Source of the DNA: Chiloscyllium plagiosum
Taxonomy: Eukaryota
Assembly (NCBI RefSeq): GCF_004010195.1
Contig: NC_057718.1
Coordinates: 3,260,092 to 3,324,091 of the forward strand
DNA length: 64,000 nt
Direction: 5' to 3'
Below, piece after piece: positions 1-64,000 of this stretch. A model generated the notes under the pieces. The model worked only from the letters and a program-made list of their open reading frames with translations. It ran no database searches and had not been told where the DNA came from. Made by a program: the position numbers and the translations under genes. The first letter of the stretch is position 1; the number at the start of each line of letters is the position of its first letter.

Positions 1-500
1 GTGGCTCAACATTTCAACTCCCCCTCCCACTCTGCCGAGGACATGGAGGTCCTGGGCTTCCTTCACCGCCGCTCCCTCACCACCAGACGCCTGGAGGAAG
101 AACGCCTCATCTTCCGCCTCGGAACACTTCAACCCCAGGGCATCAATGTGGACTTCAACAGTTTCCTCATTTCCCCTTCCCCCACCTCACCCTAGTTCTA
201 AACTTCCAGCTCAGCACTGTCCCCATGACTTGTCCGGACTTGTCTTACCTGCCTATCTCCTTTTCCTCCTATCCACTTCACCCTCTCCTCCCTGACCTAT
301 CACCTTCATCCCCTCTCCCACTCACCCATTGTTCTCTATGCTACTTTCTCTCCACACCCACCCTCCTCTAGCTTACTAAACCACACTTCAGGCTCACTGC
401 CTTTATTCCTGATGAAGGGCTTTTGCCCGAAACTTCGATTTCGAAGCTCCTTGGATGCTGCCTGAACTGCTGTGCTCTTCCAGCACCACTAATCCAGAAA
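1..500 (+). mobile_element. Penelope-like retroelement 3' end (GIY-YIG C-terminal region + pseudo-LTR)
   Basis: ORF 1-195 AQHFNSPSHS...RRLEEERLIFRLGTLQPQGINVDF is typical of the PLE endonuclease C-terminus; it is followed by the pLTR tail seen in many other copies here. Confidence 0.85.
404..440 (+). ncRNA. Minimal hammerhead ribozyme core in Penelope pLTR
   Basis: CTGATGA (409-415), A, stem II GGGC-TTTT-GCCC, GAAA (429-432), C-TTC; this copy has UUC rather than GUC at the cleavage site. Confidence 0.6.
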
Positions 501-759
501 CTATATGTGTAGTACCTTGCGTTTAGCCACTGCCCAAATATATACAATGTCCTTACCTTCCCAGCAACTCCTAGTCCCAACGTCACCTCCGCTCTGCTTC
601 CTGCTGCTCCTGGACAGGAAGAAGGCGGTGGGCTTCGAAGGTAAATATTTTTACTGTTCACGTAACTTCTTGGCAACTCCTGGTCCCAACATTACCTCCG
701 CTCTGCTTCCCACTGCTCCTGGACAGGAAAAAAGATCAGTTCTTTATTCACATCACTAA

Positions 760-2020
760 ACCATCCCTAATCCTATGTGCTTTTATTTTATGTTAATCTT
801 TTTTTTGAGACTTTCTCAAATGCTTTCTGAAAGATCAAATATACAACATCCCCATCATCAACTGTGAGTCACATTAACAAAGAATTCCAGTGGATTTGTC
901 AAGCCCTGCTGACTCAATTTTCCAAATGTTCTGTTAATCATTTTACAATAGATTCAAACATTTTCCCCATGATCAATGTCAGATCGACTGCTCCATAATT
1001 CTTTCTTTTCTCTGTCTCCCTTTATTAAACAATGGGGTTACATTAGTGAGCCAGTCTCATCTTTTGGGACTGTTCTGGAGTTTATAGAATCTTGCAAGAT
1101 GAACAAGGATATGGGACAAGAGCAGGAAATTGGGATTATAGCGCCTTTAGTGGCAGTTATTGTCAGTGCAGCATTGATGGACTGAAGAGCCTTTTCTGCA
1201 AAGTATGACTCTATGATTCGATCAGTAATTAATCTACTACTATTACAGAAACTTCCTTCAAGGCTCTGCAATGTAGATCTCTCCACTGCCTGAGGTTCCC
1301 AGCTTCATTCCTGAAGGGCTTTTGCCTGAGACATCAATTTTCCTGCTCATTGGATGCTGCCTGACCTGCTGTGATTTTCCAGCACCACACTCTCGACGCT
1401 AATCTCGAGCACCTGCAGTTCTCACTTTTGCCAATGTAGATTATCGGCCTAGGGATGTACCAGCCTTTAATCCCAACAATTTCTCCAACACCATTTCTCT
1501 ACTCATCCTGATTCCCTTCAGTTTCTCCCTGTCACTAAACTTCCTTAAATGCTTTGTGATGTAGATTGTCAGCCTCGAGATTTAGCAGCCTTCAATCCAG
1601 CAATTTCCCCAACATAATTTCTCTACTCATCCTGATTCCTCTCTATCACTGAACCCTGAGTTCCTGAATATTTCTACCCTTTTGCTTGTGAATAAAAGTT
1701 TGTATATTGTTGGTCAGCCACGTTATGTTCCCCATTATAAATTCCTTCATGGAGATCCCTTGCAGTCTTCAAAAATCTTTTTCTCTTCCCATTCCTGCAG
1801 AAACCTATATGGTCAGTTTTTATGTTTCCTTCAAGCTAAATCTCGGGGCATTATTTTCTCTTCCTTAATCAATCATTAATCAATCAATCACTTGTCGGTG
1901 CTGTTATTTCCCAGGCTAATTTGTTTGCCTCTTCCTTGGATCTCATATTGTGTCTAATTTCCCGTGTAAGCCATGGTTCAGCCACTTTTCCTGTTTTCCT
2001 TTTGTGTCAGGCAGCAGTAT
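760..2020 (-). mobile_element. Degenerate CR1 LINE fragment interrupted by a solo Penelope end (1279-1431, apparent TSD caatgtagat at 1269 and 1432)
   Basis: Reverse-strand similarity to CR1 RT-region sequence elsewhere in the window; direct repeat flanks the pLTR insertion. Confidence 0.55.
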
Positions 2021-3830
2021 CTGTGTGTCGGTTTCTGATTTTCAGTCAGGAATTTTCTGATTTTTAAGTGGTTCCAATCACCTCCAGATCCCTGGTTGTG
2101 GACACTGGACTTATTGAGGAAATCGGAAATGAAGAAGGCAGCAGACAGGTGTTTCAGGGCAAAATCTCTGTGTTTATTTACAATACAAAACGTAAGTAGA
2201 ATAACAGAAAAGCGGGTTAATGCAATAAACAAGAAAATTGACACAATCAATTCTGCAGACAGCAGTAATACTGTAAATTACACTATTAGCTGGATTAAAC
2301 ACTATTAGAACCTAAAACCAACAGGTTTAATCATAGAAACTTTAATCAGGCTTCCTACACTTGGGGTCCCAATACACTGTCATCTCCCAGTTCCCCCTCC
2401 CTGCTGGCTCAGTCAGAAACCTGAGGGTCTCGGGAGTTTCAGCTCACCGCTGAGGAAAATACTGTTTTGAAGTACAGCTGGCTGTTCCTGCTTGCCCTGC
2501 CCGGAGCCTGGGTGAAGACTGTAGACTGAAAAGGCCTCTCAGATTGAGTTGAATCTGCTGATGCGGTACGGTTGGTAGTGGATCTATCGGGGCTTGGTTT
2601 TCTTTCCTTTCTGCTGGATTTCTGGGCCTGGGTTTCACCTCAGGATGTATCTGAGAGCTTGTGGTGTCAGTCAGGTCACTGGTTTTTGGGATTTGTCAAT
2701 TTTTGTCAGTGTTGGCTGTGGTTGGTTGCTGTTGGTTCCCCAGGTTCACAACAGGCCTGTGTCAGTGGCTCTTGGAATGAGCTGTTGGAATTCTTCTTCT
2801 GGAGATAGCTCTTTGGAACATTTCCAGGGATAGCTCATGGGATCTGTCTTGGGGATCTCTCTCTGGATGGCTGTCTTTGATGAGATAGGGACCTGCAATT
2901 ATACTAATTGTGAGTTCCTTATTTTACACCAAATCTATACTTATTGATGTTATCCCAATTGTTTAGAGTATGTGTGAATGGAATTTGATTGTATTTGAAT
3001 GTCTGGTATCTCTCTTGGCCCCATGCTGTCTGTTCTGGGGAGCCTGAGGTGTAAAAGCAACCTCAGGGCAGAGTCTGTTTTGTTGATTGTTCTTTCAGAG
3101 ATCATGTGTAGTTTGGAGATCCAGGATGAGCAAACATTCCAGACAACCATCTCAGATCTGTGGGTTGGGTTTGTGTATTCTCCACAGAGCTCATTCCAGC
3201 TTCCATTTATTTGTTAAAAGTTTTGAAAACACCAGAGTTTTTTCCAGTACTTTAGTGGATAGGGACTTTTGCTCAATCCTACATGGTAAAGATCCTGTAC
3301 CCAGGGAATGGGGAGGGGGAGAGACTCCCCATTTCCCCCCAGTCTGACCCCCAGGTCCTTACCTGTAGAGAGGCCTCAGTTTGCTGAGGCTGGAGAGGCT
3401 GTATCTCTGTTGATCTTTGGGAAAATCCTGCGCCTTTAAATGCTGCCTGGCTGCCTTTTCTAATGCAGCAGACCCTTCCCAGTTCCAGTGCTGGCATCTG
3501 CTGTGGATTGTCAGGAAGCCACTCCCACTATGAATCACCCAGGGAAGAGGATTGCAGTGTGTGGCAAGTTAGCTTGTGTCAGAAATTAGTTCGACAATAT
3601 GAGCTCAATATGTCACTGTTTATAGCAACATCTGTATTGCTGTTCCCAGCACACAGTGACTGATAGCCAGGATATCAATCAGGAACAAACCATCACAACT
3701 GGTTCAGTCTGATAACCTGTTCTGTCTCTTTCATGTGGAACTCAGACTGCTGGGAGGGTCCCTTTAAATCCTAGTGGGAGTTTGAAACAATCAGACTGCT
3801 GTTTGTTTATTGATTTTTTTAATTTTGTAG

Positions 3831-4035
3831 GTGCAAATGTCCCAGTTTTTCTCCAGTCTCTGAGCATTTGTGTCACGGAGAGTCACACTGCCTGGTTACA
3901 GTGCACAATGAGGAATGCCATAGTGACACAGCTTCATTCTGACAATCACAAATGTGCAGCCCAGTGACACTGGGTTTTATTACTGCTCAGTCTGGGGAAG
4001 GATCTATGGGAGAGGAAGTCAGCTCACTGTAAACA
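3831..4035 (+). pseudogene. Internally deleted Ig V-set (VJ-type) exon, paralog of the minus-strand receptor V exons
   Basis: ttttgtag acceptor, then GANVPVFLQSLSICVTESHTAWLQCTMRNAIVT fused out of frame to SFILTITNVQPSDTGFYYCSVWGRIYGRGSQLTVN, then gtaatt donor; about 137 bp of the domain core is missing. Confidence 0.9.
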
Positions 4036-4614
4036 GTAATTAAGTTTACATGGCAATCACCTCCAGTAGTAATCTCATTCCCAGTGAATGATATGGTGAT
4101 TGGTTTGTGCTCAAGAAGACTGGGTAGGTGATGGAGAGTGATCTCGGGGATGGTTTCACTGTGGGGAGGAAGCTGAGCTCAGGTTCAATGTTAGTTGAGT
4201 GAGTGGAAAGGGGATTTAATTTGTGACAATAGGAGGAGGATTTTGTGGGAAATGTGGAGTTTTATCCTGTAGAATGAGTGATATTAATTCCATTCAACTC
4301 ACAAGAGTGTCAGTACCATCAGGCTGGATGAGTAGAGTCAGGGAGATTGCTTTGTGAGGTGTCACATCTGCAGGGGAATCTCCCAGGGATTGGGAATGAA
4401 CCATAGAGCACAAAGGGGCACACACATCTCTCTCTTTTCGGGAGGCAATTGGTTCGATCCAGGTTAAAGGGAACCACTCCTCATCGAGCACAGGGCAAGG
4501 GCTTGCTCTCCATGACTCCCACAGTTGAGATTGGAATTGAAACTGAGATATTGTCATTATTCTACATTGTACTCCAGCCATCTGGGCAACCTGAGTAGGG
4601 AAGAGTGAAAGTAT

Positions 4615-4915
4615 CCAGAGACCTGCCCTCCACAGCCTTCTGGGACAGAGCATTCCATACACCCACCACTCTCTGGGTGAAGAAGTTTCTCCTCAAATCT
4701 GTTCTAAGTGGCCTACCCCTTATTTTTAAACTGTGTCCTTTGGTTCTGGACTCACCCATCAGCGGAAACATGCTTCCTGCCTCCAGAGTGTCCAATCCTT
4801 TAATAATCTTATAAGTCTCAATCAGATCCCCTCTCAGCCTTCTAAACTCATGCATATACAAGCCCAGTCACTCCAATCTTTCAGCATATGATAGTCCCGC
4901 TATTCTGGGAATTGA
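4615..4915 (-). mobile_element. CR1 LINE 3' fragment
   Basis: RRLRGDLIETYKIIKGLD...RTKGHSLKIRG...FFTQRVVGVWNAL, the CR1 ORF2 C-terminus. Confidence 0.85.
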
Positions 4916-6049
4916 CCTTTAGTTGAGAAAAAGTCATGAAATGTGTAAGGTAACATCAGAACCACCCTTTAAAGTTCTGTCTCAAAACGTAAACACTGAA
5001 CAGAAACCATATTAGGATGATATAAAAATGCATGAACTATAAGAATCTGGAATGTGGAATTGTTTGGATATTTAAGGAGAGCGGCTGAAGCAAAATCGTG
5101 AGGCTGATGAAAAGTAGTGAAAAAAGATTACTCTTGTTTGATAAAAGAAAAGATCTTCCAGCAGGACCAGCTGCACAGTTTCTCCCTCTCAGTCAGTAAA
5201 AGATAATGGAAATGCTGATAAAATCTCTTCATGAGGTATATGCAAAGATAAAATTTTGAATATCAGGATTTGTAACTATTACCCATTGGAATCTGAATTA
5301 TGGTCAGAAGATCTCCCATCATTGTCTAACTTCCTGGAATCAGCCTCATCAGCAAGACATTGAAGGAACTCTGAGAATTTAACACATTCAACCTTCTGAT
5401 GGGATTTCCTTGTCCCACTGGAATTGTCTTACTTTCAGGCATTTTTTAAACAACAGCCCAATCTATTTCTGTAGACAGTTTCCATATCTGTGAATGAATG
5501 TACATTTTGTTCATTTGCTGTTTGCTGATCTTTCTCTCTCTCTTCAGGTGTTTTCCACTTCCTTGTAGGAAACACAGAATGGCTGGTTTACAAATTCTAG
5601 TTGAAAGCAACAGCTTGCAGCAGCTGGCAAGGGAAAATAAACTGGCTTTCTTCGGGCATTAGTTAGCTTTTATGGCAGAGAAAAAGCCTTAACATCAATT
5701 TCCAGAAATCCGATGGCTTTTGACTATAGCCATTCACATTCACAAGCTGTTCAGCCAGCAATGATGTGGATGTGCCGGTATTGGACTGGGTTGGACACAG
5801 TCAGAAGTTACATGACATCAGACTATAGTCCAACAGGTTTATTTGAAATCACAAGTTTTCATCGTGCTGCTCCTTCATCAGGTGTAGAGCAAGCAATCAC
5901 ATAGTTGTTGTTGGGCAGAAGGCCTTTGTCACTGGTTCCCACTCCACGGATCAGTCATCGGCATGTCGCATCTCCTACCCTCTCCATGCTGCCATTTTGT
6001 CGACAATAAACAGCACCATCCTGCTCCAACCCTCAAACTGGGCCTCTTC

Positions 6050-6405
6050 TGTATAGTGTGTAGTTCTGGTCACCCTGCTATAGGAAGGACACTATTAAAT
6101 TTGTGAGGGTTCAGAAACCATTTCCAGGATCTTGCCAGGAATGGAGGATTTGAGATATAAAAATAGGCTGGAACTTTTTTCACTGGAGCACTGGAGGTTG
6201 AGGGGTGACAGTATAGAGGTTTGTAAAATCATGAGTGTTGTAGATAAGGTGAATAGCATAGGTATTTTCCTGAGGACAGGGGAGTTCAAAATGAGGAGAA
6301 CTGTTTTTAAGGTGAGAGAAGAAAGATTTAAAAAGGACATGAGAGGCAACTTTTTTTTAACACAGAGAGTGGTTTGTGTGTCAAATGACCTGCCAGAGGA
6401 AGAAT
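6050..6405 (+). mobile_element. CR1 LINE 3' fragment
   Basis: LFSLEHWRLRGDSIEVCKIM...FFLTQRVV. Confidence 0.8.
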
Positions 6406-6799
6406 AAAATGTACTTTATTGTCACATGCACTCCAGTACAGAAGTATAGGAGTACAGTGAAAAGATTTTACAATTGCTGCCTTTTATTGGCACCATCTTA
6501 GGTACAAGTACTTTGGCACAGATCTTACAGAGTAAAACAAAAATTGTCCCTATACAGAAAGAATTTGAAGAGAAGCAGGAGCATTAATTAGAATGAATAA
6601 ACATGAGGGAGTACAACATTCTGAAGAGAATTAATATTGCAGTCTGGTAAAGAAACTGTAGCAGCTCTGCACGTGGCACCAGGTCCACATCCACCAATTG
6701 TTCTGACTCCAACACTCAGCAGCATCAAGGAAAGTTGTCTGTTCATCGATTGGAGACATGCATTCATCTAGATCTCCGTCTAGCTGTTGCTCTGTGACA

Positions 6800-7310
6800 T
6801 GGCTTGGCTGTCACTCTAGGTCTCTGCCCAGCTGTCCCTCTGGGTCTCAGCCTGGCTGTCTCTCTAGGACTCTGTCCGGCCGAGCTCTGGGTCTCAGCCT
6901 GGCTGTCCCTCTGGGTCTCAGCCTGACTGTCTGTCTGGGTCTCAGCCTGACTGTCTCTCTGGGTCTCGACCTGGCTGTCCCTCTGGGTCTCGGCTTGGCT
7001 GTCCCTCTGGGTCTCGGCCTGGCTGTCCCTCTGGGTCTCGGCCTGGCTGTCCCTCTGGGTCTCGGCCTGGCTGTCCTTCTGGGTCTCGATCTGATTGTCT
7101 CTCTAGGTCTCTGTCTACCCGAGCTCTGAGTCTCGGTCTGGCTGTCCCTCTGGGACCGACTTGGCTGTTGCTGTGGAGCTTGGCCCGGCCTGGCTGTCCC
7201 TCTGTGTCTCAGTCTGGCTGTCCCTCTGGGTCTCAGTCTGACTGTCCCTCTGGGACCTGGCCTGGCTGTTGCTCCAGGTCTCAGTCTGGCCATCCCTCTG
7301 GATCTCACCT
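6800..7310. repeat. Minisatellite, ~24-bp unit (ggtctcggcctggctgtccctctg)
   Basis: Directly visible tandem array; produces repetitive spurious ORFs. Confidence 0.9.
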
Positions 7311-7849
7311 TGGCCCATGCATTTCCTGCTGCCATCGTTCTGTGCTGCTGCTGCTGTGGGAAATGTTCGACATGTTCAGCTCCTGATTCATCTTCTGGTG
7401 TGACTCCTTTTCTCCCAGTGGGTTGATTGAAGTTGTGTGTGGGGGGTAGGAAGAAGACAAAATGTACTGTAAGAGGCGGGAGGAAAGAGGGGAAAACAAA
7501 AAAAAAGCAGGAAAAGGAACTGGTGAGCAGAGGAGCTCCGACTGGTGACTCCTACCCTGCTACCATCTTGCACAGGGCAAAAAGTGATGGATACAGGTAC
7601 ATTTACAATATTGAAAAGACATTTGGATCAGTACATGCACATGACAGGTTTGAAGGGATATGGGCTAAATGTAGGCAAGTGGGACAAGTTTAGTTTGGGA
7701 TCATGGACAGCATGGAATAGTTGGACCAAAGAGTCTGTTACCATGCTGTATGACTTTGTGTTGGATCCAGCCCGTGGATGATGAGCCCTGACCACAATGA
7801 ATGAAGGAGCGGGTTGGAAAAGCCTCCTCCTGCTCCTAATCTCTGTTTC

Positions 7850-8100
7850 TGTTGCAAACATCGGCCCTGCGAAGTTTTGCGGAAGATGACAGAAGACAAG
7901 GAAGTTTCCTTTCGCCTGACGTCTGGCTGATATCGCTTCCCGCAGAAAAGAAACAAAACTCTGGCATGGCCAGAATCGGCAATGCGCATGTGTAGCGCAT
8001 GCTCTCCCGTCCGTGCCACGTGAGCATTTTACAAAATACTGTATTAGCGGGTCCTCAACCGCAGGGTCTGCTGGGTATATATACCGCCATTGATATACAT
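7850..8100. promoter_or_regulatory. CpG-rich promoter-like island
   Basis: Local CpG enrichment with ETS-like CGGAAG/GGAAGT, TGACGT (7917), NRF1-like TGCGCATG and GCGCATGC (7983, 7995), E-box CACGTG (8017) and YY1-like CCGCCATT (8084). Confidence 0.45.
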
Positions 8101-8544
8101 ACAGTCTAGTTGTAATTGTCTTCATGTTATGAAGCTAGATGTTTAGATAATTGCTGATGGAAATAACCTACCGTGCGACCCATCTCAAACGGATGTGAGA
8201 ATTCAGCACACAGCATCCTTCTGTTGAAATTTTCCATCATTTTCACAACACAGTCGCAGCTGAAGACACGGTAACAAAGTAGGTGATAAAGTGTTGAGAA
8301 TTGATCAGGAGAAGTTATTGGATAAGCTATTCTCCAAGTCGACAGGATACTAGGACCGGATGAGTTATATCCACTGAAGTACAATGCAGTGAAAGAGGAA
8401 ACTGTGGAGACATTGTCCGTAATCTCTTAGCCCTCCCTTAACTCAGGAGAAGTACCAAAAGAATGGAGACTTGCAAACATTGTGTGTCTTTCTTTGTCAT
8501 AAGATCATAAACGGGGATGTTCACTGATGTTGATGTAATGTTCA

Positions 8545-8900
8545 GCATCGGAGGCTGAGGGGTGACCTTACGAGGTTCATAATGTCACAAGGGGCATGGA
8601 AAATCTTTTTCCTGGCGTAGAGAGTCCAAAAGTAGAGAGCATAGGTTTAGGCTGAGAGGGGAAAGATTTAAAGGGGATCTAAAGGGCAACTGTTCCAGTG
8701 CATGAAACAAGCTGCCAGAGGAGGTTGTGGAGGTGGACACAATCACAACATTTAAAAGGCATCTGGATGTGTACATGAATGTGAAGTGTTCAGAGGGATA
8801 TGGGTTAAATGCTGCCAAATGGGACTTGGTCAGTTTAAGATATCTGGTCAGCATGGGCAAATTGGACTGAAGTGTCTGTTTCCTAATGTATAACTCTTAT
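8545..8900 (+). mobile_element. CR1 LINE 3' fragment
   Basis: ggaggctgaggggtgacctt... and a CR1 3' UTR shared with other copies. Confidence 0.75.
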
Positions 8901-9114
8901 GACTAATGGGTAGCGGGTAAGATTCACAATTTTGTCAAAATCAGAAAAGACCTTCTGCCTGTGCGAATTAGCCTTAATATAGACCAGTTGCAAAAATGAT
9001 TTATTTGTGTCTGTGTATGTGTGTGTTTGTGGGGGTGTGTTTATGTGTCTGAGAGTTGGTGTGTGTGTGTGTTGTATGTGTTGGTATGTGCATAATATAG
9101 CATGTGTGTCTGCA

Positions 9115-9222
9115 TGTGGCATGGTGGTTCAGTGCTTAGCACTGCTGGGTTCGATTCCACTCCTGGAGAGCTGTTTATGTGCAGTTTTCACATTCTCCCC
9201 ATGTCTGCATGGGTTTTCTCTC
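9115..9222 (+). mobile_element. Truncated HE1/V-SINE head
   Basis: ggcatggtggttcagtgcttagcactgct...ggttcgattcc tRNA-like A/B boxes. Confidence 0.6.
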
Positions 9223-10319
9223 ACAGTCATTGTTTTGTGTGTGTGTATATGATTATATATATATATATATATATATCACTGATCCCTGTGGAACCCCACT
9301 GGGTCACCAGCCTGAGAAAGAATCCTGATTCCCTCTTATGTTTCCTGTCCATGAGGAGGAATTTCTTCTCCCTGATGAAGTGAATCTGTGGCATTCTTTA
9401 CTGCAGAGGGCTGTTGATGCTGGGTCATGAAGCATCTTCAAGTTTGAGAGACATATTTTTAATCATTAACAGAATCAATGGTTATGGGGAAAGGGCGGGA
9501 AAGTGGAAATTGGGATTATCAGATCAACGTGATCTCTTTCAATGATGGAGCAGATTTAAGGGGCTGAATGGCTTAATCGTCCTCCTTTGTCTTCTGGTCT
9601 TAAGGTCCATTTGAGGCATTTAACAGGAGACTGAGTGATTATTTGAACAGAAAGAATGTGCTGAATTGCTGATGCTACTGTTTGAACATCAAAATCTCTC
9701 AGGTCAATCCTCCCAGGGATTGGTGCCGGTCAAACTAGCTTCCTGGAATCTGTCCCAAATCCCTCATGACTGTCCCTTGGATTGGTCCATTCATTTGGCA
9801 AATTTAGTCAGGCTGTGACCCCACACAATCAGATCTGGTAAACAGTTCAACCTGAGTCCCATCACTGATGAGTCTGCTTTTATCCACCCCAGGCATGCAC
9901 CTCCCAGGATGTGAAAGTGGATAACATAAGGAAATTAAAAACGAGTTCAGGAAGATTGTTCAGGATACTTTGAGTAACATTGCGCAGAGATTAAAAATGA
10001 GAGCTTTGTTAGATTCATTCAACGCCACATCATTGCCCAGTGCACCTTAAAAAAGAAACACATTCTGAAATGTCTGTGTGGGTGTCATGGTGGGTTTCAA
10101 ATCATCGAACCAGGTTTATGTTGGTGTTTCCATCTGCAGGATAACAGGAGATGGGAATGGGGGAGATCTGCCTATTGGATGAAGCTGCAACTCAGTGTGG
10201 GACAGTGCACACTGACTCTTTCATTGTCCGGTTGCAGAGGTTGCGAGGAACTATCTCTTAGTGCAGTGTGGGCCATTTGATCCACATCATAAAACTTTTC
10301 TTTAAACATCCAGAAAGTG

Positions 10320-12860
10320 GGGACTCCAAATGCTGGAGGTCAGAGTTGAAAAGAGTGGTGCTGGAAAAGCACAGATAGTCAGGCACTGTCTGAGGAGCAG
10401 GAGAATCAATGTTTTGTGCATGAGCTTTTCATCAGGAATGAGGCTTGTAGCCCAAGGGGGCTGAGAGATAAATGGGAGGGAGTGGGGCAGGGAGGGATGG
10501 TAGTTGGGAATGTGATAGGTAGATGAAGGTGGGGATGAAGGTGATTGGTCAGAGAAGAGGGTGGAGTGGATAGGTGGGAAATGTAACAAACAAGTAGGAC
10601 TGTTCAAGGGGGTGGTGCTGAATTGGAAGGTTTGGACTGGGATAAGGTGGGGAGAGGGGAAATGAGAAAATTGATGAAACCTGCATTGATCCCATGTGGT
10701 TGGAGTGTCCCAAGGTGGAAAATGAGGTGTTCTTCCTCCAGGTATCGGGTGGTTACGGTTTGGCGGTGGAGGAGGCCCATGACTTGCATGTCCTTGGCGG
10801 ATTGGGAGGGAGAGTTAAAGTATTTGGCCAAATGGCGGTGGGGTTGTTTAGTGCATGTGTACCAGAGATGTTCTCTGAAATGTTCTGCAAGTAGGTGTCC
10901 TGTTTCCCCACTGTCGAGGAGATCACATTGGGAGCAGTAGATGTAGTTGATGACATGTGTGGAAGCACAGGTAAATCTCTGTCAGATGTGGAAGGATCCT
11001 GGATTCTTTGGGGCCTTGGACGGAGGTGTGTGGGGAGGTGGAGATTTTGCACTTCTTGTGGTGGCAGGGCAAGACGGCGGGAGTGTAAGGTGGTTTGGAA
11101 GGCATGTGGATCTGACAAGGGAGTCACGAATGGAATGGTCTCTCTGGAATGCAGATGGGGTGGGGAGGGAAATATATCCCTGGTGGTGGGGTCTGTTTGT
11201 AGTTGGCGGAAATGGCAGAAGATAATGTGATGTATCCGGAGTTTAGAAGAATGGCAGGTGAGGATTAGGGGTGGGGGTTTCTGTTCTTGTTGCATTGGGG
11301 AGGGGTGGGGTTCAAGGGCGGGGGTGTGGGGAGTGAAGGAGATATGCGTTAGAGGGCATCATCCACTATGTGGGAGGGAAATTGTGGTTGTTGATGAAGG
11401 AAACCATCTAGAATGTTCTATGGTGGAATTGGTCATCCTGGGAGCAGATGCAGTGGAGGCAGAGGAATTAGGAATAAGGGATAGTATTTTTTCAAGAGAC
11501 AAATTCTCAAGAGGTGTAGTCTGGGTAGCTGTGGGAGTCGGTGGGTTTGTAGTGGATGTTCGTGTGGAGTTGGTCACTGGAAATGGAGATGGAGAGGTCC
11601 AGTAAGGGGAGGGAGGTGTCCAAGATGGTCCAGGTGAACTTGACATCGGGATGGAAGATTCAGGGAAGTTGATGAATGCTCAGCCTCCTCATGGGAGCAC
11701 AAGGTGGTGCCGATACAGTCGTTGATGTAGCGGAGGAAAATGTGGGGAATGGTGCCAGTGTAGCTGCGGAAGATGGACTGTTCCACGTAGCCAACGAAGA
11801 GGCAGGCATAACTGGAGCCCATGCAGGTGCCAATGGCTACCCCCTTTCTCTGGAGGATGTGGGAAGATTCAAAGGAGAAACTATTGAGGGTGAGGATCAG
11901 TTCAACCAATCGATGAATGTCAGTAGAAGAGTACTAGTTGGGTTGGTGTGGGAGGAAGTAACAGAGGGCTTGGAGGCCTTCGTCATGGCGAATGGATGTA
12001 TACAGGGACTGGATGTCCATGGTGAAGATGAGGCTTTGAGGGCCTGGGAAATGAAAGCCATGAAGGAGGTGGAGAGCGTAGGTGGTGTCCCAAATGTAGG
12101 TGGAGGATTCCTGGACCAAGGGGACTGGACGGTGTCAAGGTATGCAGAGATCTGTTCAGTGGGGCAGGACCAGGCTGAGGCAATGGGTCAACTGGGGCAG
12201 TGGTGTAGAGGTGAGTGCACCAACCTACCACAACGCCTCCTTCTCTGCTGGTTTGATAGTGAGATTGAGGTTGGAGCAGAGGGAGTGAAGGGATGCACGT
12301 TGCGAGGGTGAGAGGTTGGAGTGAGTGAGGTGAGCAGACAGGTCGAGGAGGTGAATGTCACGGCGGCAGTTGGAAACGAAGAGATTGAGGGCAGGTAAGA
12401 GACCAGCATGGAGTGTCGAGGTGAGTGGGGTGTGTTGGTGTTGGGTGAGGGGGTCCTTGGAGGGTGGGTGGATGTCTTGGTGGAAAACGTAAGCCTGGAG
12501 GCAGAGGCAGTGGAAGAAGTGTTTGATGTCACAACGCATGTCGTATTCATTGATCTGGGAGTGTAGAGAATGAAGGTAAGGACTTTCTTGAGGACTGATT
12601 GTTCATCCTCAGTGAGGGGGCAGTCTGGGAGGATGGAAGAACATGGCAATGATGAGAGCTCCGACCTTGTGTGGGGCTGGAGCTGTGAGTGTGGGCTGAG
12701 ACTGTCTTTTGAATGCGTGTGGTTAAGGCATCATGGGTGATGTCACCAACAGAAGTGATGCTAAGAGATGGAAATGTGTTGCTGGAGAAGCGCAGCAGGT
12801 CAGGCAGCATCTAGGGAACAGGAGAATCGACATTTCGGGCATTAGCCCTTCTTCCTGAAG
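10320..12860 (-). mobile_element. Near full-length degenerate Penelope-like element (RT + GIY-YIG), pLTR sequence at both ends
   Basis: Frameshifted ORFs: LIFTMDIQSLYTSI, KGVAIGTCMGSSYACLFVGYVE, FLRYINDC, HLGTLQPHGIN. Confidence 0.9.
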
Positions 12861-13546
12861 GGGAGAGGTGATGTCGTCAATATTCAAGTGAGTGATGTCA
12901 ATGGGGGTGGAAGTGGCTGTGGTGTCAGCAACTCAGAGGCACAAGTTAAGGAATGCATGGCATAGGCGATATCATCTTTAAACATCCCAACAAAAGGAAA
13001 TGAGCTCGATACCATTCAGGACAAAGCAACCGCTTGAATGGCATCACATCTACGAACATCTCCGCTCTTTACCATCGAGGCTCAGTAACAGCAGTGTGCA
13101 CCATCTACAAGATGCACTGCAGAAATTCACCACATGTCCTCAGACAGCATTGTCTGAACTCAAGACCACTTCCATTTGGAAACACAAGGGAAGCAGATAC
13201 ATGTGAACACCAGTTCACTTCCAAGCCAGTAAAAAACAATAAAGAATTAGCCAAACATTTGTAGGGGAGAAAATGTTCAAATCCATGACCAAGGCTGTTA
13301 AAACAAGAGACTGAAATCCCTGTGCAGACAGGCAGGATCACCAAGGTTTTGTGAAAGTGAAAATATTATTGACTTAATGATTATCTTGTTGACAAAATAA
13401 CAAGCAATGAAGAAAAGGGTGATCTGTTGATGTGGTATATTTTTATTTCTAAAGCACATCAGAGTTTATGCTGTGCAATAACAGCTCACATTGAAGTGAG
13501 GATCATATTATCACAAATAGAGGATGGATTTGCAACAACAAATTAT

Positions 13547-14472
13547 TAATGACTTGGAAGAGGGAGTCGAAGAGTGGGTCAGTAAATTTGCAGATGATAT
13601 GAAGATTGGTGGAGTTGTGGATAGTGAGGAGGGCTGTTGTTGGCTGCAAAGGGACTTAGGTATGATGCAGAGCTGGGCTGAGGAGTGGCAGATGGAGTTC
13701 AACCCTGTCAAGTGTGAGGTTGTCCATTTTGGAAGGACAAAAAAGAATGCGGAATACAGGGTTAACGGTAGGGTTCTTAGTAAGGTGGAGGAGCAGAGGG
13801 ATCTTGAGATCTATGTTCATAGATCTTTGAAAATTGCCACTCAGGTGGATAGAGCTTGTAAGAAGGCCTATGGTGTATTAGCATTCATTAGCAGAGGGAT
13901 TGAATTCAATAGTCGTGAAGTGATGCTGCAGCTGTACAGGACCTGGGTTAGGCCACATTTGGAGTACTGTATGCAGTTCTGTTCACCTCACTTTAGGAAA
14001 GATGTGGAAACTTTGGAGAGGGTGCAGAGAATATTTACCAGGATGTTGCCTGGAATGGAGAATAGATTGTACGAGGATAGGTTGAGAGTGCTAGGCCTTT
14101 TCTCATTGGAACAGCGAAGGATGAGGGGTGACTTGATAGAGGTTTATAAGATGATCAGAGGAATAGATAGAGTAGACAGTCAGAAACTTTTTCCCCGGGT
14201 ACAACAGAGTGTTACAAGGGGACATAAATTTAAGGTGAAGGGTGGAAGGTATAGGGGGGATGTCAGGGGTAGGTTCTTTACCCAGAGAGTGGTGGGGACA
14301 TGGAATGCGCTGCCTGTGGGAGTGGCAGAGTCAGAATCATTGGTGACATTTAAGCGGCAATTGGATAGGTATAGGAATGGGTGCTTAACCTAGGACAAAT
14401 GTTTGGCACAACATCATGGGCCGAAGGGCCTGTTCTGTGCTGTATTGTTCTATGTTCTATGTTCTATATTCT
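13547..14472 (+). mobile_element. Young 5'-truncated CR1 LINE (uninterrupted RT C-terminal ORF, 3' (tgttcta)n tail)
   Basis: ORF 13524-14393: INDLEEG...SKFADDMKIGG...RGRFFTQRVVGTWNALP; microsatellite tail at 14445-14472. Confidence 0.95.
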
Positions 14473-15919
14473 AACAAACAGCAGTGATAAATGAGTGATT
14501 TTCAGGTTGTAACTGGTAAAGTCTACCTTTCACTTGTTCATGGATATTGGGCATTAATGGCTAGCCAGCATTTATTGGCCATTCCAAAGTGCCCAGAGAG
14601 GAGACATACGTTAATCAAATTAAACTGTGCTTCTGGAGTCACATTAGGCCAGATAGGGTAAGAATCAGAGATTGTCACAGGGTCAGTGCTGAGGTCTCAA
14701 GTATTTACAATTTCTATCAATGAGTGTGCAAAATCTGGGAATAGTGCCCCGCAGTCAGCATCTGATAATCCTTATGTTCCAGGGCCCAGGTATTGCACAG
14801 AAGGATTGATTCTGTCATTTAGGTTTCAGGAGTTTTTTTAGGGCCTACAAGATAAAAATGAAAACACTATTAGTTTCAAAAAATTAATTTTTCAATAAAT
14901 GCAGCAACAAAAGATTACCACAGGTTTATCTCTTACCAGCCGGTGGGGAATATGTGTACCCCAGAGACAATGTCATTCCAGGCTGCAGTTGGTCTTAACA
15001 CCTTGGGGCTTTGAAGGGAAATTTGGGAAAGTGTGTGTGTCTCAAACATGACCGATAATGGCCTGTGATCACACTGCACTCACTGCCCACTGTCAGTTTA
15101 TGCCACCACCAGGGCAACTAGAGATGGTCAATAAAAGCTGGTGTAGATAATCATACACACATCACCAGAATTATTACAATAAACTCAGGGTCTTGATGAG
15201 TGAAGATTTATTTTTTATTCATTCATGGATGTGGATGTCACTGGTTAGACCAGCATTCACTACCCATTCCCGAATTGCCCCTTGAACTGACTGTCTTGTT
15301 AATGCCATTTCAGAGGGTTGTTTCAAGTCAATCACATTGATGTGGGTCTGGAGTCACATATGGAGCAGCCCAGTTATAACTGACAGGTTTTCCTCCCTAA
15401 GACATATGTTCATTAACTGGGAAGTTATTGATGACCATCGACTGGGTGTCAATGGTCACCATGAGGCTGAATTTTTAATTCAACTTCATTGGTTGTTACG
15501 TTCAGTCTCACAGTCAGTGGGTCAGGGGAGCTGTATGAAGCATGGAGGACTCAATAGACAATAGGTGCAGGAGTAGTCCATTCTGCCCTTCGAGCCTACA
15601 CCACCATTCATTATGATCATGGCTGATCATCCTCAATCAGTATCCTGTTCCTGCCTTATTTCCATAACCCTTGATTCCACTATCCTTGAGAGCTCTATCC
15701 AACTCTCCAGTTCCAAAAACGCACAACCCAGATGGCCTCCTTCTTCAAGGACCGCAATTTCCCCCCCGACGTGGTCGACGATGCCCTCCACCGCATCTCT
15801 TCCACTTCCCGCTCCTCCGCCCTTGAGCCCCGCTCCTCCAACCGCCACCAGGACAGAACCCCACTCGTCCTCACCTACCACCCCACCAATCTCCATGTAC
15901 AGCGCATCATCCACCGTCA

Positions 15920-16424
15920 NNNNNNNNNNNNNNNNNNNNNNNNNNNNNNNNNNNNNNNNNNNNNNNNNNNNNNNNNNNNNNNNNNNNNNNNNNNNNNNNN
16001 NNNNNNNNNNNNNNNNNNNNNNNNNNNNNNNNNNNNNNNNNNNNNNNNNNNNNNNNNNNNNNNNNNNNNNNNNNNNNNNNNNNNNNNNNNNNNNNNNNNN
16101 NNNNNNNNNNNNNNNNNNNNNNNNNNNNNNNNNNNNNNNNNNNNNNNNNNNNNNNNNNNNNNNNNNNNNNNNNNNNNNNNNNNNNNNNNNNNNNNNNNNN
16201 NNNNNNNNNNNNNNNNNNNNNNNNNNNNNNNNNNNNNNNNNNNNNNNNNNNNNNNNNNNNNNNNNNNNNNNNNNNNNNNNNNNNNNNNNNNNNNNNNNNN
16301 NNNNNNNNNNNNNNNNNNNNNNNNNNNNNNNNNNNNNNNNNNNNNNNNNNNNNNNNNNNNNNNNNNNNNNNNNNNNNNNNNNNNNNNNNNNNNNNNNNNN
16401 NNNNNNNNNNNNNNNNNNNNNNNN
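15920..16424. other. Assembly gap (N run)
   Basis: Ns. Confidence 1.
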
Positions 16425-16489
16425 GGAGGCCACATCGGGTGCAGAGGATGCAATAGATGATGTGTGTGGAGGTGCAGGTGAACTTTCCT

Positions 16490-16527
16490 CATTCCTGAAG
16501 AAGGGCTTATGCCCGAAACGTCGATTC
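16490..16527 (+). ncRNA. Minimal hammerhead ribozyme core with intact GUC cleavage triplet
   Basis: attc-CTGAAGA-A-GGGC-TTAT-GCCC-GAAA-C-GTC-gatt. Confidence 0.65.
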
Positions 16528-16616
16528 TCCTGTTCCCTGGATGCTGCCTGACCTGCTGCGCTTTTCCAGCAACACATTTCCAGCTCTGATCTCCAGCATC
16601 TGCAGACCTCACTTTC

Positions 16617-16975
16617 CCCTCTTGTTATGAAGGCCAGTATGCTATTAGCTTTCTTCACCACCTGCTGTACCCGCATGCTTGCCTTCATTGACTGGTGTAC
16701 AAGAACACCCAGATCTCTTTGTACTGCCCCTTTACCTAACTTGACTCCATTTAGGTAGTAATCTGCCTTCCTGTTCTTGCCACCAAAGTGGATAACCATA
16801 CATTGATCCACATTAAACTGCATCTGCCATGCATCTGACCACTCACCTAATCTGTCCAGGTCACCCAGTAATCTCCTAACAACCTCCTCACATTTCACCC
16901 TGCCACCCAGCTTAGTATTCTCAGCAAATTTGCTAATGTTACTATTAATACCATCTTCTATATCATTAATCATAC
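16617..16975 (-). mobile_element. CR1 LINE RT fragment
   Basis: INDIEDGINSNISKFAENTKLGG...WQMQFNVDQC. Confidence 0.85.
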
Positions 16976-18043
16976 ATCAATGAATGACAGGACACAAGGA
17001 AGTTCAGGCGGACAGAGGGAGCTTGGGGAGCTTGTCCACAGTTATAAGGAGAGGCTGGACAGGCTGGGACTTTTTTCACTAGAGTGTAAGAAGTTGAGGG
17101 GGTGACATTAAAAATCAGGAGGAAGATAGTTAGGGTGAAGAACAAAGATCTTTTCCTATGTGTAAGAGATGCAAAACTAAGGTGCATATTTGTAAGATGA
17201 TAGGAACATGATTTTAAAAGGACCTGAGGTGCAACAGAATCACACAGAGGGTAGTTCATGAGTGGAATGAACGGCCAGAGGAAATGGGAGATGCAGGTAC
17301 AACTACCACATTTAAATGGCATTTGTATGGGTACATGAACAGGAAAGGTTTCATTGGAGTTGGGCCAAACACACACAAATTGGATTAGATTAGTCTGGGA
17401 AAGTGATCAGCATGGACAAGTTAGATCGAAGGGTCTATTTCTGTGCTGTACGTTTCCATGAATCTGTGAAAGGCTGGAAGATTAGAGGGGATTTGAGGAA
17501 AGGTCTTTTCACCAGAGAGTGGCAGGAATATGGAATTCCCTGCCTGGGAGTGTAGTTGAGAAGGGAAACCACAGCCTTCAGAAATAAGTTGGATAAGCAA
17601 CTGCAATGTTATAATATTCAAGGCTGTGAATGTAGTGGTTGAAGTTTGGACTCGTGGAGGTTTAGTGAAATGATTGATGGAACAGACTCGATGGGCTGAA
17701 GAGTCTATTTTGTACTGTGATTCTACATGGTGATGATGTCATCACTGCATCACAACATGTGACCTGAGAGTACAAAGATCTCCAACTCCATCTTGTATCA
17801 GATCACATGAAGCATGTGACTCTACTGGAAATAATCCTGCTCTGTATAATCCAATTGCTAATGTTAGCCCAGACATTGACAAGACTGAGGGGTCTCATTT
17901 TTGCATATAACTGGAGTCTCCTCCATTTATTCAGTACTGTACATAACACAATCCCCACACCCAGATTCTCATGTTCTTGGAGACAGTATAAACATTGCTG
18001 CATCAGGTAAACAACCCTGTCAGAGGCAAAACTAGAAACATAC

Positions 18044-18086
18044 CTTTAAGCTCACTGTAAATAGAGCGATCCCATTGCTGCAATGG
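18044..18086 (-). CDS. Receptor cytoplasmic exon C4: PLQQWDRSIYSELK (second half of the ITAM)
   Basis: Strong acceptor tttctctttttcctgttag, donor G|gtatgt, phase 0 to 1, 43 bp, open frame containing YSEL. Confidence 0.85.
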
Positions 18087-19288
18087 CTAACAGGAAAAAG
18101 AGAAATATTAAAAACTGTGATCCATAACATAGACACAATGATGGCTTGTCCAGAATTATTTCACATTTTAACAATATTTCCTGCTTATGGGCAACAGGGA
18201 TTTCTCTTCCTGGAACCAGATCCATGTTAGCAGTCTCCTTCATTCATTCGTGTCAGCTCAGTTGAAAAACATTTGCTTTTGAGACTCGAGAGTTTGGATT
18301 GAAAGTGGAGTCCTGAGATGTGATTGTGCCACCCAGGCTGCTCCCTCAGTGCAGTACAGAGGCAGGGCAGCACTGTCAGCAGGATAGGCTTCTCAATGAG
18401 ATGTCAACATGAAACCCTATCTTCTTGAGCAGGAAAGCAATAATCTTTTTGATAGAAACTACTTTCCTCAAAGGGTTGTTAATCTTTGGAATTCTCTCTC
18501 TGCAAAAGAATTGACAACGTTCCAATACTGACAGCATTTTACATTGAACTGGACAGAACTTTGTTTCTCTGAGAATTTCCAGGATATGAGGAGCAGCTGG
18601 GAAAGTGGTAATAGGGCAGATTATTCACCAGGATTGTATTGAATGGTGGAGCAGCTTGAAGAAGCTGTCAGCTGTACATTTGCTCCTATTTCTTATGTTC
18701 TTATATTCGAAAGCAGCATTGCTCTCCCAGTGACCTTGTTGTATTTAAATCAGTTCCTCTTTTTCTGGATATCAGTGGCCACACTTCAAAGGCATTTCAC
18801 TCATTGTAAAGGCTGCCCAGACATGCTGAGGTTGTGAATGGAGTGATATAAATGGAAAAACATTTTCTTACTAAGAATTGTCGAATACAGTGATGAGCAC
18901 AGCTGACTCCTGAGGTTGGCAGTGACTGAGGAGACCAGGGATTGGGTATGAGGGAAGAAGGGACAGCTGAGAATCAGTGGGACTGAGTGGCAGAAGATCA
19001 GACTTGAACTTGGAGGGTCCAGGAGGGTTCAGTGTCTGGTGGTCTGACCCTGGGATTGGAAATCAATGAGTCAGAGAGTGGAGACAGGAGGATCTCAGTA
19101 ATTGAGTTGGGAACGTGGCATGGTGGACACTCTGGTTTGCTTGGCACTGAGCCCATTCCCAATAATGGTGATTGGTGTATAGAAATGTCAGTCAGATGAG
19201 GGGACCAATGGAAACTCAGAAAGGTGGCTCTTTGGGAATAGGGTGAATGTTGTAAAGCCAGCTGTTAATTGCAGTCCTAGATATTTAC

Positions 19289-19330
19289 CATGTAGGTTGA
19301 GTCAGAATCTGCTGGAGAATCCTTCACATT
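19289..19330 (-). CDS. Receptor cytoplasmic exon C3: NVKDSPADSDSTYM (first half of the ITAM)
   Basis: Acceptor ttgtttccttcttattacag, donor ATG|gtaaat, phase 0 to 0, 42 bp. Confidence 0.85.
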
Positions 19331-20974
19331 CTGTAATAAGAAGGAAACAACATATATTCTGTTCAGTAATCATTATAAACTGAGAGACGACGGAATGTTA
19401 ATTATACTGAGTCAGGAATTGTAGTCTTGAAACATTTCTATTTCCATGAAGGTGACTGATTTGTCAAACAGTTTCTGAATCAGAGCTGTGGGCAGCTGAC
19501 AGAACAGTTGAGTGGAAGAGGAATATAGCTCCCAGAGAAAAGTAGATCCCAGATGGAAAATCAGGAACAAAATCAGGAATATTTGGACCTGAAAATCCCG
19601 GTCAGACTCCAACCCTGTTTCTGAATTGAACAAAGCAAGTTGGACCAGTATGTTTAATTTGGTAATTTGAGTGATTTGGTTTTCCTGCTGATGGATCAAT
19701 TGTTGGTCATCATGAGGACTAATTGGAGATGAGCCATGCTAAGCCGTTCTCCAATAGCCCCTCATGAATGTCTGAGAGATCATGTATAGGTCTGGGATCA
19801 GTCCACCTGGTCTTTCTCTGGTGAGATGAGCTGTCAAGGCATAGAAATATTGTTAAGTTTTGTATTTTTGAGTGTGGACTGAAATGGAAAATAACTGGTT
19901 TAGAATCCAAGGATTAACATAGAACATAGAACATTACAGTGCAGTACAGGCCCTTAAGCCCTCGATGTTGCGCCAACCTGTCATACTAATCTGAAGCCCA
20001 TCTGACCTACACTATTCCATGTACATCCATATGCTTGTCCAACCGATTCCTGCACTTTCTGAAATCAAGTAACCTGAAACTCATTGTAAGTGTTATTTAC
20101 ACAGCTTCCTATTGGGACAGTAGTGGGAAAAGGTTTACAGACCAGGTGGAGCAAGAGGGTGGCAAGAGAGAGTGGGAGTTAGGGTGGGAGGGAAGGCTGG
20201 GACAGAAGGACAAGCAATAGTGGAATTCTAACCAATAGCATTTACCTAATTGGTCTGTCAACCCATGACCAGTTATTTATAACAAAGGACTTCTGTCTTC
20301 CAATAACAATGTGGATAGCTCACATAGAGATAACAACATTGAGTCTGTGAACAAGATATAGAGAAGCCATCAGACCTCCACCAGGTCAGGAGCTGTCTCT
20401 CTGTTCTCTGCAGGAAACAGCACTTTAACCCTGAAGAAAGTCAGCTGATTTCTACTTCAGCAATTCCTGTCGGCTGCAAATTTTAATGAATCAGTCAGGG
20501 AGATTCTATAAGTTGAGAAATCGATAAATTTATTGTCACGGTGTATTTCAACATAAAATACACTGAAAGGTGTGTACCATTACTTTGTATAAGTACAATT
20601 CCATTAATTACGAAGTAAAATAAAGAAAAGAAAATTTAAGAAAAAGACGACAAACTTTCCTTCGCCAATGCAACAGATGCTGTTGAGAGTGTCCCGCACT
20701 CAACCTTCCCAACCCACACTGCACTCCCTAGAGTGCCCCACTCTGGGCTTCCCAACCCACACCATGTTGCTGAGAGGACTCCAGTACTTGCACGCTTTTC
20801 ATGTGAACTGAAGGACTTGCATCAACTGCAAAAAATTCCACTTTCTCATTATGCAGCAGGTGTGAGACCACAGATAGCAGCACATCTTGTAGGTTTATGC
20901 ATATCATCCTCAGAAGGTAATATCTGCAAAGTAAGGCAGGAGGAAGATGGAGGATTGCCACCAGAGCATGCGCT

Positions 20975-21250
20975 GTGTGAATCAGTGTGAATCAGTCAGG
21001 TAGCTGTTGTAAATGTGATTCATTCAGGGATCTGCTGTCAGTGTGAATCAGTCAGGTAGCTGTTGTAAATGTGATTCATTCAGGGATCTGCTATCAGTGT
21101 GAATCAGTCAGGGATCTGCTGTCAGTGTGAATCAGTTAGGGAGTTGCTGTCAGTGTGAATCAGTTAGGGAGTTGCTGTCAGTGTGAATCACTCAGGGAGC
21201 TGCTGTCAGTGTGAATCAGTCAGGGAGCTGCTGTCAGTGTGAATCAGTTT
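20975..21250. repeat. Minisatellite, ~28-bp unit (gtcagtgtgaatcagtcagggagctgct)
   Basis: Directly visible tandem array inside a receptor intron. Confidence 0.9.
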
Positions 21251-21804
21251 CCCCTGTGCCTCCTGTAAATAAGTGAAAGCATCAGGAGAAGGAAGATTGA
21301 GAAACAGTGTCTGAGCTGCACAAGAATCAAGTTAGAAATCCCTGTGGACAGGGAACTCTGAGCTGTCTTCCCAGTCTTACCTGCTGTCCGTAACACCCAT
21401 GTTTTATCTGTTTCTGCCAGTCTGTATGTGTGAAAGGGGGATGTTTAGTCGAGGGTATGGAAGGGTTATATGTCATTGTTTCCCTGTAACTAGATTCTAC
21501 TTCGTTGTAAGAAACAGGAACTCGTGTTAAGGAGAGAAACCTGGTCTGTGGTTTCTGTCACCCTGGGTCTAAAAGACTGGGAAATGGGGGATGTGCATGT
21601 AGTTTGTAAAAATCTTAAAATATTGTGATCACTCCAGAAATAGCTGGCCTCCATTTCCAGCATGTTGCCCAAATAAGATGTAGTAAGGAGTTTAAGACAA
21701 AATGTTGGCTGTGCAGGAGAAATTAATTTGAAATCATAAATTGACAATGACACCAGCTCCTCCCTGTTCCAGGAACATGTACAGTGAAGAACAGTGAAGC
21801 TCAC

Positions 21805-21878
21805 CTGCCTGTATCCTGTCAAAGGAGGGATTCTGTCAGCTCCAGGGAGACACTGGTAACCAGCTGCTGTCATTGAGT
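21805..21878 (-). CDS. Receptor cytoplasmic exon C2: (D)SMTAAGYQCLPGADRIPPLTGYRQ
   Basis: Acceptor tttgtctcacag, donor CAG|gtgagc, phase 1 to 0, 74 bp; only this frame is open, and it matches the flanking exon phases. Confidence 0.75.
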
Positions 21879-22084
21879 CTGTGAGACAAATAATCACATG
21901 TTATATGTAGGCAGCTGGGATGTTGTTGAGAGCATTTCCCTATAAAGACCACATCTTTATAATTGTCTTTATTGTGAATTGGGGAACAAAATCAGAAAAG
22001 GATATTGCTTTAAATGAAGGAAACTGTAGAAGGAGATGGAAAAGACTGGTACCTGGCTTTCTTGAAGAGTGTAGAGTTATAAAA

Positions 22085-24070
22085 GCACAGCTGGTCAGAC
22101 AGCAGCCGAGGAGCAGGAGAATTGACATTTCTGGCATAAGCCTTTAATCAGGAATGAGGCTTGTGGGCAAAGGGGGTTGAGAGATAAATAGGAGGGGAGT
22201 GGGGTTGGGGAGAAGGGAGCTGGGAATGCAACAGGTAGGTGAAGGTGGTAGTGCAAGTGATAGTTTGGAGAGGAGGGTGCATTAGATAGGTGGGATGGAA
22301 GATGGACAGGTAGGACCATTCAAGATGGTGATGTCAAGTTGGAAGGATTGGACTAGGATAAGGTTGGAGGAGGGGAAATGGTGAAATCCATATTGATCCT
22401 CTGTGGTTGTGGGATCCCAAGGTGGAAGAAGAGGCATTCTTCCTCCAGGCGCTGGGTATTTCGAGTTTGATGATGGAGGAGGCCAAGAACTGCATTTAGT
22501 TCACAGAGTGGAACGGGGTGTTGAAGTGTTTAGCCACAGAGCAGTACGGTTGGTTGGTGTGGGTATCCCAGAAATGTTCTGCAAATTGGTGTCCTGTCTC
22601 CCCAATGTAGAAGAGATTACATCCACTGCAATGGATGCATTAGCTGACATTTGTGGAAATACGAGTAAAGTTCTGTCCTGTGTGGAAGGATCCTTTGGGT
22701 TTTGGGTGGAGGTGAGGGGGTTTTGTGGGAATCATGGACCTGACAAGGGAGTCACGGAAGGAATGTCTCTCCAAAATGCAGATAGTGGTGGGGAAAAAGA
22801 TATATCCCTGGTCATGGGGTCTGTTTGTCGGTGGCAAAAATGGTGGGGAATAATGTGGTGTATCCGGAGATTGGTCGGGTGGAAGGTGAGGATCGGGGGG
22901 CGGGGGTTTGTCCTTGTTGCAATTGGAGGGGTGGGGGTTCAAGGACAGAGGTGAGGGAGGTGGAAGAAATGTGCTGGAGGGCATCATCGACGATGTGAGA
23001 GGGGAAGCTTTGGTCTTTGAAGAGGGAGGCCATCTGGATGGCTACTGGTTGGGTCGGTGTGAGAGGAAGAAACAGAGGGCTTGGAGGCCTTCATCATGAC
23101 AGATTGGTGTGTACAGGGACTGGATGTCATGGTGAAGATAAGGGATTGGGGGCAGGGAAATGAAAATCATGGAGGAAGTGGAGGGCGTGGGTGCTGTCCC
23201 GAACGGAGGTGGGAATTTCCTGGCCGAAGGGGGACAGGACAGTTTCAAGGTATGCAGAGATAAGTTCAGTGGGACAGGAGCAGGCTGAGACAATAAGTTG
23301 ACTGGGGCAGTCATGTTTGTGAATTTTGAGTATGAGATAAAATTGGGCAGTGCGGGTTTAACAGGCAATGAGATCGGAGGCTGTGGATGGAGAATCCCCA
23401 GAGGTGATGAGGATGTGCATGTTCGGGGAAATGATGGTTTGGTGATGGGAGGTGAGGTCATCAAGTGGGCAGTAGGAACAGGTGCCCGTGAGTTGGCACT
23501 TGGCTTCAGCCATGTAGAGGTTGGTGCGTCAAACTACCCCATGTCAGTAAGTTTGATGGTGAGCTTGAGGTTGGAGTGGTGGCAGTGGAGGGCTGCACGT
23601 TGCAAGGGTGAGTGGTTGGAGTGGGTGATGGGAGAGCTGTCAATGTCCAGGGTGGGGTGGGAGCTAGGACCTGGTGTACAGCTGGAACTGGGAGTGGGAG
23701 GTAGAGACTGTACTAGAATGGGGCATGGTCATGTGATCGAAGATGATGTCACCCACAGAAGTAACGCTAACCTTGGGGGTGAAGTGTGTGGAAGTGCTGC
23801 CTGTGGGAACCGTGGGGACAGAAGTGGCGTCACACGTGATGTAGGCAATGTTGTCAGCGGTGTTCAGGTGGGAGCAGATGTGGCTAGGGTGGCAGCAGTA
23901 ATGGGTGCGGACGTGACGTGTTGGTTGGAGCTCGCGTTGGTTTCATCTGTGGTGGATCTTGTTGCGGTCACGGAGGAGGTTGTCTGGCTGGCAATCTCAG
24001 AAACAGCATAGTCGGCAGTGGATACTCTCTGTGGGGCGGTGTAGGCGGAAGTGATGTCATCGATCGCTGT
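22085..24070 (-). mobile_element. Degenerate Penelope-like element (minus copy of an inverted pair)
   Basis: DIQSLYTPICHDEGLQAL and MASLFKDQSFPSHIVDDAL; pLTR at 22085-22380. Confidence 0.8.
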
Positions 24071-24074
24071 GGTG

Positions 24075-25755
24075 GTGGTGGCTGCTCCTGCCCGCCCGAG
24101 CATATCTGCATACCGTCCTGTCCCACTTAATCCAGGAAAATGCCATGTATGTTGGGAACACCACCCATGCACTCCACCTCCTTCGTTTCCCCAGCTCCAA
24201 TGCCTTATCTGCACCATGCTATCCAGTCCTTGTGCACACCTATCTGCCATGAAGAAGGCTTCAAGCCCTCTGTTTCTTCTTCTCATGTTGACCAACCAAT
24301 ACCCTTACACCAGTACCTTCATTGCCTAGCTGAATTGGTCCTGGTTCTCAACAACTTCTCCTTCCAATCCTCTCATTTTCTCCAGACCAAAGGGGTAGCC
24401 ATGGGCACCCACATGAAACCCAGATCAATGCCTGCTTTTTCATTGGCTACGTGGAACAGTCCATCTTCAAGAGCTAAACCAGCATCATTCCCCACCTTTT
24501 CTTCCACTACATTCATGACTGTATCGGGGCCACATCATGGTCCCATCAGGAGGTTGAAAAGTTCATCGATTTCACTAAGTCCTTCCACCCTGAACTCAAG
24601 GTCACCGGGACCATCTCAGACATCTCTCTCCCTTTCCTGGACCTCTCCATCTCTATTTCTGGTGACTGACACAACACATATATTCACTACAAACCCACCA
24701 ACTCCCACAGCTACCTGAATGACTCATCACCTTCCTCAGAGACCAGAATTTCGTCTCCCACATGGTCATGAAGCCCTGCAATGCATCTCCTCCACTTTCT
24801 CCCTTCTATCCTTGAACTCCACCCCTCCAATCACAACAATAACAGAACCCACCTGGTCCTCACCTTCCACACCACCAACCTCTGGATACACCACATCATC
24901 CTCCGCCACTTCCACCACTTACAAACAGACCCACCAGAGATATATTTCCCTCCCCATCACTATCTGCATTTCGAAGAGACCATTCTCTGTACAACTCCCT
25001 TGTTAGGTCCACGGCCTACACCAATCGACCCTCCCCTCCCTGCAACTTCCCCTACCATCTCAAGAATGCAAAACCTGTGCCCACTCCTTGCCCCTCACCT
25101 CTTTCCAAGGCCCAGAAGGATCCTTCCATATCTGACAGAGATTTGCCTGTACTTGCAAGCACATCATCTATTTCATCCGTTGCACTCAATGTGGTCTTCT
25201 CTACTTCATGATGACAGGAGGCCAACTTGCAGATCATTCAGAGAACAGCTCTGGGACACCCGCACTGACCAATCCCACCAAAGGACATGCAGGTTCTGGG
25301 CCTCCTCCATTGCCAAAACTTAATTACCTGACACCTGGAGGAAGAACGCATTGGGATCCTCCAACCACACAGAATCAGTGTGGATTTCACCAGTATCTCC
25401 ATTTCCCCTCCCCCACCTTATCCCAGTCTCAACGTTCCAACTCAGCACCACTATTTTGAATGGTCCTACCTGTCTATCTTCCTTCCCATCTATCTGCTCC
25501 ATTCTCCTCTCCAGCCTGTTACCTTCATGCCCCCACTTTCATCTATCTATTGCATTCCCAGCTACCTTCCCCCCAAACTCACCCCGCTCCCATTTATCTC
25601 TCAGCCCCCCTGACCATAAGCCTCATTCCTGATGAAGGGCTTATGTATGAAATGTCGACTCTCCTACTCCTCGGATGCTGCCTGACCTGCTGTGCTTTTC
25701 CAGCACCACACTCTTTGACTCTGATCTCAAGCATCTGTAGTCCTCAATTTCTCCC
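24075..25755 (+). mobile_element. Degenerate Penelope-like element (plus copy of an inverted pair)
   Basis: LNNFSFQSSHFLQTKGVAMGT and LVLTFHTTNLWIHHIILRHF; pLTR at 25620-25755. Confidence 0.85.
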
Positions 25756-26328
25756 ATCTCACTTTCTGTCCCACCATCTGGCTTCAGAATGCATGAATAT
25801 TCTGTGATTTAATTTGATCAAGCAGAGCCTAATCAAGTCGAGTCCATATGGCTTCATGAAAGGAAAATCGTGTCTGACTAAATCATTCCAGATTTTTACA
25901 TGAAGTCCCACCAGAATGGATTGACAGAACTAACAATGTGTTGAAGTTGGATTTTCAAAAGATATTCAATAAAGAATGGTTCTGAATGGGGTATGACAGA
26001 TGTAAAAACATCAGTCTCTGTTGGCTGGTGGGCTACAGGAGTCTGTTTCTGTGTCTGAAACTCCAAGCATTTTCATGGCCATTCTTTACAGCATTGTTAT
26101 CCTGAGGGGAAGGTTCAAGCTGCAGCTAAAAGCCCAGGGGGATACTACCACCTTCATTCTGTTGGCTGTGGGTTCACCACCTTTCATGGTCAATTGTGTT
26201 CATCATCCAACTGACCTGCTCTAACCATTAGCTTATTAATTATGTCAGAAATCTGACTGTAAAAGGGAAATTTGGAACAGAGAGATCCTGGCCAAATATT
26301 GCAGAAATGATGGAATTAGTTTGCTTAC

Positions 26329-26372
26329 CATTTACATTTTCATACACAGCATTCTGATCTTCAACAGGGCTC
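26329..26372 (-). CDS. Receptor cytoplasmic exon C1: (G)SPVEDQNAVYENVN
   Basis: Acceptor tttatttag, donor G|gtaagc, phase 2 to 1, 44 bp; matches the phase-2 end of the TM exon; YENV motif. Confidence 0.8.
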
Positions 26373-26984
26373 CTAAATAAATTCCATATATGAGATTTAT
26401 TGCATATTTACCACAGAGCAACATTACAATCTTCACACTCTCGAGGCTAATGCATTTTACACTTTTAATTGTGAATATTTGAGACTAGCTTCGAGGTGAA
26501 AGGATGATCTAGCAACTTTGAACATTTGTTAAAAAAAGCAGAATTTGTGTGAACAACAAGTGAAAGAATTTGAACAAAATCTCAGGGCATTCTGGGAAAG
26601 TTGACCAAGTTGTTGTTGTTTCCGACTGTGGAAGGGAGAGATTTCTTCAAGAAACTTTCATCTGATGCAGTCTGTGAAAACACTGAGAGAGCAAGCTGCA
26701 CCAGCTCACTGGGATGCTGCCCAGCATAAGCACATGCAAATCCCAATAAAAACTTCAGAATGAAGTTATATCAATGGAAGGACCCAGATTGCAATCAAAG
26801 TCTTAAAAACGCTTTCAATGGGTAATGAATGAGATTGAAAAAAAATATTGAGGGGGTGAAGAACAAGGCATCATGATGCAAAATGCAACAGAAATTCTCG
26901 AGTCCAGGCACTCAGGAAATCGTATCACCGTGACTGTGGGGAGGCTTTGGGAGTCAATCCAGATTTATGGCAGGTGTAGGATCA

Positions 26985-27340
26985 ATTTGGTGGTTTCGTG
27001 GTTTTATTGTTGGACTGTTCATCCCGAAAACCCGATTACATTCTGGGGACCAGGATTCTAATCATGCTATGGCAGATGGTGGAATTTGAATGCAACAAAA
27101 TCTGGTATTAAGTGAACAATGAAAACCATAGATCCATTGTTGATTGTTAGAAAAACCCATCTGGTTCACTAATATCTTTCAGGGAAGGAATTCTGCCATC
27201 CTTACCTGGTCTGGCCTACATGAGACTCCAGACCCACAGCAATGTGTTGACTCTTAACTGCCCACTAGCAATTAGAGAGGGGCAATAACTGCTGGCCTAG
27301 ACAATGTTGTCCTCATCCCATGAATGAATCAAAAAAACAT
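26985..27340 (+). mobile_element. Old tRNA-derived SINE (DeuSINE/SacSINE-like); related copies near 15210-15490 (-), 31170-31340 (+) and 52090-52400 (-)
   Basis: Shared core aaaacccatctggttcactaat...gaaggaaatctgccatccttacctggtctggcctaca...gactccagacccacagcaatgtg; family name is from memory. Confidence 0.5.
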
Positions 27341-27619
27341 GTCAACATTCAAGATTTGATTGGAGAGGGGTGTGAGATAAAGGGGATTGAATGGATAGGG
27401 GAGCAGGAATTGGGCTGTGTGGAAGCAAATGTGATGTGGAAGTCAAAGGCCAGCACAGGCTGTTTGGCGGAGTCGTCTGGCACTACCTTGGTCTTCACAG
27501 CAGGAGACGCTGTTCTGCCAGTGACCCCCCCACTCCAAGATCCTGACTCTGGGCATAGTGGGTAATGATCCTGTACCTACTAGAGATCTTGCGTGTGATC
27601 TCCAATGAATTCGAGCATC

Positions 27620-27885
27620 TCAGAATCCCTACAGTGTGGAAACAGGCCATTAGGTCCAACAAGTCCATGCCAACTCTCTAAAGAGTAACCCACCCAGACC
27701 AATTCCCCAACCATATTACTCGACATTTACCCCTCACTAATGTACCTAATGTACTGAACGCTATGGCAAGTTGGTATCAGGAGAATATGCAAACTCCATA
27801 CAGGCAATCGCCCAAGGTGGGAATCAAACATGTGTCTTTGGCACTGTGAGGTAGCAGCTCTAACCACTGAACCACAGTGCCTCCC
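27620..27885 (-). mobile_element. HE1/V-SINE
   Basis: Same head and tail as the 43800-44122 copy. Confidence 0.75.
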
Positions 27886-28154
27886 ACGCTTGAGCCATTA
27901 AAAGCTTTCTGACTGTCACCAGCAGGTACCTGTGGCCTGGCACTGGAAAATATGTGATACCAGAGGTGGAGCAAACTGGCAGTGATTGGGCATCTGGACA
28001 CATGGGATGGTCACAACAGTCACTGACCCACCATTTACAATGGATCTGTGTGCTTCAGTGGGAATATCAGCACTCACTAAAAACAATCACCCCCAATGTC
28101 GAAAACAATAATTGTGCAGTGACAGAATCAAACCCAAGATGAAATGGAATTTAC

Positions 28155-28305
28155 CCTTGTGTGGAGTCCCTTACTGATGAGCACGGCTTTTGTTTCCAAA
28201 GGAAATATGTGAGCAGGACAATGCAGATCAAGACAGCGAAGCCCAGAATGGTGCCAATGATTAAAATGGGATCTGAGGTCCAGGGAATACCATTGGACGA
28301 TTCTG
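28155..28305 (-). CDS. Receptor stalk/transmembrane exon: (A)ESSNGIPWTSDPILIIGTILGFAVLICIVLLTYFLWKQKPCSSVRDSTQG
   Basis: Acceptor tattttacag, donor GG|gtaaat, phase 1 to 2, 151 bp; about 23 hydrophobic residues followed by the KQK stop-transfer motif. Confidence 0.9.
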
Positions 28306-28845
28306 CTGTAAAATATCAGAATGTTACAGACACAGTCACTTCAGTTTGAGCAATGTTCAAGATTGTCAATAACATTAATTTTGAGCTCCTCAGGACAGTA
28401 ACTCCCCAAAGCCTGTCCATAATCTACAAACACAAGTCAGGAGTGTGATGGAATATTCCCCATTTGCCTGGATGGGTTTGGCTCCAACAACACTCCAGAA
28501 GCTTAACATCATTGACAAAGCAGCCCAATTGATTGGCACCACATCCACAACCATCCACTCCCTCCACCACTGCCTCCCTACTATACACTATCAACAAGAT
28601 ACATTGCAGAAATTCTTCAAAGATCCTCAGATAGCACCTTTCAAATCCACAACCTCCTCCATCTAAAAGGACAAGGGCAGCAGATTCATGGAAATACCAC
28701 CCCCTGCAAGTTCCCCTCCAAGCCACTCCTCATCCTGCCTTGGGAATACTTGGCCTTGATGAACATTCTGCCCTTCCACTGATGAAGCACAGCAGCCGGG
28801 TGCTCTCTTCCCTGGTCACACCAGTGTTCCCTCCCATTGACTTAC

Positions 28846-29191
28846 CAGTTACTTTGACTGGCTCCCTGCTCCATAGATGTAGCTCCACACACTGCAGCTG
28901 TACACAGCAGTATCATTGAGAGTCACATTCACAAGGTTCAGAATGTAATTGTTCCTGCTGACATTCCTGGAAAGCTCAACATAATTGGGAAAACCCTGGG
29001 CCTTGGTGAGGGTGCCATTCACAAAGTGGCTTATCATCCACTCCCTGTTGCTGCCAAGTCATTGGCAGTGCCAGTGGACATCAGTGTCAATCACACTGGC
29101 ATTGTACATGGCACACTGGAACTCGACAGTTTCACCCTCTTCTACCGAGCGACCATTGAATCCTGAATGAGGACTGGATCAGTCAATGGGT
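28846..29191 (-). pseudogene. Disabled membrane-proximal V exon (V4)
   Basis: DPLTDPVLIQDSMV / 1-bp deletion / SVEEGETVEFQCAMYNASVIDTDVHWHCQ*LGSNREWMISHF...DTAVYSCSVWSYIYGAGSQ / 1-bp deletion / KVT; TGA at 29059-29061; splice sites aacag and G|gtaagt retained; 346 bp. Confidence 0.9.
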
Positions 29192-32039
29192 CTGTTCATA
29201 TTGAAGAGCAAAAAGTAATATAACTGGAATTGTAACATTTTATAAAATCTTCTCCTGGTTAAATGATGATTTGCAGAGGATGAACTGAAGCTTCCTGTGG
29301 GAAATTGCTGTTTGTAATTTGAGCGGGAATGATTTGAAACATGTCCATCACTGAATGCTTTCCAATTTGCTGCTGTGATTCATTTTGTGAGTAAACTATC
29401 GAGAGGAGAATTTCACAATGCTCACAGCTGACTGATTGGAAGAGATTGAGCAGCCACTTAAAAAGTTTCATTCTCACTGAAAATCAAAAGGAAAAAGCTG
29501 AAAGTTTCAAACAGCCTGCAGTCGATGGTCCCTGAGTGCACCGTCTCTGATCCACTGTTCCTCCATCTGATTCTGTACCCTAACAGTGTGCATGGCTGTC
29601 GGGAGAGAGCAGGACATTGGCAATCTGGAATGATGCTCATTTGAAGAGTCAGTGCAGACAGGATGGGCTAAATGGTCTCATGTTACATTAGTATGTTTCT
29701 GTGATTCTCTGATTCTGTCTCTAAGCCAGATAGACTCTGACTGCACTTGCCTGGAATTGAGTCAGTAATGGGCAAAGTGAGGCCCTTCTGAACCTCAGAC
29801 TTTTCCTTCCATTCCTGACCCGGGTTATTATCCCAGGTCAGGGTCGGGTCCCAAACACAAACCTGTGACATTGCGCTCACTGTTAGAAAGGCCTGGGACC
29901 CATTACATCCTCACCTGCAGTTACAGCCTCCTGTCCCTGATTCATGACTCATCTCCAATTCCTGAATCCAAGGTGTGGGAGCACTCTCTGGAGAAAGGTT
30001 TCCAGGGAGCTTTCCCCTTCCCTGATGTGACACAATGTCTGCAGCTCAGACTCCAGCTCCTCAACTCAGATCCAAACTTCCTCGAGCTGCAAACCCTTCC
30101 TCCAGATGTGTTCACTCTGGATCCCATTGGGCTCAGAGGGGCCTTCATTGAAATCTGTAATATCCTTAGGGGACTTGACTGAGTGAACTCAGAAAGGATG
30201 GTTCCTTTTCAGGGAGAATCTAGAACTAGGGGGCAGAGTTTTAAAACTAAAGGAATGCACATTGAAAACAGAGACAAGGAAATGTTTTTATTCTCAGAGA
30301 GTTGTGAGTCTTTGGAATTCCCTTCATCAAAAGGCAGTGGATGCAAAATCTTTAAGTTGTTTTTAAGGCAGAGGGAGGGAGATTCTTGATGAGCCAGGGA
30401 GTGAAAGGTGAACAGGGATATGTAGGAATGTGGGGCTGAGATCAATATTAGATCATCCATTATTTAATTGAGTGCTGGAGCAGGCATGATGGGCTGAATG
30501 GCCTCCTCCTATTCCTATTTCCTTCTGTCTGTGTCCCTTGGACTAAGGAAATGAATGAGGTTCAGAAGAAGGTTAGTAACCAGGGTGGGGGCGAGGAAGG
30601 GTTTAGCTCAGGACAAGGACATCAGAGACGGAGGTGGAAGTGTCATTGAGCAGAATAGGGGCTGAAGAGGGTTGTGGGAAATGTCAGCCCAAAAACTTGA
30701 GAGCTGAGAGTTGGACATTTCCCGGATAAATTACTCACATCTTAATGAGTTACACTGGACCCCAGTTTAACCTTCAGTTTAAATGACATTGAGAAACAGA
30801 TCCAGTTTTAATAGGGAACTGACTCATGGGAGTGAATGTCAATGGAATACAAGCTCGTACAAGACAAATCACTTTGTATTCTATTAACCTCCCAAATTAA
30901 AGATAAATACAGGCTGATGGAGTAATGTTGAGGTCCAGTGTGCAGCCTTGGCACCGAACCCTTCACTATGTGAACAGAGAGTTAGATAATTACAGAGTCA
31001 CCCCTTATACCACCCAGACCTCTCATGGGCAACAGCTTCTCCAAACAAACCACCAACTGTTTGCTTCTTTATTGAATTTGCTCACAAACAAGTTATAACA
31101 CAACAATACACAACAATTCCAGGCCAACAGAGAGCTGGAAACATATCACCTTAATTCCTGATGTTCCCATCGATTGTTATAAAAACCCATCTGGTTCACT
31201 AATGTCCTTCAGGGAAGGAAATCTGCCATCCTTATCTGGTCTAGCCTACATTTGACTCCAGACCCACAGCAATGTGGTCTGTTCTAACTACCCTCTGAAA
31301 TGACCAGGCAAGTGACTCAGTTTGAGGGCAATCCAGAAATGAGGATCAACTTCTGTGTCTTACAATCTTATACACAACAACAACCAGATGAAGGAGCAGC
31401 GCTCTAAAAGCCAGTGCTTCCAAGTGAACCTGTTGGACTATAACCTGATGTTGTGTGATTTTTAACTATGTATCAACAAATCAGAAATCAGAAGGATGAT
31501 GGTCCAACTTGCCTGGATGTGTGCAGCTCCAACAACACTCAAGAAGCTTCATGCCATCCACAACAAAGCAGCCCACCTGATTGGCATCACAACTAACACC
31601 TTTAACATTCATTCCCTTTTACACTGATGTACAGTGGGTACCATCGGCAAGGTTCCATTCTGTAACTCACAAAGCTCCTCCAACAGCAGCTTCTGAAATC
31701 AGAGTCTCTCCCATCTGAAAGGACAAAGGCAGCAGGTACATGGGACAGCATCTCATTCAGCTTCCCCTCCAGGGCACTCACTATATTGACTTGGAACTGC
31801 TGTGTATAACTTGTATATTGTATTCCACTTCCCAGTGCCATAAAGACTTTTCTCCTGTATGTTATCTTCAATTGCGAGTATCACATTTTCCAGTTGTTGC
31901 ATTGAAACAATTTGAGTATATTTGTATCTGTTCAGGGGGTGCATTTCACTGGTTGAATTATCTTCAACCCTAAGTGTTTCATCACTCACCTATGGTTAAT
32001 GGGGGTAATCGACAAAGGCTCAATCCAATATTGTAGGAC

Positions 32040-33120
32040 CAAAGCAAGGCGTTCGACAAGGTTCCCCATGGGAGACTGATTAGCAAGGTTAGATCTCATG
32101 GATTACAGGGAGAACTAGCCATTTGGATACAGAACTCGCTCAAAGGTAGAAGACAGAGGGTGGTGGTGGAGGGTTGTTTTTCAGACTGGATGCCAGTGAC
32201 CAGTGAAGTGCCACAAGCATCGGTGCTGTGTCCTCTACTTTTTGTCATTTACATAAATGATTTGGATGCGAGCATAAGAGGTACAGTTAGTAAGTTTGCA
32301 GATGACACCAAAATTGGAGGTGTAGGGTTAACTCAGATTACAACAGGATCTTGACCTGATGGGCCAATGGTCTGAGAAGTGGCTGCATTTTGGGAAAACA
32401 AACCTTAGCAGGACTTATACACTTAATGGTAAAGTCCTAGGGAGTGTTGCTGAACAAAGAGACCTTGGAGTGCAGGTTCTTAGCTCCTTGAAAGTGGAGT
32501 TGCAGGTAGATGGGATAGTGAAGAAGGCATTTGGTATGCTTTCCTTTATTGGTCACAGTATTGAGTACAGTTGGGAGGTCATGTTGCAGCTGTACAGGAC
32601 ATTGGTTAGGCCACTGTTGGAATATTGTGTGCATTTCTGGTCTCCTTTCTATTGGAAGGATGTTGAAAGGGTTGGAAGATTTGAGCTATAGGGAGAGGCT
32701 GATCAGGCTGGGGCTGTTTTCCTGGAGCGTCGGATGCTGATAGATGACCTTATAGAGGTTTATAAAATTATGGAAGGGCATGGATAGGGTAAATAGGCAA
32801 AGTCTTTTCCCTTTGGTCAGTGAGTCTAGAACTAGAGGGCATAAGTTTAGGGTGAGAAGGGAAAGATATAAAAGGGATCTAAGGGGCAACCTTTTCACAC
32901 AGAGAGTGGTATGTGTATGGAATTAACTGCCAGAGGAAGTGGTGGAGGCTGGTACAATTGCAACATTTAAAAGGCATCTGGATGGGTATATGAATAGGAA
33001 GGGTTTGGAGGGATATGGGCAAGGTGCTGCAGGTGGGACTAGATTGGGTTGGGATATCTGGTCAGCATGGACGGATTGGACCGAAGGGTCTGTTTCCATG
33101 CTGTACATCTCTATGACTCT
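32040..33120 (+). mobile_element. CR1 LINE 3' portion (RT + 3' UTR)
   Basis: LFVIYINDLD...SKFADDTKIGG and LYRTLVRPLLEYCVHFWSP. Confidence 0.9.
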
Positions 33121-33439
33121 AAGGGCACGTAGCTCGACACATACCTGTGTTGGATGGGGTTGGGGGTGGGGGCCGGTCTGGATGGGGTTGGGAGTGGTGT
33201 GGGGGCAGGGCTCAATGGAGTTGGGGTGAGGGCAGGCCGAGGGGGCATGGAGAATGGGGTTTGGGAGCCGGTACGCTGGACGGTGTTGGGGATGTGGGTG
33301 GGGCGGGGCAGGATGGGATTATGGGCAGGGGACAGTGTTGGACAGGATTGGGGGCGGTTTTGGGGAGGGGTCTCATGCACTGTGTGCTGCTGCAGTATCC
33401 TGAATGGGGAGCAGACTTTAAAAACTCTTAGCCCCAGTG

Positions 33440-33928
33440 GAAAGGCATTTAATTGATTAACCGAATAATCGACGATCCGAACGAAATAGTGCCCACCCAT
33501 CTCATTCGGATAATCGAGGTTCCCCTGTATACTCGAGTAATAGTTGAATTGTTTTGACTATTTTTATGGTTAAATTTATGGGGTTGATAATTACAGGGAG
33601 GGGTTGAAATTCATGCTGGTCAAAATTCAAACCGTATCATTGGCAGAAGCAAAATTAAAGTCAAAACAAATTTTAAAAAACACAAGAATTACAGTAATTC
33701 TGAAAATCTGGATTGGAGTGTAACAGCTGGTGGAAGACCCAGAATGGAGTGGAAAGCCGGAGTGGTGCGCAACGAGTAGGCACACTGACTCATAAATGTT
33801 GATCTGTTAACTGTGAATAAATAGGGTTGACCTTGACATGAGATACATGGAAAATTTCGGATTTTTGGATCGAAAATAGGGTGTTGACTTTTACATGAGT
33901 TCAACTTATACTCAAGTATATATGGTGT
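33440..33928. mobile_element. Tc1/mariner-type MITE remnants (Tigger-like end at ~33529; Tc2-like element with tatactcgagta / tactcaagtata termini)
   Basis: Inverted terminal motifs at 33527-33540 and 33908-33925; family assignment is from memory. Confidence 0.4.
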
Positions 33929-34588
33929 ATCACCATCATCGTTCCTTCAGGGCACTGGGTCCAGTGTCCCAACACCAAGTTGACCACAACAGCTTAGGAA
34001 GGCAGAGCGCCATGACCTTCTCAAAACATACAAAATAGGACCTGGAGTAGGCCATTTAGCCCATTGTGCCTGCACCACCTTTCAATATAATCATGGGTGA
34101 TAATCCAACTCAGTCCCTTTTTCTCACATTCTCCCCTTACCCTTTGAATTCTTGAGCCTTCAGAACTATATATAACTCTTCCTTGAAGACATTCAATGGC
34201 CTCAGCTGCTACCTGTGGCAGAGATGACATTTTTTCTAAAGGGCCATTCACGATGGACAACAAGTACCAGCCAGGCCAGTGATGGCCACATCCCAAGAAT
34301 GAATGAAACAAAACCAGACAGAGTCAGGAGAATGTTTAATCCAACACTGAGGACAAATAAGATGGTGAAGCAGAAAGACAGAGAGGAGAGAAAAGTTTGA
34401 GATTGAGGAACTGGTCCAAAAGGAGAAACAGTTTATTCTATCTGTGAGTAAAAACCGAGAATTGTTCTATGTTCATATCGAGCTCTCTGCTTTCTCTTTA
34501 CCAGAGGAATTTAACACATTTCCCTCTCCAATAAATCCATGTGGAAATGGTTACTGTATCAGATTATTCTCAGATAAATAAGACTTAC

Positions 34589-34933
34589 CTGTTACATTCA
34601 GCTGGGTTCCATTCCCACTGATGTTTCCCCACACTTTACAGAAATAGACCCCAGTGTCACTGGGCTGCACGTTTGTGATGGTCAGAATGAAGCTGTTATT
34701 GGAGGATTCTCTGGAAGACTGGAATCGCTCAGTAAAGCCTGGACTCCATTGTGTAATGTTCCTCATGTCATATGTTAAAACCCACTCCTTCTTATTCCCT
34801 GGATGCTGCCGGTCCCAGTGAACATTGGTGTGTGTCACTGTGGCGTTCCTCATGGTGCACTGTAACCGGACAGTGTGACCCTTGGTGACACATTCCAGGA
34901 TGGAAGACTGGTAAAGGACTGGGACACTTGCAT
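34589..34933 (-). CDS. Receptor V exon V3 (Ig V-set, germline J-like strand ISGNGTQLNVT)
   Basis: Acceptor tctctttaactcttaag, donor G|gtaagt, phase 1 to 1, 345 bp open: ASVPVLYQSSILECVTKGHTVRLQC...VHWDRQ...DTGVYFCKVWGNISGNGTQLNVT. Confidence 0.93.
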
Positions 34934-36029
34934 CTTAAGAGTTAAAGAGAAAGGACAGATGGTAAGAGTATCAGAGTGAACCAGTGGGGTTAATTATTCA
35001 AACTAACCATGAATGTATCGACCATAAGGCCATAGGATATAGGAGCAGAATTAGGCCATTCAGCCCATCAGGTCTGCTCTGCCATTCGATCATGGCTAAT
35101 ATGTTTCAATCCTGTTCTCCTGCTCTCTCTCCATTACTATTGAGCCATTTGCTCTTAAGAACCTGTCTATCCCTGTCTTAAATGTAATCAATGACTTGGC
35201 CTCTACTACAGCTCTCTGCAGCAATGAGTTCCACAGATTTACCATCTTTTGTCTGAAGAAATTCCTCTTCATCTCAGCTGTAACTGATTGTCCCTTCACT
35301 GTAAGGCTGTGGCCCAGATCCTATCTCTCTGAAAATCATCTTCTCCCTGTCCACTCTATCCAGGCCTCTGAGTATTCTGTGATGAGACAAACTGTACTCA
35401 CTGCTCACAATGGGGGTCCTCTTCATTTAGGGAATGAAGCACAGACTGGGTGACCACTTTTCAGAAGACCTCCATTCTGTTGGCAAAAAAAGCCCTAATC
35501 TCCCAGTTGCTTGTGAGTCCAACACACCATTGTGTTCCCTGGCCAACATCTCTGTCTCAGTCTCACTGCAGTACTCTCATGAAGGTCAGAGCAAGCTGGA
35601 ACAATAGCACCTCATTTTCCACTTGGTTACCCTGCACCCTTCTGGAATTAATATTAAGTTCAACAATTTTAGAGTGTGAGCACCTTTCCCCATGCTTTTC
35701 CCCTCCCCAATACACCAGGTCTTATGATTACATGGCAGCTATCACACACTACCCATTGTCAGCCACTAACTGTCCCAATCAGCAGCTGCTCATTCTCCTA
35801 GACTAGCCATAACCCCCTCCTTTGACTGTCCAACAGTTTTTCTCTCACACTGGACTCTATCTCCATTTATCATTTACCCTCACACTCCTCACCACACCAT
35901 TTTCTGTATAAAAACCATCATTTTTCCTCATTGCCATTAGTTCTGTACAAGGGTCACTGGACCCAGCTTATTAATTCTGATTTCTCTCCACAGATGCTGA
36001 GATTTTCCAACGATTTCTGTTTTTTATCC

Positions 36030-36445
36030 TCAGAAATGGAATCAGAAAGTCTCGGAGTGTTATTGTTTGAAAGACAATGTATTAATGAGGAAATAAAGAC
36101 TATCCCAAATGCCAGGTGATGAGGAATGGACAGTGGTCCATCAGGTGGTCACTCCATCTGAGACCAGGATGAAATTTTATAAACTAGCTCATGATATTCC
36201 AATGGCAGCTCATTTAAGGATGAGGAACACACAGTCTAAAATCTTAAAACATTTTTATTAGTCAGGATTATAGAAAGATGTTACACTTTACCACACAGGC
36301 TAGTCCATGTCAGGACTAGGGGGAATCTCCAACCCTCAATTAAAGCTTCATCTTTAATCCCGATTGTAGCTTTTGAAGAACCGTTTAGCAGGGTCTTAAT
36401 AGATTGTGTCGGAGCCTGACCTAAACCCAGGAATGGCAACCAATG
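36030..36445 (+). mobile_element. Gypsy (Gmr1-like) integrase fragment
   Basis: Degenerate ...KILKHFY...LIPIVAFEEPFSRVLIDCVG... Confidence 0.6.
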
Positions 36446-36701
36446 GGTCACTGCAGTGGTTCAAGAAGATAGCTCAGCACCACCTTCTCAATGGCAATTA
36501 AGGAGAGGTAATAAATGCTGGCCCAGCCAGTAACACCCACATCTCACAAAACAATTAAATAAATTGCTGAAAATGAGCTCAGCTTCCTCCCCACAATGAA
36601 TCCAACACCTCCTCAATCTTCTTGATCACAAACTGATCTCCAATTCATTTACTGAGTCAGAGGTTATTGCAGGAGGAGATTGTCATGTAAACTCTACTTA
36701 C

Positions 36702-37046
36702 TGGTGATATTGAGCTGGCTTCCTGTCCCATAGATCCTTCCCCAGACTGAGCAGTAATAGACCCCAGTGTCACTAGGCTGCACACTTTTTATGGTCAGAA
36801 TGAAACTGTTACTAGAGGAGTCTCTGGAAGATTGGAATCGCTCTGTGAATCCTGGGTACTGTTGTGTGGAGCCACTTCTTGGATGTGTTAAAACCGGCTC
36901 CATAATTTGCTTTTGGGACAGTCTGTACCAGTGAACATTGGTGTGTGTCACTGCAGCATTCCTCATGGTGCACTGTAACTGGGCAGTGTGATCCTTGATG
37001 ATACTTTCCAGGCTCGGTGACTGGAGAAGGACTGGACCAGTGTTAC
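36702..37046 (-). CDS. Receptor V exon V2 (Ig V-set, germline J-like strand IYGTGSQLNIT)
   Basis: Acceptor ttttttcttcaaag, donor A|gtaagt, phase 1 to 1, 345 bp open: NTGPVLLQSPSLESIIKDHTAQLQC...VHWYRL...DTGVYYCSVWGRIYGTGSQLNIT. Confidence 0.95.
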
Positions 37047-38204
37047 CTTTGAAGAAAAAAGTAACAGTACGTTTATTCCCACAAGAACAGACTCTCTGTA
37101 CTGCTGTATTCAAAGGATCTGACGGGGTGCTGGAGTTTTCAATTAGATAAAGAGAACACTTTGTTGCACTGAATGTTTGAGATGCATCTGTGATTGATTC
37201 AGATAAAATAATCAATCAATATAAAGAGAAATAATTAAATAAACAGTGTGTTAAATGAATTTTTCTGAAGTCTCGTTAGAATCTGATCAACATTTTGGAC
37301 ATGCCAATTTTGCTGCAGCAGGATCAAAACTCAAGTTCATTTCCATCAGAATGATAAGGGCAGCAGATAGATGAGAACACAAAACCAGCAAGTTCTCCTC
37401 CAAACCATTCATCATCTTGTTTTGGGAATATATCATGATTTCTTTGTAGTGACTGTAATGAGGTCAGCCAGGTGGACCTCATAGAACACGAGTTCCCTGA
37501 TTGGGATTGTTAACTTAGCATATCTGAAAACCCAGCAGCTCATCCCAACTTCATGATGCTGTTCCAAATATTTGCAACAATCCTCATAAACTCCTCTTGG
37601 CACAAAAGGTAAAATCAAACACAAGGTCATACTGGAGAGAAGTCAGAGAGAGGATCAGCATGGAGCTGCTTCATTGGGTCCAGCAGTTTACAACTGCCTG
37701 ACTGCTTTCAGTGAATAGACAAACTGCCAAAACCAAACCAAACCAGAGAGAAGCTGCATATCACACCTCCCCCCTGAAAATGGAGAAGAATCAATATCCA
37801 AAGAGGACTTCATTTAAAAACCATTAGTCCTAAATTTAGTACTCTATAAAACACATATACATTACATTAACTATAATCACGTGATCTACTACATTCTGTT
37901 TGTCTGTTTACTCCTGCCATTGAACGTGTCCGTTTTTCATTCGGGTCTCAACAATGCATCGACAGTCATGTTTTCACTATCTGCCACATGTACAATTTTC
38001 AAACCGAATGGCTGTAACAACAAGCTCCATCTGAACAATCTGGAATTTTTGTCCTTAAATTTCTCCACAAACCTCATTGGGTTATGTTCAGTGTATATGA
38101 TCGTTTCTGATATGCTCCTGGTAACATGAGCAATGAAATGTTGTAAAGCCAACACCAAGCTCAAAGTCTCCTTCTCAACTGTCAAATATTTCTGCTGATC
38201 CTGT

Positions 38205-40800
38205 TGAGGAGTGATGACCTAAGAGGAGTAAGCATTGGGGCACAGGTCTCTGGCACAGAGTCTGTCCCTGTTGCTCAGAAGGGAAGGGGAAAGACGTGCA
38301 GAGCATTAATTATTGGGGACTCCATAGTGAGGTGGATAGTTAGGAAGTTCTGTGGGAATGAGAGAGACGAATGGTTGGTGTGTTGCTTCATTGCTGCCAG
38401 GGTTTATGATTTCCCTGATCGTGCTTTCGGGATCCTTATGGGGAGGGGGAGCAGCCCCAAGTCGTGGTCCACATAGGCACCAATGACATAGGTAGGACGA
38501 AAGATAGGAATTTAAAGCAGAAATTCAGGGAGCTAAGGTGGAAGCTTAGAGCTAGAACAAACAGAGTTGTTGTCTCTGTTTTTTTTTGCCTATGCCACAT
38601 GCTAGCGAGGTGAGGAATAGGAAGAGAGAGGAGTTGAACACATAGCTATAGGGAAGGTGCAGGTGGGAGAGTTTGGGTTTTTTAGATAACTGGGGCTCTT
38701 TCTGGGTGAGTTGGGACCTCCTCAAACAGGATGGTCTTCACCTGAACCAGAGGGGTACCAATATCCTTGTGGGAAAATTTGCTAATGCACTCAGGGTGGG
38801 TTTAAACACATTTTAGCAGAATGATGAGAACCTAAATTGTAGTTCAAGCATAGTGGAGGATGAGAGATGAAGTGAGAACTAAGATTTCAAGATCACAATA
38901 AGGCACTAACGGGCAAAAAGTTGATTTGAAGTGTGTCTACTTCAACGCCAGGAGCATCTGGTGAACATGCAGCATAGGTTGGTACTTGGGATTTTGATGT
39001 TATGGCCATTTCACAGACACGGATAGAACAGGGACAGGAATGATTATTGCAGGTTCCAGGATTTAGATGTTTCATTAGGAACAGAGAAAATGGTAAAAGA
39101 GGTGATGGTGTGGCACTGTTCATCAAGGTTGTAGAAAGGATGCTTGAGGACTTCTGTACTGAAGTAGTATGGGCTGAGAAACAGGAACGGAGAGACTACC
39201 CTGTTGGGAGTTTTCGCTTGGTCTTCAAATAGTTCCAGAGATGCAGAGGAGAGGAAAGCAAAGATGATCCTCGATAGGAGCGAGAGTGACAGGATAGTTG
39301 TGATCTGGGACCATAACTTTCCAAATGCTGACTGAGATTACTATAGTTCAAGTACTTTAGATGGGTCAGCTTTTGTCCAATGTATGCAGGAGGGTTTCCT
39401 GACACATTAGATCAACAGGCCAACAAGGGATGTGGTTGTATTAGATTAGGTAGTGGGTAATGAAACTGGCCAGATGTTGGATTTGGAGGTAGGTGATCAA
39501 TTTGGTGATAGTGACCACAATTCGGTTCTGTTTATCTGAGTGATGGAAAAGGAGGTATATACCGCAGGGCAAGAGTTATAGTTGGGGGAAAGACAATTAT
39601 GACGCCCTTCAACAAGATTTTGGATGCATAGCATGGGGAAGAAAAATACAGGGGTTGAGCACAATTGAAATGTGGAGCTTATTCAAGGACCAGTGACTGC
39701 AGGTCCTTGAGAAGTATATACCTGTCAGACAGGGAAGAAGTTGCTGAGTGCGAGAACCATGATTTACTGAGGAAATTGAATCTCTTGTCAAGCCAAAGAA
39801 GAAGGCTTATGTTAGAATGAGATATGGTGGCTCAGTTCGGGCACTTGAGAGTTACACATTAGCCAGAAAAGACCTAAGAAAGAGCATAAGAAGAGCCAGG
39901 AGGGTACATGAGAAGTCATTGGCAGATAGAATCAAGGAAAACCTGAAGTCTTTCTATGGGTATATCAGGAATAAAAGAATGATAAGAGTAAGATTCAGGC
40001 CAATCAAGAATAGTGGTGGGAAGTTGTGCATAGAGTCAGATGAGATGAGGGAAGCCATTACTTAGTACTTTTCATCTGTATTCACATTAGAAAAAGACAA
40101 TATGGTCGAGGAAAGTACTGAGATACAGGCTACAAGATGAGATGGGAGTGAGATGCATAAGGAGGATATGTTAGCAATTCTGGAAATTGTAAAAATAGAT
40201 AAATTTCCTGGGATTTATCCTAGATTCTCTGAGAAGCCAGGGAGAAGACTGCCGAGCTTTTGGCTTTGATTTTTATAGCGTCATTGTCTACAGGAATCGT
40301 GGTAGAAGATTGGAGAATGGCAAATGTTTTTCCCTTGATCAAGAAGGGGAGTAGAGACAACCCTGTAAATGATAGACCAGTGAGCCTTACTTCAGTTGGG
40401 GGAAAATGTTGGAAAGAGTTAGAAGTGATAAGATTTATAATCAACTAGAGATGAATAAGGTGATTTGGGATAGTCAATATGGTTTTGTGAAGGGTAGGTC
40501 ATGTATCACAAATCTTATTGAGTTCTTTGAGAAGCTGACCAAACAGATGGATGTGGGTAAAGTAGTTGATGTGGTGTATATGGATTTTAGTAAAGTATTT
40601 AGTAAGGTTCGCACGGTTTGCTGGTGCACAAAATGCGAAGGTATGGGACTGAAGGTCATTCAGTGATTCAGATCAGAAATTGGTTCGCTGAAAGAAGACA
40701 GAGGATGGTGGGTGATGGGAAATATTCATCCTGGAATTCAGTAACTCGTGTGGTACAACAAAGTCCTGTTTTGGATCAACTATGGTTTGTTACTCTCGTG
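38205..40800 (+). mobile_element. Degenerate CR1 LINE (esterase-type ORF1, APE endonuclease, start of RT) nested in the LTR element
   Basis: ALIIGDSIVR esterase motif; VPGFRCFIRNRENGKRGDGVALFIK; YGFVKGRSCITNLIEFFE. Confidence 0.9.
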
Positions 40801-41541
40801 ATGGAGAGGCAATAGTTATCGCTGGGGGCAGGGAAATTATGATGCAGTGAGGCACGACTTAGGATGCGTGTCTTGAGAAAGTAGGCTTCAAGGCATGGGC
40901 ACAATTGATATGTGGAGCTTGTTCAAGGAGCAACTATTGAGTGTCCTTGATAAGTATGCACCTGTCAGGCAGTGAGGAAAGAGTCGTGTGAGGGAGCCGT
41001 GGTTTAATAAGGAATTGGAATCCCTTGTTAAATGGAAGAGGGTGACCTATGTAAAGATGAGGCGTGACGGTTCAATTGGGGCGATTGAGAGTTATAAGGT
41101 AGCCAGGAAGGACCTGAAGAGAGAGCTAAGAGCAGCAAGGAGGGGACATGAAAGGTCCTTAGTCGGTAGGATTAGGGAAAACCCTAAGGCTTTCTATAGG
41201 TATGACAGGAATAAAAGAATGACTAGGGTAGAAATAGGTCCAGTCAAGGATAGTAGTGGGAAGTTACGTGTGGAGGCTGAAGAGATTGGGGAGACACTGA
41301 ATGAATACTTTTCATCAGTATTCAATCAGGAACAGGACATTGTTGGCAATGTGAGTACTGAGTCACAATTAAGTAGAATGGATGGCTTTGAGGTATGTAG
41401 AGAAGAGGTGTTGGAAATCCTGGAAAAGGTGAAAATAGATAAGTCCCCTGGGCCTGATGGCATTTATCCTAGGATTCTCTGGGAAGCAAGGGAGGAGATT
41501 GCAGAGCCATTGGCCTTGATTTTTATGTCCTCTTTATCTAC

Positions 41542-42285
41542 NNNNNNNNNNNNNNNNNNNNNNNNNNNNNNNNNNNNNNNNNNNNNNNNNNNNNNNNNNN
41601 NNNNNNNNNNNNNNNNNNNNNNNNNNNNNNNNNNNNNNNNNNNNNNNNNNNNNNNNNNNNNNNNNNNNNNNNNNNNNNNNNNNNNNNNNNNNNNNNNNNN
41701 NNNNNNNNNNNNNNNNNNNNNNNNNNNNNNNNNNNNNNNNNNNNNNNNNNNNNNNNNNNNNNNNNNNNNNNNNNNNNNNNNNNNNNNNNNNNNNNNNNNN
41801 NNNNNNNNNNNNNNNNNNNNNNNNNNNNNNNNNNNNNNNNNNNNNNNNNNNNNNNNNNNNNNNNNNNNNNNNNNNNNNNNNNNNNNNNNNNNNNNNNNNN
41901 NNNNNNNNNNNNNNNNNNNNNNNNNNNNNNNNNNNNNNNNNNNNNNNNNNNNNNNNNNNNNNNNNNNNNNNNNNNNNNNNNNNNNNNNNNNNNNNNNNNN
42001 NNNNNNNNNNNNNNNNNNNNNNNNNNNNNNNNNNNNNNNNNNNNNNNNNNNNNNNNNNNNNNNNNNNNNNNNNNNNNNNNNNNNNNNNNNNNNNNNNNNN
42101 NNNNNNNNNNNNNNNNNNNNNNNNNNNNNNNNNNNNNNNNNNNNNNNNNNNNNNNNNNNNNNNNNNNNNNNNNNNNNNNNNNNNNNNNNNNNNNNNNNNN
42201 NNNNNNNNNNNNNNNNNNNNNNNNNNNNNNNNNNNNNNNNNNNNNNNNNNNNNNNNNNNNNNNNNNNNNNNNNNNNNNNNNNNNN
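41542..42285. other. Assembly gap (N run)
   Basis: Ns. Confidence 1.
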
Positions 42286-42526
42286 ACATGATGATTAGGG
42301 GTTTAGATAGGGTTGACCGTGAGAACCTTTTTCCACATATGGAGTCAGCTATTACGAGAGGGCGTAGCTTTAAATTAAGGGGTGGTAGGTACAGGACAGA
42401 TGTTAGGGGTAGATTCTTTACTCAGCGAGTCGTGAGTTCATGGAATGCCCTGCCAGTAGCAGTGGTGGACTCTCCCTCTTTATGGGCATTTAAACGGGCA
42501 TTGGATAGGCATATGGAGGATCGTGG

Positions 42527-42718
42527 ATTCTGGATCAGTGGTGCTGGAAGAGCACAGCAATTCAGGCAGCATCCAACGAGCAGCCCTTTATTCCTGATCA
42601 AGGGCTTTTAACCGAAACGTTGATTGCGCTGCTCGTTGAATGCTGCCTGAATTGCTGTGCTCTTCCAGCACCACTGATCCAGAATCTGGTTTCCAGCATC
42701 TGCAGTTATTGTTTTTAC
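42527..42718. mobile_element. Palindromic solo Penelope pLTR insertion with ~17-bp TSD
   Basis: Inverted pLTR arms; catatggaggat(c/a)gtgg at 42510 and 42719. Confidence 0.75.
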
Positions 42719-42819
42719 CATATGGAGGATAGTGGGCTAATGTAGGTTAGGTGCGCTTGGATAGGCGCAACATCGAGGGCCAAAGGGCCTTCTACTGCGC
42801 TGTATTTTTCTATGTTTCT

Positions 42820-43790
42820 ATGTTATTTATATGAATAACCTTGATGAGGGCATAAAAGGATGGGTTAGAAAAATTTGCAGATGACATGAAGGCAAGTAGA
42901 GTTGTGAATAGCGATGAAGGGTGTTGTGGGTTACAGATAGATAAGTTTACATAGATGATCTGCAAAGCTGGACTGTGAAGTATTAAATGGAGTTTAATGT
43001 AGAAACGTGTGAGGTGATTCACTTTGGAAGGAGTAAAAAGAATGCATAGTACAGGGTGAATGGCAAGATGCTTAGTCATGTAGGTGAGCAGAGAGTCCTC
43101 GGTCTCAAGGTATATGTAACATTGAAAGTTGCCACCCAGATTGATAGGGTTGTTCAGAAGGCATACAGTTTGTTCGCTTTTATTGGTAGAAGGATTGATT
43201 TACAGAACTATGGGATCATGCTGCAGCTGAACAAAACTCTGCTGCGGCCACATTTGGAATGTTGTCTACAGTTCTGTTCACTGCATTATAAGAAGGACAT
43301 GGAAGTTTTGGAAAGGGTTAAGAGGAGATTGACTAGGATGTTGCCTGGTATGGAGGGGATGTCTTACAAGGAAAGGCTGACAGACCTGAAGCTGCTTTTG
43401 TTAGAGAGGAAAGGTTGACAGGTGACTTAATTGAGACATGTAAAATAATCAGAGGGTGAGTTAGGTTGGACAGAGAGAGGACTTCTCCTCGGATGGTGAT
43501 GGCTATCACAAGGGGACATAGGTTTAAATTGAGGGGTGACAGATATAAGACAGATGTCAGAGGTGGATTCATAACTCAGAGAGTGACAGGGGCATGGAAC
43601 ACACTGCCAGCAACAGTAGTAGCCTCATCAACTTTAAGGGCATTTAAATGGTTGTTGGATAGGTAAATGGAGAAGAATGGAATTGTGTAGTTTAGATGGG
43701 CTTCAGATTGGTTCCACAGATTGTTGCAACATTGAGGGTTGAAGGGCCTGTATTGTGCTGTAATGTTCAATATTCTATGTTCTATCTGCA
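42820..43790 (+). mobile_element. CR1 LINE 3' portion
   Basis: KFADDMK and LLRPHLECCLQFCS; RGHRFKLRGDRYKTDVRG; tgttcta tail. Confidence 0.9.
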
Positions 43791-43799
43791 TATTCTTTT

Positions 43800-44122
43800 T
43801 AGATTAGATTAGATTACTTACAGTGTGGAAACAGGCCCTTCGGCCCAACAAGTCCACACCGACCCGCCGAAGCGTATAGCACCCAGACCCATACTCCTAC
43901 ATTTACCTCTTCACCTAACACTACGGACAATTTAGCATGGTCAATTCACCTAACCTGCACATTTTTGGATTGTGGGAGGAAACCGGAGCACCCGGAGGAA
44001 ACCCACGCAGACACAGGGAGAATGTGCAAACTCCACACAGAGAGTCGCCTGAGGCGGGAAGTGAACCCGGGTCTCTGGCGCTGTGAGGCAGCAGTGCTAA
44101 CCACTGTGCCACCGTGCCGCCC
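43800..44122 (-). mobile_element. Full-length young HE1/V-SINE
   Basis: gggcggcacggtggcacagtggttagcactgctgcctcacagcgcc...ggttcacttcc A/B boxes, V-domain core gtgtggagtttgcacattctccc, (taatc)n tail. Confidence 0.9.
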
Positions 44123-45974
44123 ACAATTATATATGACACAATTAGGTAATCTGGCAATGGTTAATCTCTGAAATATGGCTGGCACAATTTTCATACAAAG
44201 TGGCATGACTACAAACAGATACAGTCCATTTGGTGCTATGAAAGCCAAAATTGCCCTTGCCCTTTCTGACAAAAGTACTTGCCAGTAACCTCTGAGTAAG
44301 ACCAACAGAAATATGAGTTGCTTGTCACACCTTCTCAACACAGTCTTCCAAAGGTAGAATAAGATAGTCATAAGTCTTGGTAAATGCATTGACCTTGCAA
44401 TAGTCCGTTCATATCTACTGGGTACCATCTGGGTTTGCCACCATTACTGTGGGTGAGCTCAAGTCACTGTAACCCATGCTGATTATGTCACTTGGAGCAA
44501 GCATTCAATCTCCTTTTCAACCTGTGCCAACTTTAGAGGGTTAGGCCAACAAGGATGTTGCTTATTGGAACAGCATCTCCTATATCTACATCATGTATAA
44601 TTGGAGAAACTGAGGACCGCAGATGCTGGAGATCAGAGTTGAGAGTGTGGTACTGGAAAAACACAGCAGGTCAGGCAGCATCTGAGGAGCAGGAGAATCG
44701 ATGTTTCATGCATAAGCCTTTCATCAGGAATGAGGCTTGTGGCTGGGAATGCTGAGAGATAAATGGGAGAGCGGTGGGGCTATGGGGGCAGATTAGCTGA
44801 GAATGTGATAGGTAGATCATGCATAATTAGGTTCGTACCTTCTAGCTTATTTTCACATATCTCCTCATTTGACAGTCATATCTCTTTCAGGTCATTTCAA
44901 TTTTTCTTTGGAAAGTAATTCAATCATTTATCCCAATTTTTGACAACTTCCTCATTGTCTAATCTAATTTGAGGAATGTCCAGTTAAAAAGCCACTGAAC
45001 TTGGTTATTCGCACTGTGTTGTATCCAACAACACATTCTCCTCTTGCTTTCTTTCCCTGTCAATGTACCTTTTGAGCATATTTGCATGACACACTCTGTG
45101 AGATTTCTTTCAGTTTGGTGTCCTCATCAAATAGTTCATCTCTTTCAATTTCCTTTCCACTTGATAAGATTGACTAAACCTTGCTTTTAAAGGTTCAGCT
45201 AAGATGAAAGGTCACATTAAAACCTTATTTCCATCAGCAAAATTGCATGTTTTTGAACTTTTTTGTCTGCTTTTTGTTTCATTGTATGCTGTGATAGTTT
45301 TAAACGCTATCTCACCAACTCTCCCACTCTCTTTCATCATTGTCAAAAAATTGTCACATTGTCCAAATATATGGTCTCTGAATTATAAATTAACAATTTC
45401 TCCTCAATCAATTTTAGTGGACCTCTCAATTTATGCCCAAAAACTAAGTCAAATCATCTGAATTTGGTTGATTTGTTGAAAGCATCTCTTATTGCAAAAA
45501 GTACAAATGGAATTCCTTTATCCCAATCATCTGGATAGTCTTGACTATAAGTCCTCAACATGGTCTCACTCAGCTTACCTTCAGCTCCATCCTTTCAAGT
45601 TGACTTCCCTGTCGAAGTGCCAATTTCTGAAGTCCAACTCCCTCTCTTTCTTCATTCCCTCTCTCTCCTTTTCTCTCTCTTCTCTTTCTCTTTCTCTTGC
45701 TCTTCCCTTGCTCTTTCTCTCACTTTTTCTCTCTCTTCTCTTTTTCCTTTTGTTCAATAACATGATCCATTCTTTTTCTTATTGTTCTGCTGAAGTGATT
45801 TCTTCTTTTTACCTTTCCTCTGCTTTTAATCAGAATTCAAACTGTTACATTTTCAATTAAATTTTAACTATCCTAAAAGATTCATATGGCGTTTCCAGCA
45901 AATGTAAATGCTGAGTTATTGCTGTAATTATCTCTCCTTTCCTCAGGAAGGGAAGCAGCTCCAACCCCATTTTA

Positions 45975-46210
45975 TCGAGGCAAAAGTGAGGACTGCAGAT
46001 TCTAGAAATCAGAGTTTAGATCAGAGTGGTACTGGGAAAGCACAGCAGGCCAGGCAGCATCCGAGGAGCAGAAATATCGATGTTTCAGGCAAAAGCCCTT
46101 CATCAGGAAAAGGCTGATGAATGGCTTTTGCTAGAAACATCAATTTTCCTGCTCCTGGGATGCTGCCGAACCTACTGCGCTTTTTCGGCACCACTCTGAT
46201 CTAAACTCCA
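45975..46210. mobile_element. Palindromic solo Penelope pLTR pair
   Basis: Two inverted arms meeting at cccttcatcagg / ctgatgaatggc. Confidence 0.8.
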
Positions 46211-47436
46211 TCCGTTAAAGCTGAATTTCCAGGCTAAGTGCCAATTTCTGACGATCAAGCTCCCTCTCTTTCTTCTTTTCCTCTCTCTCCATTTCTACCT
46301 GTTCTCTTTCTCTTTCTCTTGCTCTTTCTTGCTCTTCCCTCGCTCTTTCTCTCTTTTTCTCTCTCATTTCTCTCTCCTCTTTTTCCTTTTGTTCAATAAT
46401 GTGATCCATCCTTTTTCTTATTGTTCTGCTAAAGTGATTTGTTCTTTTTACCTTGCCTCTACTTTTTTTCAGAATTCAAACTGTTTCATTTTCAATTAAA
46501 TTTTAACCATCCCTAAAGATTCTGATAGCATTTCCAGCAAATGTAAATGCTGAGCTATCGGTGTTATTATCTCTCCTTTCCTCATGAAGGAGACAGCTCC
46601 AACCCTAGCTTATCTGCTAATTCCAGCAGCTTGGCCTTACCCACATTTTGTAAAACTCCCAACCACACTTCTTCCACCCCCAGGAACCTCTTGGTGACCG
46701 AAAGAGCCATTGCTATTCCAAGCACTGTTTAAATCAACTGAATTCAATACCTGGAACAAAAGACACTAACACCTACCACTCACTGCCTTCTAATCCCAAA
46801 TCAGAACAAAAGAATAAATCCTGCCAAGATCCCCCAATCTGCTATGGACCAGGCCAGACCCCCTCAAAACATTTGAAGAAAGTGGGCCAGACCCTAACGT
46901 TGCTCATTTTTTTAAGCAGGTGTGACATGGATATTCCAGGACGGATGCAGTTGGTCAAGCCCAATTAGTTATAAACAAATCAGAATTTATTTACAAGATT
47001 ACCAAATAGAAACGCAAAAGAGAGCAGCATATAGAATAACTTAACTGATCCGACAACGCAATAAATTATCCCAACATAATGATACTGTTCCAAATATTCG
47101 CAACAATCCCCATAAGGACCTCTTGGCATAAAAGATAAAATCAAACACAGGGTCTTACTGGAGAGAAGTCAGAGACAGTATCAGCATGGACCTGCTTCTT
47201 TAGGTCCAGCTGGTTTTACAACTGCCTGTCTGCTTTCAATGAATAGCCGGACTGCCAAAACCAAATCAAACCAGAGCGAGTTGAGCTGGGAGAACTGGCC
47301 ACTCCCTTTTCATTGTACCAGAGTTTGTGTTTTAAATCGTAAAGGCCTTTTGCCTGAGGCAGTATCTGTTAGCTGTAATCAAACTGGGCCTAAAACCCAT
47401 CTAACGCAGACCTTTCGGAGTCTGTGTCCTTACGCT

Positions 47437-47696
47437 NNNNNNNNNNNNNNNNNNNNNNNNNNNNNNNNNNNNNNNNNNNNNNNNNNNNNNNNNNNNNNNN
47501 NNNNNNNNNNNNNNNNNNNNNNNNNNNNNNNNNNNNNNNNNNNNNNNNNNNNNNNNNNNNNNNNNNNNNNNNNNNNNNNNNNNNNNNNNNNNNNNNNNNN
47601 NNNNNNNNNNNNNNNNNNNNNNNNNNNNNNNNNNNNNNNNNNNNNNNNNNNNNNNNNNNNNNNNNNNNNNNNNNNNNNNNNNNNNNNNNNNNNNNN
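47437..47696. other. Assembly gap (N run)
   Basis: Ns. Confidence 1.
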
Positions 47697-48042
47697 TTAT
47701 AGAATCCCTTCAGTGTGGAAACAGACCCTTCAATGCAACATGTCCATGATGAACCTCCAAAGAGTAACCCACCCAGACCCATTCCCTTATCCGATATTCA
47801 CCACTGACTAATATATCTAACCTACACAACCCTGAACACTCTAGACAATTTAATGTAGCCAATTCACCGAACATGCACATCTTTGGATTGTTGTAGGAAG
47901 CCAGAGCATCTGGAGGAAACCAACACAAACACGAGGAAAGTGTGTAAACTCCATGCAGACAGTGGCTCAAGGTTGGAATCGAATCTGGGTCCCTGGTGCT
48001 GTGAGGCAGCAGTGCAAACCACTGATCCACCGTGCTACCCCT
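47697..48042 (-). mobile_element. HE1/V-SINE (diverged)
   Basis: Homologous to 43800-44122. Confidence 0.8.
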
Positions 48043-49963
48043 CACCACTTTGATAAAGTACCACACATAAAGCTACTTAATACGAAGAGTTTAATGTTAC
48101 AGGGAGTAAAGTCAGTGGATTTGCTGACTAAACAATAGCATAGAGTTGGGATAAATGTGGTATTTCCAGGTTGGCAATTCTCAAATTAAATGATTTATAC
48201 TGAGGTTCCCTATTTCATAACAATTCAAAACCATCAACTTTCAACAGAAGAAAATGTTTTATCTAATTCGCACCCACCAGGACTCTGAATTCCAAAAACC
48301 AGACTTTCCGAGCAATATGTGCCTCTTTGAACTGAAAAACAATCCAATTCGTTCAACCTGTAAACACCATAATGGTTTCAATGTTTACTTTATCTGCTCA
48401 TAAAACCTCTCCCAAAGCAAACAAATTCCCATTCACACTCCAAGAACTGTTTCTGTCAGATTGATTTCTTCTTAAAACAAAACATCCCTCCCGCCATATT
48501 GTCATTGTAATCTTTCAATCCTCTTATACACACAAAGACCACAATCTACATATCACTAGCTCAGAATCCAAACTCCATGCAAAATTATCTTAAAATTATA
48601 CAGAAACCATACAGCTCACATCAGTGTTTTGACCCAACAGGGAGAGTGCAGTAGTATTCAAGCCCCAGTTAACCACAAGCCATACGAAGTCTGTCACGAA
48701 TCAACACTGCAGCCAATTTGTCTATTTTCTGTCCTCCAATCCAAAGTAAACAAAAAGCAGGTTAATTAATGACCTCAAACACGACATTTAATATCAGCAA
48801 GACAGATTTTTGAAACAAGCAGAAAACGTGATCAACAACTGCATTTCTATTTGAGATTAAACTATATCCCATTAATCACAAATATACATTTATTCGCAGA
48901 CAGCGTAACCTGGTTCTGCATAAATAGTTCATGCTGTTTGTTGAAAGAAAAGCTTGAAAGAAAGACCATCCCAGTGCAACAAGAAGTCAGAATGTGCTGA
49001 CATCTCATAATTTCTTCAGTTTCATGTGAATTGTGCGAAATCAGTACTTTATTTTTACTACAGAACTTTACAAAATGTTTCCTGAACATTTCATGACTTT
49101 TTTTTCAATGAAATAGTATACTCCCAGCTTTGTCTGCTCCTGCAAACTTGTTAGAATTGATCTTTTAAATAAAATTGACTCTACTGCTCTCATTTCTCCA
49201 CCCAATCTGAATATCCTCACATCTCTCTGCATTACATCTGATCTGCTATTGGCTGCCCCCTCTCCCCTAATAGGAGAAGTAAAAGAGAAAGCCCATCCTG
49301 AGCCAGGATGGGGACTGAAAGCAGACGCTCAGCAACATTCAACACAAAGCTCCATCTAATTTTGTTGAGAACTCCCAGAATATTATGGTACTCTTCCCCA
49401 GTCAGGTGGCTCAGATGGCTGGAGTATAATGTAAGTAGAATAATATCAACATCTCAGCTTCAATCCTAGTGTCAGCTGTGGGGGCCCATGCAGAGTGAGT
49501 GTCTCCGCTTTCCCTGTGCCCGATGTGAAATGGTTCCCTTTAACCTGGATCAAACCAGTTGTCACTCCAACGGAGAGAGATGTCACTTTGTGCTGTATGG
49601 TTCATTCCCAATCCCTGGGAGATTCCCCTGCAGAAGTGGCACCTCACAGAGCAATCTCCCTGATTCTGCACATCCAGATCAATGACACTGACACTCTTGT
49701 AAGTTGAATGGAATTAATATCAATCAATCTCCAGGTTAAAGTTTCACATCTCCCACAAACTCCTCCATATTGTTACAAAAATATCCCCTTTCTCCCCACC
49801 CCCAACAACATTGAACCTGAGCTCAGCTTCCTCCCCACAGTGAATCCGTCGCGGAGATCACTCTCCATCACCTCCTCAATCTTCTTGATCACAAACTGAT
49901 CTCCAATTCATGCATTGGCAAGAGGTTATAGATGGAGGTGATTGTCATGTAAAGACTACTTAC

Positions 49964-50308
49964 TGTCTACAATGAGTTGGCTTCCACTTCCATAGATCCA
50001 TTCCCAGACTGAGCAGTAATAGACCCCAGTGTCATTGGGCTGCACGTCTGTGATGTTCAGAATGAAGCTGTTATTGGAGGAGTCTCTGAAAGGCTGGAAT
50101 CGCTTATTGAATTCTGGGCTCCATTGTGTGGATACATTTCCTGGATGTGTTAAAACCCACTCCATAATATGCTCTGGGGACAGCCGGTACCAGTGAACAT
50201 CAGTGTGTGTCACAGTGGTGTTCCTCATGGTGCACTGCAACTGGGCAGTCTGACCCTCGGTGACACGACCCAGGCTTGGAGACTGGAGAAGGACTGGACC
50301 ATTGGTAC
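49964..50308 (-). CDS. Receptor V exon V1 (Ig V-set, germline J-like strand IYGSGSQLIVD)
   Basis: Acceptor tttatctttaag, donor A|gtaagt, phase 1 to 1, 345 bp open: TNGPVLLQSPSLGRVTEGQTAQLQC...VHWYRL...DTGVYYCSVWEWIYGSGSQLIVD. Confidence 0.95.
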
Positions 50309-51161
50309 CTTAAAGATAAAGATAACAAAGCGTTTATTCCCACAAGACCAGATTCTCTGTACTGTCATATTGACAGGATCTGAAAGGGTGTTAAGAGTTT
50401 TCGGTGAAATATAGAGAACATGTTGTTATATTAATCCATGGAGCTGCATTTGTGACTGATTCATATCAAATAAAATCTGCCAACATAAGCAAAAATAATT
50501 AAATAAACAGAGTATGAAATAATATTTCTTAATTCTGTTGAAAATCTCATTGACATTTTGGACACGTCAATGTCTTCTGCAGCACAGTCAAAACCCACAT
50601 TCACTTCCATCTGGAAGGGCAAGGGCAGCAGATACATGGGAACTCCACCCCCTGCAAGATTCCATAATATGCTCTGGGGACAGCCGGTACCAGTGAACAT
50701 CAGTGTGTGTCACTGTGGTGTTCCTCATGGTGCACTGCAACTGGGCAGTCTGACCCTTGGTGACACGATCCAGGCTCGGAGACTGGAGAAGGACTGGACC
50801 ATTGGTACCTTTAAAGATAAAGATAACAAAGCGTTTATTCCCACAAGACCAGATTCTCTGTACTGTCATATTGAAAGGATCTGAAAGGATGTTAAGAGTT
50901 TTCAGTGAAATAGAGAGAACATGTTGTTATATTAATCCATGGAGCTGCATTTGTGACTGATTCATATCAAATAAAATCTGCCAACATAAGCAGAAATAAT
51001 TAAATAAACAGAGTATGAAATAATATTTCTTAATTCTGTTGAAAATCTCATTGACATTTTGGACACGTCAATGTCTTCTGCAGCACAGTCAAAACCCACA
51101 TTCACTTCCATCTGGAGGGGCAAGGGCAGCAGATACATGGGAACTCCACCCCCTGCAAGAT
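50161..51161. repeat. ~500-bp tandem duplication (50161-50660 / 50661-51161)
   Basis: Both units start tccataatatgctctgggga and end cctgcaagat; they differ by scattered substitutions. Confidence 0.92.
50661..50808 (-). pseudogene. Truncated 5' half of a V exon created by the tandem duplication
   Basis: Intact acceptor, then TNGPVLLQSPSLDRVTKGQTAQLQC...WYRLSPEHIME, then runs into repeat sequence. Confidence 0.9.
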
Positions 51162-51384
51162 CCCCTCCAAGTCACTCACCATTCTGACTTGAAAATATAT
51201 CACTGTTCATTCAGTGCCGCTGGGTCAAAATGCTGGAATTCTCTCCCTCAGAGCATTGTGGCTGTATGTGCAGGACATGGACTGCAGTGGGTCAGGAATG
51301 CAGCTCACCCCCAGCAATAGCAACAAGAATAATGATAGTGATAATGGTGATGGTGATGGTGATGATATCGGCAGAACATTTACA

Positions 51385-53150
51385 AATGTATAACATCAAT
51401 CAGCAGAGTCAGCATGGCATCACAAAGGATAAGTAATGACAGACCATTTTACTGGAACTCTTTGATGGGTTAAGAAGCAGGTTAAACAAAGGGGATCCAG
51501 TTGATGTAATGTGTTTGGATTTTCAAATCACTTTTGATAAGCACCACATATGAGGCTACTTCACAAGATGAGAGTCCTTGGTTTTGGAGGTAGTATGGAC
51601 AGAAGATTGGTGAAATAAACAATGACAGAGAGTTGGGATAAAGTAGTTCGGATCCAGTTGATGTAATGTGTTTGGATTTCCAAATCGCTTTTGATAAGCA
51701 CCACACATGAGGCTACTTCACAAGATGAGAGTCCTTGGTTTTGGAGGTAGTATGGACAGAAGATTGGTGAAATAAACAATGACAGAGAGTTGGGATAAAG
51801 TAGTTCATTTCACAGTGCCCACATATAATTTGTAGAGTGCCACAGGGCTCAGTGGGCCACAATTATTGACAATTGATATTAATGACTAGATGAGGAAAGT
51901 AAATTGACTGCAGCAAAGTTTGTGGATGGCACAAAAATAAATGGGAAGGCAAGTGGTGAGAATCACTCAAAGAGTCTACGCAGAGCTATAGACAGGTTCA
52001 GTGAGTGGGTACAATGTTGGCAGATGAAATGTATTGTGGGTAATACATTGTCTTGTACTTCAATAGGAAGAATATGATTTCTTTTCTTCATTCAAGATGT
52101 GAACATTGCGACAAAGCCAGCATTTATTACCCATCCATAATTGCTCAGATTGCAGTTAAGAATCGGCTCCTTTACTGTGAGTCTGGAGTCACATGTAGGT
52201 CAAACCAGTAAGGATGGCAGTAAATAATGTGGGTGTTCCCCATCAATCATTTCATGGTCATTATCAGATGTTTAATTCCACGTTTTTAAGGAATTAAAAT
52301 TCCAACATTTTCCATGAAGGGATTTGAATATGGAGTCCCAGAACATGCTCTAGGTCTCTAGATTAATAATCTAATGATGATCCAACTTGGCTATTGCCTC
52401 CCATGAGGGGAAAGACTGCTTGGCAGCCCAGCACAGAGGGATTGGTAGGGTTGGAGAGTGTGTATGAATTACCGAGAGCTAGCGTCCAAGATCAGCAGGG
52501 AGTAAGGAGGGAAGATGGAATGTTGGCCTTGATTTTAAAGGGAATGGAGGATAAAACTAGGGAGACTTTGTTATAATGATACAAGGCACTAGTTAGACCA
52601 GAGCTGGAATAACGTGGGCTGTTGTGGACTCCTTATCTGAGGAAAAATACACCTACATTAGAGGCAGTCCAGAGAAGGTTCACACGATTGATCTTGGATG
52701 TGGAGGGATATTCTTATGAAGAGATGGTGAGATCGTCAGGCCTGTGCTCATCTGGGTTTAGGAGAATGTGAGAAGAACTTCGTGAGACAGATAAGATATT
52801 GAAGAGAAGATACAGAGAGTAGTTTCCCCTTGTGGGAGAGTCTCAGAATCAACGATATGTTCTCAGAATATCGGGTCGCACATTTTGAACAGAGATTAAA
52901 GGAATTTCTTCTCTCAGAAGTTTGTGAATCTGTGGAATTCTTTCCCACAGAGGGTTGTCATGGCTGAGTCATTAAGGATATTTAAGGCTGAGATGAACAA
53001 AGATTTAATTAGTAATAGAGTCAAGGGTCATGGGGAAAAGGCAGGAAAATGGGTTTGAGGATTATCAGATCAGCCATGATCCTATGGAATAATGGAGCAG
53101 GCTAGATGGGCCATATGACCTACTTCCATTCCTGTATTTTACTGTCTTAT
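51385..53150 (+). mobile_element. Degenerate CR1 LINE with internal ~156-bp tandem duplication (51494-51806) and a SINE insertion
   Basis: CR1 RT-like DNA; duplicated gatccagttgatgtaatgtgtttggattt block. Confidence 0.7.
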
Positions 53151-53424
53151 CTTATTACAATATCCATTCTCATGATCAGACAGACACTGCCCTCCTCAGA
53201 ACCTGACCCTGAATCCTCACAATTGTTTCACTGCCATGTACACATCATCTCTCAGTTTTATTGACACTAGTAATCACCTGACTACTAACAACCCTGTGTA
53301 CCCCTTTGTCCATTGGCTTCTCAGAGACCCAGGGTCCAGCTTCTCACACACACACACACACATACACACACATACTTCATATACCAGCTCCGAGACACCT
53401 TGTCTAAACCAATCATAAACATAG

Positions 53425-53990
53425 TATCATAGAATCAGTAAGTCCTACAGCACAGAGACAGATCCTTCAGTCCAAATGGTTCCATGCCAACCAAAATGTC
53501 CTTGCACACTGATACATTTCGATACCACTCACCCTCAATCTCCTACGTTCGAAAGGAAAAACTCCAAGCTTGTCGAACTTCTCCCGATCACTCTGTCCCT
53601 TGAGTCCTGACAATATCCTTGTAAATTTCTTCTGCACTCTTTCTAGTTTAATAACATCCTTCCTGAAGAAAGGTGACCAAAACTGAACACAATACACCAA
53701 GTGCGGCCTCACCAACATCCTGTACAACTGCAACAGAACTTCCCAACTTTGACATTCACTGCCTTGACTGATGAAGGCAAGTGGGCCAAAAGCCTTCTTC
53801 ATTGCCCTGTCCGACTGTGAGTCAGCTTTCAGAGAACTGTGGACCTGAACTCCAAGGTCCCTCTATTCCACTACACTTCGTAAGGTCCTACCATTCATCA
53901 TGAATCTCCAAACATGATTTGACTTCCACAAATGCAAGACCTCACACTTACCAATATTAAACTCAATTTACCATTTCTCAGCCCACTTGC
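53425..53990 (-). mobile_element. CR1 LINE 3' fragment
   Basis: LYRMLVRPHLVYCVQFWSPFFRKDVIKLERVQKKFTR. Confidence 0.9.
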
Positions 53991-54337
53991 CATCCGTCTC
54001 ACAACGTGGAATATTGGCACATCCTTTTTCCCCAAATCAAGAAAGTGCTGGCAGCATGTTTCTCCCAAACAATCAACTTCATTAGCTTGATCCTCAACAT
54101 TTCTCTTCCTCTCATTTATCCCTGGAACAAGACGCTTTCCATTGGTACCACCTCACACTGTATTCTCCCCTTCACTGCCCAACTTTCCATGATGTTATTC
54201 ATATCTCAGTAAATCCCCTGGATCAATTGCATATTTCTCATCAATATCCTCTGACCATCCCCACAAATAATTCCCCATCACACACGTACGCCAACACCCA
54301 CACTCTTTCATCCATGGTGGAATAAACGTAGACTCAC

Positions 54338-54418
54338 TTCTGTGAAATGGCTTGGCTGGACGAAGGTCGCTGCTATACCCACAAATATAAAATGTCCAAA
54401 GGAGGTTTAAAGGATGTA
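54338..54418 (-). CDS. Candidate leader exon of the receptor: HPLNLLWTFYICGYSSDLRPAKPFHR
   Basis: Acceptor catcttctttcatcccag, donor A|gtgagt, phase 1 to 1, 81 bp open with a short hydrophobic stretch; no ATG found. Confidence 0.35.
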
Positions 54419-54444
54419 CTGGGATGAAAGAAGATGCAAAACAC

Positions 54445-54850
54445 TGAGCTGATTCAGGAATTGAGGGGGATGGCTTATGAGGAGAGACTGAGTAGACTGG
54501 GATTATATTCATTGAATTTAGAAGAAGGAGGGGGAATCTTATAGAAACATAAAATTATGAAGAAAATAGATAGGATAGAAGTAGAGAGGATATTTCCATT
54601 GGCGGGTGAAACTAGGACAAGAGGGCATAACCTCAAAATAAGGGGGAGAAAATTTAGGATTAAATCAAGGAAGAACCTCTTCATGCAGAGGGTTGGGAAT
54701 CTGTGGAATTCCCTGCCTAGTGGGAAGTTCCTTATTGAATGTTTTGAAAGCTAGATAGATAGATCTTTGAACCGAAAAGGAATTAATGGTTATGAATTGG
54801 GACTTATGGTAAGTGGTAGGCCTACTCATGCTCCTGGTTCTTATGTTCAA
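54445..54850 (+). mobile_element. CR1 LINE 3' fragment
   Basis: RTRGHNLKIRG...QRVGNLWNSLP. Confidence 0.85.
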
Positions 54851-55522
54851 GAAACAGAACACTTCCAGGAACAGATTTCTGAAATCTATCCATCGTGTGT
54901 GGGAATGATGTGACTGAGCGATGGGTAAAGAAAATCCATCAGTAAGGGTTGATGTGACATCACAAACAAATTAAAGGCTTGCTGAAATTCTCCTGGAAGG
55001 CGAAGATAATTCAGAGGGAGGATTTGTGATGATGTCCCTCATTGTGGATCAGAAAGCAGACCTTGAATGGAATAAATTCAGTCAGCTCGTACTAAGGCAG
55101 GATTTGTATGGTAGATTAGTTAGTAAAGTGACATCACATGGGATCTGGGGGAGCTTGCAAATTAGACACAAACTTGGCTGGAAGGGAGGAGACAGAGAGT
55201 GGTGGTGGAGGGGTGCTTTTCAAACTGGAGGCCTATGTCCAGCATTGGTCCACATGGATCAGTGCCAGACCCATTGCATTTCATCATTTATATAAATGAT
55301 TTGGTTGTGAATGTAGGAGGTATGGTTAGGAAGTTTGCAGATGACACCAAAATAAATGTTAGAGTGTACAGTTAAGAAGGTTATCTTAGAATCCAATGGG
55401 GCCTTGATCAGATGAGCAAATGGGCCAAGAATTAGCAGATGGGGTTCAATTTAGACAAATGTGAGGTGTTACATATTGGTAAGGCAAACCAGAGCAGGAC
55501 CTATACACTTAATGGTGGTGAT

Positions 55523-56430
55523 TGTAATGAGATCAGCCAGGTAGACCTCAAGAAATATGTGTTCCTTGATTGGAGCTGTTAATCTGGTCCAATCAGGAAG
55601 CCCTGGCTGACAGGTATAAACAGGAGTGTCAGGGGTTCTGTTCACTCTGAGACCTGGCTCTGAGGGAGCTGGATCTGTGTCATGTACTAAACATGTGTAG
55701 ATAAAGGGGAACTTGGTGAGAGAAAACTATCCAGAAGGCCAAGTAGTAAATGTGATGCCTTGAGCCCCCTCCTGCAATCAGATTAATCCATCGGTGATGC
55801 TGCTGCTGGAACATCCACTCTAATTGTAAACTTTCTGGACACCCTTCTGGTCACTGCTGACAAGACCTGGCTGTGGGCACAGAGGGATATGACCCTGGCT
55901 AAACTAAAACAGCTGGTGTTGTTGGGGAGGTCAAAGGGGAATCACAATCTGAACCGAACCAGTTTCTGGACCAGTTGAGCCGTGATTATCTTAGAGGATG
56001 GCAGATTACTGTAGGGAGCAGGAGTGATTTGACTAAGCAAAGGTTTCCGCCAGATACTGGCTGATCTCCACCAGGGTCACTCAGGGGTGTCCAAAATGAA
56101 AATGTGGTGGAATGTAATGTCTGGTGGCCAGGATTGGATGCAGACACAGCCACATTGTTGAGCAGTGCCCAGAGTGCCAACAAGGACAATAATTACCGCT
56201 AGCAACTCCCTTGTATTCTTGGGAATGGTAAGGTGAATCCTGGACCTGGTTACACATTGACGATGTCAATCCTTTCATGGGCTCTGCATTTTCAATCAGT
56301 GTGAATACCCACTCAAAGTGATTGAACATTCACCGTGTTCATGTGTCAAGCATGGGGACAACGTGAGAAAAGTTTCACATGTCTTTTGCAATACAAGAAC
56401 CCTCTGAGATGCTAGTCACTTATAACAAAC
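55523..56430 (+). mobile_element. Degenerate Gypsy LTR element (LTR 55523-~55720 + integrase remnant)
   Basis: LTR starting tgtaatgag (also at 37454); LHQGHSGVSKMK..VWWPGLD..CPECQ..WLHID integrase zinc-finger/core remnants. Confidence 0.7.
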
Positions 56431-56944
56431 CATGGGAGGGTGGGATGGGGTGTATGCATGTGTGTGAGCTCTGAAGATGGAAGGGGGGGTGCTGTTTCTC
56501 ATCGTTCAATAGCCTTGGGGACATGTTTCAGGAAAAATGAAATATTTGGAAATTAAAGTGATGGACTCTGACCCAAAATGGTATTCATAATGCATCCACA
56601 AATGGTCCAGCAAACTCAAATTATATGTGCTTGGTTCGAAAGCAGTTATTCAAACACCTGTACCTGAGGTATACCGAAAGTGGGCATAAGAAAACCACTT
56701 TTCATTCCCGTTGTCTGAAATCAAGAGGAAAGGCAAAATTCCTGACATTGAATTATTTGAAATTAAATGCCAAGTGAACTAATGCTACTCTTGCAAGCGT
56801 GTGTGGTTTGATCAACCTAATCTGGTGTAGGGGGACATAGTCTAAAGAATTTCTAACATGGGAACATTTGGATAATTCAAAACCACAGTGATAATTTGTG
56901 CTCAAGTTAAAGAGAATGTTTCCAAAAGAGCTTGAAAGCTTTGA

Positions 56945-57262
56945 GGGTGGCATGGTGGTTCAGTGGTTAGCACTACTACCCCAGAACACCAGGGACCCAG
57001 ATTCTGTTCCAGCTTTGGGTGACTGTCTGTGTGGAGTTTGCACGTTCTCCCCTTGTCTGCGTGGGATTCCTCTAGACACTCCAGTTTTCTCCCACAATCC
57101 AAAGATGTGCAGGTCATGTAAATTGGCCCATAGTGTTAGGTATATTAGTCATGGGTAAATGTTGGGTAGGGGAATGGGTCTGGGTGCGTTAGTCTTCAGA
57201 GGGTCGGTGTGGACTTGTTGGACCAAAAGGCCTGTTTATGTACTGTAGGAAATCTAATCTCA
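56945..57262 (+). mobile_element. HE1/V-SINE
   Basis: Homologous to 43800-44122. Confidence 0.85.
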
Positions 57263-57359
57263 TCATAAATGCTTTGAAGCTTTCATAGAATACTGATGCA
57301 ACTCACTTAGAATCTCAGGACCATTGCATGGGTGAGAGGCATGGTTGACACTAGGTCAA

Positions 57360-58285
57360 ATTTTTTTTGTTCATTTGTGGAAGGTGACCATTACTGGCTG
57401 GCCAGCATTTATTGCCCATCCTTAGTTGCCCTTGAGAAGGTGGGGGTGAGCTGCCTTCTTGAACTGCTGCAGTCAACTGCTGTCGGTTGACCCACAATGC
57501 CATTATGGAGGGAATTCCAACATTTTGGCCCAAGCGACACTAAGGGAACAGTGATATATTTCGAAGTCAGAATGGTGAGTGTCTTGGAGGGAAAATTGTA
57601 GATGGTGATATTCCTATACTCTGCTGCCCTTGTCCTTCTGGATGGAAATGGTCCTGGATTAGGAAGATGCTGTCTGAGGATCTTTAATGAATTTCCGCAG
57701 TGCATCTTGTAGATAGTACACACTGCTGTTACTGAGTGTCGATATTGGAGGGAATAGATGGTTGTGGATGTAGTGCCAATCAAGTGGGTGCTGTATCCTG
57801 GATGGTGACAAGTTTCTTGAGTTTTGTTGGTATTGCATTCATTCAGGCAAGTGGGGAGTATTCCATCACACTCCTGACTTACATCTTGCAGTGATATACA
57901 GGCTTTGAGGAGTCAGGAGATGAGTTACTCGCCGCAGCACCCTAGCTTCTGACCTGCTCTTGTAGCCACTGTGTTTATATGGTGAGTCCAGTTGAGTTTC
58001 TGGTCAATGATCATTCCCAGGATGTTGAGAGTGGGGGATTCAATGATGGTAACACCATTGAATGTCAAGGAGGTGGTGGTTATATTGTCTCTTATTCACG
58101 ATGGTCATAGTCTGGCAATTGTGTGGCACATAGGTTATTTGCCACTTGTTAGCCCAAGTCTGGATCTTGAGGCATTTGAACATGGACAGTATCTGAGGAG
58201 TTGTGAATGGTGCTGAACATTGTGCAATCATCAGTGAACATACCCACTTCTGAACTTACGATAGAGGGAGAGTCATTGATGAAGC
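57360..58285 (-). mobile_element. LINE (CR1/L2 clade) 3' portion; related fragments near 13010-13230, 28395-28745 and 31500-31800
   Basis: IGTTSTTIYSLQYRHSVTAVCTIYKMHC and WANKWQITYVPHNCQTMTI. Confidence 0.75.
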
Positions 58286-61200
58286 AAACTGGTAGCAATA
58301 CAAGAACCCTCTGAGATGCTAGTCACTTATAACAAACCATGGGAGGGTGGGGTGGGGAGCAATGTGATGGAGGAGGATTTCCTGAAATGTATGAGGAATA
58401 GTTTCCTCAAACAAAATGTCGAGGAACTAACTAGAGAGCAAGCCATTGTAGACTGGATGTTGTGTAATGCGATAAAATTGATTAGCAACATTGTGGTGTA
58501 AGATCCTTGAGGGAAGAGTGACCATAACATGACATAATTCTTTATTAAGGTAGAGAGTGACATAATTAAATCTGAAACTAGAGCCCTGAACTTAAAGAAA
58601 GTTAACTTTGATGACATGAGACATACATTACCAAGGATAAGCTGGCCAAGGATACTTATTGGGCTGATGGTGGATAGGTAATGGCAGACAATAAAGATTA
58701 CGTGGATGAATTTCAACAATTGTATACCCCTGCCAGGTATAAGAGTAAAACAGAGAAGGTGATTCCAGGGCTAACACGGGAAATCACGAACTGTGTTAAG
58801 TCCAAAGGTGAGATATATAACTTCACCAGATAAAGCAGTAAACCTGAAGACTGGCAGAAATTTAAAATTCGGCAGAGGAGGACAAAGGTTTTAATTTGGA
58901 AAGGGAAAATAGAATATGAAGGTAAGCCTGCGGCAGACATAATTTCTGACTGTAAAAGCTTCTATAGATATGTGAACAGCAAAAGACTGGTGAGAGAAAT
59001 GTAGATCCCTTATTGTGAGAATCAGGTGAATTCAAAATGAGCAACAAAAAGATGGTGGACAAGTTAAACAAATATAAAAACAGAGGTTATTGGAAAAACT
59101 CAGCAGGTCTGGCAACATCTGAGCAGAGAATTGGGTCTGGTGATCCTTTCTCAGAACAGTTCTCACTGGACCTGAGCCTAAACTTTGATTTCTCTGCACA
59201 GATGCTGCCGGACCTGCTGAGCTTTTCCAGCAACTTCTGTTTTTGTTTCTGATTTGCAGCAGCTGGAGTTCTTTTTGTTTTTCTTTCTCAGTTGATCAAA
59301 TACTTTGAACCTTCCTTCAGGAAATGCTAAGAGACAGAGGGTCAAGAATGAAGGAGGAACTGAAGGAAATCCTTATTAGTCAGGAAATGGTGTTGGGAAA
59401 TTGATGGAATTAAAACTTGATAGGTCCCTAGGGCCTGATGCTTTGGATCCCAGAGTACTTAAGCAAGTGACCCTAAAAATAACAGATGCATTGTTGAAGA
59501 GTTCCAATAGAATGGACAGTAGCTAGTGTAATGTAATTTTACCTGGACCATCTCTGACTTCTCCCTCCCCTTCCTGGACCTCTCCTTTTCCATTAATGAC
59601 GACTGATTTGACACCGACATTTTTTACAAACCCAACAACTCCCACAGCTACCTGGATTACATCTCTTCCCACCCTACCTCTTGCAAAAATGCCATCCCGT
59701 ATTCCCAATTCCTCCGCCTCTGCCAGATCTGCTCCCAGAAGGGCCAGTTCCACCACAGAACACACCAGATGACCTCCTTCTTTAGAGACCTCAATTTCCC
59801 TTCCTATGTGGTTAAAGATGCCCTCCAATGCATCTCGTCCACATCCCGCACCTCCACCCTCAGACCTCACCCCTCCAACCGTAACAAGGACAGAACGCTT
59901 CTGGTGCACACCTTCCACCCTACCAACCTTCGCATAAACCAAATCATCCGCCAACATTTCCGCCACCTCCAAACAGACCCCTCCACCATCAAAGTTTTAC
60001 CTGCACATCCACCAATATCATTTATTGTATCAGTTGCTCCCGATGCGGTCTCCTCTACATTGGGGAGACTGTGCACCTCCTAGCAGAGCGCTTTAGGGAA
60101 CATCTCCAGGACACCCGCACCAATCAACCACACCGCCCTGTGGTCCAACATTTCAGCTCCCCCTCCCACTCTACTGAGGACATGGAGATCCTGGGTCTCC
60201 TTCACCGCCGCTCCCTCACCACCAGACTCCTGGAGGAAGAATGCCTCATCTTCCGCCTCGGAACACTTCAACCCCAGGACATTAATGTGGACTTCAACAG
60301 CTTCCTCATTTCCCCTTCCCCCACCTCACCCCAGTTCCAAACTTTCAGCTCAGCACTGCCCCCATGACTTGTCCTGACTTGTCCTACTTGCCTATCTTCT
60401 TTTCCACCTATCCAGTCCACCCTGCCCCCACAACCTATCACCTTCATCCCCTCCCCCACTCACCTATTGTATGAAGAGCTTTTGCCCGAAACGCCGATTT
60501 CACTGATCCTTGGATGCTGCCTGAACTGCTGTGCTCTTCCAGCACGACTAATCCAGAATCTGGTTTCCAGCATCTGCAGTCATTGTTTTTACCTAGTAGC
60601 TAATGTAACCCCATTCTTTAAAAAAGGAGGGAGAGAGAAAATGGGGAATTGTAGGCAGATTAGCCTGACATTAGTGGTGGGGAAAATGCTGGTGTTAGTC
60701 ATTAATCATATAATAACTAGGCATTTGGGAAGTGGTTACAAAATCGGTCTGAGTCAGCATGGACTCATTAAAGGGAAATCATGCTTGACAAATCTTCTGC
60801 ACTTTTTATTGAGGATGTGACCAATGGAGTGGATAAGGGTGAAGCAGTAAATGTTGTGTGTCTGGACTGTCAAACGATTCCGAAAAGATTCCAGACATGA
60901 GATTAGTCAGGAAAATTAAAGCCCATAGTATCGGAGGTAATGTATTTATATGGATAGTGAACTGATTGGCAGACAAGAAGCAGCGAATTGGAAGAAGCAG
61001 GTCCTTTTCTGAGTGGCATGCAGTGATGAGTGGGCTATGGCAAGGTTCAGTGTTGGGATGCCAACTGTTCTCGATATACATTAACGATTTGAACAAAGGA
61101 ACTGAATGCAATATCTCCGATTTTGCAGACGACGCTAAGCTGGGTGGCAGGGTGTGCTGTGAGGAGAATGCTAAGAGTTGACAGGGTAATTTGGACAGAC

Positions 61201-62040
61201 TGACTGAGTGGGCAAATACTTGGCAAATGTAATATAATGTGGGTACATGTGAGGCTATCCACACTGGTCCCAAAAACAGGAAGGCTGATTATTAACTGAA
61301 TGATGGCAGTTTAGGAAAAGGTGAGGCGCAATGAGACCTGGGTGTCATGGTGGAACAATCGCTGAAGGTTGTCATGCAGATGCAGCAGGCAGTGAGGAAA
61401 GCTAATGGCGTGCTGGCCTTCATAGTGAGAGGACTGGAGTATCGGAGTAAGGATGTCTTGCTGCAGTTATACAGGGTTTTGCTGAGGCCATGCCCTGAGT
61501 ATTGTGTGCAGTTTTGTTCTCCTAGTCTGAGGAAGGACATTGTTGCTATTGAGGGAGTCCAGTGAAGGTTCATTGGATGGATTCCTGGGATGGCAGGACT
61601 GACATATGAGGAAAGACTGGATCGATTAGGATGTACTCGCTGGAATTTAGATTAATGAGGGGGATCTCATCGAAACATACAAATTCCTGATGGGGCTGGA
61701 CAGACTAGATGCAGGAAGAATATTCCCAATATTGGGGAATTTCAGAGCTAGGGGTCACAGTCTTAGAATAAGGGGTAAACCATTCAGAACAAAGATGAGG
61801 AAGCATTTCTTCACTAAGACTTGTGAACCCGTGGAATTCACTTCCACAGGAAGCTCTTGGGGACAGGTATATTCAAGAGGGAGCTGGATGTGGCCCCTTC
61901 AGCTAAAGGGAACAAAAGGTCTGGAGATAAAGCCTGAATGGGATACTGAGATTGTATGATCAGCTACAATCGTTTTGAATAGTAGTGCAGGCTCAAGGGG
62001 CTGAATGGCCTACTCCTCCTCCGATTTTAAATGTTTCAGT
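58286..62040 (+). mobile_element. Degenerate CR1 LINE interrupted by a Penelope element and a palindromic insertion (59075-59282)
   Basis: Endonuclease remnants at 58360-58600; QHGLIKGKSCLTNL, LFSIYINDL..SDFADDAKLGG, RPCPEYCVQFCSP. Confidence 0.85.
59540..60593 (+). mobile_element. Penelope-like element 3' half
   Basis: MTSFFRDLNFPSYVVKDAL and LAERFREHLQD..QHFSSPSHS..FRLGTLQPQDINVDF; pLTR. Confidence 0.9.
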
Positions 62041-62912
62041 AAGTTTGCAGCGGACACAAAATTGATGGAGTTGTGGATAGTGAGGAATGTTGTCAAAGGT
62101 TACAGTGGGATTTTGATTGGTTGGGATGTTGGGTGGAGAAATGGCAAGTGTGAGGTGATACATTTTGGGAGGTCAAATGCAAGAAGAAAGAATAAATAAA
62201 TGGCAAGACTCGTAGGAGTATTGATATCCAAAATAATCTTGGGATGCAAGTTCATAGCTCCCTGAAAGTGGCAACACAAGTGGATAAGATGGTAAAGAAG
62301 GCAGATGGCATGCTTGGCTGCATTGGATGGTGCATTGAGGATGAAATTTGGCATGTCAATTTCCAGCTGTATAGCACTTTAGTTCAGCCATATTTGGGGT
62401 ATTGTGTGACGTTCTAGTCACCACACTATTGGAAAGATGAGGAGACATTGGAGAGTGTGCAAAAGAGGAGTCTATAAGGAGAGGGTGGTCAAACTTGGAT
62501 TGTTTTCATGAGAGAATCAGTGGCTGAGGGACAACCTTGTTGAAGTTTATAAAACTATGAGAGGCATGGTTACGATGGATAGTGAGAGTGTTTTTCTCAG
62601 GGTGTAAATGTCAAATACAAGGGGACGTAGGTTTAAGGTGAAAGGGGTAAAATCTTTCAAGAAGATGTTGGAGTGAAGTTGATGACGCAGAAGGTGGTAG
62701 GTGCCTGGACTGCACTGCCAGGGGAGGTGATAGAAATAGATTCAACAGCAGCACTTAAGAGGCATTGAGACAGACACATTTACAGGGAGGGAATAGAGAG
62801 ATATGCACCATGGGTGGGCAGATGGGATTCATTTAGAATGGAATCATGATTGGCAGAGACTTGATGGGCTGAAGGGCCTGTTGCTGTGCTGGACTGTCCC
62901 ATGTCCTATGTT
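62036..62912 (+). mobile_element. CR1 LINE 3' portion
   Basis: SKFAADTKL, KCEVIHFGRSN and CR1 3' UTR. Confidence 0.85.
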
Positions 62913-63491
62913 GTTGAGAGCAGGATGCTGCACCAACTCCTCCATCATTTCCCCTCCCCCTACCACCCCCCCCCCCACCCAATGCCCACCAGCACTCCGA
63001 TGCCCCACCCTCCCCTACCCCTACCACCACTAATGAGACTGAAACACTGGACACTAATACCCTGTTTGTCAGCTGATCCTAGTGAACCATCCCCCATTAT
63101 CAGGGATGGACACTTTATTTATCTCAGTCAGTAATATTTCATATCGAGAAAACTATTTCTCAACAAACTCAGCAAAATATCAGAAATTTGATCCAAATCA
63201 CTGACTGCCTGTAAAAGGGAAAATGTGAGCATGGAGCCCCTCACATCATCAATGCTCCTTTCCAGGCCAACCAGCAGCACCACACAGAGTCCCTCTGTCC
63301 CCACAATCCAGACCAACCATCCAACTGCCTCTTGCCTCTTGCAAAGGGGAGCCAACTCCTGTCCACTCCCTGTTCCAGATCCTGGAATCCAGATTCACTC
63401 TCTGCCCCAACACTGAGACTCCACTGATCAGCATCACAACTGGGTGACTGTGCATATCACTGTCTCTACATGCACCTACTATCTCAGCTCA

Positions 63492-63712
63492 GTAAAAACA
63501 ATGACTGCAGGTATTGGAAACCAGATACTGGATTAGTGGTGCTGGAAAAGCACAGCAGCCCAGGCAGCATCCGAGGAGCAGTAAAATCGACGTTTCGGGC
63601 AAACGCCCTTCATTAGGAAAGGCTTTTGTCCAAAACATCGATTTTACTGTTCCTTGGATGCTGCCTGAACTGCTGTGCTATTCCAGCACCACTAATCCAG
63701 AATACTATCTTG
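63492..63712. mobile_element. Palindromic solo Penelope pLTR pair
   Basis: Inverted arms ctggattagtggtgctggaa... / ...ttccagcaccactaatccag centred on hammerhead-like cores. Confidence 0.8.
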
Positions 63713-64000
63713 GCTCTCCAATCCTTTGAGAAACATTGAGTCCACTTTCTGTTGGAAGGTCTCAGACACACATTGCAGCTCCTGGCGCTGCTCTCTCTGT
63801 GTCCCCCTCTGACTGTTCTGTTCATCAGCTTCCTCCCAGCACCAGTGGTTTCTCCTCCAGACTCTGATTATCTCTGTACTGTCCCCAGGGCCCCATTCCT
63901 GAGCACCTCATTATCATCATTTCACCCTCAGAAACCTGCTCAACATTTCCATCTCCCCCATCACTGCACAGTCCCTCCACCTCCTCCAAATTTCCCAAGA

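What the first reader, a model, noticed from the sequence alone, without database searches (positions are those of the whole stretch)
18044..19330. Canonical ITAM split by a phase-0 intron at the same position as in CD3/FcR-gamma/DAP12
Seen: the 42-bp exon ending ...DSDSTYM splices to the 43-bp exon PLQQWDRSIYSELK, giving D-x-x-YMPL-x7-YSEL. Known: ITAMs of the CD3 chains, FCER1G and TYROBP are typically interrupted by a phase-0 intron just after Y+1 of the first YxxL. Inference: the matching intron position supports the gene model independently and suggests the module came from an ancestral two-exon ITAM cassette. Both halves (STYMPL, SIYSEL) also fit the ITIM consensus S-x-Y-x-x-L, so dual or inhibitory signalling is possible.
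Basis: partly seen in the sequence, partly recalled or inferred. Interest (0 to 1): 0.75.

Follow-up and report, generated by a model that had tools for sequence, protein, structure and literature searches.

The report
Shark paired immune receptor with ITAM
The split signalling motif is real and its split is a known rule, but it sits in a little-studied shark and ray family of antibody-like surface receptors that come in activating and inhibitory pairs and appear to swap their signalling tails as blocks of exons.

Summary
Confirmed: two minus-strand exons (19330-19289, phase 0/0; 18086-18044, phase 0/1) form a canonical ITAM split after Y+1. That split is a published general feature of ITAMs, so it is not itself new. 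The exons belong to a bamboo-shark type I receptor: tandem germline-joined VJ domains, an uncharged TM and five tail exons. Relatives form a clustered family in sharks and rays, with ITAM or ITIM-like tails. In 6 of 6 species tested, the ITAM member's first V domain is closest to a same-species ITIM member, as in paired receptors. This gene is a chimera: TM and first tail exon come from an ITIM lineage, the other tail exons from an older ITAM lineage, joined at a phase-1 intron. Outside the family, the tail's closest relatives are chondrichthyan CEACAM-like tails, not CD3, FcR-gamma or DAP12. The membrane-proximal V exon is broken; skipping it keeps the frame, and a Hemiscyllium counterpart also lacks it. 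The ITAM junction was not seen in reads; signalling is inferred. Ten library searches found no description of the family.

The parts
50660..50808 (-). truncated duplicate of the 5' half of V exon 50308 (about 500-bp local duplication)
   Evidence: tblastn 96% over 49 aa, then breaks off
49964..50308 (-). VJ-type Ig V exon 'V50', phase 1/1
   Evidence: Pfam V-set E 8.6e-18; 100% identical to RefSeq P0024; 84% to the first domain of Hemiscyllium P0023
45809..45822 (-). short stop-bearing exon that fits the four C-terminal residues of RefSeq model P0024 (possible secreted form, or an annotation artefact)
   Evidence: only match to a pattern search on the minus strand
36702..37046 (-). VJ-type V exon 'V37', phase 1/1
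   Evidence: 90% to P0023
34589..34933 (-). VJ-type V exon 'V34', phase 1/1
   Evidence: model pLDDT 90, antibody-V fold TM about 0.9
28846..29191 (-). broken membrane-proximal V exon: 346 nt against 348 expected from paralogues, two 1-nt deletions and an in-frame TGA; splice sites intact
28155..28302 (-). stalk + uncharged TM exon, phase 1/2, of the ITIM-lineage type
26329..26372 (-). tail exon C1, phase 2/1; carries YENV (Grb2-type YxN) where ITIM-lineage genes have YATV/YTTV
21805..21878 (-). tail exon C2, 74 nt, phase 1/0; homologous to the YEN exon of the older ITAM lineage; that tyrosine is lost in this copy and two unconserved ones are gained
19289..19330 (-). tail exon C3, 42 nt, phase 0/0, ends after Y+1 of the ITAM
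18087..19288 (-). phase-0 GT-AG intron splitting the first YxxL
18044..18086 (-). tail exon C4, 43 nt, phase 0/1, rest of the ITAM; weak second acceptor 9 nt in (score 0.2 against 9.0)
14571..14844 (-). last exon C5 (phase 1; stop codon ends at 14819) and 3' UTR to AATAAA at 14576
   Evidence: a contig of run X8 lies on 14653-14843

Best explanation
The two exons encode the ITAM of an activating member of a clustered shark and ray family of paired immune receptors. Shown in the sequence: tandem single-exon VJ domains, an uncharged TM, a YxN motif and a canonical ITAM, in one open frame if the broken membrane-proximal V exon is skipped. Shown by comparison: family members carry either ITAM or ITIM-like tails on near-identical V domains, and this gene joins an ITIM-lineage TM and first tail exon to the older ITAM lineage's tail exons at a phase-1 intron. 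That tail resembles chondrichthyan CEACAM tails. Inferred from established ITAM biology: ligand clusters the receptor, a Src-family kinase phosphorylates both tyrosines, Syk/ZAP70 tandem SH2 domains bind, Grb2 binds YENV, and the cell is activated with no adaptor chain. Inferred by analogy with CEACAM3/CEACAM1: it counters an inhibitory twin that binds the same, probably microbial or polymorphic, ligand, and gene conversion keeps the ectodomains matched.
For: Open exon chain with consistent phases. The V-domain search gave 38 hits, all from sharks. Of 30 members examined, 11 have ITAM tails, 16 ITIM-like tails and 3 truncated tails, and 0 of 30 have a charged residue in the best TM window. D/E/N at Y-3 and a 7-residue spacer are kept in 21 of 21 family ITAMs from sharks and rays. 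Pairing: in 6 of 6 species with both types in the set, the ITAM member's N-terminal V is closest to a same-species ITIM member (97, 91, 93, 91, 86, 82%); 2 further shark species and 1 ray had no such partner in the set. The window's V37 and V34 are closest to ITIM-tailed P0023 (90%, 85%). Chimera: the TM-exon tree puts the window with 23 rows including all non-ITAM members, apart from the 7 older ITAM genes (100/100). The TM exon matches ITIM-lineage P0004/P0009/P0014/P0023 at 37-41 of 48 residues against 8-10 of 48 for the older ITAM genes, while C4 matches 8-11 of 14 against 2-4 of 14. Isoform P0054 places the ITIM lineage's phase-1 border at the same point. Skipping precedent: P0023, P0036, P0037 and P0058 join V directly to this TM type. 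All three lesions fall in one exon (P about 0.03 if scattered at random). A C4-to-C5 spliced contig is inferred in run X8 from depth arithmetic. A profile of 5 family tails only gave 10 hits among 1.84 billion proteins: 5 family, 5 CEACAM-like.
Against: The C3/C4 junction and the V34-to-TM junction were not observed in reads. The broken V exon keeps its splice sites, so inclusion would truncate the protein. No RefSeq protein with this copy's tail appeared, and RefSeq model P0024 stops after V50. C2 of this copy differs from paralogues P0005 and P0011 at 8 of 24 positions each, including loss of its conserved tyrosine. P0023, the closest ectodomain, has an ITIM tail, so an assembly chimera is not excluded. 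Relatives are annotation models, some visibly fused (P0056). Short tyrosine motifs match by chance (NDUFV3, E 0.036), and the tail tree is poorly resolved. No ligand, cell type or signalling was tested.
Confidence: 0.62

Rival explanations
1. The family is as described, but this copy is a decaying pseudogene; its ITAM is real but silent, and P0005 is the working gene.
For: Three lesions in the membrane-proximal V exon, which most same-TM-type paralogues keep; a truncated duplicate of V50; drift in C2; no annotated protein with this tail.
Against: No stop or frameshift in the other nine exons; C3 and C4 identical in protein to P0005 while TM and C2 differ (38 of 48, 16 of 24); Hemiscyllium P0023 has the same V50-V37-V34-TM order without that domain.
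Confidence: 0.25
2. The tail is inhibitory or switchable: SHP-1 binds the S-x-Y-x-x-L halves, or an acceptor 9 nt into C4 removes the first YxxL and leaves one tyrosine module.
For: The second tyrosine fits S-x-Y-x-x-L in 20 of 21 family ITAMs; Hemiscyllium isoform P0029 lacks the three residues after Y+1 that P0042 has; C4 here has a CAG at +9.
Against: The first tyrosine fits in only 4 of 21; the +9 acceptor scores 0.2 against 9.0; ITAM spacing is invariant; dedicated ITIM-like members exist.
Confidence: 0.12
3. The likeness to CEACAM tails is convergence on SH2-binding preferences, not a shared exon cassette.
For: The motif is short; chance hits occur; the second profile included 4 CEACAM tails, so searches are biased; the placing of chimaera CEACAM tails inside the family clade is odd.
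Against: The first profile held family tails only, yet all 5 non-family hits were CEACAM-like. The window ITAM shares a mean 7.9 of 20 non-consensus positions with 32 CEACAM-like tails against 1.6 in shuffles (maximum 2.3 of 2000), and the upstream YEN motif sits at a similar distance. The ectodomains share no significant similarity (under 30 bits).
Confidence: 0.25
4. The window is an assembly chimera of an ITIM gene's V exons and a neighbouring ITAM gene's 3' exons.
For: The closest ectodomain (P0023) has an ITIM tail; tandem cluster; three N gaps in the window.
Against: No N gap lies between V37 and C4 (gaps at 15920, 41542, 47437); the ITIM-type-TM plus ITAM-tail arrangement also exists in P0005, P0011, P0037 and P0058 from four genera.
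Confidence: 0.07

Closest known systems
CEACAM paired receptors (CEACAM1/CEACAM3; marsupial and Xenopus ITAM CEACAMs; PMC2832619, PMC5112662, passages read)
   Same: Own ITAM split by a phase-0 intron, YxN motif upstream, ITIM/ITAM pairs with matched ligand domains, tail-exon replacement that can keep the first tail exon; the tail sequence matches chondrichthyan CEACAM-like proteins.
NITRs of ray-finned fish (bioRxiv 2021.06.11.448072, passages read)
   Same: Clustered multigene family, single-exon V-J domains, inhibitory and activating forms, species-specific diversification.
   Different: No six-cysteine I domain (131 of 149 domains have 2 Cys, none more than 4); 2-7 V domains; activation by an own ITAM rather than a charged TM; J motif is (S/Y/F)GxG.
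ITAM adaptor chains CD3, TCR-zeta, CD79, FcR-gamma, DAP12 (PMC4536121, PMC4034164, passages read)
   Same: [quoted passage not shown]
   Different: No acidic TM residue; large ligand-type ectodomain; no significant sequence match of the tail.
Non-rearranging VJ genes UrIg, UrIg2, NKp30, PRARP (PMC12227049 abstract and Discussion part 1; PMC10751288 passages)
   Same: Germline-joined VJ exon with an antibody-V fold.
   Different: No C1 domains and no charged TM; multigene family with own tyrosine motifs. Direct sequence comparison with these genes was not done.
Skate MDIRs / CD300-pIgR-like receptors (PMC3031540, passages read)
   Same: Cartilaginous-fish multigene activating and inhibitory Ig receptors with modular V domains.
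   Different: Domains here are antigen-receptor-like VJ with two cysteines; MDIRs are described as CD300/TREM/pIgR-like. MDIR sequences were not compared directly.

Membership tests
Classical ITAM | D/E/N-x-x-YxxL/I-x6-8-YxxL/I | tested here: met
   (21 of 21 family members)
Classical ITAM | Two exons, border inside the first YxxL, phase 0 | tested here: met
   isoform borders in relatives
Classical ITAM | Same Y+1 position as in CD3, FcR-gamma and DAP12 genes | not testable with these tools
   no genomic DNA of those genes was available; PMC4536121 says only that the border splits the first module
Classical ITAM | Binds Syk/ZAP70 when doubly phosphorylated | not testable with these tools
   needs an experiment
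ITAM adaptor chains (CD3/CD79/FcR-gamma/DAP12) | Acidic residue in the TM | tested here: not met
   0 of 30 family TMs charged; window TM uncharged
ITAM adaptor chains (CD3/CD79/FcR-gamma/DAP12) | Sequence homology of the tail | tested here: not met
   none among 10 hits or 61 hits (only the top 8000 candidates scored); CD79a E 0.87
CEACAM | CEACAM-type N domain and IgC domains | tested here: not met
   family ectodomains score under 30 bits against CEACAM-like queries
CEACAM | YxN plus split-ITAM tail | tested here: met
CEACAM | Synteny with LIPE/BCL3 | not testable with these tools
   no genome held; no flanking gene identified in the window
NITR | Single-exon V with J-like GxG motif | tested here: met
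NITR | I domain with six conserved cysteines | tested here: not met
   at most 4 Cys in 149 domains matched by pattern
NITR | Activation through a charged TM | tested here: not met
Rearranging Ig/TCR or VJ-C1 genes | RSS beside V segments | tested here: not met
   one weak RSS-like match at 33384, none beside a V exon
Rearranging Ig/TCR or VJ-C1 genes | C1 domain | tested here: not met
   no C1-set match for P0005 and only E 0.09, under the cut-off, for P0048; no C1 exon among window candidates
MDIR/CD300-like | Direct homology to skate MDIR sequences | not tested
   MDIR proteins were not retrieved; none named among the hits
Paired receptors (functional class) | Clustered ITIM and ITAM members with matched ectodomains | tested here: met
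Paired receptors (functional class) | Shared ligand and opposite signalling | not testable with these tools
   needs an experiment

The most novel reading that the evidence does not exclude
An undescribed, elasmobranch-wide family of germline-joined multi-VJ paired receptors, filling the place that NITRs hold in bony fish. Its activating tail is a mobile YxN-ITAM exon cassette shared with chondrichthyan CEACAMs, grafted again in carpet sharks onto an inhibitory gene at a phase-1 intron, with the YxN site rebuilt in the captured exon. The intron inside the ITAM may also serve as a splice switch that turns it off. Bolder still, and less likely (about 0.08): a surviving model of a pre-RAG VJ receptor that carried its own ITAM.
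Probability: 0.4. Interest if true: 0.78.

Novelty: new variant of a known kind. Interest (0 to 1): 0.58.

Why it matters
The split ITAM alone is ordinary. The family matters because a review read here (PMC6795676, passages) names no NITRs in cartilaginous fish and expects more to be found; this gives concrete candidates for shark NK-cell or myeloid activating/inhibitory receptors built from antigen-receptor-like VJ domains. It also gives a traceable case of ITAM exon shuffling, within one family and apparently between two unrelated Ig families, which makes the old 'ITAM cassette' idea testable at DNA level in slowly evolving genomes.

Tried and rejected
Type II lectin reading of the ITAM: rejected once V and TM exons were found upstream. 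Leader exon: not found in the window; the leader and first V of P0024 have no near-identical match here, so they probably lie beyond 64000. Whole genome: none held, so synteny and paralogue DNA were out of reach. Sequencing runs: no RNA holder listed; of 4 runs laid, X6 gave depth only on repeat-like stretches and none on the exons, X7 gave nothing, and X5 covered introns like DNA; none of this is evidence on expression. The Pfam scan of 10 tails gave no ITAM-family match. PDB sequence and fold searches of the V domain returned mainly antibody V domains and cannot name the nearest natural family. The two atlas searches gave generic V-set clusters, with an NCR3-like cluster second at 0.94 for P0011 as a lead only. 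The first C2 anchoring test was off by one residue and was redone: 4-8 of 24 identical, so C2 homology rests on length, phase and motif as much as on identity. The tail tree could not order family and CEACAM tails. Earlier findings of the scan: none in 3 look-ups. No complex was predicted, as phosphotyrosine binding cannot be modelled with that tool.

Full report
Observation. The two exons are at the stated places on the minus strand, 42 and 43 nt, with strong acceptors and GT donors. Only phase 0 is open in the first, so the intron falls after Y+1 of a D-x-x-YxxL-x7-YxxL motif. A loose chance test found such a pair in 2 of 40 shuffles, so the context, not the motif, carries the weight.

The gene. 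Scans for exons and hydrophobic stretches gave V exons at 50308-49964, 37046-36702 and 34933-34589, a TM exon at 28302-28155 and tail exons at 26372-26329, 21878-21805, 19330-19289, 18086-18044 and 14844 onward. From V37 to the stop codon the phases are consistent and the frame is open. A fourth V exon (29191-28846) has two 1-nt deletions and a stop. It is flanked by phase-1 introns, so skipping it keeps the frame. No leader exon was found in the window. V50 is identical to a Chiloscyllium plagiosum RefSeq protein, which places the window in that species or a very close one. Each V is a single exon with both cysteines and a J-like GxG strand; no RSS lies beside one. The model has an antibody-V fold.

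The family. One V domain retrieved 38 proteins, all from sharks and all under generic names; within a species most lie on one long contig. Tail searches added ray members. Of 30 members examined, 11 carry an ITAM, 16 a three-tyrosine ITIM-like tail and 3 a truncated tail; none has a charged TM. In 21 of 21 family ITAMs the spacer is 7 and Y-3 is D, E or N. The border after Y+1 also shows in annotated relatives: P0029 lacks three residues after it that P0042 has, P0021 lacks the 14-residue exon before it, and P0069 and P0114 diverge there. These are models, not reads.

Pairing. Among 80 V domains from 27 proteins and the window, the N-terminal V of the ITAM member was closest to a same-species ITIM member in 6 of 6 species with both in the set (82-97%); Heterodontus, Heptranchias and Hemitrygon had no such partner in the set. 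This holds even between two Chiloscyllium species, the pattern expected from gene conversion, though conversion was not tested on DNA. The window's own V37 and V34 are closest to ITIM-tailed Hemiscyllium P0023, which has the same V50-V37-V34-TM order without the membrane-proximal domain.

Chimeric tail. Seven older ITAM genes (sevengill, sawshark, horn shark, carpet sharks) have a distinct TM; the window's TM groups instead with the ITIM lineages (100/100, on 49 columns, bootstrap not fully settled). C1 matches ITIM-lineage C1 at 7-11 of 14 residues, with YATV/YTTV changed to YETV in zebra and whale shark and YENV in bamboo sharks. C2 has the length and phases implied for the older lineage's YEN exon by TM-skipping isoform P0038, with 4-8 of 24 identities, and C3-C4 match that lineage. 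Isoform P0054 puts the ITIM lineage's next exon at the same phase-1 point. The simplest reading is a tail swap in that intron in carpet sharks, with the Grb2-type YxN site rebuilt in C1 as the C2 site decayed. PMC2832619 (passages) describes the same kind of replacement in opossum CEACAMs.

Where the cassette comes from. A profile of five family tails against 1.84 billion representatives gave 10 hits: 5 family and 5 CEACAM-like proteins of sawshark, horn shark, devil ray and elephant shark. A second profile, which included 4 CEACAM tails and is therefore biased, gave 61 hits: 25 family, 33 CEACAM-like by my blastp classing and 3 other; none was named CD3, CD79, FcR-gamma or DAP12, and only 8000 candidates were scored. 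The window ITAM shares 7.9 of 20 non-consensus positions with 32 of those 33 tails (one lacked the motif and was dropped) against 1.6 in shuffles. Against this: the hits were chosen by similarity, chance matches to such motifs occur, and the tail tree is unresolved.

Expression. No listed run is on record as an RNA holder. In run X8 (RNA by guess) a 236-nt contig of depth 6.53 lies on 14843-14653 from its 34th base and stops at the C5 acceptor; the bin holding C4 has depth 0.99, which equals 33 bases at that depth. I infer a C4-C5 spliced product of this gene or a close relative (6 differences in 191); the joint row was among those not shown. The C3/C4 junction was not covered.

Mechanism. Shown: architecture and conservation. 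Inferred from established ITAM biology (own knowledge): Src-family phosphorylation, Syk/ZAP70 and Grb2 recruitment, activation without an adaptor. Inferred by analogy with CEACAM pairs (PMC5112662, passages): counterbalance to an inhibitory twin. I put the family-level reading at about 0.85 and a working copy here at about 0.65-0.7. The dual-ITIM idea is weak for the first tyrosine (4 of 21) but open through the +9 acceptor.

What is known. The two-exon ITAM is stated as a rule in PMC4536121 (passages); the phase-0 split is shown for CEACAMs in PMC2832619, PMC5112662 and PMC2110893 (passages) and phase-0 tail introns for CD79a in PMC4034164 (passages). Also seen as passages: PMC6795676, PMC10751288, PMC3031540, PMC4079198, PMC13278318, PMC8455134 and bioRxiv 2021.06.11.448072; PMC12227049 as abstract and the first part of the Discussion. 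Ten searches listed no paper on this family, judged from titles and abstract starts. The library lacks most subscription journals, no supplements were read and figures are not held, so an earlier description may exist. The gene fails the NITR, CEACAM, adaptor-chain and VJ-C1 membership tests but works like a CEACAM-type paired receptor.

Verdict. The finding as written is true and ordinary; the family around it is a new variant of a known kind. Interest 0.58.

Noticed in passing
window 3833-4034 (+): V-exon remnant of the same family in the opposite orientation, with a large internal deletion; its 3' flank matches 50071-49390 at 81% over 693 nt.
   Followed up: partly
window 50309-51200 (-): Local duplication holding the 5' half of V50 (96% aa); a real tandem event or an assembly artefact.
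   Followed up: no
window 45822-45809 (-): Short stop exon that fits the end of RefSeq P0024; could give a secreted two-V decoy form.
   Followed up: partly
P0043, P0045, P0046, P0051, P0052, P0038, P0054: Annotated isoforms in three species skip the TM exon in frame and keep the tail, predicting soluble forms.
   Followed up: no
P0029 versus P0042 (Hemiscyllium): An alternative acceptor inside the split ITAM removes three residues and destroys the first YxxL.
   Followed up: partly
P0115 (Stegostoma, nectin-1-like) and P0116 (Erpetoichthys): Weak hits (E 0.15 and 3.8) with a similar YxN plus ITAM-like tail on other ectodomains; the cassette may be wider.
   Followed up: no
family V domains (149 matched): The CDR3-equivalent loop between the second Cys and GxG is 7 residues in all 149, so length is fixed while sequence varies.
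   Followed up: no
window 6801-7306, 20982-21248, 51493-51806: Tandem repeats of 24, 28 and 157 nt; the 24-nt array lies in a 234-codon open frame on the minus strand.
   Followed up: no
window 10300-12300, 22060-25760, 59500-60600 and others: Many mutually similar interspersed repeats in both orientations in the introns; not classified.
   Followed up: no
window 20344-20324 (-): A 21-nt candidate mini-exon whose acceptor and first eight bases resemble those of C2; may be chance.
   Followed up: no
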